Shown here: piece by piece, positions 1 through 64,000 of the stretch
How positions within the stretch are numbered: position 1 is the first letter of the stretch
Layout of the letters: each line of letters begins with the position of its first letter
Origin: Thermoplasmata archaeon
Lineage (GTDB): Archaea > Thermoplasmatota > Thermoplasmata > RBG-16-68-12 > JAFNFQ01
Reading direction: 5' to 3'
Assembly: GCA_041489255.1 (NCBI GenBank)
Contig: JBGPQV010000001.1
Coordinates: 10,596 to 74,595 of the forward strand
Length of the DNA: 64,000 nt
Notes under the pieces: generated by a model
Databases searched by the model: none
What the model saw: only the letters and a program-made list of their open reading frames with translations
What the model was told of the DNA's origin: nothing
Translations under genes and position numbers: made by a program

Positions 1-491
1 GAGCAATCGTGCACGAGCCGCGCATCCTCTTCCTCGACGAACCGACGGCGAGCTTGGACCCGGAGGCCAGCAAGGTCGTCCGCGACTTCATCCTCCAGCT
101 GAAGGCACGAGGCGGAACTATCCTGCTGAACACCCACAACCTCTACGAGGCGCAGAGGCTGAGCGACCATGTTGGGATCATCAACACGCGGCTGCTCGCG
201 TTCGGCTCTCCTCACGACCTCGCGGATAGGATGTGGACGAAAGCGACCGTCGTGACCCTGAAGAAGGTCGATGAGGGCGTCCTCGCGGCGGTCAAGGCGC
301 TCGATTTCGTGAAGAACGTCAGCGTCGAGGATAGACAGATGATCGTCTCCCTCGGCGACCCTGACAGCGACAATCCAGCACTCGCGAAGGCGCTCGTCAA
401 GGCGGGGGCGGAGGTCGTTTCGATCAAGGAGAGAGAGCACAGCCTCGAGGACATATACCTCAAGCTCGTCAAGGGGGAGGGAGGCACATGA
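1..491 (+). CDS. ABC transporter ATP-binding subunit, C-terminal part (5' end outside window)
   Basis: Frame is open to the window edge. Walker B/D-loop LFLDEPTASLD and H-loop NTHNL are present. The stop overlaps the next start (ATGA). Confidence 0.85.
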   Translation, partial: AIVHEPRILFLDEPTASLDPEASKVVRDFILQLKARGGTILLNTHNLYEAQRLSDHVGIINTRLLAFGSPHDLADRMWTKATVVTLKKVDEGVLAAVKALDFVKNVSVEDRQMIVSLGDPDSDNPALAKALVKAGAEVVSIKEREHSLEDIYLKLVKGEGGT

Positions 492-1537
492 GGCTCGGGA
501 AGGCCTGGATCGTCGCGAGAAAGGATTTCTCAGAGTTCAGGGCGAACAAGCAGATCATCGCGACGCTGGCGATGATGCCCATCCTCATGACGATTTTCTC
601 GGTGCTCATCGCGGTCCCGCTGGCCTCCCTGGCCGCGCAGGAGCCGCCGCCGGAGCCGGACCTGAACCTCAACCTCCTTGTCTTCTACGATCATGTCGAC
701 CTGAAAGACACGACGCTCAACAACGCCTGGGTGAATTACTCGACGGTCCTGAACGGCATCGTGAACGTCTCCTACATCAACAACAGCACCCTCACGAACG
801 TCATCGCGTACAAGTCGCTCCTCGACAACGTGACGGTTACCAATGGCATCCTCATCGGATGCGTCCTGAGGAATTCGGAGTACGGGCAGAACTCGACAAT
901 CATGGTCGACACCGTCGTCTCGGGTACGACGACCGGGTCGAACGACCTCTACAAATCCCTCCTCGACATGATGACTCACAGCTTCCTGCTGTACTTCTTC
1001 TTCATCATGGCGGTGGCGATGCCCACGACGATAGCCTCGTACAGCTTCGTCGGTGAGAAGACGAACAAGACCCTGGAGCCGCTGCTCTCGACCCCCCTGA
1101 CAGACGGCGAGTTGCTCTTCGGGAAATATATCGCGGTCTTCGTGCCTGTGATGTCGCTGATACTCATCGCGTTCGTCATCATGACGGCGCTGATTGACTT
1201 CCTGACCGCCCCACTCCTGGGCTACCTCCTGATCCCCGACGCTGTCTGGCTGATCGGCGTGTTCGTCTTGACCCCTATCATCTGTATCGTCGGCATCGCG
1301 ATGAACGTCTACATATCGTCCAAGGTGAACGACGTCAGGACGGCGCAGCAGTACAGCGCCCTGATTGTCCTCCCGGTCCTGCTGGTGTTCGTGATTGGGC
1401 CGGTCACTGGACTAGGCGCAATCACCGTGGGGTCCATGGCCGCCATCGCCGTGGGCTTCCTCGGGGTCCTCACATTCCTCGTCTGGCTGAACCTGAGGAG
1501 GTTCAACCGCGAGGACATCCTTACGAGCTGGAAGTGA
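488..1537 (+). CDS. ABC-2 type transporter permease with large extracytoplasmic loop
   Basis: 349-aa ORF coupled to the ATPase. It has an N-terminal TM helix, an Asn/Thr-rich loop, then about 5 hydrophobic helices. Confidence 0.75.
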   Translation: MRLGKAWIVARKDFSEFRANKQIIATLAMMPILMTIFSVLIAVPLASLAAQEPPPEPDLNLNLLVFYDHVDLKDTTLNNAWVNYSTVLNGIVNVSYINNSTLTNVIAYKSLLDNVTVTNGILIGCVLRNSEYGQNSTIMVDTVVSGTTTGSNDLYKSLLDMMTHSFLLYFFFIMAVAMPTTIASYSFVGEKTNKTLEPLLSTPLTDGELLFGKYIAVFVPVMSLILIAFVIMTALIDFLTAPLLGYLLIPDAVWLIGVFVLTPIICIVGIAMNVYISSKVNDVRTAQQYSALIVLPVLLVFVIGPVTGLGAITVGSMAAIAVGFLGVLTFLVWLNLRRFNREDILTSWK

Positions 1538-1577
1538 CGCGGGGAAACCTTAAGACGAAGGTGCCATTCCATCCTCC

Positions 1578-2486
1578 GTGGAAATCGTCTTTCTCGGCAC
1601 CAGCGGATCCTGGCCTACGCCGAAGAGGAACGCGCCCGCGATGGCGGTGAAGCGCGGCCCCGAGGTCGTCCTCTTCGACTGCGGCGAGGGCACCCAGCGC
1701 CAGTTCATGCTCTCCAAGCTCTCGTTCATGCAGGTGACCAAGGTCTTCATCACGCACTTCCACGGTGACCACTTCCTCGGGCTGCCCGGCCTCATACAGA
1801 GCATGAACATGTACGACCGCGACAGGCCGATGCACATCTTCGGTCCGGCGGGGATGAAGCAGCTCGCGCACACCCTCGTCACGCTCGGCTACTTCACGCC
1901 GGGTTTCGCAATCGGGGTCACGGAGATGGCCGGTGGGTCGTCGATCGACTTCGGCGAGTACACCGTGTCCGCCATCGATGCGCAGCATGCAGTCCCCGCG
2001 CTTTCCTACTGCCTGGAGGAGAAGATGAGGCCCGGCAGGTTCGACAAGCCCAAGGCCCTGGAGCTCGGGATACCGGAGGGACCGCTGTTCGGGAAGCTGC
2101 AGGACGGGCAGACGGTGGCTTTTGGAGGGAAGACCTTCACCCCCGACATGGTGATGGGCCCGCCGCGGAGGGGCAGGAAGCTTGTATACACGGGCGACAC
2201 GCTTGCGCACCCCAAGCTCGCGGAGTTCGCGAGGGACTGCGACGTCCTCGTCCACGACGCCACCGCGGACTCGACCATGGAAGAGAAAGCGAACAAGTAC
2301 GGGCATTCCACCGCAAGACAGGCCGCGGCGCTCGCGAAGGAGTGCGGCGCCAGGGTCCTCTTCCTGACGCACTTCAGCCCGCGCTACGAGGATCCGGCAC
2401 CCATGCTCGCCGAGGCGAAGGCGGTGTTCGAGAACAGCATGCTAGCCTGCGATTTCCTGGAGTATGAAGTCCAGTACATCGACTGA
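1578..2486 (+). CDS. rnz: Ribonuclease Z (tRNA 3' endonuclease), metallo-beta-lactamase fold
   Basis: HFHGDH (HxHxDH) motif and N-terminal IVFLGTSGS. Length of 302 aa is typical of short RNase Z. GTG start. Confidence 0.9.
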   Translation: MEIVFLGTSGSWPTPKRNAPAMAVKRGPEVVLFDCGEGTQRQFMLSKLSFMQVTKVFITHFHGDHFLGLPGLIQSMNMYDRDRPMHIFGPAGMKQLAHTLVTLGYFTPGFAIGVTEMAGGSSIDFGEYTVSAIDAQHAVPALSYCLEEKMRPGRFDKPKALELGIPEGPLFGKLQDGQTVAFGGKTFTPDMVMGPPRRGRKLVYTGDTLAHPKLAEFARDCDVLVHDATADSTMEEKANKYGHSTARQAAALAKECGARVLFLTHFSPRYEDPAPMLAEAKAVFENSMLACDFLEYEVQYID

Positions 2487-2492
2487 TGCATC

Positions 2493-3080
2493 TCAGAGCA
2501 GCTTCATCAGATCGGACTTGGCGACTATACCCGCGATCTCACCGCCCCTCACGACCAGGACGGCGGGATATCGCTGCAGCAATGCGGCGATGATGCTCAC
2601 GGGCGCGCCCTCGTCGACGGTCGGCAGCGGGGCTTCCATGACCTGCGACGCGCGTATCTGCGCGAGGTCTTTCAGGCTCTTCCCCTCTAGAATCAGCCTG
2701 GCGATCGTCCCCTCCGTCAGGTTCCCAACATTCCTGCCGTCCTTGATCACCGGCAGCTGGGAGAAACCGCGGCCTCGCATCACCTCCGCGGCCTCCTGAA
2801 GGGTCGCCTCGGGGGTCACCGAGTAGACCACCCTGGTCCTCACCTTGCTCGCGACGACCTCGGGCTCGACCTTCTCCAGCTGCCTCTGCAAGGTCTCCAG
2901 CAGCTTCTTCGCGAGTTCGTAAGAGGGGATCATCTGGCTCCGCTCGATCTTTGCTATCGCGCTCTGGCTTACTCCCGCCAAGGCGGCTAGCTGAGCCTGC
3001 GTCAGGCCGAGGCTCCTCCGGAGCCTGGATATCTCGCTCAGATCGGGCAGCATCGTGAGATGAAGCGCGTCCCGCCACAT
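2493..3080 (-). CDS. Transcriptional regulator, XRE-type HTH fused to a CBS domain pair
   Basis: N-terminal LGLTQAQLAALAGVSQSAIAKIE helix-turn-helix, followed by two CBS-like repeats. A TATA-like GGTATTAATCG lies about 27 nt upstream. Confidence 0.8.
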   Translation of the reverse strand: MWRDALHLTMLPDLSEISRLRRSLGLTQAQLAALAGVSQSAIAKIERSQMIPSYELAKKLLETLQRQLEKVEPEVVASKVRTRVVYSVTPEATLQEAAEVMRGRGFSQLPVIKDGRNVGNLTEGTIARLILEGKSLKDLAQIRASQVMEAPLPTVDEGAPVSIIAALLQRYPAVLVVRGGEIAGIVAKSDLMKLL

Positions 3081-3242
3081 ATTCCTATCGGAATCAAAGC
3101 CTCAGCAGGCGATTAATACCTCCCGCCTTTGAATCCTGAATCGGCGGGGGAATCGAGCGGCCCCGGAGCGTTTGTAGCCGGAAGGAAACAAAAACCCTAT
3201 CTACGTGCTGGCTCTCCCGCCAGAAAGAACGGGTGAAGGACC

Positions 3243-4439
3243 TTGGCGCGAAACATATTCGTCGAGCATTTGGCTCACACTCCGATCGAGAAGCAGGAGA
3301 CCGAGATAGTCGAGAGGAAGGGCATAGGTCACCCCGACAGCGTGGCCGACGGCGTCGCCGAGAGCGTCTCGAGGGCGCTCTGCCAGATGTACATCGAGAG
3401 ATACGGGCGCATACTCCATCACAACACGGACGAGGTGCAGGTGGTCGGCGGCCAGTCAGACCCTCGCTTCGGGGGCGGGGTCGTGCTCGATCCCGCATAT
3501 GTGCTCCTGGTCGGCAGGGCCGTGACCCAGGTCGACGGCCACAGGCTGCCATACAGGCATGTGGCGGTGCAGGCAGCTCATGACTACATCCAGAGCGTCT
3601 GCACGAACCTACACGTTGACACGGAGACCATCATCGACTGCAAGATCGGGCAGGGGTCCGTCGACCTGAGGGGCCTTTACGAGACGAAGAAACTGCTCGC
3701 CAACGACACGTCGTTCGGCGTCAGCTTCGCGCCCTACAGCGAGACGGAGAAGCTCGCCCTGGAGACGGAGGAGCTCATCAACGGGCCGCTGAAGAAGAAG
3801 CTGCCCGAGGTAGGGCAGGACGTCAAGGTCATGGCGTACAGGTCGAAAGACAAGATCTTCCTCACCGTCGCGGCGGCCATGGTGGACAGGTACATCCCCG
3901 ACAAGGATCACTACCTCAGCGTCAAGGAGGAACTCAAGGATCTGATACTCAACCTCGCGGCGAGGAAGACGAAAAGGGATGTCGCGGTCGAGGTCAACAC
4001 CGGAGACAACCCCAAGGCGAACATCTTCTACCTCACCGTCACGGGCGTCTCGTTCGAGAACGGCGACGACGGGTCAGTCGGGCGGGGGAACAGGTGCAAT
4101 GGGCTCATCACGCCGTACAGGCCGATGAGCCTCGAGGCGACAGCGGGCAAGAACCCGGTGACCCACGTCGGCAAGCTCTACAACATACTCGCGTTCGAGC
4201 TCGCGCAGAGGATCGTGGACGAGGCGCGCGGGGACATCGAGGAGGTCCACGTCCGCATGGTCTCGCAGATAGGCAGGCCGATATCCGAACCCCAGGCAGC
4301 GACGGCCCAGGTCATGCTCGCGGACGGCACGAAGCTGGCGTCCGTGAAGGAGAACGTCGAGGGCGTGATCGCGAACGGCCTCGAACACATAGGGAACCTG
4401 ACGGAGCGCATCGTGAAGGGCAAGGTCAGGATATTCTAG
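3243..4439 (+). CDS. metK: S-adenosylmethionine synthetase, archaeal type
   Basis: N-terminus RNIFVE...[14 protein letters not shown] is diagnostic of archaeal MAT. 398 aa, inferred TTG start. Confidence 0.92.
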
Positions 4440-4598
4440 AGGTTGATAGTGGGCCGGAACGCCACATTTGACCGGATGCCGGGTCATCTGGCCGTAGTAT
4501 CAGCCATGAGAGTCGGGGCATAAGCATTAAAGCGGTCAGCGCGCGTTCTTAGGCGCCATACAGCGGATTTGCAGTTATTCGACGCATAGAGGTGCGGC

Positions 4599-4874
4599 TT
4601 GAACGAGTCTATTGTGTTCAGACCGGACACGGAAAAGGTCCTCGACGAGAGGCTCAGGGCGAACGACAAGGACCCCGATGTCATGTTCACGTACGCCGCG
4701 CTGAGGACGATCCAAGGCAAGTTCGAGGAGGCCCTCGACTGGCTTCGGCAGCTCGAGGAGATCGAGCCCAAGTACCCCGGGATGTGGCGGTTGAAGGCCA
4801 AGATTTATGAGCTCAAGGGAGATGCAGAGACCGCGGCATTCTACTGGAAGATGGGGTGCGATGGCTCCAGATGA
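4599..4874 (+). CDS. Small TPR-repeat protein (about 2 TPR motifs)
   Basis: 91-aa ORF, TTG start directly after an in-frame TAG. TPR-like helices (FEEALDWLRQLEEIEPKYP..., AKIYELKGDAETAAFYW). Its 3' end overlaps the GTPase start by 14 nt. Confidence 0.6.
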   Translation: MNESIVFRPDTEKVLDERLRANDKDPDVMFTYAALRTIQGKFEEALDWLRQLEEIEPKYPGMWRLKAKIYELKGDAETAAFYWKMGCDGSR

Positions 4875-5445
4875 CGAAAGACCAAGAGCAGTGAAGGTTA
4901 AACTCTGTCTAGCCGGAGAGCCCGCCGTCGGCAAGAGCAGCATGATCAAGCGCTTCGTCTTGGACATGTACGACGACAGGTATATCGCCACGCTCGGGAC
5001 GAAGGTCACGAAGAAGACTGTCACCCTGGTCGACTTCGATGGAGGCCAGGTGAAGGCTGACCTGATCGTCTGGGACGTCATGGGCACGAGGTCGATCAGG
5101 GACCTGCTGAAGGAAGCCTACTACCACGGCGCGAACGGCGTCATGGCCGTCTGCGACCTGACGAGGCGGGAGACGCTCCTCGAGCTGGACTCATGGTCGA
5201 AGGCGATCGAGACGGTCGCGGGTGTCGTCCCGACGCAGGTGGTCGCCAACAAAGTCGACCTGAAGGAGTCGAGGCAGGTCAGCGACGGCGAGCTGGAGAA
5301 GTTCTGCAGCGCCCGCGGATGGAAGTACGTCACGACGAGCGCGAAGACGGGAGAGAACGTCGAGCAGGCGTTCAAGGACCTCGGCCAGAGCGCACTCGTG
5401 AAGGTGCTCGGCGTGCAGAGACCCCCCGTCGTGGCGAGCCAGTGA
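4861..5445 (+). CDS. Ras-superfamily (Rab/Ras-like) small GTPase
   Basis: G1 GEPAVGKS, switch I YIATLGTKV (Rab-like YxxTIG), G3 WDVMG (DxxG), G4 NKVD, G5 TSAK. Start placed at the internal ATG 4861 (MAPDDERPRAVKVKL...). Confidence 0.85.
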   Translation: MAPDDERPRAVKVKLCLAGEPAVGKSSMIKRFVLDMYDDRYIATLGTKVTKKTVTLVDFDGGQVKADLIVWDVMGTRSIRDLLKEAYYHGANGVMAVCDLTRRETLLELDSWSKAIETVAGVVPTQVVANKVDLKESRQVSDGELEKFCSARGWKYVTTSAKTGENVEQAFKDLGQSALVKVLGVQRPPVVASQ

Positions 5446-5480
5446 GGCCCGAGCACGTGCAATGGGCGGCCAGCTCCCAG

Positions 5481-5494
5481 AAAAGATTATAAGG
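5481..5494 (+). promoter_or_regulatory. BRE/TATA-like element upstream of the coiled-coil gene
   Basis: AAAAGATTATAAGG about 45 nt upstream of ATG 5534. Confidence 0.4.
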
Positions 5495-5533
5495 TTCAAT
5501 TCTCTAGGATTGACCCTCCATTGGTCGTAGGAT

Positions 5534-6403
5534 ATGGCGGAGTTCGAGCGGGGGTTACTGGAGAAAAGAGAGAGGGCCAACGCCGACGCTGAGAAGCACA
5601 GGCGGAAGCGCGACGACCTCAACGAGAAGACCAGGCAGTGGGTCGAGAAGAGGGACGTCCTCAACGCGCAGGCGAGGCCCCTCATCGAGGAGGCGACTGT
5701 CCACCGCGAGAAGAGAGACGCCCTCAACCTCGATGTCAGGAAGGCCAAGGAGGAGAGGGACAGGTGGAACCGCAGGGTGAACGACCTCGCCGCGATGATC
5801 GGCGACATCAAGCGGAGGAAGATGCCGCGGGGCGAGGCTTACCTTTTCGAGCTCAAGAAAGAGCTCAAGGCGCTCGAGTTCAGGCAGATGACCTCGGTCC
5901 TCACGGCGGACAAGGAGAAGGATTTGATCAAGGAGATGGGGCGGTACCAGGCGGAGATCAACAAGATAGAGCAGACCCTGGAGGAGGACGAGGAGGTCAA
6001 GAAGGCGCGGGAGGAGCTCGCGGCGACGAAGGAGACCGCCGAGGCCGCGCACAAGATGGTCGGGGAGCTCGCAGAGCAGGCGCAGGCGGAGCACGACATT
6101 ATGATCTCCCTGTACGAGCAGGGCGACGCGGTGAGGAAGGAGGCGGACGGCGCCCAGGAGGAGTTCATCAAGACGAAGATGATGGCCGACGAGGAGCACA
6201 GGAGCCACATCGACCACATCAGGCTCGTGCACGACTACGACAAGATACTCCACGGTGTCAGAGCGAGGACGGCGAGGCCGCGCGAGGAGGTCGTCGAGGT
6301 CGCGGCGAAGAAGGAGGCCGAGCTCATCTACGAGAGGTTCAGGAGAGGGGAGAAGCTCAGCACGGAGGACCTGATGACCCTCCAGAATTCAGGGTACCTG
6401 TAG
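5534..6403 (+). CDS. Archaeal coiled-coil protein (COG1340-like)
   Basis: 289 aa, almost entirely heptad-like and K/E/R-rich. Same architecture and N-terminal pattern as the paralog at 33512..34384. Confidence 0.7.
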   Translation: MAEFERGLLEKRERANADAEKHRRKRDDLNEKTRQWVEKRDVLNAQARPLIEEATVHREKRDALNLDVRKAKEERDRWNRRVNDLAAMIGDIKRRKMPRGEAYLFELKKELKALEFRQMTSVLTADKEKDLIKEMGRYQAEINKIEQTLEEDEEVKKAREELAATKETAEAAHKMVGELAEQAQAEHDIMISLYEQGDAVRKEADGAQEEFIKTKMMADEEHRSHIDHIRLVHDYDKILHGVRARTARPREEVVEVAAKKEAELIYERFRRGEKLSTEDLMTLQNSGYL

Positions 6404-6454
6404 GCCGCAGGATGACGTCCACCGCTCAGTCTCAGCAACCGAGTCCGTGAACAC

Positions 6455-6467
6455 AAGGTATTTTACC
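6455..6467 (+). promoter_or_regulatory. BRE/TATA-like element for the tRNA-Phe/tRNA-Tyr pair
   Basis: AAGGTATTTTACC centred about 30 nt upstream of tRNA-Phe position 1. Confidence 0.4.
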
Positions 6468-6491
6468 AGCCCGCATATACATCGGGAAGGA

Positions 6492-6590
6492 GCCGCAGTA
6501 ACTCAGCTGGGAGAGTGCGAGACTGAAGTACGAGGGTCAGGCCCTCGCGCGGAAATCTCGAAGTCGCCGGTTCAAGTCCGGCCTGCGGCA
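6492..6590 (+). tRNA. tRNA-Phe(GAA) with canonical 26-nt intron (6529..6554)
   Basis: Manual cloverleaf: GCCGCAG/CTGCGGC acceptor, ACTC-AGCTGGGA-GAGT D arm, CGAGA..TCTCG anticodon stem, loop CTGAAG|intron|A, T arm GCCGG-TTCAAGT-CCGGC. No encoded CCA. Confidence 0.9.
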
Positions 6591-6593
6591 CGT

Positions 6594-6701
6594 CCCGCCT
6601 TAGCTCAGCCTGGTAGAGCGGGTGACTGTAGAAGGTTCCCGCCAGAATTGGCGGTGCCCGCTGGCATCATCAGGCCTCCGGTTCAAATCCGGAAGGCGGG
6701 A
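6594..6701 (+). tRNA. tRNA-Tyr(GUA) with canonical 34-nt intron (6632..6665)
   Basis: CCCGCCT/AGGCGGG acceptor (C1:G72, as in archaeal tRNA-Tyr), GCTC-AGCCTGGTA-GAGC D arm, loop CTGTAG|intron|A, T arm TCCGG-TTCAAAT-CCGGA. Lies 3 nt after tRNA-Phe. Confidence 0.9.
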
Positions 6702-6777
6702 CTCCCTTCCATTTCTCAGGTCGATCCCCGTCCCGGTAGCTTTATCGTCGGATGCGTGTATACACAAAGTAGATACG

Positions 6778-6990
6778 ATGAACGCGCGCGTGAGGCGTTG
6801 GGGCAACAGTCTGGCGATCCGTTTGAACAAGAAGCAGCTCGACTCGGCGGGCATCTCAGAGGGTGACCTGGTGAACGTGGACGTGGTGAAGCTGAAGAAG
6901 GGCGGCAACCTGGACCTGGAGAGCCTGCCCACGTTCAAGGACAGCGATCCGAAGGCCAGCGCAAGACATGACGATTACCTCTACGGGTGA
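6778..6990 (+). CDS. vapB: AbrB/MazE (SpoVT) fold antitoxin, VapB-like
   Basis: MNARVRRWGNSLAIRLNKK is the classic looped-hinge-helix motif. 70 aa, immediately upstream of a PIN gene. Confidence 0.85.
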   Translation: MNARVRRWGNSLAIRLNKKQLDSAGISEGDLVNVDVVKLKKGGNLDLESLPTFKDSDPKASARHDDYLYG

Positions 6991-6994
6991 CGCG

Positions 6995-7381
6995 ATGCGG
7001 ATTGCCGACACCAGCTTCCTCTACGCGCTATTCTCCGAGACGGACGAGCATCATACGAAGGCGGTGGCGGAGGCAGGCAAGACCCACGCTCTGTCGATTC
7101 CACCCGAGATCTTGTCGGAGACCGTCTCGCTCATCCATCGCAGGCAGGGCTTTCAGGCCGCCATGTTGGCGGGGGAGTGGGTCCGTTCGCAGGCGGGCAT
7201 CGAAATATGCGCAGCCCCCAAGCCGATCATCGAAAACACATGGAAGATATTCGCCGCCGGCAATGGGAGGCTGAGCTACCCCGATTCGGCCGTCATCGCC
7301 CACTGCAGGGCCTTGAACGCGCGTCCGCTCACCTTCGACGAGACGATCTTGGATTTCATGGGGAGAAGACCAAAGACTTAG
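6995..7381 (+). CDS. vapC: PIN-domain ribonuclease toxin VapC
   Basis: MRIADTSFLYALF (first acidic residue), PPEILSET, SYPDSAVIA and a C-terminal FDE. Start taken at ATG 6995, 4 nt after the vapB stop; ATG 6968 is also possible. Confidence 0.8.
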   Translation: MRIADTSFLYALFSETDEHHTKAVAEAGKTHALSIPPEILSETVSLIHRRQGFQAAMLAGEWVRSQAGIEICAAPKPIIENTWKIFAAGNGRLSYPDSAVIAHCRALNARPLTFDETILDFMGRRPKT

Positions 7382-7493
7382 CGATGTCTGCTTTCCCTGG
7401 AGTCCTGCCACGCATTCAACCCTCCCTCCCGAGCGTTCATCACGAAGGGGACGCCATCGCCATCGACTCCTTACGTGGGGTGCCGATCAACGA

Positions 7494-7527
7494 CAGGCCT
7501 CCGGTTCTGATTCGAGAGGCGGGACTC
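7494..7527 (+). repeat. Degenerate direct repeat of the tRNA-Tyr 3' half (att-like)
   Basis: CAGGCCTCCGGTTCtgATtCGagAGGCGGGACTC against 6671..6704 CAGGCCTCCGGTTCaaATcCGgaAGGCGGGACTC. Confidence 0.7.
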
Positions 7528-7711
7528 GTCCTTTTCAGGGCGGTCCGGGAGGGGGAGGCCATAGGCGCCAGTTTCGGCCACCTGCGAGTTATCCATAAGT
7601 ATGGATAACTACCGGGCACTCCGCCATCGACTCAATGGTGTGGGCGGCTCACGCCAATCTCGCGCTTCACCTTGGAGAAACCTTCTTGTCTGATGGTGGA
7701 ATCAACCATTC

Positions 7712-8605
7712 GTGAGAATACTCGTCTTCGGGGCAGGAGCGATGGGCAGCCTCATCGGCGGGCTGCTCTCCTCGCGGCACGAGGTCACCCTAGTCGCGCG
7801 GCCCGACCACGTCAGGGCGATCAGGCGGTGCGGGCTGCGAATCACCGGGAAGACGGAGATGATTTCGGACGCCTGGGCGACTACAGAAGCCCCTCGCGAC
7901 AGGCAGGACGTCGTGATCGTCTCGACGAAGGCCTACGACACGGCGTCCTCGGTTCGCCAACTCAAAAGGTTCTGGCACTCCCCACTATTCCTGACACTGC
8001 AGAACGGGCTGAGGAACGCGGATTTGATTGCGGAGAAAGCGGACCGTGTCGCCGCAGGGACGACCAGCCACGGCGTCACGTTCATCAGGGAAGGCATGAT
8101 CCGCCACGCAGGGCTGGGGGACACCTATCTGGGGACATTCAAGAAGGTCACCGCCGGGGAGGTCAGGGAGCTCTGTCGCGAGTTCACCGCCTGCGGCTTC
8201 CCGGCCAACTATTCCGATGATATCAGGCGCGATCTGTGGATGAAGGCCATCGTCAATGCCGCCATCAACCCCCTCACCGCCATCGCGAGAGTGGAGAACG
8301 GACGCCTGCTCCAGATCCCCCAGCTTCATGCCCTCATGAGGCAGAGCTGTGAGGAGGCGGCGGCAGTCGCAAGGGCCGAGGGCCACCAGATAAAGTCCAC
8401 CGAGGCGACCAAGATTACCGAGAGGGTCGCCCTGCGTACCGCCGCGAACAGGTCTAGCATGCTGCAGGACATCGAGCGGGGTCGGCGCACGGAGGTCCCG
8501 CAGATCAGCGGTGCGATAGCAGAAGCGGCGGAACGGCGAGGAATCCCATTGCCGGTTGTCAACGCGCTCCGCCTCAGCGTGAGCGAGCTTGAGCGGCACG
8601 CCTAG
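7712..8605 (+). CDS. panE: 2-dehydropantoate 2-reductase (ketopantoate reductase)
   Basis: N-terminal Rossmann MRILVFGAGAMGS, ApbA/PanE-like length and C-terminal domain. GTG start. Confidence 0.8.
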   Translation: MRILVFGAGAMGSLIGGLLSSRHEVTLVARPDHVRAIRRCGLRITGKTEMISDAWATTEAPRDRQDVVIVSTKAYDTASSVRQLKRFWHSPLFLTLQNGLRNADLIAEKADRVAAGTTSHGVTFIREGMIRHAGLGDTYLGTFKKVTAGEVRELCREFTACGFPANYSDDIRRDLWMKAIVNAAINPLTAIARVENGRLLQIPQLHALMRQSCEEAAAVARAEGHQIKSTEATKITERVALRTAANRSSMLQDIERGRRTEVPQISGAIAEAAERRGIPLPVVNALRLSVSELERHA

Positions 8606-8654
8606 TAATGCTGCAATCCATTGCCAGCAGCCCGTTCCGGGCAGTTTCTTGCCA

Positions 8655-8670
8655 GAAACTATATTAATCG
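8655..8670 (+). promoter_or_regulatory. BRE/TATA-like element, apparently leaderless STAND gene
   Basis: GAAACTATATTAATCG centred about 28 nt upstream of ATG 8692. Confidence 0.45.
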
Positions 8671-8691
8671 CATCCCCCAATCTGTTCCCGA

Positions 8692-11376
8692 ATGAGGAAA
8701 GGGAGGAGCTACTACAAGAGGAAGATGTACTTCGACAGGGAGGACCGTATCCTCCTTCATCTCCTCGATTTCGCTGGTTACGAGACGCAGCGCGAGAGGC
8801 CCGACGCCCTCACGCAGTTCGGCCTCGCCGATGCGACCATGCTGGGCCGGAGCACAATCTCCAAGTCGATTCGTCTACTGATCGACCGCGGCCTCATCGT
8901 CGCAGAACGCGCTCACGTCCCCTCCGGCAAGCTGCGCAGGACCACGTACCTCCTCACCCAGGCGGGCGCCCGCCTCGCGCGGTCGCGCAAGGAGGAAGTG
9001 GAGGGCGAGATAATCGCGGTGAGGGGGGAGAACGGCGACATCACGAGGATGCCATTGAAGCAGATCGCCCGGCAACTGCCCGCCAGCGCGTCGACGCTCA
9101 GCATCGCGGTGCACGTCAACCGCGGCGTCTTCGACATGAAGTCCTTCCAGCGCGGCCAGGAGAAGAGACAGGCGTTCGTCGACTTCACCGAGAGGGCGCC
9201 CAAGCTGAAGTACTTCTTCGGGAGGGCAAGGGAGCTGGACGAGGTGGACAAGTTCCTGGCCTCGCGCGAGTCGAAGTTCCTCGCCCTGTCCGGGATCCCG
9301 GGGATAGGCAAGACGACACTGCTCGTGAGGCGCCTGGAGGACTGGCGGAGGACCACGAACCTCTTCTGGTACCGCGTGCAGGAGTGGTCCGCGTCGGGCA
9401 ACGTGCTCCGCCGCCTCGCGCAGTTCCTCGACTGCCTCGGCAGGAGGGAGCTCTCCAACTACCTCGCGACCGGGAACGGCCTGGACATGGAGGAGGTCAG
9501 CCGCCTCCTCGAGAAGGACCTCAAGGGGCTGGACGCCCTGCTCATCTTCGACGACTGTCACAAGGCGTCCAAGGAGATCACCCAGCTGCTCTACTCGCTC
9601 AAGCTCGTGCTCGACGGCCTGCCCGGGCCCAAGGTCATCGTCGCCGGCAGGAGCGTCCCGGCCTTCTACGATAGGCGCGACGCGAAGGTGAGGAGGCTCG
9701 TCAAGGAGTTCGAGATCCATGGCCTCGACAAGGACAGTTCAGCGAGGCTCCTCGCGCTCAGGAGCGTGGACATCCAGCGGCCCGCCCTCGACAGGATCTA
9801 CGAGGAGACGAAGGGCCACCCCCTCTTCCTCGAACTCATCGACCCCGCGCAGGGGACGAGGACGAAGGACATAGTCAGGTACCTGGACGAGGACCTTGCG
9901 GCCCGCCTCTCGCGGCCGGAGCTCTCGATCCTCGAGGTCGCCTCGGTGTTCAGGTACCCCGTCGCCCCGCAGGCCCTGCTCTTCGCGCAGGAGGCCGACA
10001 TGGGCAACCTCAGGTTCCTGATTGACCAGAACCTGCTCAGGGAGACGACGCTGAACCTCTTCGAGATTCACGACCTGCTGAAGGACTTCTTCAGGGGGAG
10101 GATGACCCCGGCCAGGAGAAGGAGGTACGAGCAGAGGGCCGCGATGTATCACCTGTCCCTGGGCACGAGCGAGAACCTCCTCGAGGCGGTGCATCACATG
10201 CTCGAGGCGGGTGACGAGCGGGACGCCGCCAAGCTGTTGGCGGGGAAGGGGAAGGATATCGCGAAGCAAGGTCACACGGTCGAGCTCGACGCCTATCTGC
10301 GAAGGCTGGAGAGGGTGAAGATGGCCCCCGAGGTCAGGCTCGACCTGATGCTGCTGAGAGGCGACGCGCTGTCGAGCCTCGGGGAGTGGGAGAAGGCCCT
10401 TGAGGTCCGCGCACGGGCTTCCCGCCTCGCCGGGGAGCGGGGGGAGCTCGGGGAACAGGCCGCCGCGCTCAAGGCGATGGGGGACATCTATGTGAGGAGG
10501 AACGAGTGGGACGAGGCAATGCGCGTTCTCACCTCGAGCCTTTCGATCTACAAACGACTCGATGACGTCAAGGGACGGTCCGCCGTTCACTACGCCATCG
10601 GGATGCTGAACGAGAGCTTCGGGCACCTCGACAAGGCCCTGAAGCACTTCAGGAGGGCGGCGAGGCTGATAGGTCCCCGCGACGACCCCGAGGGGCTCGT
10701 GCAGTACCTTTCCGCCTATTCCAGGGTGCTGGTTGCGAAGGGAGAGAACGAGAAGGCTCTGAAGCTCATGAGAGAGGCGCTGGATGTGGCGCAGACTGTA
10801 GGGAACCTCCATGAGATCGCGAAGGCCACCGTGGCCGTCGGGGTCGGCCTGATGCACAACAACAGACTGGAGGACGGGCTCGAGAAGTGCCGCGAGGGCA
10901 TCAACCTCGCCCGCCGCATCGGTAACGCCCGGATTCTCGGTTACGGGTTAATGAACGCGGCATCCGCGCTTGTGCGCACAAGGAGCGCCGGATTGGCCGA
11001 GGCGAACCTCGCAGAGGCGATGAAGATATTCGAGAAGCTAGGCGAGAAAGTACCGTTGGGCATGTGCAGGATAAGCATGGGATTCGTCGAGGAGTCGCGC
11101 GGAGATTGGGAGGGGGCGAAGGCTCATCTGCGCGCGGGACTCAGGACCCTCCGGGACGATCACAGCCCTCTCGACCTGCTGAACTCGACGGTTTCTGCGG
11201 CGGTGTTGTTCGCGAAGCACGGAGAGCGGAAGGAGGCTTCCCAGCTCTTCTCGTCCTCGCGGAGCATCGCGAGACGCCTTGGAAGGGATGACATGGTCCG
11301 CTTCGCGGACGCCCAGCTCACTGCCCTGAAACAGGGCAGGGCAGTGAGGCTGCCGGGCTCTGCCGTGCCGGGATAA
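8692..11376 (+). CDS. STAND-class NTPase with N-terminal winged-HTH and C-terminal TPR array
   Basis: MarR-like wHTH (STISKSIRLLIDRGLIV), Walker A GIPGIGKTTLL, Walker B LLIFDDCH, then more than 8 TPR-like repeats. 894 aa. Confidence 0.8.
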   Translation: MRKGRSYYKRKMYFDREDRILLHLLDFAGYETQRERPDALTQFGLADATMLGRSTISKSIRLLIDRGLIVAERAHVPSGKLRRTTYLLTQAGARLARSRKEEVEGEIIAVRGENGDITRMPLKQIARQLPASASTLSIAVHVNRGVFDMKSFQRGQEKRQAFVDFTERAPKLKYFFGRARELDEVDKFLASRESKFLALSGIPGIGKTTLLVRRLEDWRRTTNLFWYRVQEWSASGNVLRRLAQFLDCLGRRELSNYLATGNGLDMEEVSRLLEKDLKGLDALLIFDDCHKASKEITQLLYSLKLVLDGLPGPKVIVAGRSVPAFYDRRDAKVRRLVKEFEIHGLDKDSSARLLALRSVDIQRPALDRIYEETKGHPLFLELIDPAQGTRTKDIVRYLDEDLAARLSRPELSILEVASVFRYPVAPQALLFAQEADMGNLRFLIDQNLLRETTLNLFEIHDLLKDFFRGRMTPARRRRYEQRAAMYHLSLGTSENLLEAVHHMLEAGDERDAAKLLAGKGKDIAKQGHTVELDAYLRRLERVKMAPEVRLDLMLLRGDALSSLGEWEKALEVRARASRLAGERGELGEQAAALKAMGDIYVRRNEWDEAMRVLTSSLSIYKRLDDVKGRSAVHYAIGMLNESFGHLDKALKHFRRAARLIGPRDDPEGLVQYLSAYSRVLVAKGENEKALKLMREALDVAQTVGNLHEIAKATVAVGVGLMHNNRLEDGLEKCREGINLARRIGNARILGYGLMNAASALVRTRSAGLAEANLAEAMKIFEKLGEKVPLGMCRISMGFVEESRGDWEGAKAHLRAGLRTLRDDHSPLDLLNSTVSAAVLFAKHGERKEASQLFSSSRSIARRLGRDDMVRFADAQLTALKQGRAVRLPGSAVPG

Positions 11377-11594
11377 GCTCCGCTGGATCACATGCGCCCA
11401 GCATTGCCACTGAGGTCTCCAGACGACTTAACTAGCCAGGTACTTTAATCGGCGGACCGAACGGACCCACTGGATTCACCTCTCGACTCCTTTTCTCTTG
11501 CGGGGTCTATTTGAATGGTCTCAGAACAATTTCGAAATTGAAGGGCGGCTGAGCGGAGTCTATTTGATGGCGAGAGTGTCTACTCCGCCCCGCA

Positions 11595-13382
11595 ATGCTC
11601 GATGTGAAAGAACGCTGCGGCGTCGCGCGGACGGGCTCTTGGCGGGCGGGGACGATCGCCATCGAAGTCCCGAGCATCCTCTTCTTCGCATCTCCGAGGT
11701 TCACCCCGCCTTCGTTCGCCGAAGCCTTGATCGCGTCGGCTCCAATGCCTGACAGCAGGCCGGTCGTGGTCGACAGGGGGAGCGTGTTCCTGCCCAGGGA
11801 TGGGCCGCCCGGTTCCTCCATACCGCCAGACATTGCGGTGCCGCCGGGTACCGAATCGCCAATCTCCACTGACCGCGAGCCGGATTTATTCGTTGTCGTC
11901 TCTAGCGCCGAAGGCGTCGCGGAATCCAGGTCGGAGGGGTTCGTGCTTGGCGGGGCCGCATCGTTGCTCTCGGAACCGCGGATGTTCGCGGAGCTGCTGG
12001 CCAAGCTGAAGACCGCCGTCGGCCCGAACCGGGTGCTGTACGCCCCCGGCATCGCTCTCCCTTCGAACCTCGCCATCCTGGCGTATTGCGGCATCGACAT
12101 CGTCGATTCGATCGCAGCCCTTTTCGAAGCGAGCAGGGGCAGATGGCTGAGCCCTGACGGCTCGTGGCCCCTGAGCGAACTCGGTCGCCCGCCATGCAGG
12201 TGCTCCGGCTGCCTGTCGGCCGACGGCAGAAAGGCGCTCATCGAGCACAACGAGACCTCGCTCTGGGAGGAGATGGAACTCGTCAGGACCTGCATCAGGT
12301 CCGGCGAACTGCGCGAGCTCGTCGAGAGGAGGGCTGTCAACAACCCGTGGAACACCGCGGTGCTGCGGCACATGGACCTCAGGCACTACGATTTCCAAGA
12401 GCCGCATTTCCCCGTCGCGGGAAAGAGCGTCAAGGCCTACTCGCACGCGTCGCTCACGAGGCCCGACGTCATCAGGTTCAGGAAGAGGATCAAGGAGAGA
12501 CACATGAAGCCGCCATCAGCCAAGGTCCTCCTGCTTCTCCCGTGTTCAGCGAGGAAGCCCTACTCGTTCTCGAGATCTCACAGGCTGTTCAGGGAGGCGC
12601 TCATGTCGTGCGGGAACCCTTGGGCGGTGCACGAGGTCATCGTCACCTCGCCCCTCGGCATCGTGCCGCGCGAGCTTGAACTGGTCTACCCTGCCGCGCA
12701 CTACGACATACCTGTCACCGGCGATTGGAGCCTGGATGAAGCGGCCGTCGTCAAGGAGGACTTGAGGCATCTTCTGGCCAACAACGCATACGACCGCATC
12801 GTCGCTCACCTCGACGTCGAAAAACCTTTCGTGGAGGACGCCCTGGTCGAGGCGCGGTTCACCTGTCAGGGCAGGGCAGCGGATGGTCCTTCGCTCGAGA
12901 ACCTGTCGACCGCGCTGCGAGAGGCCGTCGAGGGCATCCCGAGAGTGCGGCGGGAAGAGAGGTACAAGGAGGACATGGCTGTCCTCGCGCGTTTCCAGTT
13001 CGGCCCTGGCGGGGAGGAGCTTGTCAGGGGAGCGGAGCTCCGCGGCAGGTACCCGGACATCAAGATCATCCGCGGCGGCGTCCAGCTCGCGATGCTCACC
13101 GAGAGGGGGCTGCTCTCCCTCACGATCGAAGGCGGGCGCGAGCTGTCCCAGACGAACATCCACTGCGTCGAGACCGACGACTTTTTTCCCCAGGGCAGCG
13201 TGTTCGCTATCGGTATCGAGGACGCGAGCGAGGACATCCGGATAGGCGACGACGTCGTCGTGCGTCGTCACGGCGACGTGAGGGCGGTCGGCGTCGCCCA
13301 GATGTCTTCTCGCGAAATGGTCGAGGGCGAGCGCGGAGTCGCGGTGAAGGTCAGGCACGCCGTGAGGTCGAAATCTATATAG
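11595..13382 (+). CDS. arcS: Archaeosine synthase (TGT-like domain + DUF5591-like + PUA)
   Basis: CSGC zinc motif with IEHNETSLWEEM, central LLLPCSARKPYS motif, C-terminal PUA-like domain (IRIGDDVVV...VGVAQMS). 595 aa. Confidence 0.8.
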   Translation: MLDVKERCGVARTGSWRAGTIAIEVPSILFFASPRFTPPSFAEALIASAPMPDSRPVVVDRGSVFLPRDGPPGSSIPPDIAVPPGTESPISTDREPDLFVVVSSAEGVAESRSEGFVLGGAASLLSEPRMFAELLAKLKTAVGPNRVLYAPGIALPSNLAILAYCGIDIVDSIAALFEASRGRWLSPDGSWPLSELGRPPCRCSGCLSADGRKALIEHNETSLWEEMELVRTCIRSGELRELVERRAVNNPWNTAVLRHMDLRHYDFQEPHFPVAGKSVKAYSHASLTRPDVIRFRKRIKERHMKPPSAKVLLLLPCSARKPYSFSRSHRLFREALMSCGNPWAVHEVIVTSPLGIVPRELELVYPAAHYDIPVTGDWSLDEAAVVKEDLRHLLANNAYDRIVAHLDVEKPFVEDALVEARFTCQGRAADGPSLENLSTALREAVEGIPRVRREERYKEDMAVLARFQFGPGGEELVRGAELRGRYPDIKIIRGGVQLAMLTERGLLSLTIEGGRELSQTNIHCVETDDFFPQGSVFAIGIEDASEDIRIGDDVVVRRHGDVRAVGVAQMSSREMVEGERGVAVKVRHAVRSKSI

Positions 13383-13407
13383 GAAGCTCCAGTAATCCGC
13401 GGGCAGG

Positions 13408-13662
13408 ATGGGCTTCTTCAATCTGGACGGAATGGTACTCGCGCTCGCTGTCGGCACCGTGTTCTTCATCATGCTCGGAATCCTCGTGCTGGTCATCGGC
13501 GAGATAGACAGGAGGAAGCTCGTCGGAATATTCTGTGTGCTCATCGGCGTGGCGCTGGCTTTGTTCGCGTTGCGCGGCGAAGACCTCGGCGCGATCTTCG
13601 TCGCCGTGATCGCCGCCTTCATAGGGAATGAACTGCTGGGCTACCTCGGGATCGTCGAATAG
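13408..13662 (+). CDS. Small membrane protein (2-3 TM helices)
   Basis: 84-aa hydrophobic ORF with good codon bias and no recognisable family. Confidence 0.5.
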   Translation: MGFFNLDGMVLALAVGTVFFIMLGILVLVIGEIDRRKLVGIFCVLIGVALALFALRGEDLGAIFVAVIAAFIGNELLGYLGIVE

Positions 13663-13834
13663 GAATACTTTCACCGGCCTCTCCCCCTTCGACCTTCATA
13701 AGCAAGCATCGCTTCGGTAGTCTCGATGACGACAATGGCGGTCGACGAAGAACCCTGTGGCTGGGAAGAGGTTTATGCCGCGTGCGGCTGCGACCTCAAC
13801 TTCGATGAAGATGACTGATCTCTATCCGCATCCA

Positions 13835-13881
13835 GGCGGGCGGCGATTGTCTCCACACGCCGCCTGCCACCGATTTTTTTT
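13835..13881 (+). terminator. 10-bp GC hairpin followed by T8 tract
   Basis: GGCGGGCGGC-14 nt loop-GCCGCCTGCC, then ACCGA and TTTTTTTT (13874..13881). No annotated plus-strand gene ends nearby. Confidence 0.4.
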
Positions 13882-13910
13882 CCCCGATTCGCCTAGTGGT
13901 CCGTGGCTCC

Positions 13911-14645
13911 TCACTTGTGGGATATTCTCTCAACATGGTGTGGAAGACTGGTGAGGGTGAACATCCGTGAATCGACGAATTGCGGGAGCCTGTGACGCGC
14001 AGTCCTCTTCTCCCGGTCCATGAGGATCGTGCCGATGCCGATTGAAGCTGCTGCCTCGAGGAAATCCGGTCTGTCATCCACCAAGATGCAATTGTCAGGA
14101 GGGCTGTCAATCTTCTCGAGCACTCTCATCCAATAGCGTTTCCGGTCTTTCGAGGCATTCTGGCTGCTCCCGGAAAAGATGGCTTTGACTTCCTTCAAGA
14201 GTCCTGAACCTTCCAGCGCTCCGATCGCGTTCCATTCCCCCGCCTGGGTCGCGACATGAACCTCGTGGCCCTTCTCCTTGAGCCGCCTGAGAGCACCGGG
14301 GACATCCAGATAGCATCTGGCCACTGACGACACGACTTCGAACTCAAGGTTCCTTGCGAAGCTGAGGATATCTGAGGGGCGCCATTGGACGCCGACGGCA
14401 TCGAGGGTGTCCGTGATGAGCCTTACGTCGAGCTCGCCGACGACATCAGACCAACTCTTGTTGTCCCAGTCCGTGGCCCTGAACCGCCGCTGATAGTCCG
14501 CCCATGCCATGTCGTATGCGTCCAGCCACCTCGCCGGATCGCCGCCGAACCGCGATGCCAGGATTGAAGCGGCATGCTTGTTGTACTCCTTGTTCATCTT
14601 CTTCTCGTCGACAAGGACGCCCCAGAGGTCGAGGATGACGTTCAT
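13911..14645 (-). CDS. HAD-superfamily hydrolase-like protein with degenerate motif I
   Basis: MNVILDLWGVL (DxW instead of DxD), and ILVDDR motif IV. Start moved to the internal ATG because the longer ORF would overlap tRNA-Gly. Confidence 0.65.
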   Translation of the reverse strand: MNVILDLWGVLVDEKKMNKEYNKHAASILASRFGGDPARWLDAYDMAWADYQRRFRATDWDNKSWSDVVGELDVRLITDTLDAVGVQWRPSDILSFARNLEFEVVSSVARCYLDVPGALRRLKEKGHEVHVATQAGEWNAIGALEGSGLLKEVKAIFSGSSQNASKDRKRYWMRVLEKIDSPPDNCILVDDRPDFLEAAASIGIGTILMDREKRTARHRLPQFVDSRMFTLTSLPHHVERISHK

Positions 14646-14673
14646 CTGTAGGCGGGCATAAGACCTGCTCCAT

Positions 14674-14688
14674 GAAAAGCTTATAGCG
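14674..14688. promoter_or_regulatory. Shared AT-rich TATA-like element between divergent HAD gene and tRNA-Gly
   Basis: GAAAAGCTTATAGCG centred about 28 nt upstream of tRNA-Gly. It also sits at a suitable distance from the minus-strand ATG 14645. Confidence 0.4.
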
Positions 14689-14710
14689 AGCGGGGCGGTT
14701 GTCGGCGCGC

Positions 14711-14784
14711 GCAGGCGTAATCTAGTCTGGTTAGGATTTTGGCCTTCCAAGCCAACGACCCGGGTTCAAATCCCGGCGCCTGCA
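14711..14784 (+). tRNA. tRNA-Gly(UCC), no intron
   Basis: GCAGGCG/CGCCTGC acceptor, anticodon loop CTTCCAA, T arm CCGGG-TTCAAAT-CCCGG. Confidence 0.9.
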
Positions 14785-14948
14785 TCGTCCTTCCTCGGAT
14801 TCCATCTTCCGGGATGAGGACGCTCAAGATTCTTGAATGCGCTCAACCTCCTCAAACCTGGATGATGACGCCGAGGATCGAGGAGAGGATGGCCTCATTG
14901 CATGAGGCTCTGGAAACCCACCCTCGATGGCCTTGCTCCTTGTGAGAT

Positions 14949-15167
14949 CTAGGCCATCTCGCCTTCCGCCTTTAGCTTCGTGCCGTGCTCCTGCTCCCAC
15001 TCGTGCTCCTCTTCGGCGATGTCTTCCAGCTCGTGCACAACCTTGGACATGTCAACCACGTCTTCGCCTCTGGCAGAGAGTTCCGCGACGATGTCCTCCA
15101 TGTCCTGAAGCGTGTGATTCCTGAGCCAGTCCTCGATCGTTGCCTGCTCGCCCTTCCTCGTGTTCAT
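14949..15167 (-). CDS. Small acidic hypothetical protein
   Basis: 72 aa (MNTRKGEQ...), Glu/Asp-rich with good codon bias. The start is uncertain; the ORF extends to 15233. Confidence 0.45.
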   Translation of the reverse strand: MNTRKGEQATIEDWLRNHTLQDMEDIVAELSARGEDVVDMSKVVHELEDIAEEEHEWEQEHGTKLKAEGEMA

Positions 15168-15386
15168 GCGTCGTGTCACCAAAGGTTCACCATCCCTGTT
15201 GTCTGACGTTTGTCTGATGCATGCACCAAGCACCTAGGCCTATTTATTGCTTTGTCATCCATGAAATCGCGAGACAACAGGGCCACGTTTTCATCCTCGA
15301 TGTCCGACGACTACACATAGAAACAGGCACGAAGTCTCGCGCAAGGGCGATTTGTCAGACGAATACTGCCTATTCGTCATACCAAA

Positions 15387-15403
15387 CCGAAGATTATAAA
15401 TCC
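15387..15403 (+). promoter_or_regulatory. BRE/TATA-like element upstream of the giant TPR gene
   Basis: CCGAAGATTATAAATCC about 42 nt upstream of ATG 15439. Confidence 0.45.
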
Positions 15404-15438
15404 TCAGAAGTGGTTCAAGCACGCAGAAGGGATGGGAA

Positions 15439-18400
15439 ATGGATTATTCCTTCTTCGATAGAGAGCGCAGGGTCCTCCTCAAGGCCTCTCGGCTCGAGCA
15501 GGAGGGCAGGGAGCTTCTCCAAGTCGGAGCGAACAAGAAGGCGCTGGTGCATCTGCAGAAGGCGCTGGCCTGTCTGGACGAGGACGTGTCCAGGATCGTC
15601 AGAAGACAGGCCGAATGCTCCGCGATATACAGCGGGCTCAGCGATTCGTTCCTCACCCTGGGCCAGTCGGATGAGGCGCAGAAGGCGACCGATATGGCCC
15701 TCCAGCTTGATCCCGACAATGGCGGGGCGTGGCGGTGCAAGGCGCGCCTTCTCGCAGGCCAAGGCAACAGCAAAGAGGCGCTGGAGTGCTTCGACAGGGC
15801 GCTGAAGATCAATCCCGGGGACAAGGAGGTCTGGTCGGACAAGGGTGAGTTCCTCCTTTCGACCGCGCAGCCCGAGGACGCGGCGGCGTGCTTCGAGAGA
15901 GTGCTGCAGGTCGACCCTCTCGACATCGCCCACCACGACAAGCTGCTCAGGCTTCGCATGAGGGACCCCGACCTCTGGTTCAGGAAGGCGGACGCTCACC
16001 GCCAGCTCGGGCAGAATGAGGAGGCACTCTCCTCATATGATCGCGTCCTTCACCTCGATCCGAGCCGGAGGGAGGTGTACGCCCGCAAGGCCGAAATCTA
16101 CGCGTCCATCCGCCAGTACGAAAGCGCTGTCAAATCGATCGAAAAGGCGCTCGACCTAGAGCCGAACGACGTGCGCCTGTGGGAGCGGAAGGCAGAGCTG
16201 CTCGGGAACAAGGGCGACACCGCCGGGGCCCTCGAAGCGCTCGACCGCGCTCTTGAGCTGAGCCCCGAGGATTACAGGGCTTGGCTCACGAGGGCATTCA
16301 TTCTCCAGTCGGTCGGCAAGCACGACGAGGCCATAGTCGACTTCAGGAACGCCAACAAGATCCAGCCTAACAGCGCGGAAAGCCTCGTCGCGAAGAAGGA
16401 GAGCCTGATCGCGCTGGGGAGATGGACGGAGGTGCTCGACACCTCAGAGTCCGTCTTAATCATCGATCCGGAGAACAAGAAGGCCTGGGCCGACAAGGGG
16501 ACTGCCCAGGTGAAGCTGAAGCGCCTGCCCGAGGCGGTCGAGACTTTCAACCAGTACCTGAAGCGCGAGCCCAAGGACATCGCCGTGCTCGACATGAAGA
16601 GACAGTGCGAGAAGGAATTGGGGCGACACGATGACCTGCTAGCGACCTGCGAGGCGATACTCGCCCTCGATAGGCGCAACTTCTCGACGCTCCTCGACAA
16701 GGGCTCGGCGCTGCTGACCCTGAAGAACTACCACGGGGCCCTATCCGCCTTCAACGAGGTGCTGTCGCTCGACCACAGGAACATCGAGGCGCTCAGGGGA
16801 AAGAGAGCGACGCACAGGGAGCAGGGCGACCACAAAGGCGTAATCAAATCTGCATACGCGCTGCTTGAGCTCGATAGGAAAGACGCGGCGGCCTGGTTCG
16901 ATGCGGGCCAGGCGGAGGAGGCGATAGGCCGGATCGAGAACGCGGTCAAGTGCTACTCCTCATTGCTGAAGTGCGAGCCGGCTAACCAGGTCGCGTGGCG
17001 GCGCTACGCCGACCTGCTGGCGGGTCGCGGCGACCACCTGCAAGCCGTGAAGGCGTGTGACGACCTGCTCGCCTTGGGCAACAACGATGCCGAGACCTGG
17101 CGGCGGCGGGGAGAGTCGCTCTACCACCTTGAGGACCCGAAAGAGGCGGTGGATTCGTTCCAGAAGTCGATCGGCCTCAACTCGCAGGACGCGCGGACCT
17201 GGCTGGCCATGGGCATGGCGCTCGAAGGCTGCCACAGGTTCGAGGAGGCGGTCGCGGCATACGACAAGGTTCTCGGAATCTCTGACAAGGACAAGACAGC
17301 ACTTCTGAGGAAAGGGTCGGTCCTGCTCTGGCTGCAGAGGTACGAGGACTCGCTGTCCTGCTTTAAGGCGCTGCTCGAAATCGACGAGAACGATCGAGAG
17401 GCGCTGCTCAACGCCGGCAAGGTCCTCAGGCTGATGGAACGGCACGAGGAGGCGTTCGAGATGATGAACCGCATCCTCGCGATCGACCGCAAACTGCCGG
17501 AGGCCTGGGCGGTGAAGACAGCATCCCTTGAGGATCTCGGCAGGTCGGAGGAAGCGGCCCAGTCCGCTGTGTCGTGGACGGACACCGATCACAAGGATCT
17601 CATGGCGTGGATGGCGAGGGCGCGCCTCATGCATTCCATAGGCAGGACCAAGGATGGTCTGTCGGCGGTCCACAAGGCCCTCCTGATTTCCCCGGGAAAC
17701 CTCGACGCCCTGAGGCTCAAGAAGAGAGTCCACTCCGACGTGAAGGACTACACCGGCGTCGTCAAGGCCTGTGGGGAGATACTTGCCGTTGACAGGAGGG
17801 ACGTGGAGACGTACAAGGACATGGGTTTGGCCTATCAAGCGCTTGGCATGAACGAAGAGGCGCTCAATGCCTTCGACGGCGCGATCGCGGTGGACTCGAT
17901 GGACAAGCGCGGCTGGAACTGCCGCGGCGACCTGCTCCTCAGACTAGGGAAGCCGCACGATGCCCTCGAGTGCTTCGAACACGTCCTCACGCTCAGCCCG
18001 AGGGACAGGTTCGCGCTGAGCCGCAGAGGAGAAGTCTACCTCGGCCTGCACGACTTCGAGAAAGCCCTGAAATGCTACGAGGACGCATTGCTACTTGACA
18101 GCATGAACCCCGATTTCCTCACAGGCAAGGCAAGAACGCTCATCGCGACGGGGAAGAACGACGAGGCCGTCAAGACCCTGACGCCGCTGCTCGAGAAGGA
18201 CCCGGAGAACCAGAGCGCGGTCAAGGTCAAGGCAGAGGCGCTGCTGCGCCTCGGCAAGCATGAGGAGGCGTTGATCCATTTCGAGAAGGCATCCTCCGTC
18301 GAACCCGACTCCGCGACGCTCTGGCGCGGGCAGGGGGAGGCGTTGCTCGCACTGAAGAAAGACAAGGACGCGGTCAGCGCGTTCGAGAGAGCCGTCACGC

Positions 18401-19545
18401 TCGACCCCCGCGACTGCTCCGCATGGCGGGGGAAGGCGGAGGCTCACATCCGCCTGTCAGACTTCACCTCGGCGGTCGCAGCGTACACCCAGGCGATCAT
18501 AATCGATCCCAAGGACAAGAACCTGAGATACTCCCTCGGGTTCGCGCTGGAGAGGAAGGGTGACTTCGAGGGCGCCCTGGACTCGTACGACGCCGCCCTG
18601 GGCATCGACTCGCACGACAAGACCCTGTGGAACAGCAAGGCGCTCGCTCTACTAGGCCTGGGAAGGTATGAGGAGGCGGTCAGATCGTTCGACTTCGCCC
18701 TGAGGCTCGACCCCAGCTACACTCCCGCCATCGAAGGCAAGAACACCGCGACTGAGAGAGCGCACCTCCAGCAGATCGAGGCTTTCGCGAAGGTCGTCAT
18801 CGAGTTCGAGAAGGCGAACCGGAAGTCAGCGACGAAGGAGGAGATATTCAGGGAGTGCAAGGTGCCCTTCGACATCCTGGATGAGGTGGTGAGCTACGTC
18901 AAGGAACCGGCCATCGTCGACCTCGAGAAGCTCCCGCCGACGCAACAGCTGAGGTACGAGCAGCTCTCCGGGGCCGTGCTGAGCTTCGCGCCGACAACAT
19001 CCGGCGTGCAGCTCGCCGACATCGCGACCGCGATGCCCGACTGCAGCCTGACGGATGCGAGGGAAGTCCTCGGGTACATCAGGAGCGTCGAATCGGTCCA
19101 GATGGAACCCTCACAGGTCCAGGGCAACGACGAGATGGTCAGGCAGGCGCTCACCCTGCCGAAGGAGGAATGGACCCTCGTCGGTCTCGCGAGGAACTTC
19201 CGCATCGGGGCGATGGAGGCGAAGATGCTTGAGACCTCGCTCAGGATCTTCCGTGAGATTCCTGTCGAGAAGGTCAAACCGAAGCCTGAGCTCAGACCAC
19301 TGCCAAAACCAAGCCCGCCGACGCCGGAGAAAGCATCCGAGGAAGAGAAGGTCAAACGATGTTCCCCTCACAGGGCGCAGTCTGTTCTCGCCCATTCCTG
19401 CGGTGCCCAGCTCTGCAGGGCGTGCATCCTCGAGGAGAACTGCCCCAACTGCGGCAAGCCCCTCCGCGAGGACGAGAACCTGGAGCACCTGATGAAGCAC
19501 AGGTCCGATGACAAGCCTGTCGTGAAGGACTTCACGCGGCTCTAG
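15439..19545 (+). CDS. Giant TPR-repeat protein (about 30 TPRs) with non-TPR C-terminal region ending in a Cys/His zinc-finger-like motif
   Basis: 1368 aa. 34-aa periodicity with W/L/Y-G-A-A-P signature runs through about residue 1090. The C-terminus reads CSPH..H.C....CRAC.....CPNC. Confidence 0.85.
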   Translation: MDYSFFDRERRVLLKASRLEQEGRELLQVGANKKALVHLQKALACLDEDVSRIVRRQAECSAIYSGLSDSFLTLGQSDEAQKATDMALQLDPDNGGAWRCKARLLAGQGNSKEALECFDRALKINPGDKEVWSDKGEFLLSTAQPEDAAACFERVLQVDPLDIAHHDKLLRLRMRDPDLWFRKADAHRQLGQNEEALSSYDRVLHLDPSRREVYARKAEIYASIRQYESAVKSIEKALDLEPNDVRLWERKAELLGNKGDTAGALEALDRALELSPEDYRAWLTRAFILQSVGKHDEAIVDFRNANKIQPNSAESLVAKKESLIALGRWTEVLDTSESVLIIDPENKKAWADKGTAQVKLKRLPEAVETFNQYLKREPKDIAVLDMKRQCEKELGRHDDLLATCEAILALDRRNFSTLLDKGSALLTLKNYHGALSAFNEVLSLDHRNIEALRGKRATHREQGDHKGVIKSAYALLELDRKDAAAWFDAGQAEEAIGRIENAVKCYSSLLKCEPANQVAWRRYADLLAGRGDHLQAVKACDDLLALGNNDAETWRRRGESLYHLEDPKEAVDSFQKSIGLNSQDARTWLAMGMALEGCHRFEEAVAAYDKVLGISDKDKTALLRKGSVLLWLQRYEDSLSCFKALLEIDENDREALLNAGKVLRLMERHEEAFEMMNRILAIDRKLPEAWAVKTASLEDLGRSEEAAQSAVSWTDTDHKDLMAWMARARLMHSIGRTKDGLSAVHKALLISPGNLDALRLKKRVHSDVKDYTGVVKACGEILAVDRRDVETYKDMGLAYQALGMNEEALNAFDGAIAVDSMDKRGWNCRGDLLLRLGKPHDALECFEHVLTLSPRDRFALSRRGEVYLGLHDFEKALKCYEDALLLDSMNPDFLTGKARTLIATGKNDEAVKTLTPLLEKDPENQSAVKVKAEALLRLGKHEEALIHFEKASSVEPDSATLWRGQGEALLALKKDKDAVSAFERAVTLDPRDCSAWRGKAEAHIRLSDFTSAVAAYTQAIIIDPKDKNLRYSLGFALERKGDFEGALDSYDAALGIDSHDKTLWNSKALALLGLGRYEEAVRSFDFALRLDPSYTPAIEGKNTATERAHLQQIEAFAKVVIEFEKANRKSATKEEIFRECKVPFDILDEVVSYVKEPAIVDLEKLPPTQQLRYEQLSGAVLSFAPTTSGVQLADIATAMPDCSLTDAREVLGYIRSVESVQMEPSQVQGNDEMVRQALTLPKEEWTLVGLARNFRIGAMEAKMLETSLRIFREIPVEKVKPKPELRPLPKPSPPTPEKASEEEKVKRCSPHRAQSVLAHSCGAQLCRACILEENCPNCGKPLREDENLEHLMKHRSDDKPVVKDFTRL

Positions 19546-19546
19546 G

Positions 19547-20692
19547 TCAAATCGACTTCAGGATCTCCCGCGCGATGACGAGGCGCTGCATCTCGCTGGT
19601 GCCCTCGCCTATCTCCGTCAGCTTCGCATCTCTCAGCATCCTTTCCACGGGATAGTCGCTGACGTAGCCGTAGCCGCCATGGACCTGTATCGCTTTGTTG
19701 CAGACCATCATGGATGTCTCGGATGCGTAGAGCTTAGCCATCGCCGCTTCCGTCTTGAACGGTCTGCCCTGGTCCTCCAGCCACGCAGCGCGGTAGGTGA
19801 GCAGGCGCGAGGCGTCCACCTGCAAGGCCATGTCCGCGAGGTGCCATTGTATCCCCTGGAAATCGCCGATTGGCCTGCCGAACTGTTTCCTCTCCTTGGC
19901 GTATCTGACCGCTTCCTCCAGCGCGCCCTGGGCGATCCCCACCGCCATCGCGGCGATGCTGACCCTCCCGCCATCGAGCGTCTTTAAGGAGTTCACGAAG
20001 CCCTCGTTGTAGCCGCCGAGCATGTCCTCGTTCGGCACGTGGCAGTCCTCCAGGATGACCTGGCTGGTCGCCGACCCGCGCACCCCGAACTTGTCCTCGA
20101 TCTTGCCGATCTTCAATCCCGGGTTCTGCTTGGAGACGATGAACGCGGAGATGCCGTGATTGCCCTTCTCGGGCTCGGTGTTCGCAACAATGACGAACGT
20201 CCCCGCCACAGGGGCGTTGGTGATGAAGTTCTTGATCCCGTCGAGCACCCATTCGTTGCCGTGTTTGACCGCCATCGTTGTCATGCCGGCAGCATCCGAG
20301 CCCGAGCCCGGCTCCGTGATAGCCCATGCGCCCATCTTCCTGGCGGTGGCGAGGTCCGGCAGGTACTTCCTCTTCTGCTCTTCATTGGCGGCGATCAGGA
20401 TGTTCCCGACGCAGAGGGAATTGTGAGAGGCCATGATGAGACCGTGAGAGCCGCAGACGCGCGAGACCTCCTCGACCGCGATGGCGTAGTTCATCGCGCC
20501 GGCGCCAGCCCCCTCATACTCGGTCGGGACCTGCATGCCCATGAGCCCCATCTCGCCCATCTTCGCGACGGTCTTGGCGGGGAACTCGCCGGTACGGTCG
20601 ACCTCGGCGGCTATCGGCTTGATCTCCTTCTCGGCGAACTCCCTGACAGACTTGCGGGTCATCTCCTGCTCAGGCGTAAGTTTGAAGTCCAT
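19547..20692 (-). CDS. Acyl-CoA dehydrogenase (short/butyryl-CoA type)
   Basis: 381 aa with full-length ACAD pattern, including the C-terminal catalytic region YEGTSEMQ-like IGEGTSEMQRL. Confidence 0.9.
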   Translation of the reverse strand: MDFKLTPEQEMTRKSVREFAEKEIKPIAAEVDRTGEFPAKTVAKMGEMGLMGMQVPTEYEGAGAGAMNYAIAVEEVSRVCGSHGLIMASHNSLCVGNILIAANEEQKRKYLPDLATARKMGAWAITEPGSGSDAAGMTTMAVKHGNEWVLDGIKNFITNAPVAGTFVIVANTEPEKGNHGISAFIVSKQNPGLKIGKIEDKFGVRGSATSQVILEDCHVPNEDMLGGYNEGFVNSLKTLDGGRVSIAAMAVGIAQGALEEAVRYAKERKQFGRPIGDFQGIQWHLADMALQVDASRLLTYRAAWLEDQGRPFKTEAAMAKLYASETSMMVCNKAIQVHGGYGYVSDYPVERMLRDAKLTEIGEGTSEMQRLVIAREILKSI

Positions 20693-20760
20693 TTCCCGAC
20701 CCTTGAGTTCCCCAAAATCCGACTCGGAGATATACCTTTGTCCGCCGGCCAGATGCGACC

Positions 20761-21210
20761 CTAGCCAGGGACCGCGTGGCGGCGAAGGAATGACTCTCCT
20801 TCGACGCAGAGTCTCTCCACCAGCTGCTTGTTCGTTTCTTTGCTCGGTGGGCTCTCCTGCAGTGTCTCATGCCCGCCATCATCGAAGACTTGACTTCCTG
20901 AGAGCTTCTTCCTGATGAGGGTGGCCGCCGAAACCTTGTCCAACCTCAATATGCCGTTCGATCTCGCGCGCGAGACAGTCAGCGAAAAATCTTCCTTCAA
21001 GCGGGGACCCAAAGGGACGAACGCCTGCCCTAGTTCGAAGAGGCCCATGTCCTTCATCTTGCGCAGGATCTCCGTCTCCCCCCATTCGTCCACGAGGAGC
21101 ACGTGGAATCTCGCCGTCTCGCCTCCCCCCTCGACCAATCCGTAGCAGACCGCCGTGAGTCTCCGCCCGTGTCCTCTCTCCGCCGCCACCCGGAAATAGA
21201 ACCGTGGCAC
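20761..21210 (-). CDS. Hypothetical protein
   Basis: 149-aa ORF with a GTG start about 25 nt downstream of TTTCCTTATATCC (leaderless geometry). No recognisable motif. Confidence 0.45.
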   Translation of the reverse strand: MPRFYFRVAAERGHGRRLTAVCYGLVEGGGETARFHVLLVDEWGETEILRKMKDMGLFELGQAFVPLGPRLKEDFSLTVSRARSNGILRLDKVSAATLIRKKLSGSQVFDDGGHETLQESPPSKETNKQLVERLCVEGESFLRRHAVPG

Positions 21211-21394
21211 GGCTGACCATCATGCGCCGGATATAAGGAAATTGCCGCTCGCACGCCATAGTATTGTCAATTCCCAAAGTGACTGTATCTTCTCCTCATC
21301 ACATTCCATTGTCGATAACTAAATAATGAAGAGCCTTTTCTCACGGCGGCGCAAACCTCTCTGAACGATTCGACGCAGGTTCGTCGGGAGGAGG

Positions 21395-23107
21395 ATGGCC
21401 ATCGAAACCCTGACTCACGACATCGCGATTATTGGCTCTGGATTGGCCGGGATGAGGGCAGCCGTTGAGGCCGCGAGGGTCAGCAAGGGCAAGCTGAGCA
21501 TCGCGATCTTCACGAAGACTCACGCGATGCGCTCGCACTCCGTTGCGGCTGAGGGCGGCTCCGCGGCGGTGCTCTACCCGGATGAGGGAGACTCGTACGA
21601 CTCGCACGTGTTCGACACCGTCAAGGGCAGCGATTTCCTCGCTGATCAGGACGCGGTCGAGCGATTCGTGATGCTCGCCCCCGGTGAGCTCATACAGCTG
21701 GACCATTGGGGGATGCCCTGGTCGCGGCGCGATGATGGCAAGATCGCGCAGAGGCCCTTCGGAGGCCACGAGTACAACCGAGCGACATATGCGGCGGATA
21801 AAGTCGGCTTCCTCGAGATGGAGACCCTCTACAGCGTTCTGCAAAAGTTCGACTGCATCAGGATCTACCATGAATGGTACGTCACTTCCATCGTCCGCGA
21901 CGGCGACACCTTCAGAGGATTCACCGCCATCGACCTCACCATTGGGAACCTAGCCGTCATCAAGGCCAAGGCGGGGATCATGGCGACTGGCGGGGCCGGG
22001 CGGATGTACGGCTTCACCACGAACGGCCACAGCTCGACGGCCGACGGGCACTTCGTCGCGTACAGGGCCGGAATCCCGCTCAAGGACATGGAGTTCATCC
22101 AGTTCCACCCGACCGGGCTGGTCCCGACGGGCATCTTGATCACCGAGGCGTCCAGGGGCGAGGGTGGCTACCTAATCAACAACAAGACCGAGCGCTTCAT
22201 GTCGAAGTACGCCCCGCAGAAGATGGAGCTTGGGCCGAGAGACTTGGTCTCTAGATCCGAGATGACGGAGATCAACGAGGGACGCGGTTTCGAGTTCAGG
22301 GACATGAATTGCATCCACCTCGACTTGAGGCATCTGGGGCGCGAGAAGATCCTGGAGAAGCTTCCTCAGATACGCGAGGTCACGATGAAGTTCATCGGCG
22401 TCGACCCCATCGACGAGCCGATCCCGATTAGGCCTGTCGCGCACTTCACCATGGGCGGCATCCACACGAACATCGACGGCGCAACGCCGCTCAAGGGTCT
22501 TTGGGCGGCGGGAGAGGTCGCGTGCGTCAGCGTCAACGGCGCGAACCGCCTCGGGTCGAACAGCACGACGACATGCCTGGTCTGGGGAGCAATCACCGGC
22601 GGTCTTGCAGCGCAGTATTGCACCTCCGCAGGCGGCAGCGGCTTCCCCGTGGACGCCGTGAAGAAGGAGGAGTCCAGAGTCTTTGACGAGTTGCTCCGTG
22701 GCTCCGGCTCGGAGAATCCGTATGTCATCAGGCGCGAGCTCCAGAGCCTGATGGACAAGAACATGTACGTCTTCAGGACGGGCGAAGGCCTCAACGAGGC
22801 GGCGAAAACTATCAAGGCCCTTAAGAAACGGTCATACAAGCGCGTCGAGGACAAGACGAAGGAGTACAACACGAACCTCCTGCATGTCTTCGAGATCGAG
22901 GCGATGCTCGAGGTCGCGGAGGCGGCAATCGTCGGTGCCCTGGCGCGTCAGGAGTCGAGGGGAGCGCACACCCGCACCGACTTCCCGAAGAGGGACGACG
23001 GCAAATGGCTCAGGCACACGCTTGCCTGCTACACCCCCGACGGCCCGACCCTCGACTACATCCCTGTCATCATCACCAAGCACAAACCACAGGAGAGGAA
23101 GTACTGA
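21395..23107 (+). CDS. sdhA: Succinate dehydrogenase / fumarate reductase flavoprotein subunit
   Basis: N-terminal FAD fold IIGSGLAGMRAA, HSVAAEGG histidyl-FAD site, and the RGEGG and HFTMGG motifs. GGAGG Shine-Dalgarno upstream. Confidence 0.95.
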   Translation: MAIETLTHDIAIIGSGLAGMRAAVEAARVSKGKLSIAIFTKTHAMRSHSVAAEGGSAAVLYPDEGDSYDSHVFDTVKGSDFLADQDAVERFVMLAPGELIQLDHWGMPWSRRDDGKIAQRPFGGHEYNRATYAADKVGFLEMETLYSVLQKFDCIRIYHEWYVTSIVRDGDTFRGFTAIDLTIGNLAVIKAKAGIMATGGAGRMYGFTTNGHSSTADGHFVAYRAGIPLKDMEFIQFHPTGLVPTGILITEASRGEGGYLINNKTERFMSKYAPQKMELGPRDLVSRSEMTEINEGRGFEFRDMNCIHLDLRHLGREKILEKLPQIREVTMKFIGVDPIDEPIPIRPVAHFTMGGIHTNIDGATPLKGLWAAGEVACVSVNGANRLGSNSTTTCLVWGAITGGLAAQYCTSAGGSGFPVDAVKKEESRVFDELLRGSGSENPYVIRRELQSLMDKNMYVFRTGEGLNEAAKTIKALKKRSYKRVEDKTKEYNTNLLHVFEIEAMLEVAEAAIVGALARQESRGAHTRTDFPKRDDGKWLRHTLACYTPDGPTLDYIPVIITKHKPQERKY

Positions 23108-23577
23108 TGAACGCGCAATCACCCCCGAGCGCATCAACATCTGAATTGGAAAGCAGGAATAAGACCAGGTTCCTTGGCTGGGTCTTCGACAAGCCGCTGC
23201 ACCTGGAAAGGTTCGGGATGATGCTGCATCGGGCGACCGGCCTCGGACTGCTGCTCTATCTAATCTTCCATCTAGTCGTGACAAACGCGATCCTCGGAGG
23301 CAGAGTGTTCTTCGCGGACATCATGGGCATGCTGTCGAACCCCGCAACGCACATAGGTGAGATCGTGGTCGTCGGAGCCGTGGGATTCCACGGCATAAAC
23401 GGCATCAGGCTTGTGCTCATAGGTCTGGGGGTCATCTCAGGCAGACCGCACAGGCCGGACTTCCCCTACAAGGCACCGTCGCTCAACAATGCGGAGAAAG
23501 GGGCGCTCTGGACCGCGTTCGGAATCGGGGTTGTCAGCGTTCTCTTCGCTTCGTTCTTCATCCTCATGGGGGGCTGA
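23107..23577 (+). CDS. sdhC: Succinate dehydrogenase membrane anchor / cytochrome b subunit
   Basis: ATG overlaps the sdhA stop (TGATG). Three TM helices with conserved His. Operon context supports the call. Confidence 0.75.
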   Translation: MNAQSPPSASTSELESRNKTRFLGWVFDKPLHLERFGMMLHRATGLGLLLYLIFHLVVTNAILGGRVFFADIMGMLSNPATHIGEIVVVGAVGFHGINGIRLVLIGLGVISGRPHRPDFPYKAPSLNNAEKGALWTAFGIGVVSVLFASFFILMGG

Positions 23578-23580
23578 GAC

Positions 23581-23934
23581 ATGAGAGGATCCAAACTGAT
23601 GCTGGTCAACTACATGTGCATGGTCCTCATCGGCATCACGCTGTTCCTGCACCTGGCCACGCATGCGTTCCTCGGCGTGTCCGGTTACGGGGCGAGCCTG
23701 GAGCCCGATGCCGTCAAGGGGCACTACACCGATACCGCAACGGCATTCATGCTCGCGGTGCTCCTCGTTGTCCTCGCGTTCCACAGCATCTTCAGCTTCA
23801 AGACCACGCTGCTCGAATGGCGGCACGGCAAGACCTGGACCAAGGCGGTGAACTGGGGGGCGATTGTCGTGGCGGCGGTCATGGTGGCATTCGGCATGTG
23901 GACCATCGTCGCCGCGTACATCACGAGGTGGTGA
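23581..23934 (+). CDS. sdhD: Succinate dehydrogenase small membrane subunit
   Basis: 117-aa, 3-TM protein located between sdhC and sdhB. Confidence 0.7.
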   Translation: MRGSKLMLVNYMCMVLIGITLFLHLATHAFLGVSGYGASLEPDAVKGHYTDTATAFMLAVLLVVLAFHSIFSFKTTLLEWRHGKTWTKAVNWGAIVVAAVMVAFGMWTIVAAYITRW

Positions 23935-23937
23935 GAG

Positions 23938-24711
23938 ATGGCAACCGCGTCAGAGAAGGAAATGAATGTGTCGTCCGAGCCAGGCTTCACCCCGCCAAAG
24001 GAGGTCGTCATCCGCTGCTCGCGCTGGACCCCGAGCGTCGGCGGGAAGCCCGCGGTCAAGGAATACAAAGTCCCCTATTCCCAGGGGATGACCGTTCTGG
24101 ACGCGCTCCTGTACGCCAAGGAGAACATCGACGCGAGCCTCTCGTTCAGGTACTCTTGCAGGATGGGGATATGCGGGTCCTGCGGCATGCTCATCAACGG
24201 CCGACCGATGCTCGCGTGCGAGACGCAGATCAAGGAATTGCCGCCAGGCCCGATAGAGACCGAGCCCCTCGCCAACTACGACACCATCAGGGATCTCGCC
24301 ACGGATTTCACGGATTTCTTCGCGCACTATAGATTCGTCAAGCCCTATCTGATCCGTGCGGACAAAGACGAGCAGGAGAAACCTGCGAAGCAATATCCTC
24401 AGACGGAGAAGGATCGCCTGAAGTACCTGCAGTTCAGCTACTGCATCATGTGCGGCCTGTGCGACGCCGCATGCCCGCCGGTGGCGATGGATCCGAAGTA
24501 CCTCGGACCTCAGGCGCTCGCCGCTTCGTTCAGGTGGATGGCCGATTCCAGGGACGAAGGCCGCGCGGAGAGGGCCGAAACGGTGGACCACGAGCACGGG
24601 TGCTGGCAGTGCCACGTCGCCATGACCTGCTCGGTCGTCTGCCCCAAGGGGATCGACCCGGCACTGGGAATCCAGATGCTCAAACGGCTGTTGATCCTGA
24701 AGAGGCTGTGA
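23938..24711 (+). CDS. sdhB: Succinate dehydrogenase iron-sulfur subunit
   Basis: Cys clusters CRMGICGSC, CIMCGLCDAACP and CHVAMTCSVVCP. Confidence 0.93.
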   Translation: MATASEKEMNVSSEPGFTPPKEVVIRCSRWTPSVGGKPAVKEYKVPYSQGMTVLDALLYAKENIDASLSFRYSCRMGICGSCGMLINGRPMLACETQIKELPPGPIETEPLANYDTIRDLATDFTDFFAHYRFVKPYLIRADKDEQEKPAKQYPQTEKDRLKYLQFSYCIMCGLCDAACPPVAMDPKYLGPQALAASFRWMADSRDEGRAERAETVDHEHGCWQCHVAMTCSVVCPKGIDPALGIQMLKRLLILKRL

Positions 24712-24788
24712 GGCCCGCTAGACCTCGCTCCATGGTTTCGCTGCTGTCAGCAAGTTTTATAGTCGCGGACGCGGCATGAGTCGGACGG

Positions 24789-25760
24789 ATGCATGTCCGC
24801 GAGGGGTTCCACAGAATCGAGATTCCGACCTGCCTTCCGGTCGGCGATGTCAACGTCTACCTCTTCGAGGGACCGCCACCGACCCTCATCGACACCGGTC
24901 CAAAGACCCAGGAAGCTTACGAGGCCCTCACCAAGGAACTGCGGAAGCTGGGGCTCTCCATCAAGGATGTCGCCCGCGTCCTCATCACGCACGGTCACGT
25001 CGACCACCACGGTCTCGCCGAAGTCATAAGGCGCGACAGCAGGGCAGACATCGTCGCCCCGGAAGGCGACGCAGAGACTGTCAGGAACTTCAAGGAAGCG
25101 TACCGCCACAAGCGGCAGGCCACCGCCGAAGCCTTTTTCAAGACAGGCGTGCCCGCGGAGACGCTCGAGCTGGTCGAAGGCTTCTTCGAATACCTCGCGA
25201 CGCTCTCGGAAGCGACGACGATATCGTCCACGATCAGGGACGGAGACATCATCGACGTGGGACAGTGCAAGCTGAAAGCCATCCACACCCCGGGCCATTC
25301 CCCCGGCTCGATGTGCTACCAAGGCCTGGAAGGATGCCTGATTTCCGGGGACACTCTTGTCAAGGATCTCGTTCCGGTCGCTGCCTTCGGCTCCGCGGAA
25401 GGCGAGTCGATAGGGCTCTCCGACTACATGGCATCGGTCGACAAGCTCGAGAGACTCGGCTTCACGGATGTCAAGCCAGGCCACAGATCGGAGTTCAGGG
25501 ACATCCCGGCCTGCACCGCCCTGATCCACTCGCAGTTCGAGAGCCGCCAGTCGAGCATCACGGAGGTGCTCCGCAACGAACCGAGCACCGCATGCGACAT
25601 CATCGACCGCCTTTACGGGATGCTGCCGATCCAGGACATCTTCCCCGCGCTCACGGAGGTCCTCGGCCACTTGGAGATTCTCACCGCCGAGGGTAAAGTG
25701 AGGTGCGAGGACAAAGGCGGGTTCGCCTACTACTCGGTCGCGCATACCGTGCTGGTCTGA
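24789..25760 (+). CDS. MBL-fold metallo-hydrolase
   Basis: THGHVDHHG motif, HTPGHSPG, and a C-terminal winged-helix-like tail. Confidence 0.8.
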   Translation: MHVREGFHRIEIPTCLPVGDVNVYLFEGPPPTLIDTGPKTQEAYEALTKELRKLGLSIKDVARVLITHGHVDHHGLAEVIRRDSRADIVAPEGDAETVRNFKEAYRHKRQATAEAFFKTGVPAETLELVEGFFEYLATLSEATTISSTIRDGDIIDVGQCKLKAIHTPGHSPGSMCYQGLEGCLISGDTLVKDLVPVAAFGSAEGESIGLSDYMASVDKLERLGFTDVKPGHRSEFRDIPACTALIHSQFESRQSSITEVLRNEPSTACDIIDRLYGMLPIQDIFPALTEVLGHLEILTAEGKVRCEDKGGFAYYSVAHTVLV

Positions 25761-25878
25761 CTCGGCCTCACTGCAGTCCATCCGGTCCAGTCCTCTCCAG
25801 TGTTGCTCCGACCCGAAGCAGGTTGTCTTGGCGGGGTTGGCGGCGGGCAACAAGGTTATTATTCGGCGGCGGTTCTGC

Positions 25879-26517
25879 ATGACTGCGGCCATGCCGGAGA
25901 AGAAGCCATTCGTCAGAGCGCCCAGGGACGAATACTACCTGAGGATCGCCTACGATGTCGCCGCAAGGTCCACATGCCTGCGCCGCCAGATCGGCGCGGT
26001 CATCGTGACAGGCGACGTGATCGTCTCCACAGGCTATAACGGGAACCCCCGCGGTATGCCGCACTGCGACCTGATAGGCTGCATACGCGACGAGCTGAAC
26101 ATCCCGAGCGGCGAGCGGATGGAGATCTGCACGGGAGTTCATGCGGAGATGAACGCGCTGGTCTTTGCGGGACCTGCAGCGCGCGGCGGGGCGCTTTATT
26201 GCACGATTGTCCCGTGCAACACCTGCGCCAAGATGATCGTGAACGCCGGGGTGAAGCGTGTCGCGTACAGCGAAGGCTACCCCGACGTCATGGGTTTCGA
26301 GACGCTGAAACAATGCGGTGTTCAGGTCGATAGGATCGCGTTGAAGAAGAGCAAGGCAGCTACGAAACCGGAGCACGGGAAGGAGAAGCTCAACCCCAAG
26401 CTCCTCAAGGACATCAGGCGGATGAAGGAGGAACTCAGGGAGAAGTTCGCTGCCGCAAGCGCCTTGGAGATGAAGGCGACTCAGATAATGAAACGGAAGA
26501 GAGCGCGTGGCGGCTAG
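25879..26517 (+). CDS. dCMP deaminase (ComEB family) with Lys-rich C-terminal extension
   Basis: HAEMNAL and PCNTCAKMI zinc motifs. The start is ambiguous (25828, 25879 or 25891). Confidence 0.85.
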   Translation: MTAAMPEKKPFVRAPRDEYYLRIAYDVAARSTCLRRQIGAVIVTGDVIVSTGYNGNPRGMPHCDLIGCIRDELNIPSGERMEICTGVHAEMNALVFAGPAARGGALYCTIVPCNTCAKMIVNAGVKRVAYSEGYPDVMGFETLKQCGVQVDRIALKKSKAATKPEHGKEKLNPKLLKDIRRMKEELREKFAAASALEMKATQIMKRKRARGG

Positions 26518-26523
26518 CCGGAT

Positions 26524-27549
26524 TCACTTCTGCGGCTCGATTATCACCTTTATCGATTCCTTTGCCTCTGCCACGAGTCTGAAACCCAGACCCGTATCCG
26601 CCAGACCGAGGCGGTGCGTGATCATGTCGCGGACGTTCACCATTCCGGAGCTGATCAGATCGATGGCGGTCTCCAGGTCCTCCGGACTGGCGCCATAGGA
26701 CCCGACCATCGTCACCTCCTCCCGCCACAGCTCGTTGAACGGTATCGGGATTGCGCGGCCTGGGTCGGTCGGGGCGAAGAGCAGTATCGTCCCGCCACGA
26801 TCCACGGAGTTCAGTCCCTGGTCTATTGCCTTCGACGCGCCGGTGCAGATTATCACTAGGTCGGCCTTTTTTCCATCATTGAGCTCCACGACTCTCGCCG
26901 GGACATCATCGGTCGCCTTGATCACCGCGGTCGCCCCGAAACGTCTCGCCGCCTCGAGCCTATAGCCAACCATGTCTGTCGCGATGATGCGTTCGGCCTT
27001 CGACGCCTTCGCGAGCTTGATGTGCAGCAACCCAGTGATTCCACTTCCGATCACCAGCACGGTCTGACCGGGCTCGGCGCCCGCCAAATCCTGTCCCCGG
27101 GCGACGCAACCGAGCGGCTCGATGAACACGCCCTCATCATAGGTCATGTTGTCGGGTAGCAGGAAGACGCCGCGATCGACGTTCATCTCCGGGACGCTGA
27201 TGTACTCGGCGAAACCGCCAGGGTCGTAGTTGGTGCTGCGGAGCGTGTCGCAGACCGTGTGGTGTCCCGCCATGCAGTATTTGCACGACATGCAGGGAAT
27301 GTGGTGCGAGACGAACACCCTGTCTCCCTCCTTGAAACCCCGCACATCGTCTCCGACCTCTACTATGTCGCCGGCAATCTCGTGGCCCAGGACCAGGGGT
27401 GCCTTCTTCTTCCTGTACCACTCCATGACATCGCTGCCGCAGATCCCGCTCGCGATGACCTTGACGAGCAACTCCGAGGGGTCGATCTCCGGCTTCGGCA
27501 TCTCTTCCAGCCGGATGTCGTTGTTGTTGTAGTACATCGCGACGCGCAA
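26524..27549 (-). CDS. Zn-dependent medium-chain alcohol/threonine-type dehydrogenase
   Basis: GICGSD, GHEIAGDIVEVG, structural-Zn Cys cluster, and the GSGITG Rossmann motif. Confidence 0.85.
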   Translation of the reverse strand: MRVAMYYNNNDIRLEEMPKPEIDPSELLVKVIASGICGSDVMEWYRKKKAPLVLGHEIAGDIVEVGDDVRGFKEGDRVFVSHHIPCMSCKYCMAGHHTVCDTLRSTNYDPGGFAEYISVPEMNVDRGVFLLPDNMTYDEGVFIEPLGCVARGQDLAGAEPGQTVLVIGSGITGLLHIKLAKASKAERIIATDMVGYRLEAARRFGATAVIKATDDVPARVVELNDGKKADLVIICTGASKAIDQGLNSVDRGGTILLFAPTDPGRAIPIPFNELWREEVTMVGSYGASPEDLETAIDLISSGMVNVRDMITHRLGLADTGLGFRLVAEAKESIKVIIEPQK

Positions 27550-27573
27550 AGTCTGTCTCCGGGGGAAACCACC

Positions 27574-28374
27574 TCACTTCTTCTTGCCCTTGAGGCTCTT
27601 GAACAGGTCGAAGGCCTCCTTGGGAGTCGCCTTATCGTGGACTATCGACCTGACCGCCTTGATCATCGGAATCGGGTTGTCATTCTGCCAGATGTTGCGC
27701 CCCATGTCCACCCCGACCGCACCTTCGTGGATCGCGCTGTAGGTCATCTTGAAGGCGTCCATCTCCGTCTCGAGCTTCGGGCCGCCGGCGATGACCAACG
27801 GCACGGGGCAGCCTTCGACGACCTTGGTGAAGTTGTCGCAGTAGTAAGTCTTGACGACGTGCGCGCCGAGCTCGGCCGCTATCCTGCAGCTCAAAGCAAG
27901 GTATCGCGCATCCCGCTTCTCCAGTTCCTTGCCGACCGCGGTGACCGCGAGGACCGGCATCCCGACAGACTGCCCCTCCGTGACCATGTTAGAGAGGCTG
28001 AGCAGCGTCTGCCGCTCGTGAGGGGTGCCCACGAAGATCGACAGGGCGACCGCCGCGGCGTTCAGCCTCAGCGCCTCGACGATCGGGGTCGTGATGCCCT
28101 CGTTCGCCAGGTTCTCCCCGATGACGCTCGTGCCGCCGGAGACTCGGAGCACGATCGGCGTGCTCGTGTCGGCTCTTATGGAGGATCTGAGGACTCCGCG
28201 CGTGAGCATCACCGAGTCCGCATATGGCAAAAGTGGCTCGATCGTCTTGCGAGGGACCTCGAGCTTGCTGGTCGGACCGAGGAAGTATCCATGGTCCACC
28301 GCCAGCATCACCGTCCGTCCGTCAGGCTGAATTATCCTGGAAATCCTGTTCTTCATTCCCCAGTCCATTTCCAT
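27574..28374 (-). CDS. DhnA-type class I aldolase (FBP aldolase / ADH synthase / LsrF family)
   Basis: LAVDHG near the N-terminus, Schiff-base region HVVKTYY, and GRNIWQ near the C-terminus. 266 aa. Confidence 0.75.
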   Translation of the reverse strand: MEMDWGMKNRISRIIQPDGRTVMLAVDHGYFLGPTSKLEVPRKTIEPLLPYADSVMLTRGVLRSSIRADTSTPIVLRVSGGTSVIGENLANEGITTPIVEALRLNAAAVALSIFVGTPHERQTLLSLSNMVTEGQSVGMPVLAVTAVGKELEKRDARYLALSCRIAAELGAHVVKTYYCDNFTKVVEGCPVPLVIAGGPKLETEMDAFKMTYSAIHEGAVGVDMGRNIWQNDNPIPMIKAVRSIVHDKATPKEAFDLFKSLKGKKK

Positions 28375-28455
28375 CCGCCATCCTCTGTCGGCGCTTCATC
28401 CCACCTGAGGGTCGCACGATATTTGAATGTTGTTGGCTTCTAGCGCGCGCCGGAA

Positions 28456-28470
28456 CATGGTTAAATATCG
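28456..28470 (+). promoter_or_regulatory. BRE/TATA-like element, leaderless GTG start at 28489
   Basis: CATGGTTAAATATCG centred about 25 nt upstream of GTG 28489. Confidence 0.45.
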
Positions 28471-28488
28471 CCCTGCATTGACAACGAG

Positions 28489-28722
28489 GTGATTGTCACG
28501 GCGAAGAAATCCTACTCGACGAAGAACTTCGCGAAGCAGCAAGCGCGTTCAGCGAAGATGATGAAGAAGAAGGCGGCGGCATTGGAAAAGGCATCGAAGC
28601 TGAAGTCGAAGGCCGCGAAATTAAGGGCCAGGGCGTCGAAGATACGAGAAGATCTGAGGAAGGTCGAGGAGAAGGCGAGTCGCCTCGAGATGAAGGCGGC
28701 GCAGCTCGAAGGCCGCCACTGA
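28489..28722 (+). CDS. Small Lys/Ala-rich coiled-coil protein
   Basis: 77 aa of KKKAAALEKASKLKSKAAKLRARASK. Lies 4 nt upstream of mvk. Confidence 0.5.
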   Translation: MIVTAKKSYSTKNFAKQQARSAKMMKKKAAALEKASKLKSKAAKLRARASKIREDLRKVEEKASRLEMKAAQLEGRH

Positions 28723-28726
28723 CGCA

Positions 28727-29680
28727 ATGGTTAAATGGCCGCCTCAGGATTGTAGCGCGATGGCGGTGTGTTCCGCTCCTGGCAAGGTAATCCTTTTTGG
28801 AGAACACGCGGTCGTTTTCGGTGAGCCAGCGCTGGCGGTTGCCATCGACCTCAGGACGGAAGTCACAGTCGCTCCCGCAAGTGAATGGTCTGTAGATCGT
28901 GGGTCGGTTGACGACGCACACCACAAGTACGTCAGAATGGCGGTGGAGGCCTCCGGAACAAAGGGCCCCCTCCGCATAGCGATCAAGTCCGGAATCCCGG
29001 AGAGTTCAGGAATGGGATCCTCTGCGGCGGTGACCGTGGCGAGCTTGGGCGCCATGCATGCGGTCCGTGGCGGTGTCAAGCCCGAGATAGTGGCCAAGGA
29101 AGCCTTCGATGTGGAGCATTCGGTCCAGGGGCGGGCCAGCCCGATAGACACCAGCACCAGCACGCACGGCCATGCGGTGCTCGTCCTCAAGGAGAGGGGG
29201 ACTGATTTTCTATGGCGGATGCAGAGGGGAGACCGCCAATGGTATCTGCATCACCGCGACATTCCACCGATGACCTTTGTCGTTGGCCATACGGGCGTGG
29301 AAGCCGCCACCGGACCGCTTGTCGAGAAAGTGAAGGCGTTCTCCGACAGGAGCGCAGAGGCTCGCAAGATGATCGCCGACATCGGACAGATCACTCTCGA
29401 TGGCGCCGAGGCGATACGAGACAAGGATTGGGCGGCCGTCGGAAGCCTGATGGATCGGAATCACAAGCTCCTCAACGCCCTAGGAGTGGGCCATGATAAA
29501 CTTGACGAGCTCATAGCCGCCGCCAAGCCTTTCTCCTACGGCGCCAAGCTGACGGGAGCGGGAGGCGGCGGGAGCATGATCGCCCTCACCGACAAGCCAG
29601 ATGAGGTGGCGCGTGCAATCGAGGCTGCCAGAGGCAGGGCGTTCAAGGTATTGACCGGGCAGCGCGGAATGGAGGTCTAG
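28727..29680 (+). CDS. mvk: Mevalonate kinase (GHMP family)
   Basis: APGKVILFGEHAVV and GMGSSAAV motifs. The true start may be ATG 28760. Confidence 0.9.
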   Translation: MVKWPPQDCSAMAVCSAPGKVILFGEHAVVFGEPALAVAIDLRTEVTVAPASEWSVDRGSVDDAHHKYVRMAVEASGTKGPLRIAIKSGIPESSGMGSSAAVTVASLGAMHAVRGGVKPEIVAKEAFDVEHSVQGRASPIDTSTSTHGHAVLVLKERGTDFLWRMQRGDRQWYLHHRDIPPMTFVVGHTGVEAATGPLVEKVKAFSDRSAEARKMIADIGQITLDGAEAIRDKDWAAVGSLMDRNHKLLNALGVGHDKLDELIAAAKPFSYGAKLTGAGGGGSMIALTDKPDEVARAIEAARGRAFKVLTGQRGMEV

Positions 29681-29685
29681 ATCCG

Positions 29686-31008
29686 ATGAGGCTGGCGCAC
29701 AAGATACTCAGCCCTAGAGAGGAGGCTGAATTGCCGCCGCGTCCCGTGGTCAAGAAAAGGGGGCTCCTCCTTGTTAACGCAGGTGAAATCGCCACGATGG
29801 CGGGACACGACAGACCGCGCCGCGGCGAGCAGATGAAGGATCTCGCCCTCATCCCCGAGGGAGCGATATATGCATTGCAGGGAAAGATCGTCGAAGTCGG
29901 TGATTCAAGGACACTCGAAAGGAAGTACTCCGGTTCATCGACCGTCATCGACGCTGAAGGGGATATCGTAGTTCCGGGCTTCGTGGACCCTCACACGCAC
30001 CTAGTGTTCGCCGGGTCCCGGGAGAATGAGCTGGAGCTGAAGCTCAAGGGAGCCACCTACCAAGAAATCGCGGCATCTGGCGGCGGTCTGCTGAGCACGG
30101 TCGCCAAGACCAGAGCCGCCACAACAGAACAGCTCATCAGCGAGGCCTCATCGAGGCTTAGCGGAATGCTGGAGGAGGGCACGACGACCGCCGAGGCCAA
30201 GAGCGGGTATGCCCTCGATTCCAACGGAGAACTGAAAATCCTCGCTGCGACAGAGACCCTGAGCGAGCGGCAACCGGTACATCTCGTCCCGACATTCCTG
30301 GGCGCGCATGCTGTCCCGCCAGAGTTCGAAGGGAAGGCAGACGCCTATGTCGACCTGCTGGTCAATGAGATGCTGCAGCTTGTCGCGCGCAGGACGGCTG
30401 CGAGGTTCTGCGACGTCTGGGTGGAACAGGGATACTTCAGCGTCGAGCAGGCAAGGCGGCTGTTGCTCCAGGCGAAACTTCTGGGGCTGACCCCGAAAGT
30501 CCACGCGGATGAGCTCACCGCGTGCGGCGGCGCTGAACTTGCGGGAGAGATGGAGGCTGCATCGGCGGACCATCTCATCCACGTATCAGATGGCGGTCTG
30601 GAGGCGATGAAGAATGCAGGCACCGTCGCCGTGCTCCTTCCGGCTGCCTCGATGTCCTCAAGGCTCCCCTATGCCGATGCGAGGAAGATCATCGCCGCAG
30701 GCGTGCCAGTTGCGGTGGGCACCGACCTCAATCCCGGCTGTTGGGTCGAGAGCATGCAGTTCGTCGTCTCCTTGGCGGTGCATCAGCTGAGGATGACTCC
30801 CGCCGAGGCGGTGACCGCGGCGACGATCAATGCGGCGCATGCCATAGGTCTCGCCAGGGAGGTGGGAAGCATCGAGCCAGGGAAGAGCGCGGACTTCGTC
30901 GTCCTGGACACAGACAAACTTGGCCAAATCGGATACAGGTTCGGGAGGAACATGGCCGAGGTTGTCGTGAAAGCGGGCAATGTCATCGTCGACAGGCGGG
31001 CTCGCTAG
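29686..31008 (+). CDS. hutI: Imidazolonepropionase-like amidohydrolase
   Basis: DPHTHLVFAG, GGGLLSTV, KVHADE and VGTDLNPG motifs. Confidence 0.8.
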   Translation: MRLAHKILSPREEAELPPRPVVKKRGLLLVNAGEIATMAGHDRPRRGEQMKDLALIPEGAIYALQGKIVEVGDSRTLERKYSGSSTVIDAEGDIVVPGFVDPHTHLVFAGSRENELELKLKGATYQEIAASGGGLLSTVAKTRAATTEQLISEASSRLSGMLEEGTTTAEAKSGYALDSNGELKILAATETLSERQPVHLVPTFLGAHAVPPEFEGKADAYVDLLVNEMLQLVARRTAARFCDVWVEQGYFSVEQARRLLLQAKLLGLTPKVHADELTACGGAELAGEMEAASADHLIHVSDGGLEAMKNAGTVAVLLPAASMSSRLPYADARKIIAAGVPVAVGTDLNPGCWVESMQFVVSLAVHQLRMTPAEAVTAATINAAHAIGLAREVGSIEPGKSADFVVLDTDKLGQIGYRFGRNMAEVVVKAGNVIVDRRAR

Positions 31009-31049
31009 CTATTTTATGCCCCCTGGCATGTACCCTGCATCGAGAAAGA

Positions 31050-32333
31050 TTGACCGAGAAGATACTGGCGCTCTCCATACTTCTACTGGTCTATGTGCTG
31101 ATCCTTTCAAAGAGGGTCCACAGGACGACCGCCGTCCTCCTTGGCGCCATCCTTGTGGTGGGCCTCAGGCTCCTTGACGAGCGCGGGATCATTGAGGCGA
31201 TACAGTGGGAGGCATTGGGCCTGATATTTGGGATGTTCGTCATCGTAGCGGCCCTAACCAAGAGCGGTTTCTTCAGGTGGGTGGGCCTGCACGCGCTGAA
31301 GTGGAGCCGCTTCCGGCCCTTCAGGATCCTCGTGGCCTTCTCCGCCCTGTCCGCCATCCTTGCCGCCTTCATGGACAGCATCACTGTCATGGTCTTCATG
31401 GCCTCGCTGACAGTCGAGGTGTGCGGCATCCTGAAGCTCCACCCCGGCCCTTTCCTCATCGCCGAGATCACTTCTGCGAATATCGGCGGACTCTCGACGA
31501 TGGTCGGCGACCCACCGAACATCATCCTTGGGACCAGTTTCGGGTTCTCTTTCATGGACTTCGTCGCGAACACCGGCGTCATCGCCGTCATCGCGTTCTT
31601 CGTTAACCTGGGGGTCTTGGGCTTCATGCTGAAGCGCCGTGGCGAGGTCCGGATGCAGGTGGACGCGGAAACACTGGAGAAGGAGCACGCCGAGCTTGAG
31701 CCCTCGTCCGCAATCTTGGACATGAGGCTAATGCGAATCTCGTTGATGATCTTCGCATTCACCGTCACGCTCCTAATCCTGCATCACGTGCTCGACATCC
31801 TCATCGCCTTCGTGGCGGTCCTCGGCGCCACGCTCGTCCTCATGCTTGGCGGGAAAGACATGCCTGAACTCGTCGAGAAGATCGACTGGCACACACTGCT
31901 GTTCTTGGCGGGGCTCTTCGTCGTGGTAGGAGCGCTGGATAAGAGCGGCGCTCTCGCGGATGTTGCGGCGGGAATGGCGTGGATTGGCGGGAACAACTTG
32001 GCGTTACTCCTGACCGTCATCCTCTGGGTCTCCATCCCGCTGTCGATGTTTCTAGACAACGTGCCTTTCGCCGCCGCCATGGTGCCGGTTCTGAGGGGGC
32101 TTGCCGCAGACGGGGTTGCCCCGCTTGCCCCGATGACCTGGACCGTCGCCGTAGCAGCTGACATCGGAGGGAACGCGACGCCAATCGGCGCCTCCGCCAA
32201 CGTTGTCGGCCTGGCGATCGCCGAGAAGCACGGTATTCACATCGGGTGGCGGGAGTACATGCGGTTGGCCCTTCCCGCCATGCTCCTCTCAATCCTCGCC
32301 GCCAACATCGTGCTCGTGATCATCCATCACTAG
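31050..32333 (+). CDS. ArsB/NhaD-superfamily anion permease
   Basis: Polytopic membrane protein with MVGDPPNI and GGNATPIGASAN hairpin motifs. TTG start inferred, because the upstream part of the ORF overlaps hutI. Confidence 0.7.
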   Translation: MTEKILALSILLLVYVLILSKRVHRTTAVLLGAILVVGLRLLDERGIIEAIQWEALGLIFGMFVIVAALTKSGFFRWVGLHALKWSRFRPFRILVAFSALSAILAAFMDSITVMVFMASLTVEVCGILKLHPGPFLIAEITSANIGGLSTMVGDPPNIILGTSFGFSFMDFVANTGVIAVIAFFVNLGVLGFMLKRRGEVRMQVDAETLEKEHAELEPSSAILDMRLMRISLMIFAFTVTLLILHHVLDILIAFVAVLGATLVLMLGGKDMPELVEKIDWHTLLFLAGLFVVVGALDKSGALADVAAGMAWIGGNNLALLLTVILWVSIPLSMFLDNVPFAAAMVPVLRGLAADGVAPLAPMTWTVAVAADIGGNATPIGASANVVGLAIAEKHGIHIGWREYMRLALPAMLLSILAANIVLVIIHH

Positions 32334-32444
32334 GTTGTCGCCATCATCACCTTTTGCCCTGCCTCCGCGACCAGTGAAAGCAGCAGCATGGATACAAGAG
32401 CCAGCGGAATGAGGGATGGTGTCCGTTTCATTCTGGACGTCATC

Positions 32445-33515
32445 TCACGACAAAGTCACGTCGCGGAGGACCATCTGAGACTTGACCTTGACGCCGTCCC
32501 CTATGACGCAGTTGACGAGCCCCGCCCCGTCCATGACTTCGCATCCGCTCCCGATGACGCTGCCCGAGACCTCGGTCCCCTTCCCCGTCACCGAGAAATC
32601 CATGATGAGTGAGTCCTCTATCGACGCGCCTTGGCCGACCGAGACGCCGTCGTGGAGGCATGACCTCCTCACGACCGCCTCGTCGCCTATCTTGACGTCC
32701 CGGCCGAAGTAGCACGGCCCTTCTATCGTCACACCTTCGCCCGCGCCCACAGGCCCTCGCGCCAGGATCCGCCCCGAGGCATTGAGCCCCGGGATCGAAT
32801 TCTCCTTCCCCCTGCGGTTGACCATCTCGATGTTCGCCCTCATGAGATCCGCCGGGCGGCCTATGTCCATCCAAACGCCTTTGATCTGCATTCCGTATAG
32901 AGGAATCCTGTTGGAGAGGAGCTTGGGGAAGAGATTCTTGGAGAAATCGAACATCTCACCCTCGGGGATGAACTCCACCACCCTTTTCTCGAGCACGTAT
33001 ATGCCGGCGTTGACGAGCCTGGAGAACGCCTCCTCCCTCTTCGGCTTCTCCTGGAACCTCTGTATCCTCCCTTTCTCGTTGATCGCCGCAATGCCATACT
33101 GCGAAGGATCGTCAACCTCTGTGAGGGCGATGGTCACCGCCGCTTTCCTTTCCTTGTGGAACTCCACCAGCGACCCTATGTCGACGTCCGCCACTATGTC
33201 GCCCATCGCCACGACGAACGTGCCGTCGATGAACTCCTCGACCCTCTTGACCGCCCCGGCGGTCCCCGCCGGCGTCTCCTCGAAAGAATAGACTATGGAT
33301 GCATCGTATTCCAGCCCGTCCCCTATCGACTTTATAAGCTTGTCTGAGAGGTGGTGAGTCGCGATGATTATCTTCTTGATGCCCGCCTCGACGAGCGACC
33401 TGAGCACATAGTCGATGCACGGTCTGTCAGCGACCGGCATCAATGGCTTCGGCCTGGTGCTGGTCAGGGGCCTGAGGCGCGTACCCTCGCCCCCCGCCAG
33501 GACGATAGCCTTCAT
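32445..33515 (-). CDS. Sugar-1-phosphate nucleotidyltransferase with C-terminal left-handed beta-helix
   Basis: LAGGEGTRLRPLT signature and a hexapeptide-repeat tail. Its start overlaps the upstream stop (ATGA). Confidence 0.85.
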   Translation of the reverse strand: MKAIVLAGGEGTRLRPLTSTRPKPLMPVADRPCIDYVLRSLVEAGIKKIIIATHHLSDKLIKSIGDGLEYDASIVYSFEETPAGTAGAVKRVEEFIDGTFVVAMGDIVADVDIGSLVEFHKERKAAVTIALTEVDDPSQYGIAAINEKGRIQRFQEKPKREEAFSRLVNAGIYVLEKRVVEFIPEGEMFDFSKNLFPKLLSNRIPLYGMQIKGVWMDIGRPADLMRANIEMVNRRGKENSIPGLNASGRILARGPVGAGEGVTIEGPCYFGRDVKIGDEAVVRRSCLHDGVSVGQGASIEDSLIMDFSVTGKGTEVSGSVIGSGCEVMDGAGLVNCVIGDGVKVKSQMVLRDVTLS

Positions 33516-34384
33516 CCCTTCAGCTCCACCTTCCCATGCTTGAGCAACCGCTGCAGCTGCTCGTCGGCGACCTCGTCGAGTTTCTTCTTGTCGGTGAGGG
33601 CCTTCCTGACCGATAGGTTCTGCTGGCGGATGATGTCCTTCGCCTCCCGCCTCTCGCGCCTCTCGTCCTCCTTCGTCTTGAGGACGGTCCTGCGCATCTC
33701 CTGCGCCCGCTCATGGTAGGCGTTCGCCTTCTCCCTGAGCTCCAGGAAATCCTTGTGCTTCTTGTCCGCCTCGGCGGTGAGAGTCGCGATCGCGCTGAAC
33801 GCCTTGACGACCTTCTCGTGCATCTCCTGCGCCTTATTGGAAAGCTCGACCACCAGCTTGTGCTCCTCGTCCGCGGTCTTGAACAGGTCGTCTATCTGCT
33901 CGTTGATCTCGCCGACGTTCCTGGACGTCTTGACGTTCTCGTCCTCTATCTTCTCCAGGTCCTTGAGCTCGTGGTATGTCTTGCGGATGTCGTCGATTAG
34001 GGCGTTCTCCTTCGCAATCGTCAGGGGCGTGGTCTGCTGCTTCATCTCCATTTCATCGAAGTTCCTGCGCAGCTGCCTGAGGTCGTCCACAATCATGACG
34101 TTCACTTTGCCCCTCATCTTCCTCTTGAGCTCGATGAGGTCGCTTGCCTGGTTGTGCAGCGAGTTCCTCTTCTGCTTGTGGACGCGCATCTCCTTGACGA
34201 ACGAGTCTCTCTTCCCCTTGAAATCCCTCATCTTGTCGGCGGTTTCCCGCCTCTGATCATGGAGGAGGTCCCTCTCCTGGCGTATCGCGTTGGCCTCCTC
34301 GTTGAGCTGGTCTCTCTTGTCGAGCAGCGAACTGAGCTTGACCTCCGCCTTCTCCAGCTCATTTGGTGTCTTCTTTCTAGGCAT
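33512..34384 (-). CDS. Archaeal coiled-coil protein (COG1340-like), paralog of 5534..6403
   Basis: 290 aa with the same length and heptad-rich pattern (KRDxLNEEA...HxxKRD...). Confidence 0.7.
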   Translation of the reverse strand: MPRKKTPNELEKAEVKLSSLLDKRDQLNEEANAIRQERDLLHDQRRETADKMRDFKGKRDSFVKEMRVHKQKRNSLHNQASDLIELKRKMRGKVNVMIVDDLRQLRRNFDEMEMKQQTTPLTIAKENALIDDIRKTYHELKDLEKIEDENVKTSRNVGEINEQIDDLFKTADEEHKLVVELSNKAQEMHEKVVKAFSAIATLTAEADKKHKDFLELREKANAYHERAQEMRRTVLKTKEDERRERREAKDIIRQQNLSVRKALTDKKKLDEVADEQLQRLLKHGKVELKG

Positions 34385-34487
34385 CCAGAATGCCCTCGGG
34401 TCGGTGAGGTTCTGATGAAGTGGTGGGGAATTAAGCTTTCGCTACGGGTATCGCCTCGAAATCGCGTAAAAAGCCCCCTTTCGACCC

Positions 34488-35312
34488 CTAAACGGGCTCG
34501 GTCCCTTGCGCGGTCCAGAGTTCATCCGCCAGCTTTCCCATCTGCTCCGGCTCCAGCTCTTCCGGCCTCATTCCCCCGAATCCCGAGGATTCTACCGCCT
34601 TCTTCACCGCTTCCCTGCTTGCGGCAAACTCCCGCCAATTCAGCAAGAGACTGTTCTCGATGGTCTTCCGGCGATGCTGGAACATGCGGTCCACCATGTT
34701 CGAGAATAATCCCTCATCCCTGACCTTGAACGGAGGCTTCCTTGGCCTCAATGACAATATGGACGAGTCAACCTCCGGCGGGGGATAGAAAGCAGAACGG
34801 GGCACTCTCTCAATCACCTCGGCCAGGGCCCGATAATACACATGGACCGACAATCGAGAGTAGCCCTCCCCACCCCTCTTCGCGACCATCCTGTCGGCGA
34901 ACTCCTTCTGGAACATGAGCACGGCCCGGTCGAACTTGTTCTCCAGCAACCTGAACGTGATCGGCGAGGAAATCTGGTAGGGAAGGTTCGAGATGACGAC
35001 ATCGAATTGCGGAAGGTCGACTTTGAGAGCGTCTCCTTCAATGATGCGCACGTCAGGGACTTCCCTCTCCAGAAATCGACAGAATCGCCGATCCTTCTCG
35101 ATGGCAATCACATTCCGCGATCTCTCGGAGAGGATGCGTGTGAGCACTCCTAGGCCGGGCCCTATCTCCAAGACCCGTTCATTCCGCCGAATCGCCGCGA
35201 ACTCCACCTGCCTGTGCGCGACCCTTTCATCAACGAGGAAGTGCTGTCCGAACCTCTTGTCAGCCCTCACCCCGAGCGAGCGAAGGACATCGCGCACCTC
35301 CGACGCGTTCAT
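34488..35312 (-). CDS. ksgA: 16S rRNA (adenine-N6,N6)-dimethyltransferase
   Basis: FGQHFL, VLEIGPGLGVLT SAM motif and NLPYQISSP. Confidence 0.92.
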   Translation of the reverse strand: MNASEVRDVLRSLGVRADKRFGQHFLVDERVAHRQVEFAAIRRNERVLEIGPGLGVLTRILSERSRNVIAIEKDRRFCRFLEREVPDVRIIEGDALKVDLPQFDVVISNLPYQISSPITFRLLENKFDRAVLMFQKEFADRMVAKRGGEGYSRLSVHVYYRALAEVIERVPRSAFYPPPEVDSSILSLRPRKPPFKVRDEGLFSNMVDRMFQHRRKTIENSLLLNWREFAASREAVKKAVESSGFGGMRPEELEPEQMGKLADELWTAQGTEPV

Positions 35313-35350
35313 CGCCGCACAATCCTATCAGTGGCTTAACTCTTCTCGCC

Positions 35351-35364
35351 AAGCTTTTATATCC
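35351..35364 (+). promoter_or_regulatory. BRE/TATA-like element, leaderless GTG start at 35383
   Basis: AAGCTTTTATATCC centred about 25 nt upstream of GTG 35383. Confidence 0.45.
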
Positions 35365-35382
35365 GCCAACGAATCAAGCCGT

Positions 35383-35685
35383 GTGCCAATCGATTTGGCG
35401 AGCCTAGCTCTCGACCAGACGAGCGACGCGGGCCCATTCACATGCGTCGTCATCATTTCAGTGGTTGGGCTGATACTCCTCCTTCTCCTCGCAATGTATG
35501 CTTATCAGAAATATGTCGCCAGCAAGAGACCGATACAGCATCTATGCGACTATTGTGGGCACATGGTCAATGTCGTCTCCGACTGCCATCACGCCCCGGT
35601 CAAGGAGAAATTCCTCCATGGCATCTGCCGGGACTGCAAGAAGGAGTGTCGCCTGGTCTGTGCAAGATGCAAGAGACCGGTCTAA
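35383..35685 (+). CDS. Small membrane-anchored zinc-ribbon protein
   Basis: One TM helix (VVIISVVGLILLLLLAMYAY), then CDYC...C.H...C.DC...C...CARC. Non-ATG start inferred, because the upstream part of the ORF overlaps ksgA on the opposite strand. Confidence 0.55.
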   Translation: MPIDLASLALDQTSDAGPFTCVVIISVVGLILLLLLAMYAYQKYVASKRPIQHLCDYCGHMVNVVSDCHHAPVKEKFLHGICRDCKKECRLVCARCKRPV

Positions 35686-35744
35686 AGACTCCTCAGTGCG
35701 GGAAGGACAGGCTCAAATACGCCGGCGGGAATCGATTGGCTCCA

Positions 35745-36815
35745 ATGGCGGTGCATGACAGACCGTACGGCTCATTCTACATCGGCAGGCTGCCGAAAGG
35801 TTGTGCACAGTGCGAGAAAGGCGGCAAGATGGTCCTCTTCACCACTGGACTCTGCCCTTTCAGCTGCTACTACTGCCCAATTTCCTTGGAGAAGAAGGGC
35901 AAAGATGTGGTTTTTGCCGACGAAATGCGCGTGAGGCGGGAGGCGGACATACTCGAAGAGGCCGAGGCAATCAGCGCCACCGGGGCGGGAATAACCGGCG
36001 GGGATCCTCTTGCCGTTATTGACCGCACATCGAGATACGTGCGCCTGCTGAAGAGAGAGTTCGGCGACAAGTTCCACATCCACCTATACACCATGGGGAC
36101 GGATCTGAAGAAGATAGCCAGACTCAGCAAGGCTGGCCTGGATGAGATTCGGTTCCACCCGCCATCGCGGCTCTGGAACCGCATGGGAAGAAGCGGGTAT
36201 CCAGCCGCCACCGCCGCCGGCCGCGACAACGGCATGCATGTCGGCTTGGAGGTCCCGCTCATCCCGGACATGCGCCCCGAGGTCGTCGCGCTGATCGGAT
36301 GGGCGGAGGTGAACGACCTCGACTTCGTGAACCTTAACGAGATGGAATTCTCCGACACGAATCGAGGACGACTCAGAGCGAAGGGATACAGAGTCGGGCG
36401 GGGGAAATCATATGGAGTCGCAGGCAGCGATTGCGCAGCCAGAGACATCCTCTCGCGCAATTAGGACATCACGGTCCATTATTGCACCTCGGCCTACAAG
36501 GACGGCTGGCAGCTCAGGGAGCGCATCAAGAGGAGAGCGAGGAATGTCAGTCAGCCATGGGACGTCGTGACGAAGGATGGGACGCTCGTCAAGGGCGTCA
36601 TCGAATCAGGCGACCTGAAAAAAGTCATGCGCGATTTGCTGCGGACCTACAGCGTCCCTCGAGGGCTAATCTGGCTCAACCGGGAAAGACACCGCCTCGA
36701 AATCGCCCCCTGGATCTTGGAAGAGCTCGCGAGCAGTCTAGAAATGGAAGCCCACATCATCGAGGAGTATCCGACTGCCGACCATCTCGAGGTGGAGAGG
36801 CAAAGGCTCGCCTAG
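35745..36815 (+). pseudogene. Radical SAM protein (PFL-activase-related, COG2108-like) interrupted by one in-frame TAG at 36462..36464
   Basis: CPFSCYYCP (CX3CX2C) cluster. ORFs 35442..36464 and 36567..36815 share a frame, and the 34 codons between them are stop-free with coding-like G/C third positions. Confidence 0.6.
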
Positions 36816-38188
36816 CCCTCCCAGACCAGCTTGCCTTCTTTGTCGAGAACGAATGTCCTCTTCGCAAGCATCGACCTCCCCTCGACTATCGTGAACCTCC
36901 TGTTCCCTGCAACCCTCCACTTGCCGAACTTGCCGGAGAATGCGCTCTGGGACTTGACTCGAGCCACATCTGCGTCATCTACAGCCACGATCGTCAGCGA
37001 CCTGCATGTGCTGCACGTTTTCCCCTTTGCCGCAACACATAGGAAACAATACCTCTGACTGCATCTCTCGCATCTCGCGACGAACGAGCCACTCGCCTTC
37101 TTGCCGCAGGAGGGGCAGTCGACCACATGATCCGGGCAGTAGATGCCGAGGCCGAAATCATCTCTGACCGCATGAAGCTCGCATAGCAACTTGCCGCATT
37201 GAGCGCACTTATCTGAAACCCGGAGATCCTCGGCGCATGATTGACAGGACATGCGGTCGCAGACTGCACATTTCCGTTCGCACCTCACGCAAACGACGTG
37301 CCCCTCGTCGCACAGCCCGAGTTCGTTCATCTCCGTCCCGCAGGCGTCACACTTTGGCGGCGGTATCTCCAAACTGACCTCGTCGTACTGCAGCTCGAGC
37401 TCCCGGCCCTTCTTTCGCCCGGTGAGGTGCACCGCCATCTTCACGGTCGGGACAATGATGGTCCTCACTCCGACCAGATTCACTTTGGCGTCTAGGCTGT
37501 ACTTCAGCCGCGCCTCCTCGAGCCTCTTCTCTTCCTCCGCGGCGTACGCCTCGATCGCCGCCTTGGCCCGTTCGGGGTACTTCGACTCCTGCGCCTCGCG
37601 CGCGAGGCCGGCGAAGTAGTCCTTGATCCTCTGCTCCTCCTCGGCCAATCTCCCTCTCGCGCTTTCCCGGCAGTCCGCCACGGCCTTGGCGATTCTTTTC
37701 TCGATGCTCTCGCACGCTGCAATGTACAATGATCGAATGTCTCGTTCTCCCTCCGGAAACTCCTCAGGAAGAGCCAACGCCTCCTCGAAGAACAAATCGC
37801 TGACCTGATGCTCGCGGAGACTTACGGAGTTCAACAGCACGGTCTCCAGAAGTTCAGTTTTCTCGTCGGTGATCATCGTAGCCCTGAACGTGAACAGCGT
37901 GTAAGGAACGAGATCCCTCTTGCTTGTCGAGACCTCGGGGGTCGCATTCCTGAATGACAGGTTTGCGGCAAGCACATCCTTCTCCGACGAGCCCTCTCCG
38001 GCCTTCACTCTCGCGACACAATGATGGCCCCTGCTGCTCGCGTCCTCGATTATCTTGTCGAGCAGGAGGCTCCCCGGGGTCAGCAGCTCGACGCCGTCGT
38101 ACCTCTCCGCAAGTGCGGGGTCAAATGTGACTCGCAGGACAGCGGCGTTGAGCGCCGCTCGGCGCTCGGTGGGTATCTCATACCTCAC
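36812..38188 (-). CDS. Coiled-coil protein with C-terminal array of about eight CxxC pairs (multi-zinc-ribbon)
   Basis: This is the real coding part of the 944-aa ORF. It has an N-terminal globular region, a central E/K/A-rich helix, then CDAC..CVRC..CAVC..CQSC..CAQC..CPSC..CERC..CFLC..CSTC. The start is uncertain; GTG 38188 is the first canonical start. Confidence 0.65.
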   Translation of the reverse strand: MRYEIPTERRAALNAAVLRVTFDPALAERYDGVELLTPGSLLLDKIIEDASSRGHHCVARVKAGEGSSEKDVLAANLSFRNATPEVSTSKRDLVPYTLFTFRATMITDEKTELLETVLLNSVSLREHQVSDLFFEEALALPEEFPEGERDIRSLYIAACESIEKRIAKAVADCRESARGRLAEEEQRIKDYFAGLAREAQESKYPERAKAAIEAYAAEEEKRLEEARLKYSLDAKVNLVGVRTIIVPTVKMAVHLTGRKKGRELELQYDEVSLEIPPPKCDACGTEMNELGLCDEGHVVCVRCERKCAVCDRMSCQSCAEDLRVSDKCAQCGKLLCELHAVRDDFGLGIYCPDHVVDCPSCGKKASGSFVARCERCSQRYCFLCVAAKGKTCSTCRSLTIVAVDDADVARVKSQSAFSGKFGKWRVAGNRRFTIVEGRSMLAKRTFVLDKEGKLVWEG

Positions 38189-38268
38189 TACCCCGGGTAC
38201 GTCCTCGAACCTCCCCGCCCCAAGCTTCTCGAAGTAAGTGCCTATGAAGGATCTCAGTTCAGGCTGCC

Positions 38269-40023
38269 TCAGGTCGACCCCTCCACCGCCAGAGATGAAC
38301 CCAGGAGGTTCTCCTGATAGGACTTGACCGCGGCGTACCGCCTCTTCGCATCGAGCAGTTCCCCGCCAAACCTCTCCAGCTCCCTCCTTCTCTCGGCCTC
38401 GCTCTCCATGGACCAGATTTCCATCAGCACCTCCTCGAAGCTCCTCCTGTCCTCGACGCTGCCGAGGATGAGATCGAGCTCGCCAACGACCAGCTCGAAC
38501 ATGTCGATCTTCTTGTCGAGAAGCTCGAGGATGTACTCGTCGATCGTCTTGTCGGTCCAGAAGCTGACTATCTGACACTCCTTCTCCTGGCCGACGCGGT
38601 GTATCCTGCCTATCCTCTGCTCGAGCCTCAGCGGGTTCCATGGCAGGTCGTAGTTGACCAGCTTGTTCGCGAACTGCAGGTTGCGCCCCTCGCCGCCAGC
38701 CTCGGTGCTGAGGAACACCTTCGCCGCTCCCTTGAACTTCCTGACGCTCTCCTCCTTCGTCCACGCGTCCATGCCGCCGTGGAAGATCGAATGCGTGAAG
38801 CCCTCCTGAGTGAGCAGCCCATCCAGGTAGCTGAGCGTCGGCAGGTACTGCGTGAAGACGAGCACCTTGTCGTCGAACTTGCCGAGGAACTCGACGAGCT
38901 TCAGGCCTTTCTCGTGGCGGTCCACAGAAACCGCCATATCGCGCAGTCTCGACAACTGCTCCCTCTCCTCGAAGGCGAACTGCTCGCTCTCGCTCAACCT
39001 CCTCAGCGTCGCCGCCGCGGCGAAACTGCTGCTGCCCACCTCCTTCTGGAGAATCATCAGCGCGAGGCGATTGATCGATGTCTCCTTCCTGTCCAAGCGA
39101 GGATATCTGGAGCGAATGAATGAGGTCACCTCGTCGTAAAGTCTGCGCTCGCCGGGCGAGAATGTTATGCGGGCGAGGTGCGCCCTCCTTGGCGGGAGCG
39201 TCAGGACGTTCCCCCGCCTGTTCCTGATCATCACCTCGAACAGCAGGCCCCTGAGGTCGCCCACGTCCTTGGGCATGCGCTTGTCCCCCGCCGCCAGGAA
39301 CCTCTTCTTGAACTGCCCCCACGTCCCCATCTGCCCCGGCTTGAGCAGGGTGACCAGGTTGAACAGCTCCTCCAGGTCGTTCTGCACCGGCGTGGCGGTC
39401 AGGAGGAGGAGGTACTTCTTGCGGATGCCGTTGACGAACTTCCAGTTGAGCGTGAGGCGGTTCTTCAGCTTGTGCGCCTCGTCGATGATGACGAGGTCGA
39501 ACGTGATGCCCTCGATGTTCGCGGAATGGCGGGGCCTCTTCGCAGTGTCGAGCGAGCATATCAAACGATCGTGCCTCGCCCAGTCCTCCACCTCGTCGGT
39601 CACCTCGAAGGGGATCCCGAACTTCTCCTGCATCTCGTCCCGCCACTGCTCAGTCAATGAAGCTGGCACGAGGACGAGCACCTTCCTCACGAGACCCCTG
39701 ATCATCAGCTCCTTCGCGATCAGCCCGGCCTCAATCGTCTTCCCGAGGCCGACCTCGTCCGCGAGTATTGCCCTGCCCCTCAGCTCCCTGAGCACCTTGA
39801 GCGCCGTCTTGATCTGGAAGTCGTACTTGCGCAGGCCCCTGACGAGAGGCAGACACAGGAGCTCCTCGAATCCGGATTTCAGGCTGAGAGTCTGAGCGTC
39901 CAGATTGAGCAACCATGACTTCGAGTCCTCCACAATCCCGTCCTGCACCTCGTTGAGAATCGCGAAGTCTTCTGGAGAGAAACGGAGTTCCGGTACATGT
40001 CTGGGCACATACGCCTCAGTCAT
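38269..40023 (-). CDS. SNF2-family (SWI2/SNF2, RapA/Rad54-like) ATPase
   Basis: Motifs ADEVGLGKT, DEAHKLKN, LLLTATPVQN, LSTEAGGEGRNLQ and QRIGRIHRVGQ. Start placed at ATG 40023 (MTEAYVP), downstream of the nusA stop. Confidence 0.9.
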   Translation of the reverse strand: MTEAYVPRHVPELRFSPEDFAILNEVQDGIVEDSKSWLLNLDAQTLSLKSGFEELLCLPLVRGLRKYDFQIKTALKVLRELRGRAILADEVGLGKTIEAGLIAKELMIRGLVRKVLVLVPASLTEQWRDEMQEKFGIPFEVTDEVEDWARHDRLICSLDTAKRPRHSANIEGITFDLVIIDEAHKLKNRLTLNWKFVNGIRKKYLLLLTATPVQNDLEELFNLVTLLKPGQMGTWGQFKKRFLAAGDKRMPKDVGDLRGLLFEVMIRNRRGNVLTLPPRRAHLARITFSPGERRLYDEVTSFIRSRYPRLDRKETSINRLALMILQKEVGSSSFAAAATLRRLSESEQFAFEEREQLSRLRDMAVSVDRHEKGLKLVEFLGKFDDKVLVFTQYLPTLSYLDGLLTQEGFTHSIFHGGMDAWTKEESVRKFKGAAKVFLSTEAGGEGRNLQFANKLVNYDLPWNPLRLEQRIGRIHRVGQEKECQIVSFWTDKTIDEYILELLDKKIDMFELVVGELDLILGSVEDRRSFEEVLMEIWSMESEAERRRELERFGGELLDAKRRYAAVKSYQENLLGSSLAVEGST

Positions 40024-40201
40024 CCTTTGCGGGACTGATGCTTCGGAGACCTGATCAGAGGATTCCACATTTGCTGGAGATGAACGTGCCCCATCCAGTG
40101 TGCCACGTCTCAGATTCTGCACTCTCCTCGAAGTGGGTGGCTTTAGGCCAGATGCTGAGATAATGGTTTTGGCGGGGTGCGCGTCCGCAGCGCAGCGGCC
40201 A

Positions 40202-40627
40202 TCACGCAACGCTGACGCTCTCAATCGCGTGATGCCTTGCGATCAGGTCCCTGGCCATCCGGAGGTTCTTGCCCTCCTTCCCTATCGCGCGGCCCTTCTT
40301 GGTCGACTCGACCGTCACGGTCGCGTGCGTGACCCCGTCCCTGTCCTCAATCTCCACCTTCTTGACGTCGTACGCGTGGAAGACGTTCGCCACGAACTCC
40401 TCTGGTTTCTCCGAGAACTCGATGACCTGGATGTCCCTTTTTAAAAGAAGCCTAACGCGCGCGACAGTCTCCCCTTTCCTGCCTATTGCCTTGCTCGCCT
40501 CACCCTTGCCGACGACAAAGATGATCTTGTCCCCGGTGTCGACGCAGTCCATCACCGTGCACAAGGTGACATTCTGGAAGATCGTGACGTACCCTAACGT
40601 GTCCTCGTTGAAGGTCACCTGGCCCAT
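40202..40627 (-). CDS. nusA: Archaeal NusA-like protein (two KH domains)
   Basis: GRKGETV and GKEGKN GXXG KH motifs. 141 aa, in the conserved position after rpl30e. Confidence 0.9.
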   Translation of the reverse strand: MGQVTFNEDTLGYVTIFQNVTLCTVMDCVDTGDKIIFVVGKGEASKAIGRKGETVARVRLLLKRDIQVIEFSEKPEEFVANVFHAYDVKKVEIEDRDGVTHATVTVESTKKGRAIGKEGKNLRMARDLIARHHAIESVSVA

Positions 40628-40635
40628 GCTGACAC

Positions 40636-40908
40636 CTACAGGGACATTATCGTCGACTCGCCGGGGCTCAGCACGGCGAGCACGGCGACCGAATACGGCT
40701 TGCCGCACGCCGCCCCCAGGTCGAGGCTGGTCCCCTTGTATCTGTGTATCTTCACCGCGACATCTTTCAGCCAGGCGAATTCCGGGCAGTTGGAGGCGAT
40801 TACCAACATCTTCGCCGTCTTCTTCCTGACGGCTTTCTCGGACCTCCTCGTGCCTATGACCACGTCGCCGGTATCGACCGCCTGTTTGATGACCATGCTC
40901 TCGTCCAT
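40636..40908 (-). CDS. rpl30e: Ribosomal protein L30e
   Basis: 90 aa (VIGTRRSEKAVRKKTAKMLVIASNCP), in the conserved operon position. Confidence 0.9.
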   Translation of the reverse strand: MDESMVIKQAVDTGDVVIGTRRSEKAVRKKTAKMLVIASNCPEFAWLKDVAVKIHRYKGTSLDLGAACGKPYSVAVLAVLSPGESTIMSL

Positions 40909-40910
40909 GC

Positions 40911-45204
<4,294 letters not shown>

Positions 45205-45208
<4 letters not shown>

Positions 45209-48200
45209 TTCAAGTCCTCCAGTTGAAGGCGCATCGCAATTCCGAGCGAGAGCAGCTCGTCGAGCAGAAGTTTGAACGCGTAGCTCGTCTGCACAGGGTA
45301 GATGCGGGAGTTGTTGTCGCAGACGGGGCACCTGAGGTTCCCCTTCCTGTCCTTGATGGCGAAGTGACCGCACTCCGCCTCCCCGCAGACGTACTGTATC
45401 GTGCCGTCCGACTCGTCGAGCAAGCGGTCCTTGATGACCATCGCGGCGCCGTGGCCTATGAGACAGTCCCGCTCCATTTCGCCGAACCTCAAGCCGCCCT
45501 GGCGGGAGCGGCCTTCCGTCGGCTGCCGGGTGAGTATCTGCACGGGCCCTCGCGACCTCACGTGCAGCTTGCCGCTGACCATGTGGTGCAGCTTCTGGTA
45601 GTAGATGACACCGATGAAAATCTCGGCGGGGATGATCCTGCCCGTCATGCCGTCGTACATGACCTCCTTGCAGTTGCTCTTGAAGCCGTAGTCCTCGAGT
45701 TCCTTGCGCAGGGCCTCCTCTCTCTCGCCGCTGAAAGGCGTGCCGTCGACGAACCTCCCCTCCATGGCACCGACCTTCCCGCCAATCATCTCGAGGACGT
45801 GCGCGATTGTCATCCTCGAAGGGATGGCATGCGGGTTGATGATGAGGTCCGGCACGATCCCATGCTCTGTGAACGGCATGTCCTCCTGCTGGGCAATCAG
45901 CCCAATCACACCCTTTTGCCCATGACGGGAGGCGAACTTGTCGCCGAGCTCCGGCACCCTGAGGTCCCTGACCTTGACCTTGGCGAGCTTGCTACCGTTC
46001 TCGGACTCGGTGAGCATGACACTGTCGACCCAGCCGCTCTCCCCGTGCCTGACTGTTACGGACGTCTCGCGCCTCTTCTGCGGCGTGAGGAAGTCAGTCT
46101 CCTCCTCAAGGAAACGCGGCGGCGACGTCTTCCCTATGAGAACCTCTCCACCGTTGACCTGAACCTCTGGCGATATCAGACCGTCGTCCGGAGTGAGGCT
46201 CGCGTAGCTGAGGTCTGCGCGCGCTCCGCGAACATCGGGGGACGGGATCTCGAAGTGGTCCTCCTGCCCGCCGGGGTACCTGCGCTCCTCGGATCTGTAC
46301 GTCCTCATGAAGGACGAGCGACCGAGACCCCTGTCAATTGACGCCTTGTTCATCACGATGGCGTATTCCATGTTGTACCCGTGGTAGGACATGACCGCCA
46401 CGACGAAATTCTCGCCTGCCGGTCTCTCGTTGAAACTGACGAACTTCATCGCCTCGGTCTGGACCATAGGGACCTGCGGGTTGTGCAGCAGATGGCTTCT
46501 CGTGTCCGGCCTTATCCGGTAGTTGCTGGAGCCGAATCCGAGCGACTGCTTCGCCATGCCCGCGCCCATCGTGACCCTGGGTGACGAGTTGTGCTCCGGG
46601 TAAGGAACGAGGCCAGAGGCGACGCCGAGTATGACCAGCGGATCGATCTCGGCATGGGTGTTGTCCAGGGTGAGAGATGGCTTGACTCGGAACGACTTGC
46701 CGCACAGGCGGCACTCCAGTTCCACGTCGCCGTCCTCGCCCATGTTCGCCCACCTTACGTCGTTGCGCGATATCGGGCGGCGGCACTCCTTGCACTTCAG
46801 CGGGACCTCGTATGGATATATCGACACGAACGAGTCCTCTTCCTCCTCCGCGTCGATCCATTCAACCAGGCCGTTCCTGACCAGGTCGCTCCACTTCAGG
46901 CGTCCGGACTCCAGGTCCGTCAACTGCTTCGCCGTTATCAGCGGCTTGCCGTCCCTGACGACCATGAGGGGCCGCCTTATCCTCCCCTCGTCGCAGTTGA
47001 TCGTGACGTCGTTCATCATCTCGTCGTAGTGGATGTTCACCTCGTGGCTCAGCAGCCCGCTGCGCCTCCTTTCCCTGATTTCGGACACCAGCGTCGCGGG
47101 ATCATCGTGCAGTCCGACCAGGTCTCCGTTCACGTAGACCCTGGTCAGGTTCGTCTGCTGGCTCTTGACCTGCTTCGTGCCCAGGTCCGCCAGAAGCAGC
47201 TTGACCTCGTCCTCCGAGAAACCTTCCGAGACATCGATCACGAGGGCGCAGTTCTTCACCAGCCCGCAGTTCTGCCCTTCGGGGGTCTCGTTGGGGCACA
47301 GCCGCCCCCATTGCGTCGGATGCAAGTCCCTGGCCTCGAAGTGTGGCTGGCTGCGCGTGAGCGGGGATGTGATCCGCCTCAGGTGACTGAGCGCGCTGAT
47401 GTTGTTCGTCCTGTCTAAGAGCTGCGAGACTCCTGCCCTCCCGCCAACCCAATTGCCCGTGGCCAGGGCGTGAAGCAGCCTCTGGCTCAGCAGGTCCGGC
47501 CTGATCGCCGACGCGATCTTGATGTCCTTGCGGCGGGCATAGCTCCTCTCGAGCTGGTACTTGAGGTCCTTCACCAGGTTGGCGAACGCCACTCTGAACA
47601 GGTCCTCCATCAGGTCCCCCGCCAGCTTCAGTCTCTTGTTGGCGTAGTGGTCCTTGTCGTCCTCGCGCCTCTTGCCCAGGTAGAACTCCAGGACGGACCT
47701 GGCGGTTCTGCCTAGGAAGATCGCCTTCTTGATCCTGTCCTCCCTCGTGTCCCCGAGGTGGGGCAGCAAGCTCCTGTCGAGGATCGACTCGACCTTCTTT
47801 ATCCTGTACTCCTTCGCTTGACCCGTGGCAAACTTCTTCTCGAGGAAGCCGAGAGCGTCCTCCCTGGTGAAGATGCCGTTCGGCGGGTACTGTTTCTTGC
47901 TCTGGCACTCCTCTATGTTCGCGTAGAGGATGCTCGCCATCTCGGGAGTCGAGACGATAGCGTTGTAGATATCCTCGTCCTTTTCCATGCTCAGGGCCTT
48001 CATCAGGATAATCAGCGGAATCTGGCCGGACGCGGTCGGGACAGTCACTATGAGCATCCCGTCCTTCTTCATCTCGACGAGGGTGAGCGCACGGTAGCCC
48101 TCGCGCTGTGAGAACACCTTGGCCACTGGTATCTTGCGGCCGTACCTCTCGTTGTACTCAACGAGCACCCTGTTAGGTGCGAGGTCCTCCAGTGAAATTA

Positions 48201-48795
48201 GAACCCTCTCTGTGCCGCCAATGATGAAGTACCCGCCAGGGTCTGCGTGGTCTTCTCCCATCTTGACGAGCCTGTCGCGGAACTCCTGATCGGTGATTTC
48301 TCCATCTACCTCCAGGTTCTCCCTGTAGAGCGAGCACTTCTTGCTCTTTGTCATGATCGGCAGGTTGCCTATGTGCACCCTCTCCGGCTCCCTCTCGATC
48401 CCGTTCTCGATGACGGTGAAGTCGAGGTAGACAGGCGCCTGGTAGCTGAGGTTCCTCAGGCGCGCCTCCATCGGCGTGAGCGGATGCGTCGCCCCGTTCG
48501 CCTCCTTGACGATCGGCAGCGACACCGAGATGGTCGGCTTCGCCTCCATGTCGATCTTGCCCTTGTCGTCCCTCTTCCGCCCTATCCTGATCTCAATCGT
48601 GTCCCCCTCGGTGCGGTCCTCGTCCAGCTTGAACACGCCGCGCCTGTCGTCCTCCGGGGACGACCTCATGTTGTCCACTATGCGCTGCATCCTGCTGTTA
48701 GGGTTGTCGAGCGTCGGCAGGAAATCGTTGATGCTAGCTATGTGGTGGTTGACGATGCTCCTCTCGCGGAAAAACGCCTCGATAAGTTCTCTCAT
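45205..48795 (-). CDS. rpoB: DNA-directed RNA polymerase subunit B (unsplit)
   Basis: 1196 aa with [18 protein letters not shown] and a C-terminal Zn motif [12 protein letters not shown]. Confidence 0.97.
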
Positions 48796-48798
48796 GAC

Positions 48799-49068
48799 TC
48801 ACCTCCCCACGACGAGCCTGTACGCCTCCGACACACCAGCGGTCTCGCTGATCCTCGTGACCTTGATTATCGTGCCTTCGGGAATCGGCGCCTTCCTTGC
48901 CTTCTCCAGAACCTGTACGGCGGGGTCGATTCCCCTGATCTTCGGCAACTGGTCCTTGGTCACCCTGAGGGCCTTGAGGACTTCCTCGGATTCCTTGTCG
49001 GTCAAGACACGATGCTCTGGGACTAGCTTATGCTCTAGCACGTTGAACTTCAACGTGGACTCCTCCAT
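48799..49068 (-). CDS. rpoH: DNA-directed RNA polymerase subunit H
   Basis: 89 aa with the FNVLEHKLVPEHRVL signature. Start at the internal ATG. Confidence 0.9.
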   Translation of the reverse strand: MEESTLKFNVLEHKLVPEHRVLTDKESEEVLKALRVTKDQLPKIRGIDPAVQVLEKARKAPIPEGTIIKVTRISETAGVSEAYRLVVGR

Positions 49069-49108
49069 TGTCGGCGGGGGCGGGGTGCATTCTGCCTCGA
49101 CGCTGAAA

Positions 49109-49283
49109 CGGGCCCGCGGGGATTTTCGAAGCCCCACTTGTTTCTGGCAGGCAGGGCATTTTCGAACCCCGGACCACCCGGTTTCTTCACCAACGCAACC
49201 CTTTCGAGTTCCATCAGTTAAAAGCCGGATGCTCTATCTAGGGACGGTCTCTGAGACATCCAACCTAGCTGAGCTACGGGCCC
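49109..49283 (-). tRNA. tRNA-Lys(UUU) with three putative introns (about 49237..49263, 49183..49218, 49123..49160)
   Basis: Exons join to a canonical 74-nt cloverleaf: GGGCCCG-TA-GCTC-AGCTAGGTA-GAGC-A-TCCGG-CTTTTAA-CCGGG-TGGTC-CGGGG-TTCGAAT-CCCCG-CGGGCCC-G. 74 nt of exon plus 27+36+38 nt of intron equals the 175-nt span. Confidence 0.7.
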
Positions 49284-49490
49284 CCGGTATCAGCGCTGGA
49301 CACATGCGAACCCGTTCGAATCATTGACTCCTTAATAAGTTTTGCGGTTAGCCCCGTCCTGCAGGCCCTCATGGAGACGCACCAATTCTGGGCGCTTAGA
49401 CAATCCGCGCCTTCTCCGCGGCGATATCCGGGTCCCGCACCTCACGCAACGAAGGCAGACACAAGCGAACGAGGCTCGCGATTCCTTTCT

Positions 49491-49508
49491 CGAAGAGTTT
49501 AAGAGAGG
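49491..49508 (+). promoter_or_regulatory. BRE/TATA-like element, leaderless GTG start at 49528
   Basis: CGAAGAGTTTAAGAGAGG centred about 27 nt upstream of GTG 49528. Confidence 0.45.
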
Positions 49509-49527
49509 ATGTGTCTTCGCAGTTCTC

Positions 49528-49698
49528 GTGATTTCGCAGGAGAAGCGCTGCATCTCATGCGGCATAGTCCTCCACGGCCCCGGCACGACCTCGTTCCTGT
49601 GCCCGTCATGCGGGAAGAACGAAATCGGACGGTGCGCGCAGTGCAGGGACCAGAGCGTCATTTACGTGTGTCCTGTTTGCGGGTTCGAGGGGCCGTAG
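49528..49698 (+). CDS. Small Zn-ribbon protein (COG2888-like) preceding aEF-1beta
   Basis: 56 aa: CISCG...FLCPSCG...RCAQCR...[11 protein letters not shown]. Conserved pairing with EF-1beta. Confidence 0.8.
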
Positions 49699-49704
49699 AA
49701 CGTC

Positions 49705-49965
49705 ATGGGCAAAGTTGCGGCGACCTACAGGATTCTTCCCGAGGGAACCGAGGTCGACCTGAAGAGTCTGGAGGACTCCGTGAAGAGGGTGCTGGGCTCC
49801 AAGCTCATCAAGATCGAGACCCAGCCGGTCGCATTCGGGCTCAAGGCGCTCATTGCCACCGCAATCTTCAACGACGCATCCGGCGAAGGTGAGGCCGTCG
49901 AGTCGAGTTTAAGCTCGCTCCCCGGAGTAAGCAGCGTTGAGATCATGGAAATGGGCCTCATCTAG
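49705..49965 (+). CDS. ef1b: Translation elongation factor aEF-1 beta
   Basis: 86 aa, MGKVAATYRILPEG...PVAFGLKAL pattern. Confidence 0.9.
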   Translation: MGKVAATYRILPEGTEVDLKSLEDSVKRVLGSKLIKIETQPVAFGLKALIATAIFNDASGEGEAVESSLSSLPGVSSVEIMEMGLI

Positions 49966-50108
49966 ATGCTTCGGCTCCCGAGACTCGGAAAGGATTTCCG
50001 CATCTGATTCCCAGCATGACAGCGCTACAATGTGTATCTTGCTCCAAGATACGTCTTCTGAGAGGACGGAAATAGAGCCCACCCCCGTGATATGACGGGG
50101 ATGTGTTA

Positions 50109-53100
50109 ATGAAACTAGATCGGCATGGAAGAGCGTCGTTCGCCGTTTTGGCGCTCGCAATCCTGCTCCTTGCGAACCTGAGCGTCGTCTACATGCTCCA
50201 GGTGCAGCGGGAAGAAATGGACCTCGCGAATCAGGCGAATGAAGTGCGCATGATGAGAGAGTTCGGTGCATTGGTCCACAGAGAGGTGGAGGTCGCCGCC
50301 CACTACATCGCGATGGCCACGATAAGGAACGCCACGCAAGACCTCAACAACCAAAGCAGGATCAATGAGCTGTTCTCCGATTCATTCGCTAGCTTCGTCG
50401 AGGAATCGTTCCCGCGCGAGGCAAGGGGATTCACGGTCGCCGTAGACGACTACGGGATCATCGTCGTGACCGAGGCAAAGAGCGTGACGGACGTCGTGAG
50501 GACGGGGACTCTGGCAGAAAACAGCGAGGGGGAAGATTCTCCCGAAGCGATAGAGACGGGTGTGCCCGGCGGTCTGGAGGAAGCCCAGCGGATTTCCTAC
50601 TATCATCTGATTGGGCACCTGAACTACACAATCTCGGACGGCACAACGACTCTCCGCACGAGCGAGGATGTTGCCTCGGAGATCGACTCGCCTTTCCCAT
50701 TCGTCAACAGACAACTCCAGCGATTCTCCATTACATCGCAGGGCCCGATGTCGCACTCGGCGCAGGCACTCAGGTACATGCTCACGACCGTTGCGCAGCA
50801 GAGGGTCCTGCTCGGCTACGCTGGCGGCGACTACGGCAGCCCTGGTACCGGGATCACCAACATACTCACCCCGCAGGACGTCGAGATGGCGGTGAATCTC
50901 GTGCTTGTCTTGGAGCAGATCAGGCTCTTCAGATCGGTTGACAGGGATGCTGTCGACAAGTTTGACGAGGCCTACTTCATGGACTACGCTGGCGGCGTCT
51001 CATCTCCGACACTGACCCCGTCCGCAGACAACAGGACACTCCTGAGGCTTCTCGACACTTACTCGGGAAATGGGACGTTGGACCCGGCTGACCTATTTGC
51101 GCTGTTCACCGCGTTGGACCGGGAAGATATCCAGATGAACCGCGTACTCGCTCAAGCCCTCTATGCCATGATTGACCAGTTTTCCCTCAAGTACCTAGAC
51201 TACCTAGACTTCCTGCCTTTAGAGTTCATCGCCAACCTTGGCCTGAGCGTCCTCGAGCTCTTGACCGGTGCGCTCGACCAATTCATCGGCTGGCTGACGA
51301 ATCATCAAAAAGAGGCGGACATGGTCCGCGAGTTCGTGAGTAATCTGTTTGGCGACCTTGGCGTCTCGACGTCCATTCTGGGTCCCGCGAGTCTGTCGCT
51401 CCCCGCTCAGACTTTCACCGTGACTGACGAAGGCGGGCAAGAATACAACATCTCGCTGCCAGCCCAGCTCTACTCTGTCCCGTTCAAGACAAGATACCTT
51501 CTCGAAGGGAACAACGCCATTTGGAGCGAATACTTCAATGAGATCTACAAGGACGACCTCAAGGCAGTCCACGCCGGTGTCAGGGACCTCGCAAGGGACA
51601 TCGCCAACAGCCTCGCCAGCAAGCTCGACATGATCGGCCTGTTCAATCCAGTTCGGATCAACGGGGCCATTGATCCCCGAGATGATGTAGGGATGCTTGA
51701 GTACCTTTACGGCGCAATCAAGGCTTCCGTCTATGAGGCCATGGAGGGGCTCCGAGGGAATCCGAAGTTCTACCAAGGGCTTGTCGCGAACTTGTGGGGA
51801 CATGAGAAGGAGATGATTAGAGGACTCATGGACTATATTGAACTGGAATACGATGCTCTCGCGGACCAAGCATCGAACGTCGAATTCGCCCGCGGGTCGC
51901 TCGTCAACTCGATGATCGGCGTGGCTACATTCGACGGAGTCTATCGCCTCCTCGATGACACTGCGAGGGCACAGCTGGCACAGCACATTACCCAGGCTAT
52001 TGATGAGAACGGTTGGGCGCAGGCCGCATATGAGAAAGCGAAGAGCAATGATGTGCAGAGGTTCGAGTCGCTCTACGACAAGGCGATAAACCTCGACACG
52101 CCGCCGGCGAATGGCGGGTTGTACCAGCGGACGATGGAGATGATATCAGGTGCCACCGGCATCCTCACAGAGGCCGGCGATTTCGTGAATGTGTTCCTGG
52201 AGGGGTTGACGAGAAACGAACACATCTCGAACGATAAGATATTGATACCTGCGTACACGCAACCTTTCGAGTTCCGCAATCCGGGACTGTTCGCGAACCG
52301 CTCCCAAGCGGGTTTGAAGGAGGAAGCCCTCGTCGCCGACCAGAGCCCCGACCTGCTGCCCATAACACGACTCACGAGAGTTGGCGGTGAATTGCAGGGG
52401 GAACCGAATCAAGGCGAGCTTTGGGTGGACATAGTCGACCCCATGGATGTCCCGTTGTCAAAAGATTCGCCGAATGTGCATTACACCCAGGTCGACCGAA
52501 TCTCCGACCGACCGTTCCAGACCCAGTGGACGATCACGATCAAGGGGTCAGTCGGGATGACCGTATCGACCGAGCGCGCGGTCTATCTCGACCCCGAAGG
52601 CCTTGTCCCGGTCGTCGATCAGCTGGCAGTCCCTCTGAACCTGACATTGATTGTGACGACCTTCAGTGGCTGGCCTCTCGACGGCGTGGCCTATGCCAGT
52701 TCGAACACGCTCGGCAGTGACCTCTGGGCCAAGATTCAGAGCTTCTTTGAGGGGGTTTGGGACGCTGTCAGTTCCTCTGTTGGGTGGCTACTCGACGGCG
52801 CAAAATCCCTGCTGGATCAGCTTTCTTCGATAATCGACTACCTGCTCGCCCAAGCCTCGAAAGTCCTCAAAATGGTTTACGACGTCATCGACAAGGTTTT
52901 CGACTTACTACAGAAGGCGCTGCAAGGCGTCATTTCTCATCTTATGGAGGCGCTGGACTACGTCCTGAAATCGCTGCCCAGTTTCGAGTTCAAACTCTCT
53001 GGGTTCGGCCTCACTCTTCGCATCGCCGTTAACTGCGATGAAGCGAACAGGCTGCTGGTCGAAGCTACCCTCGGTTCGTTCAACATCACCGCAAGGTTCG

Positions 53101-54068
53101 TCAATCTCGAAAAAGCGGGGATAACCCCGCGCCAGAAGTGGGCATCGTGGGACATCCTCGCTGACGTCGAGGGTGCGGTAGGCCCGTTCACCCTGAAAGC
53201 CAGAATCGACCCGCTGATGATCGTCAGCGACCGCCTTGTGAGGGCGAGAGCCCGGTGGGGAGAGACATTCGAACTGGACCTCGTCATGCCGGAGGTGGAA
53301 ACCTATCACGCGTATGGCTTCAGTGTGGCGATACCGATCCCGGTGCCGCCGATCGGGGAAGTGGAAATCGAGCTGGGTTTCCGCGTCAGGGCATCTGAAC
53401 AATTCGAAGCGATTGACATCCCTGGCATTATGGCACACAGCATCCAAGAAGGGATAGAGCAGTGCGGTGGTATTCCGACATCCCTCGATCTGCTGGGGGA
53501 ATGCATCGAACAAGTCGTGAGGCATTTCGTGGATGACCTGTTGGCGGCTGTCGAAGATAGATTGACTAAGATAATCGATGTGACTCTCTATGTTCAGGGG
53601 GCCTTGATGTTTGAGGGAGTGGCGGGGGTGGGGGCTAGATTATCGCTCACCGTCGAGGGGGAAGGATTGTTGGAGCTTTTCGCGTTCATCGCGGACAACA
53701 TCAGAGGGCTCCTCGATTGCATCTTCGATGGTGTGTGCCTGATACACATGGAGAACGCCCCCAAGAAAATCGGGGAGCATATCTTCATCACCTTGGGGAT
53801 TTTCATGAATGTCCAGGCGCCGACATTCATCCCGCTTGCCTTACCCGTCGGCGGGAGCGCGGAAGTCGCTGTCACATTCGGCATAGGGGCCAACTTGGCT
53901 CTGCTAGGGAGAATAGTCGGACGCGACTTGGGCGCATGGGAGATTGATTTCGGCATGGTGATTGAGGATCTCCCTGCTTCAATGGCGCCCGAGCTCTTCG
54001 GGGCCGGCGTCGAACGGGGCGACCTGTGGATATTCAAGGGGACGGTGACGGCTCCGCGGCCCCCTTGA
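50109..54068 (+). CDS. Giant membrane-anchored hypothetical protein (about 1320 aa)
   Basis: N-terminal basic stretch plus hydrophobic segment (KLDRHGRASFAVLALAILLLANLSV). The rest is acidic and carries several N-x-S/T sequons. No recognisable catalytic motif. GTG 50103 is an alternative start. Confidence 0.8.
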   Translation: MKLDRHGRASFAVLALAILLLANLSVVYMLQVQREEMDLANQANEVRMMREFGALVHREVEVAAHYIAMATIRNATQDLNNQSRINELFSDSFASFVEESFPREARGFTVAVDDYGIIVVTEAKSVTDVVRTGTLAENSEGEDSPEAIETGVPGGLEEAQRISYYHLIGHLNYTISDGTTTLRTSEDVASEIDSPFPFVNRQLQRFSITSQGPMSHSAQALRYMLTTVAQQRVLLGYAGGDYGSPGTGITNILTPQDVEMAVNLVLVLEQIRLFRSVDRDAVDKFDEAYFMDYAGGVSSPTLTPSADNRTLLRLLDTYSGNGTLDPADLFALFTALDREDIQMNRVLAQALYAMIDQFSLKYLDYLDFLPLEFIANLGLSVLELLTGALDQFIGWLTNHQKEADMVREFVSNLFGDLGVSTSILGPASLSLPAQTFTVTDEGGQEYNISLPAQLYSVPFKTRYLLEGNNAIWSEYFNEIYKDDLKAVHAGVRDLARDIANSLASKLDMIGLFNPVRINGAIDPRDDVGMLEYLYGAIKASVYEAMEGLRGNPKFYQGLVANLWGHEKEMIRGLMDYIELEYDALADQASNVEFARGSLVNSMIGVATFDGVYRLLDDTARAQLAQHITQAIDENGWAQAAYEKAKSNDVQRFESLYDKAINLDTPPANGGLYQRTMEMISGATGILTEAGDFVNVFLEGLTRNEHISNDKILIPAYTQPFEFRNPGLFANRSQAGLKEEALVADQSPDLLPITRLTRVGGELQGEPNQGELWVDIVDPMDVPLSKDSPNVHYTQVDRISDRPFQTQWTITIKGSVGMTVSTERAVYLDPEGLVPVVDQLAVPLNLTLIVTTFSGWPLDGVAYASSNTLGSDLWAKIQSFFEGVWDAVSSSVGWLLDGAKSLLDQLSSIIDYLLAQASKVLKMVYDVIDKVFDLLQKALQGVISHLMEALDYVLKSLPSFEFKLSGFGLTLRIAVNCDEANRLLVEATLGSFNITARFVNLEKAGITPRQKWASWDILADVEGAVGPFTLKARIDPLMIVSDRLVRARARWGETFELDLVMPEVETYHAYGFSVAIPIPVPPIGEVEIELGFRVRASEQFEAIDIPGIMAHSIQEGIEQCGGIPTSLDLLGECIEQVVRHFVDDLLAAVEDRLTKIIDVTLYVQGALMFEGVAGVGARLSLTVEGEGLLELFAFIADNIRGLLDCIFDGVCLIHMENAPKKIGEHIFITLGIFMNVQAPTFIPLALPVGGSAEVAVTFGIGANLALLGRIVGRDLGAWEIDFGMVIEDLPASMAPELFGAGVERGDLWIFKGTVTAPRPP

Positions 54069-54117
54069 GCTCGTCATTGACTCTCCTTGGCGGGTAGACT
54101 TAAATAACTCGAGATTC

Positions 54118-55467
54118 GTGCGACGGGTCGTGCCCACGCTGGCCTTGGACTTCCTGAACGACCTCAGCATGTTCGCAGTCGATTGGCTGCCGGTGATAAT
54201 CGCAGTCGCATTCCTCATGGCTCTGATGATGTGGTTCCTCGCATGGGCATCGAGGTACTTCGAGTACCTGAAGATGCTGGAGAGTCCCGTATTCGACAAG
54301 GAGACTCTTGATTTCATTCACAAGGTCCTTCAAGCGATCTGGGTCAGCTGCCTGGCGCTCCTGATTTTTGTCGTCCTCTCATTCCGCGTCGTCGAGATCA
54401 AGACCGCCCTCTCCGTCTTCTTCGGTCGGATGCCCGCCCTTTTCTTCGTCATCTTCGTGATTTTCATCGCGGCAATAATAGTCAGGGCCCTCCACAGGTT
54501 CGCATCGTACCTCAGGGGCGACTTGAAACTGAAGCCCCGTAGGATCGCGCCGCCAAGGGCTCTCGCATTCACCGAGATGGTCTTGAAATACCTCATCTAC
54601 ACCATCGCCGGCGTGGTTGCCTTTATAGGGGGCATCGGTTCGCTTCCTTCCGAGGACCAGCCGTACAAGGACCTTGTGTTCTCCTACATAAAGGTCCCAG
54701 AACCCGCTGTCGTCCTAGGATTCGTCGTCGCGCTCCTCGGGATATTCGTGGCATCTCGCTTCGTGGACTCGCTGTTCGAGGACATGAAGAAGCGCAGCAC
54801 GAAGTTCACGCCGAGGGTCATAGAGGAGCTGAAGTCCACCGCCAGATACGCCGTCTACATCATCGGCGCGGTAATCATTTTCATCCTGGCGGTGAGTCTG
54901 CTCCTGCAGGGCGAGCAGCTGCTCGTTTTCGTCGTGGCGGTGATTTTCATCAGCCTAGTGGCCGCCCTCACCGGATTCGAGGCCATGAAGAACGGTCTGG
55001 CGGGAGTGACCCTAATGCTCGCAAACCCCTTCGACGCGGGTGATCGCATCAGGATGGGGAACGGCGAGGAGTCCAAGGTCGAGTCCATGGGGCTGATGAT
55101 GACTCAGATCAGGACGCTTGGCGGCGAGTTGATCAGCATCCCGAACACCGAGATGCTGAAGAAGGAAATCCTCAACCTCACGAGGTCCGCGAGCGGGGTC
55201 ATTATCATCAAAGTGTCGATGGATTTCTCGGCACCCTACCACAAGGTCCAAGCGGCCCTTCTCGATGCGGCTCAGAAGACGGCCGGCGTCGAGCAGAAGC
55301 CGATCCCGCAAATCCTGAACAAGGATGTCCGCGGCCATACCATGATCTACCAATTGACGGCCTATACGAAGGACGTGCTGCGGACTGAGGAGATCAAGAG
55401 CGAGCTCATCGCGAATATCCAGGAAGTATTCTACCGGGAAGGTATCAACCCCGTCAGCTCAGAATGA
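54118..55467 (+). CDS. mscS: Mechanosensitive ion channel (MscS family)
   Basis: N-terminal TM helices, pore helix plus beta-domain signature (NPFDAGDRIRMGN...GLMMTQIRTLGGELISIPN). Confidence 0.88.
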   Translation: MRRVVPTLALDFLNDLSMFAVDWLPVIIAVAFLMALMMWFLAWASRYFEYLKMLESPVFDKETLDFIHKVLQAIWVSCLALLIFVVLSFRVVEIKTALSVFFGRMPALFFVIFVIFIAAIIVRALHRFASYLRGDLKLKPRRIAPPRALAFTEMVLKYLIYTIAGVVAFIGGIGSLPSEDQPYKDLVFSYIKVPEPAVVLGFVVALLGIFVASRFVDSLFEDMKKRSTKFTPRVIEELKSTARYAVYIIGAVIIFILAVSLLLQGEQLLVFVVAVIFISLVAALTGFEAMKNGLAGVTLMLANPFDAGDRIRMGNGEESKVESMGLMMTQIRTLGGELISIPNTEMLKKEILNLTRSASGVIIIKVSMDFSAPYHKVQAALLDAAQKTAGVEQKPIPQILNKDVRGHTMIYQLTAYTKDVLRTEEIKSELIANIQEVFYREGINPVSSE

Positions 55468-57801
55468 CAGTTCTCTCACACCCTTCCTGAAGAGTATCAC
55501 AGGCTTGTCGAGAACCTTGGCAAGTCTCTCCTCCAGAGGTGAGAGCATCAACCTGCGCGTTCCTTTGGGCGTCGGCGAACTCATCATGACCAAGTCGCAG
55601 TCGGCGCTCTCTCGTCTCACCTCCGCCTCCAGCTCCTTCGCGACCACGGTCTTCTGTTCGACCCGTATGCCCGCCGCTCGGCACATCTCGGTGAACGGTC
55701 GCACGGCCTTGACTGATTGCTCGATCTCCTGCTCCTGACCCGCAACGATCAAGAGTTTGATCTCAGCTCGCGCGTTCTTCGCGACTGTCAGAATTATATC
55801 AGAGATTCCTTCGAGAGTGAATGAAGGACCTGCCAACGCCATGACCCTCTCCAGCTTCTCCCCGAAACCAGTCGTCTTGAACACAACGACATCGCAGGGA
55901 GCCGTCTCAATCAGGTAGTCGATGTTGCTGCCCAAGATTCGCCCCTGGGTCCCCCGCCCACCCCGCCACCCGAGCACGAGCAGGTTGACATCCTCCTCCG
56001 AGAGAGTGTCCACAATTATCTCGTAGACCTTATGACCGATTTTCACCGAGGCCCTCGCATCGACGCCCTCTTTCCCCGCCATTTTCGTGAGCCGTTGCAG
56101 TTCCTTGATCCTGTCATTGACGAAGGAGAACTTGATTGCCTTCGGCGGGAGGTTGCGGGGAATCTCGACAACGTTGAGAAGGCTCAATTCACCCCCACGA
56201 TTCTTGGCGATCTGGGCGCCAAATCTCACGAGGTTGAGGTCAGTGAACTCCTTCAGCGGCAGGAAGACACGGTAGCGCTGCAGGTCTATCTCTTTCCTCT
56301 CGGTCGCGAGGATGTCTGAAAGGTCGGCCTTTCTGGCGCCCTCGGCCGTGCCGACGAGCTGCTTTCCACCAGCGAAGAAGTGATAGAACATCCCCGCCGT
56401 GATCCACATGATAACCACATACCAGGCAATCCTCCCGGGGGCCAGCATCTCTGACCCGAACGCGGGGAAAGCCCAGAGAGACCCCGCCAACGCAAGGTTG
56501 GCGACTATCCCGATGGCGGGAAGAAGGGGGACGAGCGGCACCCTGAAGCCACGCGGCGCTTCCCTGTCCCGGCGATGGATGGCTACCAGAGCCGCATCGA
56601 CCAGAGCGAAGAGTATCAAATAGAGGATGCTCGCAACCATTGCCATCTGAGGTATGTCCAGCAGTAAAACGAACATGGAAGCGAGGAGGCCGCTTGCCAG
56701 CACCGGGGGGTTCGGCATTCTCCCGCCACGCTGCCCTTCACCGAGCCGCTTGAACAGCACTCCGTCCTTTGCCATCACGAAAGACAATCTCGCCGCGGAA
56801 GACAGGTTATTGCCCACGGCCGTGACCATTGCCACAACTCCCGCGACCAGCAGCAGAACAGCGCCGCCCGGACCGAGATTCTTGAGCGCAAGAGAGGCGA
56901 AGCTGAGCTCTGCACGAGGGCCTGTGAGTGTGCAGGCGGCCAAGCTGCCAGAACAGCCGTATCTCGCCAATGATAGAAGGGAGGCCTCTAACAACACGTA
57001 GAGGAGCACGACCAGCCCCACGGAGATGAGAATGCCCCGGGGGATCGTTTTGTGCGGCTGTTTTACCTCCGTCGCAGAGAGAGCGATTATTTCGTAGCCT
57101 TCGTAGGCGACGAAAATAAAGGCTATTGCCAGAGGAATCCCAGCCCATCCGCTCGTTCCCAAGAAGTTCATTTCCGCGCCAACGGATGGCACGGATGGCG
57201 GGTTGACGAACGCAACAACAAACGCCACAGTCAGGAACGCCAGCACCAGAACCGTCTTGACTATCAGCCCCCATGGCAGGCGTCGTGCCCTGATCCTGCC
57301 GCGAATGCCGCTTGAGGATATGAAGGCCAGAATCACCAAGAACGCTCCCACCTTGAGGGCTGCCACGTACGTCGGATCGGAGAGGAACGATGCCATTCTG
57401 ATTGCTCCCGCCCAATCCAAGAGTGCGGCCACCCCGTACAGCACAAACGCCGACAAGCTCATGGCGGAGAGGGCAAGCGCGGCCGAGTGTCCAGCCCAAG
57501 CCGTCCAGCCGGCAAGAAAACCCGAGGGCGGGGGAAGACCTTCCTTGACCCATGTATAGCCACCGCCAGCCCTCGGATACTTGGATGCCAACTCTGCATA
57601 CGAGACCGCAGTCAGCAGAACCACAAGCCCGGCAGCAGCAAGAGCCAAGAGGGTCGACAGGCCAGCGACTTGGGTCGCGGGGGCGAGTAATACGAATATC
57701 CCGGCCCCTACCATGGCACCTACCCCAAGGCCAACGACGTCGGCGAGGCCAAGATCCCTAGAGACCTCTACCCGCACTCCGTCTCTCGGTTCTCCAGCCA
57801 T
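55459..57801 (-). CDS. APC-family amino acid permease fused to tandem universal stress protein domains
   Basis: About 12 TM helices starting GVGAMVGAGIFVL. The C-terminal 300 aa hold two Usp-like alpha/beta domains. Start placed at MAGEPRDG from TATA geometry. Confidence 0.85.
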   Translation of the reverse strand: MAGEPRDGVRVEVSRDLGLADVVGLGVGAMVGAGIFVLLAPATQVAGLSTLLALAAAGLVVLLTAVSYAELASKYPRAGGGYTWVKEGLPPPSGFLAGWTAWAGHSAALALSAMSLSAFVLYGVAALLDWAGAIRMASFLSDPTYVAALKVGAFLVILAFISSSGIRGRIRARRLPWGLIVKTVLVLAFLTVAFVVAFVNPPSVPSVGAEMNFLGTSGWAGIPLAIAFIFVAYEGYEIIALSATEVKQPHKTIPRGILISVGLVVLLYVLLEASLLSLARYGCSGSLAACTLTGPRAELSFASLALKNLGPGGAVLLLVAGVVAMVTAVGNNLSSAARLSFVMAKDGVLFKRLGEGQRGGRMPNPPVLASGLLASMFVLLLDIPQMAMVASILYLILFALVDAALVAIHRRDREAPRGFRVPLVPLLPAIGIVANLALAGSLWAFPAFGSEMLAPGRIAWYVVIMWITAGMFYHFFAGGKQLVGTAEGARKADLSDILATERKEIDLQRYRVFLPLKEFTDLNLVRFGAQIAKNRGGELSLLNVVEIPRNLPPKAIKFSFVNDRIKELQRLTKMAGKEGVDARASVKIGHKVYEIIVDTLSEEDVNLLVLGWRGGRGTQGRILGSNIDYLIETAPCDVVVFKTTGFGEKLERVMALAGPSFTLEGISDIILTVAKNARAEIKLLIVAGQEQEIEQSVKAVRPFTEMCRAAGIRVEQKTVVAKELEAEVRRESADCDLVMMSSPTPKGTRRLMLSPLEERLAKVLDKPVILFRKGVRELSF

Positions 57802-57903
57802 ATTGCCGCACTGACACTTCACCGCCAATTAAAGGCTTGCGGGTGTCGATGAGGCTGTTGCCAGAGTTGAGAACACCCCGGCAATCTGATGGAGAAAAGA
57901 CAT

Positions 57904-57916
57904 GGTTTATATGCGG
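57904..57916 (+). promoter_or_regulatory. BRE/TATA-like element upstream of thioredoxin
   Basis: GGTTTATATGCGG about 38 nt upstream of ATG 57948. Confidence 0.4.
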
Positions 57917-57947
57917 TCGGGGCATCTACCGCATAATAGGTGAATAG

Positions 57948-58274
57948 ATGGCATCCGATGCCATAGTTGAGGTCACCGACGCCAACTTCGACAAGGTCAT
58001 CAAGGAGAATCCGGTGGTCGTGGTTGACTTCTGGGCGGTGTGGTGCATGCCCTGCAAAGTGATCGCGCCCTACATCGAGGACCTGGCCAAGAGATACGCG
58101 GGCAAAGCCGTGTTCGCCAAGCTGGACGCGGACCCGAATCCCGTGAAGATGCGGGAGTACGGGGTCATGGGCGTGCCGACTCTCCTCTTCTTCAAGAACG
58201 GCAAGCTCGTGGACAACATAGTCGGAGCGGTCCCGAAGGCGCAGATCGAATCGAAGCTGAAGAAATATCTCTAG
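57948..58274 (+). CDS. trxA: Thioredoxin (active site WCMPC)
   Basis: 108 aa with VVDFWAVWCMPCK and the GVPTLLFFKNG cis-Pro loop. Confidence 0.9.
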   Translation: MASDAIVEVTDANFDKVIKENPVVVVDFWAVWCMPCKVIAPYIEDLAKRYAGKAVFAKLDADPNPVKMREYGVMGVPTLLFFKNGKLVDNIVGAVPKAQIESKLKKYL

Positions 58275-58433
58275 TAACCAGCCCGCAAGAGTTATAACCG
58301 AGGTTGACAATGAAATCACCCCGGGGAATCAGAACTGGCAGAGAAGGACAAGAGAGTCACCTGTCCCGAATGCGGGGCGTTCGTCAAGTCCATCAACCTG
58401 GAGTCTCACCTCAAGGAAGTCCACAAGACGAAG

Positions 58434-59054
58434 ATGAAGAAGCAAGACAAGGCTGGTGCTGCGGGCGAGAAGCCCGGATCCAAGAAACCCAAGGCTTCGG
58501 TCGTCGCATTCCCATGGAAGTGGGTCGGCGTGGGGGCCGTCGCCCTCATCATCATACTCTCCGTGATAGTAATCAGGCCATTGCTCCCAGGAGGCGGCTC
58601 AACGAACCCCAACGTACCCGAAGAATGCATAGAGGGCAAGACTCTCAAGATTGATTTCGACGTGAGCCTCCATATATTCATCACCGACGACCACCGGAAC
58701 AACTACACCCAACTCATACCCAACGGCATCGGAACCGACCCGATAGATGGCCAATCGTGCACGAGACGGCTGCATACCGGATATGACTACAATACGAGCT
58801 ACCAGGCTGCGAGGATCCATGTCCAATCGCCAAACGAGAGGGACTTCACGCTGGGAGACTTCTTCGTCATATGGAACAACCAGACGCTCGGACCGGATAA
58901 AGTCCTCAGCTTCTGGCTATCCTCCGGGTGGAGGATAGTTTTCAAAGTCAACGGGGCCGTCCTGGATGACACGGACACCAACCCGGGATACCACTACGAG
59001 ACCTTCAGACTTATCGCGGATCAAGATATCGTGTTCTATGTCTCCCATCCGTGA
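58434..59054 (+). CDS. Membrane-anchored protein with extracytoplasmic domain (conservative coordinates; probably extends 5' to ATG 58310 through a frameshift)
   Basis: Lys-rich segment, one TM helix (WVGVGAVALIIILSVIVI), then a domain of about 150 aa. The same frame upstream encodes CPEC..11 aa..H.4 aa.H but has no start codon. Confidence 0.7.
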   Translation: MKKQDKAGAAGEKPGSKKPKASVVAFPWKWVGVGAVALIIILSVIVIRPLLPGGGSTNPNVPEECIEGKTLKIDFDVSLHIFITDDHRNNYTQLIPNGIGTDPIDGQSCTRRLHTGYDYNTSYQAARIHVQSPNERDFTLGDFFVIWNNQTLGPDKVLSFWLSSGWRIVFKVNGAVLDDTDTNPGYHYETFRLIADQDIVFYVSHP

Positions 59055-59190
59055 TTGAAGTGAAGTTTCTCGGTTATCCAGCTTGAGAATCAGTGAAAAT
59101 AACCAGCTCTGGCCCCTTTAATACACCCCCCGTCCAATAAAGAGTCAAGAGGAGGTGTAAGAACTGGATCCTCTAGAAGCATCGCGAATC

Positions 59191-59508
59191 GTGACTGATG
59201 AGTACTCGGCAAAGATACTCGTCGCCACCTTCAAGAGACCCCGGTCCGCGATCGAACTCAGCAGGGAATACGGGATACCGATCGCCGCCTGTTATAGGCG
59301 CATACACGCGCTGGAGAACGCCGGCCTCATCAGGTGTGTCGAGAGGGCCTTGACGCAGAAGGGCAAGAGGATAAGCCTTTACCTGTCGCAGCTGAGGAAC
59401 GCTTACATCTTCTTCGAGAACGGACGGCTCAGAGTCCGCTTCCAGTTGAGCAACGGATTGATCAGGGATTTCGGAGGCGACTGGAAGGCCGTGGATGTGA
59501 TGCAGTGA
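59191..59508 (+). CDS. ArsR/TrmB-like winged-HTH transcriptional regulator
   Basis: 105 aa, SAIELSREYGIPIAACYRRIHALENAGLI. GTG start. Confidence 0.75.
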   Translation: MTDEYSAKILVATFKRPRSAIELSREYGIPIAACYRRIHALENAGLIRCVERALTQKGKRISLYLSQLRNAYIFFENGRLRVRFQLSNGLIRDFGGDWKAVDVMQ

Positions 59509-59541
59509 TTTCGCGCTTAAACCCCTCCTCCACAACCCATG

Positions 59542-59577
59542 GGCAGGCCCGAGCAAGGCTCGGCCTGCCTCTTTATT
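59542..59577 (+). terminator. Hairpin (12 bp, 1-nt bulge) followed by a T-rich tract
   Basis: GGCAGGCCCGAGC-AAG-GCTCGGCCTGCC then TCTTTATT, 34 nt after the regulator stop. Confidence 0.45.
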
Positions 59578-59602
59578 GCCTATGACCCCTCCTCAACCCC
59601 AT

Positions 59603-59637
59603 GGGTTCACCTAACCGGTGAACCCAAACTATTTTTT
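59603..59637 (+). terminator. Perfect 9-bp hairpin followed by T6
   Basis: GGGTTCACC-TAACC-GGTGAACCC, then AAACTA and TTTTTT. Confidence 0.5.
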
Positions 59638-59665
59638 CTAATAGAAGTAACGTATTGGGTGCACC

Positions 59666-59881
59666 ATGGACCGCGAACGGCTCAAGTACCTGATGCGCGA
59701 GGTTCTTGGAGTCGACGTCGACGGGGTCGTCGGCCGGATAATGGCTGACCTCTCGATCAAGCAGGCGAAGAGGACGGCCGAGTACACCAAGGAATGGAAG
59801 AGATACATGAAGAAGGAGGGTGGCCTCGTGGTGATGCCGAGGAACGTCACCGAGGTCGGCCGCAAGCGGAGACGGGCCTAG
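59666..59881 (+). CDS. Small basic hypothetical protein
   Basis: 71-aa ORF with good codon bias and a KRRRA tail. No family recognised. Confidence 0.45.
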   Translation: MDRERLKYLMREVLGVDVDGVVGRIMADLSIKQAKRTAEYTKEWKRYMKKEGGLVVMPRNVTEVGRKRRRA

Positions 59882-59921
59882 CTCGCTACATTTATCTCCC
59901 GCCATCCCCTTCCCGCGCACA

Positions 59922-60854
59922 ATGTCGTCGTTCGAAGGCCTAGATGTCATCTCGATCTCGGATTTCTCGAAAGAAGACGTGATGAGGGTCCTGAAGACCG
60001 CCAAGGGGATGGTGCCCATGGCGACGGGCAGGAAGCCGGACAGATCCCTCGAGGGGAAGATAATGTCCGCCCTCTTTTTCGAACCCAGCACGCGGACTCG
60101 ACTTTCCTTCGAGAGCGCGATGAAGAGACTTGGCGGTGGCGTGCTCGGCTTCGCCCAGCCCGAGGGCACCTCGATAATGAAGGGCGAGACTCTGGCGGAC
60201 ACTGTCAGGATGGTCGATGCCTACTCGGACGTGGTAGTCATCCGGCACCCCCATGAAGGGGCGGCGCGGCTCGCGGCAGACTTCGCATCCAAGCCCGTCA
60301 TCAATGCAGGTGATGGTGCGGGCCAGCATCCCACGCAAACGCTTCTCGACTTATATACGATCTGGGAAGGGCTCGGGAAGCTGGATGGCGTCAACATCGC
60401 CCTTGTCGGCGACCTGAAGTATGGAAGGACCGTGCACTCGCTGACCACGGCGCTGTCAATGTTCCGCACCAACCTCAGCTTCGTCGCACCGCCGTCTCTC
60501 CAGATGCCGAGGGAACTGATAGACCAGGTCAAGGAGAAGGGGCTACCTCTGAAGATGACCCACGACATCCGCGATGTCATCAACGATGTCGACGTGCTCT
60601 ACGTCACGAGGATCCAGAAAGAGAGGTTCCCGGATCCGCAGGAGTATGCAAAGGTGGCGGGTACCTACCGAATCGATATACCCCTGTTGCGCGATGTGAA
60701 GAAGAACCTCATGATCATGCACCCCCTGCCGCGCGTTGACGAGATTGCAGCAGAAGTGGACGAGACCCCCTACGCGAGATATTTCCAGCAGGCTCTCAAC
60801 GGTGTGTCGGTCAGGATGGCCCTACTGTCGCTCATACTGGGGGGGACCAAATGA
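59922..60854 (+). CDS. pyrB: Aspartate carbamoyltransferase catalytic subunit
   Basis: [16 protein letters not shown] and HPLPR motifs. Confidence 0.95.
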
Positions 60855-61306
60855 GAGAGCTTCGCGTGCAGCCGATCAAGAACGGTACGGTCATCGACCA
60901 CATACCTTCGGGCATGGCCCTGAAGGTCCTGAAGATTCTTGGAATAAGCGGCAACGTCGCGTCGACGGTGACCGTCGCCATGCACGTCGCGAGCGCGAAG
61001 ATGAAGTGGAAAGATATAGTGAAGGTGGAGGATAGGGAACTCAACCCGCGCGAGGTCGACAAAATCTGCCTCATTGCCCCCTCAGCGACTGTCAACGTCA
61101 TCAGGAACTACAATGTCGCGGAGAAGAGGCGCGTCTCACTGCCGGAAAGGGCCGTGGGAATCCTCAAGTGCGGCAATCCCAACTGCATCACGAACCAGAG
61201 GGAGCCTGTGGAAACGGTGTTTATAGTCGGCAGCAAGACGCCCCTGCTACTGAGATGCAGGTACTGCGACCGCATGCTCGAGGACGTCGCCGCCGCGATC
61301 GTTTGA
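60851..61306 (+). CDS. pyrI: Aspartate carbamoyltransferase regulatory subunit
   Basis: Overlaps the pyrB stop (ATGA). [10 protein letters not shown] and C-terminal Zn motif CGNPNC...CRYC. Confidence 0.93.
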
Positions 61307-61387
61307 GCGCGACAGATCGGCGTCCTTGCCCCGACCGAAGCATTAATCTACTCGATTCTGCTTTCTGGTTATAGGGATGGTGAGAAG

Positions 61388-61672
61388 TTGCTCGAAGAAG
61401 TTTCCGAGCTCATCGGCCTGCAGGTCTACACGAACAACGGCGTTTTCCTCGGCAACGTGAACAACCTTGTAGTTGACGTCGACAACGGCCTCGTGGAAGG
61501 CGTATTCGTCGGGGAGACGAATCCGCTCCTTGTCGAGGGTTCCAAGGCCGTAAGCGTGCCCTATAGGTGGGTGCAGAGCGTCGGAGACATCGTGATCCTG
61601 AGGTATTTCCCCAAGCGGGTCAGCCTTAAGAAATCCCCGTCGTCCGCGAAGACACCGGAGTCGAAGAAGTAG
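61388..61672 (+). CDS. PRC-barrel domain protein
   Basis: 94 aa, LIGLQVYTNNGVFLGNVNNLVVD pattern. TTG start inferred. Confidence 0.65.
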   Translation: MLEEVSELIGLQVYTNNGVFLGNVNNLVVDVDNGLVEGVFVGETNPLLVEGSKAVSVPYRWVQSVGDIVILRYFPKRVSLKKSPSSAKTPESKK

Positions 61673-61766
61673 CCGGAGCCGTATTTGCACAACCTTTTTC
61701 ATCCAGCAGGCTTTCGCGCAGCGATAGCCATCTGAGGACAATCTCGACCGAGCGGGAGAGTGGCGC

Positions 61767-62165
61767 ATGAAGCTCCGCTTCGAATTGTTGGAAGTCAGCA
61801 AGCTGAAGAGCCATGAGGAGATCAGACCGGAGTTGCTTGACAGCCTGGTGAGAGAGATCCAGGCCGACGGTTACCTCAGGAAGCCCGTCCTCGTGGAAGA
61901 CCGCCACTACGTAATCCTCGACGGCCACCACAGGTATGAGGCGCTCAAGAAGCTCGGCTGCAGGAAGATACCCGTGTACCTCGTCGACTACTTCGACGAC
62001 GCAATCTACCTGACCACATGGCCGGGAGCGAAACACACGCACGTGACGAAGGACGATGTTCTGAAAATGGCGGGATCTGGCGGGCTCTATCCCCCGAAAA
62101 CCACGAGACACATCGTAAACATCGAGCTGAGAGAAGTGAAGGTGAAGCTCACCGAGCTGATGTGA
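61767..62165 (+). CDS. ParB/sulfiredoxin-fold domain protein
   Basis: 132 aa, ILDGHHRYEALKKLG motif and PPKTTRH near the C-terminus. Confidence 0.65.
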   Translation: MKLRFELLEVSKLKSHEEIRPELLDSLVREIQADGYLRKPVLVEDRHYVILDGHHRYEALKKLGCRKIPVYLVDYFDDAIYLTTWPGAKHTHVTKDDVLKMAGSGGLYPPKTTRHIVNIELREVKVKLTELM

Positions 62166-62168
62166 GAT

Positions 62169-62708
62169 TCATTTCTTCGGCCTGGCACCCATTGCCTTGG
62201 TCATCATTCTGTCGTGCTGCCCTATCTCGAACATGCAGTGCCGTGAACCGCTAGCCCTGCATTCGACCTCGAGACACATGATGTCTTCTCGCCCGGCGAG
62301 TTCTTGATAGAAACCTGCGAACACACCGCGGGTATAATCGCAAACAGGGCCTTTGGCGAGATGCTTGTTCTCCTTGAATGCGAACGCCTCAAAGGCGGTA
62401 GGCGCATCGCACTCGATGATGACCCGCGGTTCCCGCCAGTCGGCGTCCGAGATGAAGAAGTTGCCAAAGCCCGCCTGAGAGAATATCTCGATGCAATCTG
62501 CAAGGCCTTCCGTACCGACCTTGATCATCCCTATCCTTCCCGCGGAGCTGGCGAAGCGCTTGCCTCCCTGGACACCTGCAAGATAGAGCAGTGTTGAGGC
62601 GGCTGGACCTATCGATTTCTCCAGGGAATCACGAATGGAGTAGAACGCGCCACCTATCTCGAAGAGACACATCCTCAGACCGCCGACCCTGATCTCTCCT
62701 CGCTGCAC
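62169..62708 (-). CDS. V4R (4-vinyl reductase) domain protein
   Basis: C-terminal CDYTRGVFAG...CLEVECRASGSRHCMF cysteine pattern is typical of V4R. Confidence 0.7.
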   Translation of the reverse strand: MQRGEIRVGGLRMCLFEIGGAFYSIRDSLEKSIGPAASTLLYLAGVQGGKRFASSAGRIGMIKVGTEGLADCIEIFSQAGFGNFFISDADWREPRVIIECDAPTAFEAFAFKENKHLAKGPVCDYTRGVFAGFYQELAGREDIMCLEVECRASGSRHCMFEIGQHDRMMTKAMGARPKK

Positions 62709-62796
62709 GAAATTGGCTATGCCCTCTTCGCCGTCCGGTATCTCCTCACCCTCCGAGGCCTGACCGTGTCATATATATGCATGCCCACATATTATG

Positions 62797-63333
62797 CTAT
62801 CGTCTGGAAGATGCGTGTTCCCCTGAATCCACGACGGTCTTGCCGCGTTCGGATGGGATGATCGTCAGCCTGCCCTTCACGACCCTCCTGACACCCTCCC
62901 CGCAGAGGAACCTGTCCAGAAACACAGCCACCGCCGCCACCTCGGAATGCGGCTGATTGCCGACCGCCACATTGAAGTCGGCCATTTCGTAGATCTCCGG
63001 CGGCACCTTCTCCGCACCAACCACCACTAGAACATCTCCCTTCGGAATATTGGGGACTGCCTCGCCAATTGGAAGGCCGTACATCGTCAGGTGCACCACC
63101 GTCCCCTGCCACGCTCTCACGAGCTTCTTCCAATCCACTCCGTCCTCGATCTCGAAATCACCGCCAAAACGGGCAACCACGGACCTCACCGAGCGTACAA
63201 GGCCCGCGTCTTTGGAGGACAGAAATATCTTGTCCGCACCGAAAGCCCTGGCGGTCAAAGCCACATGCGTGGTCACGCGCTTGTCCCGTCCGATCCTGTG
63301 ACCAAGGCGCAGGATTGCCAGCATCTCGTCCAC
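62797..63333 (-). CDS. trm56: tRNA (cytidine56-2'-O)-methyltransferase (SPOUT family)
   Basis: LRLGHRIGRDKRVTTHVALTARAFGA and NVAVGNQPHSEVAA match aTrm56. 178 aa. Confidence 0.85.
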   Translation of the reverse strand: MDEMLAILRLGHRIGRDKRVTTHVALTARAFGADKIFLSSKDAGLVRSVRSVVARFGGDFEIEDGVDWKKLVRAWQGTVVHLTMYGLPIGEAVPNIPKGDVLVVVGAEKVPPEIYEMADFNVAVGNQPHSEVAAVAVFLDRFLCGEGVRRVVKGRLTIIPSERGKTVVDSGEHASSRR

Positions 63334-63852
63334 CTATTCTTCCCAGAGCATCGAGTAGAAGAAGAGCGCGAAGCTCGCGTTCGTCAGCACGAAAATCGCG
63401 TAGAGGTAGATGAGGCGCAGGTAGTCCGGCCAGAAGATGCTCGTCATGACGAAAGTCAGAAGGAGCAGAAGCGCCCAGATCATGCCCGCCACGAACTTCG
63501 TGCCACGCTCCGTGACTCTGAGCGGCCTGATGCGGAGATCGTCCAGCATGTAGAAGAATGCGACAAGCGTCGAGAGAACCATCCCCGATATCCCGAAGAC
63601 GTAGGTGTACAAGCCCCCCTGCATGACTATCCCGAGATACACGAGAACGACGAGCAGGACGAACGCGGCGCCCGCCCCCATGGCCAGCCTGCCCTTGCTG
63701 GCAACCCGAGGGGAGAGTTGCGCGAGATCCTTGAAGTCCATATGCGCGGACGTCCTTTCCGCTCTTTCTGTGGCTGGGGCTGCACCCGCCCCTGTCCCGG
63801 CATCCGCGAACTCATCAGGAGTATTCTCGAAGGGATTCTCGTCCTCGGACAT
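63334..63852 (-). CDS. Membrane protein (4 TM helices), function unknown
   Basis: 172-aa ORF with an acidic N-terminus followed by hydrophobic helices. Its stop abuts the trm56 start. Confidence 0.55.
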   Translation of the reverse strand: MSEDENPFENTPDEFADAGTGAGAAPATERAERTSAHMDFKDLAQLSPRVASKGRLAMGAGAAFVLLVVLVYLGIVMQGGLYTYVFGISGMVLSTLVAFFYMLDDLRIRPLRVTERGTKFVAGMIWALLLLLTFVMTSIFWPDYLRLIYLYAIFVLTNASFALFFYSMLWEE

Positions 63853-63856
63853 TGGA

Positions 63857-64000
63857 CTAGTCCTCGAACTTCTGCACTCGGTGCCCGCGGAAATCCAAGC
63901 GCGACGATCTCTTGACGAGCGCCCTGAGCATCGTCTGAGTCACGGCGAGTTCATCTGCGAGGTCTCCTGCGAACTTGCCCTCCTCACCAACCGATTTGGC
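63857..64000 (-). CDS. C-terminal fragment of an HTH-like protein (5' end outside window)
   Basis: Manual translation gives ...GDLADELAVTQTMLRALVKRSSRLDFRGHRVQKFED*, open to the window edge. Confidence 0.4.
   Translation of the reverse strand, partial: AKSVGEEGKFAGDLADELAVTQTMLRALVKRSSRLDFRGHRVQKFED

What the first reader, a model, noticed from the sequence alone, without database searches (positions are those of the whole stretch)
4599..5445. Rab/Ras-like small GTPase translationally coupled to a mini-TPR protein
The 194-aa protein has all five G-motifs of the Ras superfamily (GEPAVGKS, YIATLGTKV, DVMG, NKVD, TSAK). Switch I is Rab-like (YxxTIG pattern), and Thr replaces the catalytic Gln after DxxG, so intrinsic hydrolysis may need a partner. 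Its ATG lies 14 nt inside the end of a 91-aa two-TPR protein, which suggests stoichiometric co-expression. No Roadblock/MglB gene is present. A COG1340-type coiled-coil protein follows. The TPR protein could be a GAP, GEF or effector for an archaeal Ras-like GTPase. That pairing differs from the described MglA-MglB pair.
Basis: partly seen in the sequence, partly recalled or inferred. Interest (0 to 1): 0.6.

Follow-up and report, generated by a model that had tools for sequence, protein, structure and literature searches.

The report
Mini-TPR and Rab-like GTPase operon
An uncultured soil/sediment Thermoplasmata archaeon encodes a 91-residue TPR protein whose stop codon overlaps the start of a Rab-like GTP switch lacking the usual catalytic glutamine; the pair is kept together in every related genome examined and usually follows a membrane protein with a longin-fold tail, so it gives a readable, testable GTPase–partner assignment outside the Asgard archaea.

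Summary
A TTG-started 91-aa ORF (4599-4874) folds as a helix plus two TPRs. It overlaps by 14 nt a 194-aa Ras-superfamily GTPase (4861-5445) that has all five G motifs, with Thr where Ras has Gln61.

The pairing is not chance. All 35 species genomes of the order that carry this GTPase orthogroup ("T clade") have the TPR orthologue directly upstream on the same strand. So do 6 metagenome contigs. Outside the window's genus, the stop and start overlap as [A/G]TGA in 30 of 30 loci. The pair is inverted as a unit in one genus. Both genes are under purifying selection.

New context:
- In 23 of the 31 paired loci, a single-pass membrane protein with a cytoplasmic longin-fold domain heads the operon. 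It is absent from this window.
- The sister clade (WDIWGN) sits at the same chromosomal position without a TPR.
- Other Thermoplasmatota have TPR–GTPase fusion proteins in the same N-to-C order.
- The genome holds about 18 paralogous GTPases.

The TPR has no invariant Arg, Asn or Gln, so a finger-type GAP is unlikely. A stoichiometric adaptor, effector or co-regulator is the best reading, but its biochemical role is untested.

Earlier notes of this scan describe sibling GTPase modules elsewhere in this genome.

The parts
4589..4594 (+). Shine-Dalgarno-like GAGGTG, 4 nt upstream of the TTG start of the TPR gene
   Evidence: Read directly from the sequence
4599..4874 (+). Mini-TPR gene: 91 aa, an N-terminal helix plus two TPR motifs. 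Helices lie at aa 11-21, 26-38, 42-55, 60-72 and 76-89.
   Evidence: Pfam TPR_14 29 bits. AF2 pLDDT 86.8. Foldseek finds TPR folds. Orthologues occur in 37 genomes of the order at 88-152 bits, against 80 bits or less for other TPRs. dN/dS is 0-0.16 in 12 close pairs outside the window's genus and about 0.25 for the window against its own-genus relative.
4861..4874 (+). 14-nt overlap between the end of the TPR ORF and the GTPase start (ATG 4861; TGA 4872-4874), with G-rich GGGGTG at 4853-4858. This is the translational-coupling junction.
   Evidence: The same 14-nt overlap is seen in 6 of 7 own-family relatives. A 4-nt [A/G]TGA overlap is seen in 30 of 30 loci of the other genus.
4861..5445 (+). 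Rab-like Ras-superfamily small GTPase, 194 aa, a member of the 'T clade' orthogroup
   Evidence: Pfam Ras 112 bits. Best PDB match is Thorarchaeota Rab 7ezb (103 bits), then Rab18, Rab1 and Rab8. The clade is monophyletic with SH-like support 0.89.
4915..4938 (+). G1 / P-loop GEPAVGKS
4981..5007 (+). Switch I / G2 YIATLGTKV, with the conserved Thr44. It is preceded by a family-conserved DDRY.
5074..5088 (+). G3 DVMGT, with Thr76 at the Ras Gln61 position
   Evidence: The residue is Thr in 29 and Ala in 2 of 31 paired orthologues, and Asn in the TPR-less sister clade.
5248..5259 (+). G4 NKVD
5335..5346 (+). G5 TSAK
5534..6403 (+). DUF7121 / COG1340-type coiled-coil protein. It is a conserved neighbour of the module, and whether it belongs to the system is uncertain. 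A TATA-like TTATAA at 5487-5492 suggests its own promoter.
   Evidence: Pfam DUF7121 129 bits. It is adjacent in all three lineages but divergent from the pair in genus g8. The TATA-like element is read from the sequence; the promoter is an inference.

Best explanation
The two genes form one expression unit. They encode a small GTP switch and its dedicated binding partner.

Shown:
- The mini-TPR gene and the Rab-like GTPase gene overlap stop-to-start.
- They are inherited, and in one genus inverted, as a unit.
- They are strictly co-present throughout the GTPase orthogroup.
- Both are under purifying selection.
- In most related species the unit is the distal part of a three-gene operon. That operon is headed by a single-pass membrane protein with an extracellular DUF11/CARDB-like region and a cytoplasmic longin-fold domain.

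Inferred:
- The overlap gives coupled, roughly equimolar synthesis, so the two proteins form a stoichiometric complex.
- The GTPase has no lipid-anchor cysteine and Thr or Ala in place of the catalytic Gln, so it is probably a slow, partner-dependent switch.
- Where present, the longin domain is the membrane-proximal docking platform. This fold acts as GEF or GAP scaffold in Mon1-Ccz1, TRAPP and MglB-type systems.
- The TPR is an adaptor, effector or co-regulator that binds one nucleotide state or a switch region of the GTPase. It is not an enzyme-like finger GAP.
- In the window's own genus the membrane protein is absent from the locus, and the minimal TPR-GTPase core works alone or with paralogous longin proteins encoded elsewhere.
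For: - Overlap and start sites.
- GTPase-anchored census: the T-clade GTPase is single copy in 33 of 38 genomes of genus g8 and in both genomes of the window's genus. In all 35 the TPR orthologue is immediately upstream on the same strand.
- Six of 6 metagenome contigs found with the GTPase as query also carry the TPR.
- The junction is [A/G]TGA in 30 of 30 g8-type loci.
- The pair is inverted as a unit relative to MAT, SHMT and DUF7121 in g8.
- dN/dS is 0-0.16 for the TPR and 0.01-0.23 for the GTPase in 12 close pairs outside the window's genus. The window against its own-genus relative gives about 0.25 for both genes.
- A membrane protein lies directly upstream in 23 of 31 paired loci. Its C-terminal domain models as TM helix + ββαβββαα (pLDDT 83.7). 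It matches AP sigma/mu, CPLANE, Mon1-Ccz1 and Sec22b longin domains (E 3e-5 to 2e-3; TM normalised to the Sec22b chain 0.74) and, more weakly, MglB.
- Paralogues of that domain sit directly upstream of another GTPase paralogue in this genome.
- Rosetta-stone support: at least 30 clusters of 315-363-aa Thermoplasmatota proteins fuse an N-terminal TPR array to a GTPase of the same family, in the same order as the genes here.
- No PADLOC defence model matches.
Against: - No direct evidence of binding. No complex prediction was possible with the tools.
- Two genomes (G029, G050) keep an intact TPR at the locus. The GTPase gene is missing from the sequenced locus in G029 (L055/L074) and in one GenBank MAG (L101), and neither genome yielded a T-clade GTPase with this query. 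The TPR may therefore not be exclusive to this GTPase.
- The sister N clade works at the same position without a TPR.
- Mirror-tree correlation of TPR and GTPase distances (r 0.78) is no higher than with unrelated neighbours (0.77-0.82; partial r 0.43 against controls of 0.27-0.40).
- Local synteny is generally conserved in this order, so adjacency alone is weak evidence.
- The fusion family is a separate GTPase clade and mostly keeps the catalytic Gln.
Confidence: 0.65

Rival explanations
1. The mini-TPR is the GTPase-activating protein. It supplies in trans the catalytic residue that the Thr76 GTPase lacks, as RapGAP's Asn thumb does for Rap (Thr61).
For: - Thr or Ala replaces the catalytic Gln in all 31 paired orthologues.
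- The TPR-less sister clade carries Asn at that very position in cis. It also differs at two further switch positions, 47 and 74.
- Coupled expression fits an obligate cofactor.
Against: - Across 23 diverse TPR orthologues no Arg, Asn or Gln is invariant. The invariant polar residues are T11, D25, D27, Y59 and K66.
- The T/N difference is a single evolutionary event.
- The residue after DxxG varies freely among paralogues that have no TPR.
- To my knowledge, no TPR-only GAP is known.
Confidence: 0.1
2. The TPR is a nucleotide-exchange factor or a GDI/chaperone-like stabiliser. It could act alone or as a co-factor of the membrane longin platform. The invariant acidic pair D25/D27 might then act like the Asp/Glu fingers of Vps9 or Sec7 GEFs.
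For: - The gene order is longin protein -> TPR -> GTPase in 23 of 31 paired loci.
- Invariant D25 and D27 sit at the start of TPR1.
- Stoichiometric coupling suits a chaperone or GDI-like partner of a GTPase without a lipid anchor.
Against: - There is no structural or sequence similarity to any known GEF or GDI. Foldseek returns only generic TPRs.
- The pair persists without the longin gene in about 10 loci, including the window.
Confidence: 0.2
3. The two proteins are functionally unrelated. The adjacency and codon overlap reflect genome compaction and inherited synteny only, and the TPR serves another client.
For: - The TPR is kept intact where the GTPase is gone, at the sequenced loci L055/L074 and L101 and in genomes G029 and G050.
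- N-clade GTPases lack a TPR.
- There is no specific mirror-tree signal.
- Stand-alone mini-TPR paralogues exist, e.g. G000:C6:87183-87479.
Against: - Co-occurrence is 35 of 35 plus 6 of 6 when sampling is anchored on the GTPase.
- The overlap is conserved despite about 65% protein divergence.
- The two genes are inverted together.
- An independent TPR-GTPase fusion family exists in the same phylum.
Confidence: 0.12
4. The two ORFs are joined by programmed ribosomal frameshifting into one TPR-GTPase polypeptide.
For: Fused TPR-GTPase proteins exist in related lineages.
Against: - The frame relation differs between lineages: +1 with a 14-nt overlap here, -1 with a 4-nt overlap in g8.
- An in-frame start codon sits at the junction in 30 of 30 g8 loci and in 7 of the 8 own-family loci, the window included; the one metagenome locus L131 has ACG for it.
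- No slippery motif was noted.
Confidence: 0.02

Closest known systems
Archaeal Rab-like / RasL small GTPases (Thorarchaeota Rab, PDB 7ezb; Surkont & Pereira-Leal 2016, PMC4915359; Tran et al. 2024, PMC10933270)
   Same: - This is the best sequence match (103 bits).
- Both are single-domain G proteins with Rab-like switch/interswitch features and no C-terminal prenylation cysteines.
   Different: - This one is non-Asgard (Thermoplasmata).
- It has Thr, not Gln, after DxxG.
- It belongs to a lineage-specific family of about 18 paralogues with a WDxMG signature.
- It is encoded in an operon with partners. PMC10933270 reports that Asgard MK-D1 GTPases are generally not in operons with roadblock or longin genes.
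Rap1 / RapGAP
   Same: A Thr occupies the Ras Gln61 position, which implies catalysis does not use a cis-Gln.
   Different: - No RapGAP-like protein is present.
- The TPR partner lacks an invariant Asn.
- The resemblance to Rap rests on one residue only.
MglA-MglB, with the TPR effector SgmX (PMC7519303, PMC7668184)
   Same: - It is a prokaryotic Ras-like switch with a dedicated partner.
- A TPR protein (SgmX) is a documented MglA-GTP effector.
- The longin/Roadblock fold serves as a GTPase platform.
   Different: - No Roadblock gene is adjacent.
- The GTPase matches Rab, not MglA.
- The TPR here is a 91-aa stand-alone protein that is translationally coupled, whereas SgmX is large and unlinked.
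Longin-domain GTPase platforms (Mon1-Ccz1, TRAPP, CPLANE, AP sigma/mu)
   Same: The cytoplasmic domain of the upstream membrane protein in relatives has this fold. It is genomically tied to Rab-like GTPases.
   Different: - Here it is tethered to a single-pass surface protein.
- It is not known to dimerise.
- It is absent from the window's own locus.
- Its GEF or GAP activity is untested.
Group 1 Rup neighbourhood (Wuichet & Søgaard-Andersen 2015, PMC4316618)
   Same: It is a small GTPase encoded beside a coiled-coil protein and a membrane protein of unknown function.
   Different: - The proteins are different (DUF7121, DUF11-like/longin, TPR).
- There is no diguanylate cyclase or histidine kinase output gene.
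- The lineage is archaeal, and homology between the neighbourhoods was not tested.
TPR-GTPase fusion proteins of Thermoplasmatota (P0130, P0135-P0173)
   Same: - The GTPase belongs to the same family (about 41% identity).
- The TPR is N-terminal to the G domain, matching the gene order here.
- The TPR profile matches with hhalign probability 93.5%.
   Different: - They have about four TPRs, not two.
- They are a single polypeptide.
- Most keep the catalytic Gln (WDIAGQ/WDIEGQ).
- They form a separate clade.

Membership tests
Ras superfamily small GTPase (Pfam PF00071) | G1-G5 nucleotide-binding motifs in order, within a G domain of about 170 aa | tested here: met
   GEPAVGKS, T44 in YIATLGTKV, DVMG, NKVD and TSAK
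Ras superfamily small GTPase (Pfam PF00071) | Score above the curated Pfam threshold | tested here: met
   112.2 bits against 21.6. Roc scores 76 and Arf 39.7.
Eukaryotic Rab family | Catalytic Gln after DxxG (WDTAGQE) | tested here: not met
   WDVMGT in the window; Thr or Ala in all 31 orthologues
Eukaryotic Rab family | C-terminal prenylatable cysteine(s) | tested here: not met
   There is no Cys in the C-terminal 40 residues of the window protein or in the orthologue ends printed
Eukaryotic Rab family | RabF1-F5 motifs | tested here: inconclusive
   In the alignment to Rab18, the RabF4-like YYHGA is present and RabF5 is partial (AVCDLT). The RabF1 motif IGVDF is replaced by LGTKV. No formal Rabifier-type test was run.
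Eukaryotic Rab family | Phylogenetic placement inside Rab against Ras, Rho, Ran and Arf | not testable with these tools
   No eukaryotic reference sequences could be obtained. The only evidence is the ranking of PDB matches, where the top 60 are almost all Rabs.
MglA family | Adjacent MglB / Roadblock-LC7 partner gene | tested here: not met
   The eight PF03259 matches in the genome all lie outside the window. Only one pair is next to a divergent Ras-like gene, on contig C4.
Rap-type switch | Thr at the Gln61 position plus a GAP that supplies Asn in trans | tested here: inconclusive
   The Thr is present. No RapGAP-like gene was seen, and the TPR has no invariant Asn.
TPR repeat proteins | 34-residue helix-turn-helix repeats, with a Pfam TPR model above threshold and a TPR fold | tested here: met
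   TPR_14 scores 29.0 against 23.5. The AF2 model has five helices with pLDDT 86.8. TM to consensus TPRs is 0.75-0.81.
Longin/Roadblock-platform GTPase module | A longin- or Roadblock-fold protein encoded with the GTPase | tested here: not met
   It is not met in the window, where MAT lies upstream and no longin-domain match falls inside the window. It is met in 23 of 31 paired loci of relatives.
Anti-phage defence systems (PADLOC) | Match to a defence-system model | tested here: not met
   No match for the TPR, GTPase, DUF7121 or membrane protein

The most novel reading that the evidence does not exclude
The mini-TPR may be a previously unrecognised class of small-GTPase regulator: a co-GEF, GDI-like protein or non-finger GAP. 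It would work together with a receptor-tethered longin platform. This would make a complete three-component, Rab-like membrane signalling switch that evolved, or was retained, in a non-Asgard archaeon and is written out as an operon.
Probability: 0.25. Interest if true: 0.75.

Novelty: new variant of a known kind. Interest (0 to 1): 0.55.

Why it matters
For Asgard archaea, the published structural survey notes that GTPase genes are generally not in operons with roadblock or longin genes. This makes matching a GTPase to its regulators hard (PMC10933270).

Here the genome does the matching. One Rab-like GTPase orthogroup is invariably coupled to one small TPR protein, and usually to one longin-tailed membrane protein. 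That gives three small, soluble or truncatable proteins on which binding, exchange and hydrolysis can be tested directly.

It also shows two further points:
- Large Ras-like paralogue families (8-20 per genome in this order) and longin-GTPase linkage are not confined to Asgard archaea and eukaryotes. This bears on how much of the 'eukaryotic' small-GTPase toolkit is broadly archaeal.
- The natural contrast between the TPR-paired Thr clade and the TPR-less Asn clade is a ready-made experiment on catalysis without the canonical glutamine.

Tried and rejected
- Contexts of the metagenomic orthologues were obtained through the search for related loci and the genome search instead.
- **Mirror-tree co-evolution.** The test of TPR against GTPase, with SHMT and DUF7121 as controls, gave no specific signal.
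- **Longin-like domain by sequence.** It has no Pfam or PDB sequence match. Only the fold search identified it.
- **TPR fold search.** It returned only generic TPRs, with no p67phox-, SgmX- or chaperone-specific similarity.
- **Long database 'fusions'.** P0110, P0029 and P0124-P0126 are over-extended ORF calls read out of frame through the TPR. They are not real fusions.
- **Other TPR matches.** Matches in the order at 80 bits or less are repeats in large proteins or stand-alone mini-TPRs without a GTPase within 1.5-4 kb. One locus, L042, is an exception.
- **Defence-system reading.** Rejected (PMC7159879 has nothing relevant).
- **Artificial read-through fusion.** I considered folding a fusion of the two ORFs to mimic a complex and left it out. 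The tool returns no inter-domain confidence, so the result could not have been interpreted.
- **Eukaryote-inclusive phylogeny.** It could not be built because no reference sequences could be obtained.

Full report
**What is in the window**

The window is G000:C1:10596-74595 of a 2.74-Mb, 96%-complete MAG. Close database relatives are labelled Thermoplasmata or 'Methanobacteriota' archaeon.

- The ORF at 4599-4874 (+) starts with TTG, 4 nt after GAGGTG. It encodes 91 aa that pass Pfam TPR_14 (29.0 against 23.5 bits).
- A 23-sequence alignment gives an AF2 model with pLDDT 86.8 and five helices, i.e. an N-terminal helix plus two TPRs. Its structural neighbours are generic TPRs: consensus TPR, MamA, OGT and APC.
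- The ORF at 4861-5445 (+) encodes 194 aa with Pfam Ras at 112 bits and all five G motifs.
- Its ATG lies 14 nt inside the TPR ORF. Orthologue N-termini and the 194-aa database entries support this start.
- The residue after DxxG is Thr76.
- The best solved relative is a Thorarchaeota Rab (7ezb, 103 bits), followed by Rab18, Rab1 and Rab8. Ran scores about 79 bits.
- There is no C-terminal cysteine.
- Downstream, 5534-6403 is a DUF7121 coiled-coil protein, preceded by a TATA-like TTATAA at 5487-5492 (promoter function is inferred).

**The GTPase belongs to a large lineage-specific family**

- The genome has about 18-19 Ras-family genes.
- All 41 genomes first sampled from the order have 7-20 matches to this GTPase.
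- The paralogues share RRFVLD..DD.YI.T.G.K and WDIMG signatures. The residue at the Gln61 position is free to vary: E is most common, and Q, S, D, R, A and T also occur.
- The Thr is therefore one variant among many, not a unique loss.
- Only one divergent Ras-like gene in the genome has Roadblock neighbours.

**The orthogroup and its partner**

A FastTree of 165 sequences puts the window protein in a monophyletic 'T clade'. This clade has Thr, or rarely Ala, after DxxG, with SH-like support 0.89. Its sister is an 'N clade' with WDIWGN (support 0.99). The other paralogues fall outside.

Sampling anchored on the GTPase gives the following:
- The order holds 79 species genomes.
- The T-clade gene is single copy in 33 of 38 genomes of genus g8 and in both genomes of the window's genus.
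- In all 35, the TPR orthologue lies immediately upstream on the same strand. It scores 88-152 bits against the profile, whereas every other TPR scores 80 bits or less.
- Six metagenome contigs found with the GTPase (80-100% identity) also show MAT -> TPR -> GTPase -> DUF7121.

Sampling anchored on the TPR across 185,579 species genomes found the orthologue only in this lineage.

The junction is conserved:
- The overlap is 14 nt in six of the seven relatives of the window's family, that is L073 and five of six metagenome loci. One of the six (L131) has ACG for the ATG.
- It is a 4-nt [A/G]TGA overlap in 30 of 30 g8-type loci.

Relative to MAT, SHMT and DUF7121, the pair is inverted as a unit in g8.

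dN/dS in 12 close pairs outside the window's genus is 0-0.16 for the TPR and 0.01-0.23 for the GTPase. The window against its own-genus relative gives about 0.25 for both.

**Variants that inform function**

1. In 23 of 31 paired loci, a protein of about 465 aa lies directly upstream on the same strand.
   - It has a signal sequence and an extracellular region that resembles DUF11/CARDB proteins.
   - It has one TM helix and a cytoplasmic domain of about 130 aa.
   - The cytoplasmic domain has no Pfam or PDB sequence match.
   - It models confidently (pLDDT 83.7) as \u03b2\u03b2\u03b1\u03b2\u03b2\u03b2\u03b1\u03b1 after the TM helix.
   - It matches longin domains: AP sigma/mu, CPLANE, Mon1-Ccz1, Sec22b and zeta-COP, with E 3e-5 to 2e-3. 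It matches MglB and Roadblock more weakly.
   - The window's genome lacks this gene at the locus. It has seven paralogous copies of the domain, three of them directly upstream of another GTPase paralogue on contig C10.
2. The N-clade GTPases of family f6 sit at the same position, SHMT -> GTPase -> DUF7121. The upstream gap is only about 100-140 nt and holds no TPR.
   - T and N clades differ consistently at eight positions. Three are in switch I/II: T47A, M74W and T76N.
   - This is a single evolutionary event, so it is suggestive only.
3. Two genomes (G029, G050) keep an intact TPR with all invariant residues. At the sequenced loci L055/L074 (G029) and L101 (a GenBank MAG) the GTPase gene is gone, and neither genome yielded a T-clade GTPase with this query.
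4. At least 30 clusters of Thermoplasmatota proteins, 315-363 aa long, fuse about four N-terminal TPRs to a GTPase of the same family.
   - The GTPase is about 41% identical, and the domain order matches the gene order here.
   - The TPR profiles match at hhalign probability 93.5%.
   - The fusion GTPases form their own clade and mostly keep the Gln.

**Mechanism**

Shown: the unit is co-inherited, codon-overlapped and under selection. It is genomically tied to a longin-tailed membrane protein in most species and to TPRs by an independent fusion.

Inferred: synthesis is coupled and near-equimolar, and the two proteins form a stoichiometric TPR-GTPase complex. The GTPase is a slow, partner-dependent switch without a lipid anchor. 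Where present, the longin tail is the membrane-proximal platform.

The TPR has no invariant Arg, Asn or Gln among 23 diverse orthologues. The invariant residues are T11, L19, D25, D27, F30, A33, A34, G40, L49, P57, Y59, P60, G61, W63 and K66. This argues against a finger-supplying GAP.

I rank the possible roles of the TPR as follows:
- adaptor or effector, most likely;
- GEF/GDI-like co-regulator, about 0.2;
- GAP, about 0.1;
- no functional link, about 0.12.

The mirror-tree test was uninformative. No defence-system model matches.

**Comparison with known systems**

- The GTPase is a member of the Ras superfamily.
- It is Rab-like by similarity but fails two Rab-defining features, the catalytic Gln and the prenylation Cys. 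It should not be filed as a Rab, despite the NCBI name 'Rab family GTPase' on relatives.
- It is not an MglA-MglB system.
- TPR partners of small GTPases are known. SgmX is an MglA effector (PMC7519303, PMC7668184), and p67phox-Rac is known to me from the literature. A 91-aa TPR translationally coupled to its GTPase, downstream of a receptor-tethered longin domain, is not described in the papers I could search.
- Surkont & Pereira-Leal found only single Rab-like genes in a Thermoplasmatales archaeon and in Aciduliprofundum (PMC4915359).
- Wuichet & S\u00f8gaard-Andersen's Rup survey does not mention TPRs.

**Verdict**

This is a real, conserved two-gene module and a new variant of a known kind: a small GTPase with a dedicated partner. 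Its interest is moderate to good because it provides an operon-encoded, experimentally tractable GTPase-partner assignment in a non-Asgard archaeon. The biochemical role of the TPR remains open. The decisive steps are complex prediction, binding and kinetic assays.

Noticed in passing
L027 and L021 (G000:C4:110512-115794); also L005, L008, L012, L014-L017: GTPase paralogues often stand in head-to-tail arrays of 3-4 genes, mostly WDIMGE type, spaced about 100-150 nt apart. One such array in this genome is at C4:111997-114288.
   Followed up: partly
L022 (G000:C10:47870-51361); G000:C2:228445, C2:163198, C28:13440-13937, C3:39704-40225: Five GTPase paralogues carry C-terminal extensions of about 80-100 aa, of two types. 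One type looks winged-helix-like in the alignment.
   Followed up: partly
L065-L067 (G000:C10:44384-50761): Three consecutive genes each end in, or consist of, the longin-like domain. They lie directly upstream of the GTPase paralogue at C10:49361. Seven copies of the domain exist in the genome.
   Followed up: partly
P0127, P0129, P0132: Metagenomic proteins fuse a GTPase of this family to a C-terminal DUF835 (PF05763) domain.
   Followed up: no
window 6622-7381: An AbrB/SpoVT-like plus PIN-domain gene pair (VapBC-type toxin-antitoxin) lies just after DUF7121. It is only partly present in the same-genus genome (L056) and varies among close metagenome relatives (L127-L132).
   Followed up: no
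window 8692-11376: An 894-aa protein combines an N-terminal winged-helix, a STAND/NB-ARC-type ATPase and a C-terminal TPR array (Pfam). It is 98% conserved in the sister genome.
   Followed up: no
L131:1412-2255: In this one metagenome relative the GTPase start ATG is replaced by ACG, and no in-frame ATG, GTG or TTG is near. This is either non-canonical initiation or a sequencing error.
   Followed up: no
L055 (G029:C32) and L101: The GTPase gene is missing from the sequenced locus in G029 (L055/L074) and in one GenBank MAG (L101). The TPR stop is followed within 25-60 nt by the convergent SHMT gene, and the TPR stays intact. Neither G029 nor G050 (TPR at C201, locus not inspected) yielded a T-clade GTPase. 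L055 also contains a masked run of N inside SHMT.
   Followed up: partly
G000:C6:87183-87479 (-): A stand-alone 98-aa paralogue of the mini-TPR (42% identity) has no GTPase or longin gene within 4 kb. Similar mini-TPRs of 102-103 aa are conserved in family f2.
   Followed up: partly
L042 (G036:C124:378-2815): In a family-f7 genome, a TPR-containing ORF of about 300 aa lies between two divergently oriented GTPase paralogues (WDIMGD, WDILGQ). This is another possible TPR-GTPase association.
   Followed up: no

Follow-up and report, generated by a model that had tools for sequence, protein, structure and literature searches.

Archaeal tRNA genes with several introns, up to three in one gene, have been documented in Thermoproteales, other Crenarchaeota, Thaumarchaeota, Korarchaeum and Nanoarchaeum, and also in ARMAN, Methanopyrus kandleri, M. 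thermautotrophicus and Asgard archaea. [quoted passage not shown] Three-intron tRNA genes are reported for Thermoproteales (Pyrobaculum, Thermofilum, Caldivirga) by Sugahara et al. 2008, as cited in PMC4033280 and PMC8450103. A tRNAscan-SE 2.0 survey that covered 217 archaeal genomes found three-intron genes in Thermoproteales only, 16 in all; its 144 euryarchaeal genomes held no such gene and only seven with two introns. The three Methanomassiliicoccales genomes of that survey contained 13 canonical and six non-canonical introns and one two-intron gene. A preliminary description of the DNA studied here, made from the letters alone, had placed multi-intron tRNAs mostly in Thermoproteales and a few other lineages, which matches this literature. 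In the literature that we searched, we found no description of multi-intron tRNAs in Thermoplasmata or Methanomassiliicoccales.

We analysed a stretch of 64,000 nucleotides of archaeal DNA (the window). Within it, a locus of 175 nt is very probably a working tRNA-Lys(UUU) gene with three EndA-type introns, carried by an uncultured member of the Thermoplasmata related to Methanomassiliicoccales; its splicing and exact junctions are predicted. Like the genes of Thermoproteales, in which up to three BHB-type introns occur per gene, it combines canonical and non-canonical sites and is hidden from standard finders until the introns are removed. The host differs, being a member of the Thermoplasmata (Euryarchaeota in the older sense) rather than of the Crenarchaeota. 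Moreover, the three sites persist here in a single orthologous gene across deep divergence, whereas Thermoproteales are marked by rapid intron gain and transposition. Their EndA is of the (αβ)2 type with a Crenarchaea-specific loop, in contrast to the two-unit α'-type enzyme without insert found in related Thermoplasmata MAGs.

Three further systems resemble the locus in part. The pre-tRNA-Glu(UUC) of M. kandleri, also a euryarchaeon, has a D-loop intron at the same position (20b/21) and of the same relaxed HBh' form, together with a canonical one at 37/38, but it is a different tRNA with two introns, none of them in the T-loop, and its EndA is of the (αβ)2 type (PMC5829648). The pre-tRNA-Cys(GCA) of ARMAN-2 (Ca. 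Micrarchaeum) carries a T-loop intron exactly at 59/60 (PMC3488258, PMC5829648). However, that intron is a relaxed hBH form whose removal depends on the ε2 EndA and its specific loop. In the T-loop motif described here, by contrast, neither bulge is missing, the T stem serves as h, and an h' helix is present. Many non-canonical or multiple introns are also found in Atabeyarchaeia and Freyarchaeia, uncultured Asgard archaea of soil and wetland (PMC11291895), but 92–95% of their tRNA genes are affected, while the tRNA-Phe and tRNA-Tyr genes of the window have a canonical intron only. The kind of gene is known, then; what is new is the lineage, and the long-term keeping of three sites in one orthologous gene and a probable mismatch with the type of enzyme are also notable.

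The gene lies on the minus strand (window positions 49283 to 49109), with G1 at 49283 and G73 at 49109. Written in pieces, with exons in capitals, it reads GGGCCCGTAGCTCAGCTAGGT / tggatgtctcagagaccgtccctagat / AGAGCATCCGGCTTTTA / actgatggaactcgaaagggttgcgttggtgaagaa / ACCGGGTGGTCCGGGGTTCGAA / aatgccctgcctgccagaaacaagtggggcttcgaaaa / TCCCCGCGGGCCCG. The gene, its introns and the elements around it are as follows.

49332..49343, minus strand: BRE/TATA-like promoter element AAAACTTATTAA, 49–60 nt upstream of G1, with a conserved consensus
49284..49307, minus strand: predicted 5' leader of about 24 nt, from near a conserved GCATG; the start is placed by the TATA spacing
49263..49283, minus strand: exon 1, 21 nt; acceptor 5' strand G1–G7, U8 and A9, D stem 5' strand, D-loop to U20
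49236..49262, minus strand: predicted intron 1, 27 nt, D-loop 20/21; relaxed HBh' form of the BHB, with H and h' pairing in relatives
49219..49235, minus strand: exon 2, 17 nt; A21, D stem 3' strand, A26, anticodon stem 5' strand, C32 U33 U34 U35 U36 A37
49183..49218, minus strand: predicted intron 2, 36 nt, canonical 37/38; h, H and a weak, irregular h'
49161..49182, minus strand: exon 3, 22 nt; A38, anticodon stem 3' strand, variable loop, T stem 5' strand, U54–A59
49123..49160, minus strand: predicted intron 3, 38 nt, T-loop 59/60; near-canonical hBHBh'
49109..49122, minus strand: exon 4, 14 nt; U60, T stem 3' strand, acceptor 3' strand, discriminator G73
49069..49108, minus strand: 3' trailer and spacer to the rpoH ATG (49068–49066), with no TATA-like element

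Removal of 27, 36 and 38 nt leaves a 74-nt product, GGGCCCGTAGCTCAGCTAGGTAGAGCATCCGGCTTTTAACCGGGTGGTCCGGGGTTCGAATCCCCGCGGGCCCG, which ARAGORN accepts as tRNA-Lys(ttt). This agrees with the earlier claim that the locus yields a canonical cloverleaf once three segments are taken out, and exon and intron lengths do sum to the span of 175 nt. In the ARAGORN fold the acceptor stem has 7 bp, all Watson-Crick, and a perfect D stem (GCUC/GAGC) closes a 9-nt D-loop (AGCUAGGUA). The anticodon loop is CUUUUAA on a stem with a single U27·G43 wobble, the variable loop is UGGUC, and the perfect T stem (CGGGG/CCCCG) carries the T-loop UUCGAAU. The Watson-Crick acceptor stem, the perfect T stem and the one T27-G43 wobble had been read in the same way before. 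The discriminator is G73, and CCA is not encoded in the gene. When left unspliced, this locus and its orthologues gave no match with ARAGORN (introns allowed) and none with Rfam at gathering or E-value thresholds.

The window contains three other tRNA genes.

6492–6590, plus strand: tRNA-Phe(GAA) with an intron at the canonical site; Rfam match, none with ARAGORN
6594–6701, plus strand: tRNA-Tyr(GUA) with an intron at the canonical site; Rfam match, none with ARAGORN
14711–14784: tRNA-Gly(UCC), no intron

The count of three intron-containing genes among the four was correct as first given. The tRNA-Phe and tRNA-Tyr genes stand in tandem, 3 nt apart, and their introns measure about 26 or 34 nt; inspected by hand, helix H of the tRNA-Phe intron looks imperfect (A35·G).

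We then looked at relatives. The RpoH encoded in the window has a 99% match in a MAG labelled Methanobacteriota archaeon bin_16 (JAFNFQ010000004.1) and is 67–71% identical in MAGs labelled Thermoplasmata archaeon and Methanomassiliicoccales archaeon; relatives at 63–75% bear the labels Thermoplasmata archaeon, Methanobacteriota archaeon and Euryarchaeota archaeon RBG_16_68_13. Judged by sequence, the host is a Thermoplasmata lineage related to Methanomassiliicoccales and not a crenarchaeon. Two other Thermoplasmata/Methanomassiliicoccales genomes, whose RpoH is 67–71% identical, have an orthologue of the tRNA gene just upstream of rpoH, with introns at the same three sites (35/45/34 and 35/38/33 nt) whose sequences differ from those of the window.

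A metagenome scan for a D arm that is interrupted by 20–50 nt and followed by the anticodon arm returned at least 120 loci. Among the 102 that could be parsed, 72 have all three introns, 27 only those in the D- and T-loops and three only those in the D- and anticodon loops, proportions that cannot show how frequent intron-free versions are, because the pattern demanded a D-loop intron and exon sequences. Two unparsed loci (L008 and L107) have the D-loop intron only. The 81 distinct genes give 13 distinct mature sequences, all of 74 nt. Exon 1 is the same at every locus, in part a consequence of the search pattern, which demanded it. Overall the exons hardly vary, and where the acceptor, anticodon or T stem does change, a compensating change keeps the pairing (GGGCUCG/CGAGCCC is one example). 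The introns vary in sequence and in length (D-loop 25–47 nt, anticodon loop 20–57 nt, T-loop 27–164 nt). A single case among the at least 120 loci, L116, ends after the variable loop (GGTCC) and runs directly into the spacer before rpoH, without T arm and acceptor 3' strand; the cause is a genuine deletion or else a chimeric assembly.

For a covariation analysis, 40 distinct 'mini-precursors' were aligned without gaps and scored against a named cloverleaf-plus-BHB structure. In this set 92.9% of the cells were paired, versus 30–56% with slid partners. Double-sided changes were seen at 20 pairs, among them all 18 h' pairs of the three introns, six in each. The covariation score was 0.219, as compared to 0.116 in shuffles (0 of 500 reached the observed value) and 0.026–0.106 with slid partners; related sequences inflate the shuffle statistics, which makes the slid partners the fairer control, and there too the difference is clear. 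Without an imposed structure, RNAalifold recovered the acceptor, D, anticodon and T stems, H and h' of the D-loop intron and H of the T-loop intron. The layout is far beyond chance: one exon/intron plan recurs, with covarying helices, at over 100 independent loci.

When the window's precursor is folded without constraints, the minimum-energy structure (−80.9 kcal/mol) already includes the acceptor stem, the helices of the D-loop intron, the anticodon stem and the T-loop BHB, and the full BHB-cloverleaf model costs 2.9 kcal/mol more. Folding each junction had been proposed as a check, and a BHB-type motif fits at all three. The 3-nt bulges and 4-bp H lie at the proposed sites, with two departures in the energy folds: a register slip within the U/A run of the anticodon motif, seen in the minimum-energy fold, and a fifth pair in the D-loop motif. 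The three sites first proposed hold to within 1–3 nt; the one in the D-loop is shifted by 1 nt under the BHB rule. For the anticodon and T-loop introns, whose boundaries are each ambiguous over three positions because of runs of A, the rule fixes 37/38 and 59/60.

The T-loop intron is near-canonical. The T stem acts as its h, UUCG pairs with CGAA to form H between the bulges AA|A and AA|U, and h' consists of A-U, a U·U mismatch and then GCCC:GGGC; the unconstrained fold reproduces this motif. In relatives h is paired in 100%, H in 99.4% and h' in 67–77% of cases. A near copy of the T arm had been noticed inside this intron, together with the suggestion that it could form the exon-intron helices. 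The copy is present in the sequence, although relatives do not keep it as such, and the suggestion was essentially right, since both the 3' strand of H and part of h' come from this copy. Its presence follows from the palindrome TTCGAA, since intronic CGAA pairs with exonic TTCG to give the 4-bp BHB helix. We rejected the idea that the intronic copy is the real T arm, which would give a T-loop of 9–10 nt and is not conserved in relatives. Four loci (L033, L054, L083 and L114) have T-loop introns of 109–164 nt with several hairpins (−38 to −60 kcal/mol). They form one deep-branching group with an RpoH that is 44–51% identical to that of the window, and their long introns showed no Rfam match and no obvious C/D boxes.

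In the anticodon intron, h is the anticodon stem, H is CUUU:GAAG and the bulges are UA|A and AA|A. The h' of the window is weak and irregular, with three G·U pairs and a bulge. Among relatives h is paired in 100%, H in 95.6–97% and h' in 68–73%. The window and three loci (L043, L101, L114) have a C-box-like CUGAUG(G/A) at the 5' end of this intron and GUGA near its 3' end. In the window a k-turn and the BHB could not coexist, because the possible D-box GUGA overlaps helix H. As a general feature, a C/D-box guide RNA in the anticodon intron was rejected: a C-box-like UGAUG(A/G) occurs in only five of the 57 distinct introns, and Rfam returned nothing.

The D-loop intron has H = CUAG:CUAG, the bulges GU|U and AU|A, and h' = GGAUG:CGUCC. 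As it has no h helix, it represents the relaxed HBh' form; A14 and G15 lie opposite the 3' bulge, and together they make up a 2x3 internal loop that the D stem closes. H is paired in all sequences compared and h' in 92.9%. The boundary is ambiguous by 1 nt because a T is repeated; under the BHB rule it falls at U20|A21 instead of G19|U20, with the mature sequence of the window unchanged. In a subgroup of five loci (L052, L059, L090, L106 and L121) the 3' strand of H reads CUAC, not CUAG, which leaves a C·C mismatch beside the 3' bulge; the same five have a U27·U43 mismatch in the anticodon stem and a T-loop intron ending in CG|U instead of AA|U.

It is at this intron that the most durable alternative arises. 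In the same gene, the 5' cut could fall one nucleotide further 3', in a 5-bp register with C16–G19 paired, and the product would then be a 75-nt tRNA with a 10-nt D-loop (AGCUAGGUNA). Both ViennaRNA and RNAalifold indeed favour the five-pair helix with G19:C over pairing of intron nucleotide 2 with the same C, and intron nucleotide 1 is variable (A, U or C), as position 20a may be. However, the active sites of EndA are spaced for a 4-bp helix, and in four of four sequences with C changed to U, intron nucleotide 2 changes from G to A, where G19 could only wobble, though the four may be a single clade. We consider the shifted cut improbable and retain the 4-bp register with the cut at U20|A21.

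Upstream of the gene, the consensus (C/G)AAAnTTTAWnTA is found 47–59 nt before G1 in nearly all of 86 distinct upstream regions. On the downstream side, rpoH begins 41 nt after the tRNA gene in the window and follows on the same strand in 96 of the 98 loci with enough sequence, at a distance of 24–277 nt. RpoH identity to the window ranges from 42 to 100% across these loci, and the three-intron form occurs throughout that range. In the groups to which the window belongs, the spacer measures 24–64 nt and holds no TATA-like element, so that a single transcript, made from the tRNA-Lys promoter, probably covers both the tRNA and the rpoH-rpoB operon. The group with D- and T-loop introns only has its own TTTTATAA before rpoH. 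On the other flank lie genes for an HVO_2753-like zinc-finger protein and EF-1beta; the identities of the neighbouring ORFs bear out the earlier placement of the gene between rpoH and the EF-1beta operon. Directly downstream of EF-1beta, a 1321-aa ORF (50103–54068, plus strand) carries a hydrophobic segment at its N terminus, and Pfam gave no match for it at E ≤ 0.001.

The predicted leader is partly complementary to the 3' trailer, both in the window (49284–49307 with 49080–49108, minus strand) and at L002, L010, L014, L093 and other loci; examples are CGCAUGGACC:GGUCCAUGCG at L002 and GCAUGUC...AGCCG : CGGCU...GACAUGC at L010. The mean duplex energy is −22.7 kcal/mol, versus −11.7 kcal/mol for a downstream control, with z < −2 in 49% of 74 distinct loci (window: −25.7 kcal/mol, z = −2.3). 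Such pairing is absent from the D+T-only and AT-rich groups. Inspection of L010 and L002 by hand revealed only 1-nt bulges and internal loops in the duplex and no 3-4-3 motif of the BHB kind. The duplex could be a folding clamp for the three-intron precursor or a processing stem for the tRNA-rpoH transcript.

Complementarity of leader and trailer in about half of the loci, together with the tight linkage to rpoH across a spacer without TATA element, would also suit a structured module in the leader of the rpoH transcript whose chief role is processing or regulation, with decoding secondary or absent. We regard this as very unlikely. All tRNA identity and tertiary-pair positions are kept (G18 G19, U54 U55 C56, U33, anticodon UUU, G73), which would be superfluous for a processing signal alone, and the D+T-only group retains the tRNA despite having its own TATA before rpoH. 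A decaying pseudogene or relic that is never spliced into a working tRNA, as might be imagined from the failure of standard finders and from the truncated L116, is hardly credible, since across loci whose RpoH is only 42–75% identical to that of the window the exons are almost invariant with compensated stem changes, the introns diverge freely yet retain their helices, the promoter is conserved, and the 0.92 Mb of fetched loci contain no intron-free D arm of tRNA-Lys(UUU).

For the working tRNA gene, maturation would proceed along the following lines. Transcription would start from the BRE/TATA promoter about 50–60 nt upstream, probably together with the rpoH operon. Sequence, folding and covariation show that the 175-nt precursor takes up a cloverleaf in which each intron and its flanking exon form two 3-nt bulges around a 4-bp helix. 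By analogy with archaeal tRNA splicing in general, EndA would cut both bulges of each motif, with no fixed order of intron removal needed because the three motifs do not overlap. RtcB would then be expected to join the four exons via 2',3'-cyclic phosphate and 5'-OH ends, and RNase P and RNase Z would trim the ends before the CCA-adding enzyme completes the tRNA, as is established for these enzymes.

With M. jannaschii and Thermoplasmata-type EndA queries, tblastn gave no match in the 64-kb window or in the 0.92 Mb of loci, and RtcB was not seen in the window or the fetched loci. Related Thermoplasmata/Methanomassiliicoccales MAGs, distinct from the genome of the window, encode a two-unit EndA of 351–361 aa. 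Two of these proteins, UCE74846.1 (labelled Methanomassiliicoccales archaeon, from the 3.2-Mb record CP070739.1) and UCF09096.1 (labelled Thermoplasmata archaeon), have 351 aa and two N-domain/catalytic-domain units each, that is, the α' architecture. The RpoH of the two complete EndA-bearing MAGs was absent among the 120 RpoH matches listed. The ARMAN-specific loop (ASL) confers broad specificity and has been grafted into the Archaeoglobus fulgidus EndA between E174 and G176. At this graft site, between (Y/F)G and LSL, the enzymes of the related MAGs have eight residues (FGKFIGEGLQLSL), the same length as in A. fulgidus (YGSEKGDLVTLSL) and Methanothrix (YGKPVGERLQLSL); they are therefore without a loop insert.

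An α'2 EndA cuts the strict BHB well, and the A. fulgidus enzyme cut the D-loop HBh' (20b/21) of M. kandleri tRNA-Glu poorly in vitro (PMC5829648). If the organism of the window has an α' EndA, either the α'2 enzyme of this clade would have to be broader, or the tRNA core, stacked on the D stem, might replace h. Contacts of the core that could do so are U8-A14-A21 and G15-C48. We tentatively suggest, as a possibility that we hold to be less probable than not, that the clade breaks the link between EndA type and tRNA disruption: a loopless α'2 EndA would routinely remove three introns, including the relaxed HBh' one in the D-loop. All three may have been kept for long, perhaps since the tRNA promoter drives the essential rpoH operon, so that integration of a mobile element would be lethal.

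Since standard finders miss the gene (here ARAGORN and Rfam), MAGs of the clade may seem to have no tRNA-Lys(UUU), which can distort inferences on MAG completeness and codon usage. Disruption of tRNA genes by several introns has been taken as a hallmark of lineages whose EndA has a specificity loop, namely Crenarchaeota, other TACK, Asgard and ARMAN. A three-intron tRNA maintained in over a hundred Thermoplasmata populations brings this trait to a group in which surveys found none, and relatives of that group have the narrow α'-type EndA. It would also provide a natural test set for the range of the α'2 EndA, with a strict-like T-loop motif, a canonical motif and a relaxed D-loop motif in a single RNA.
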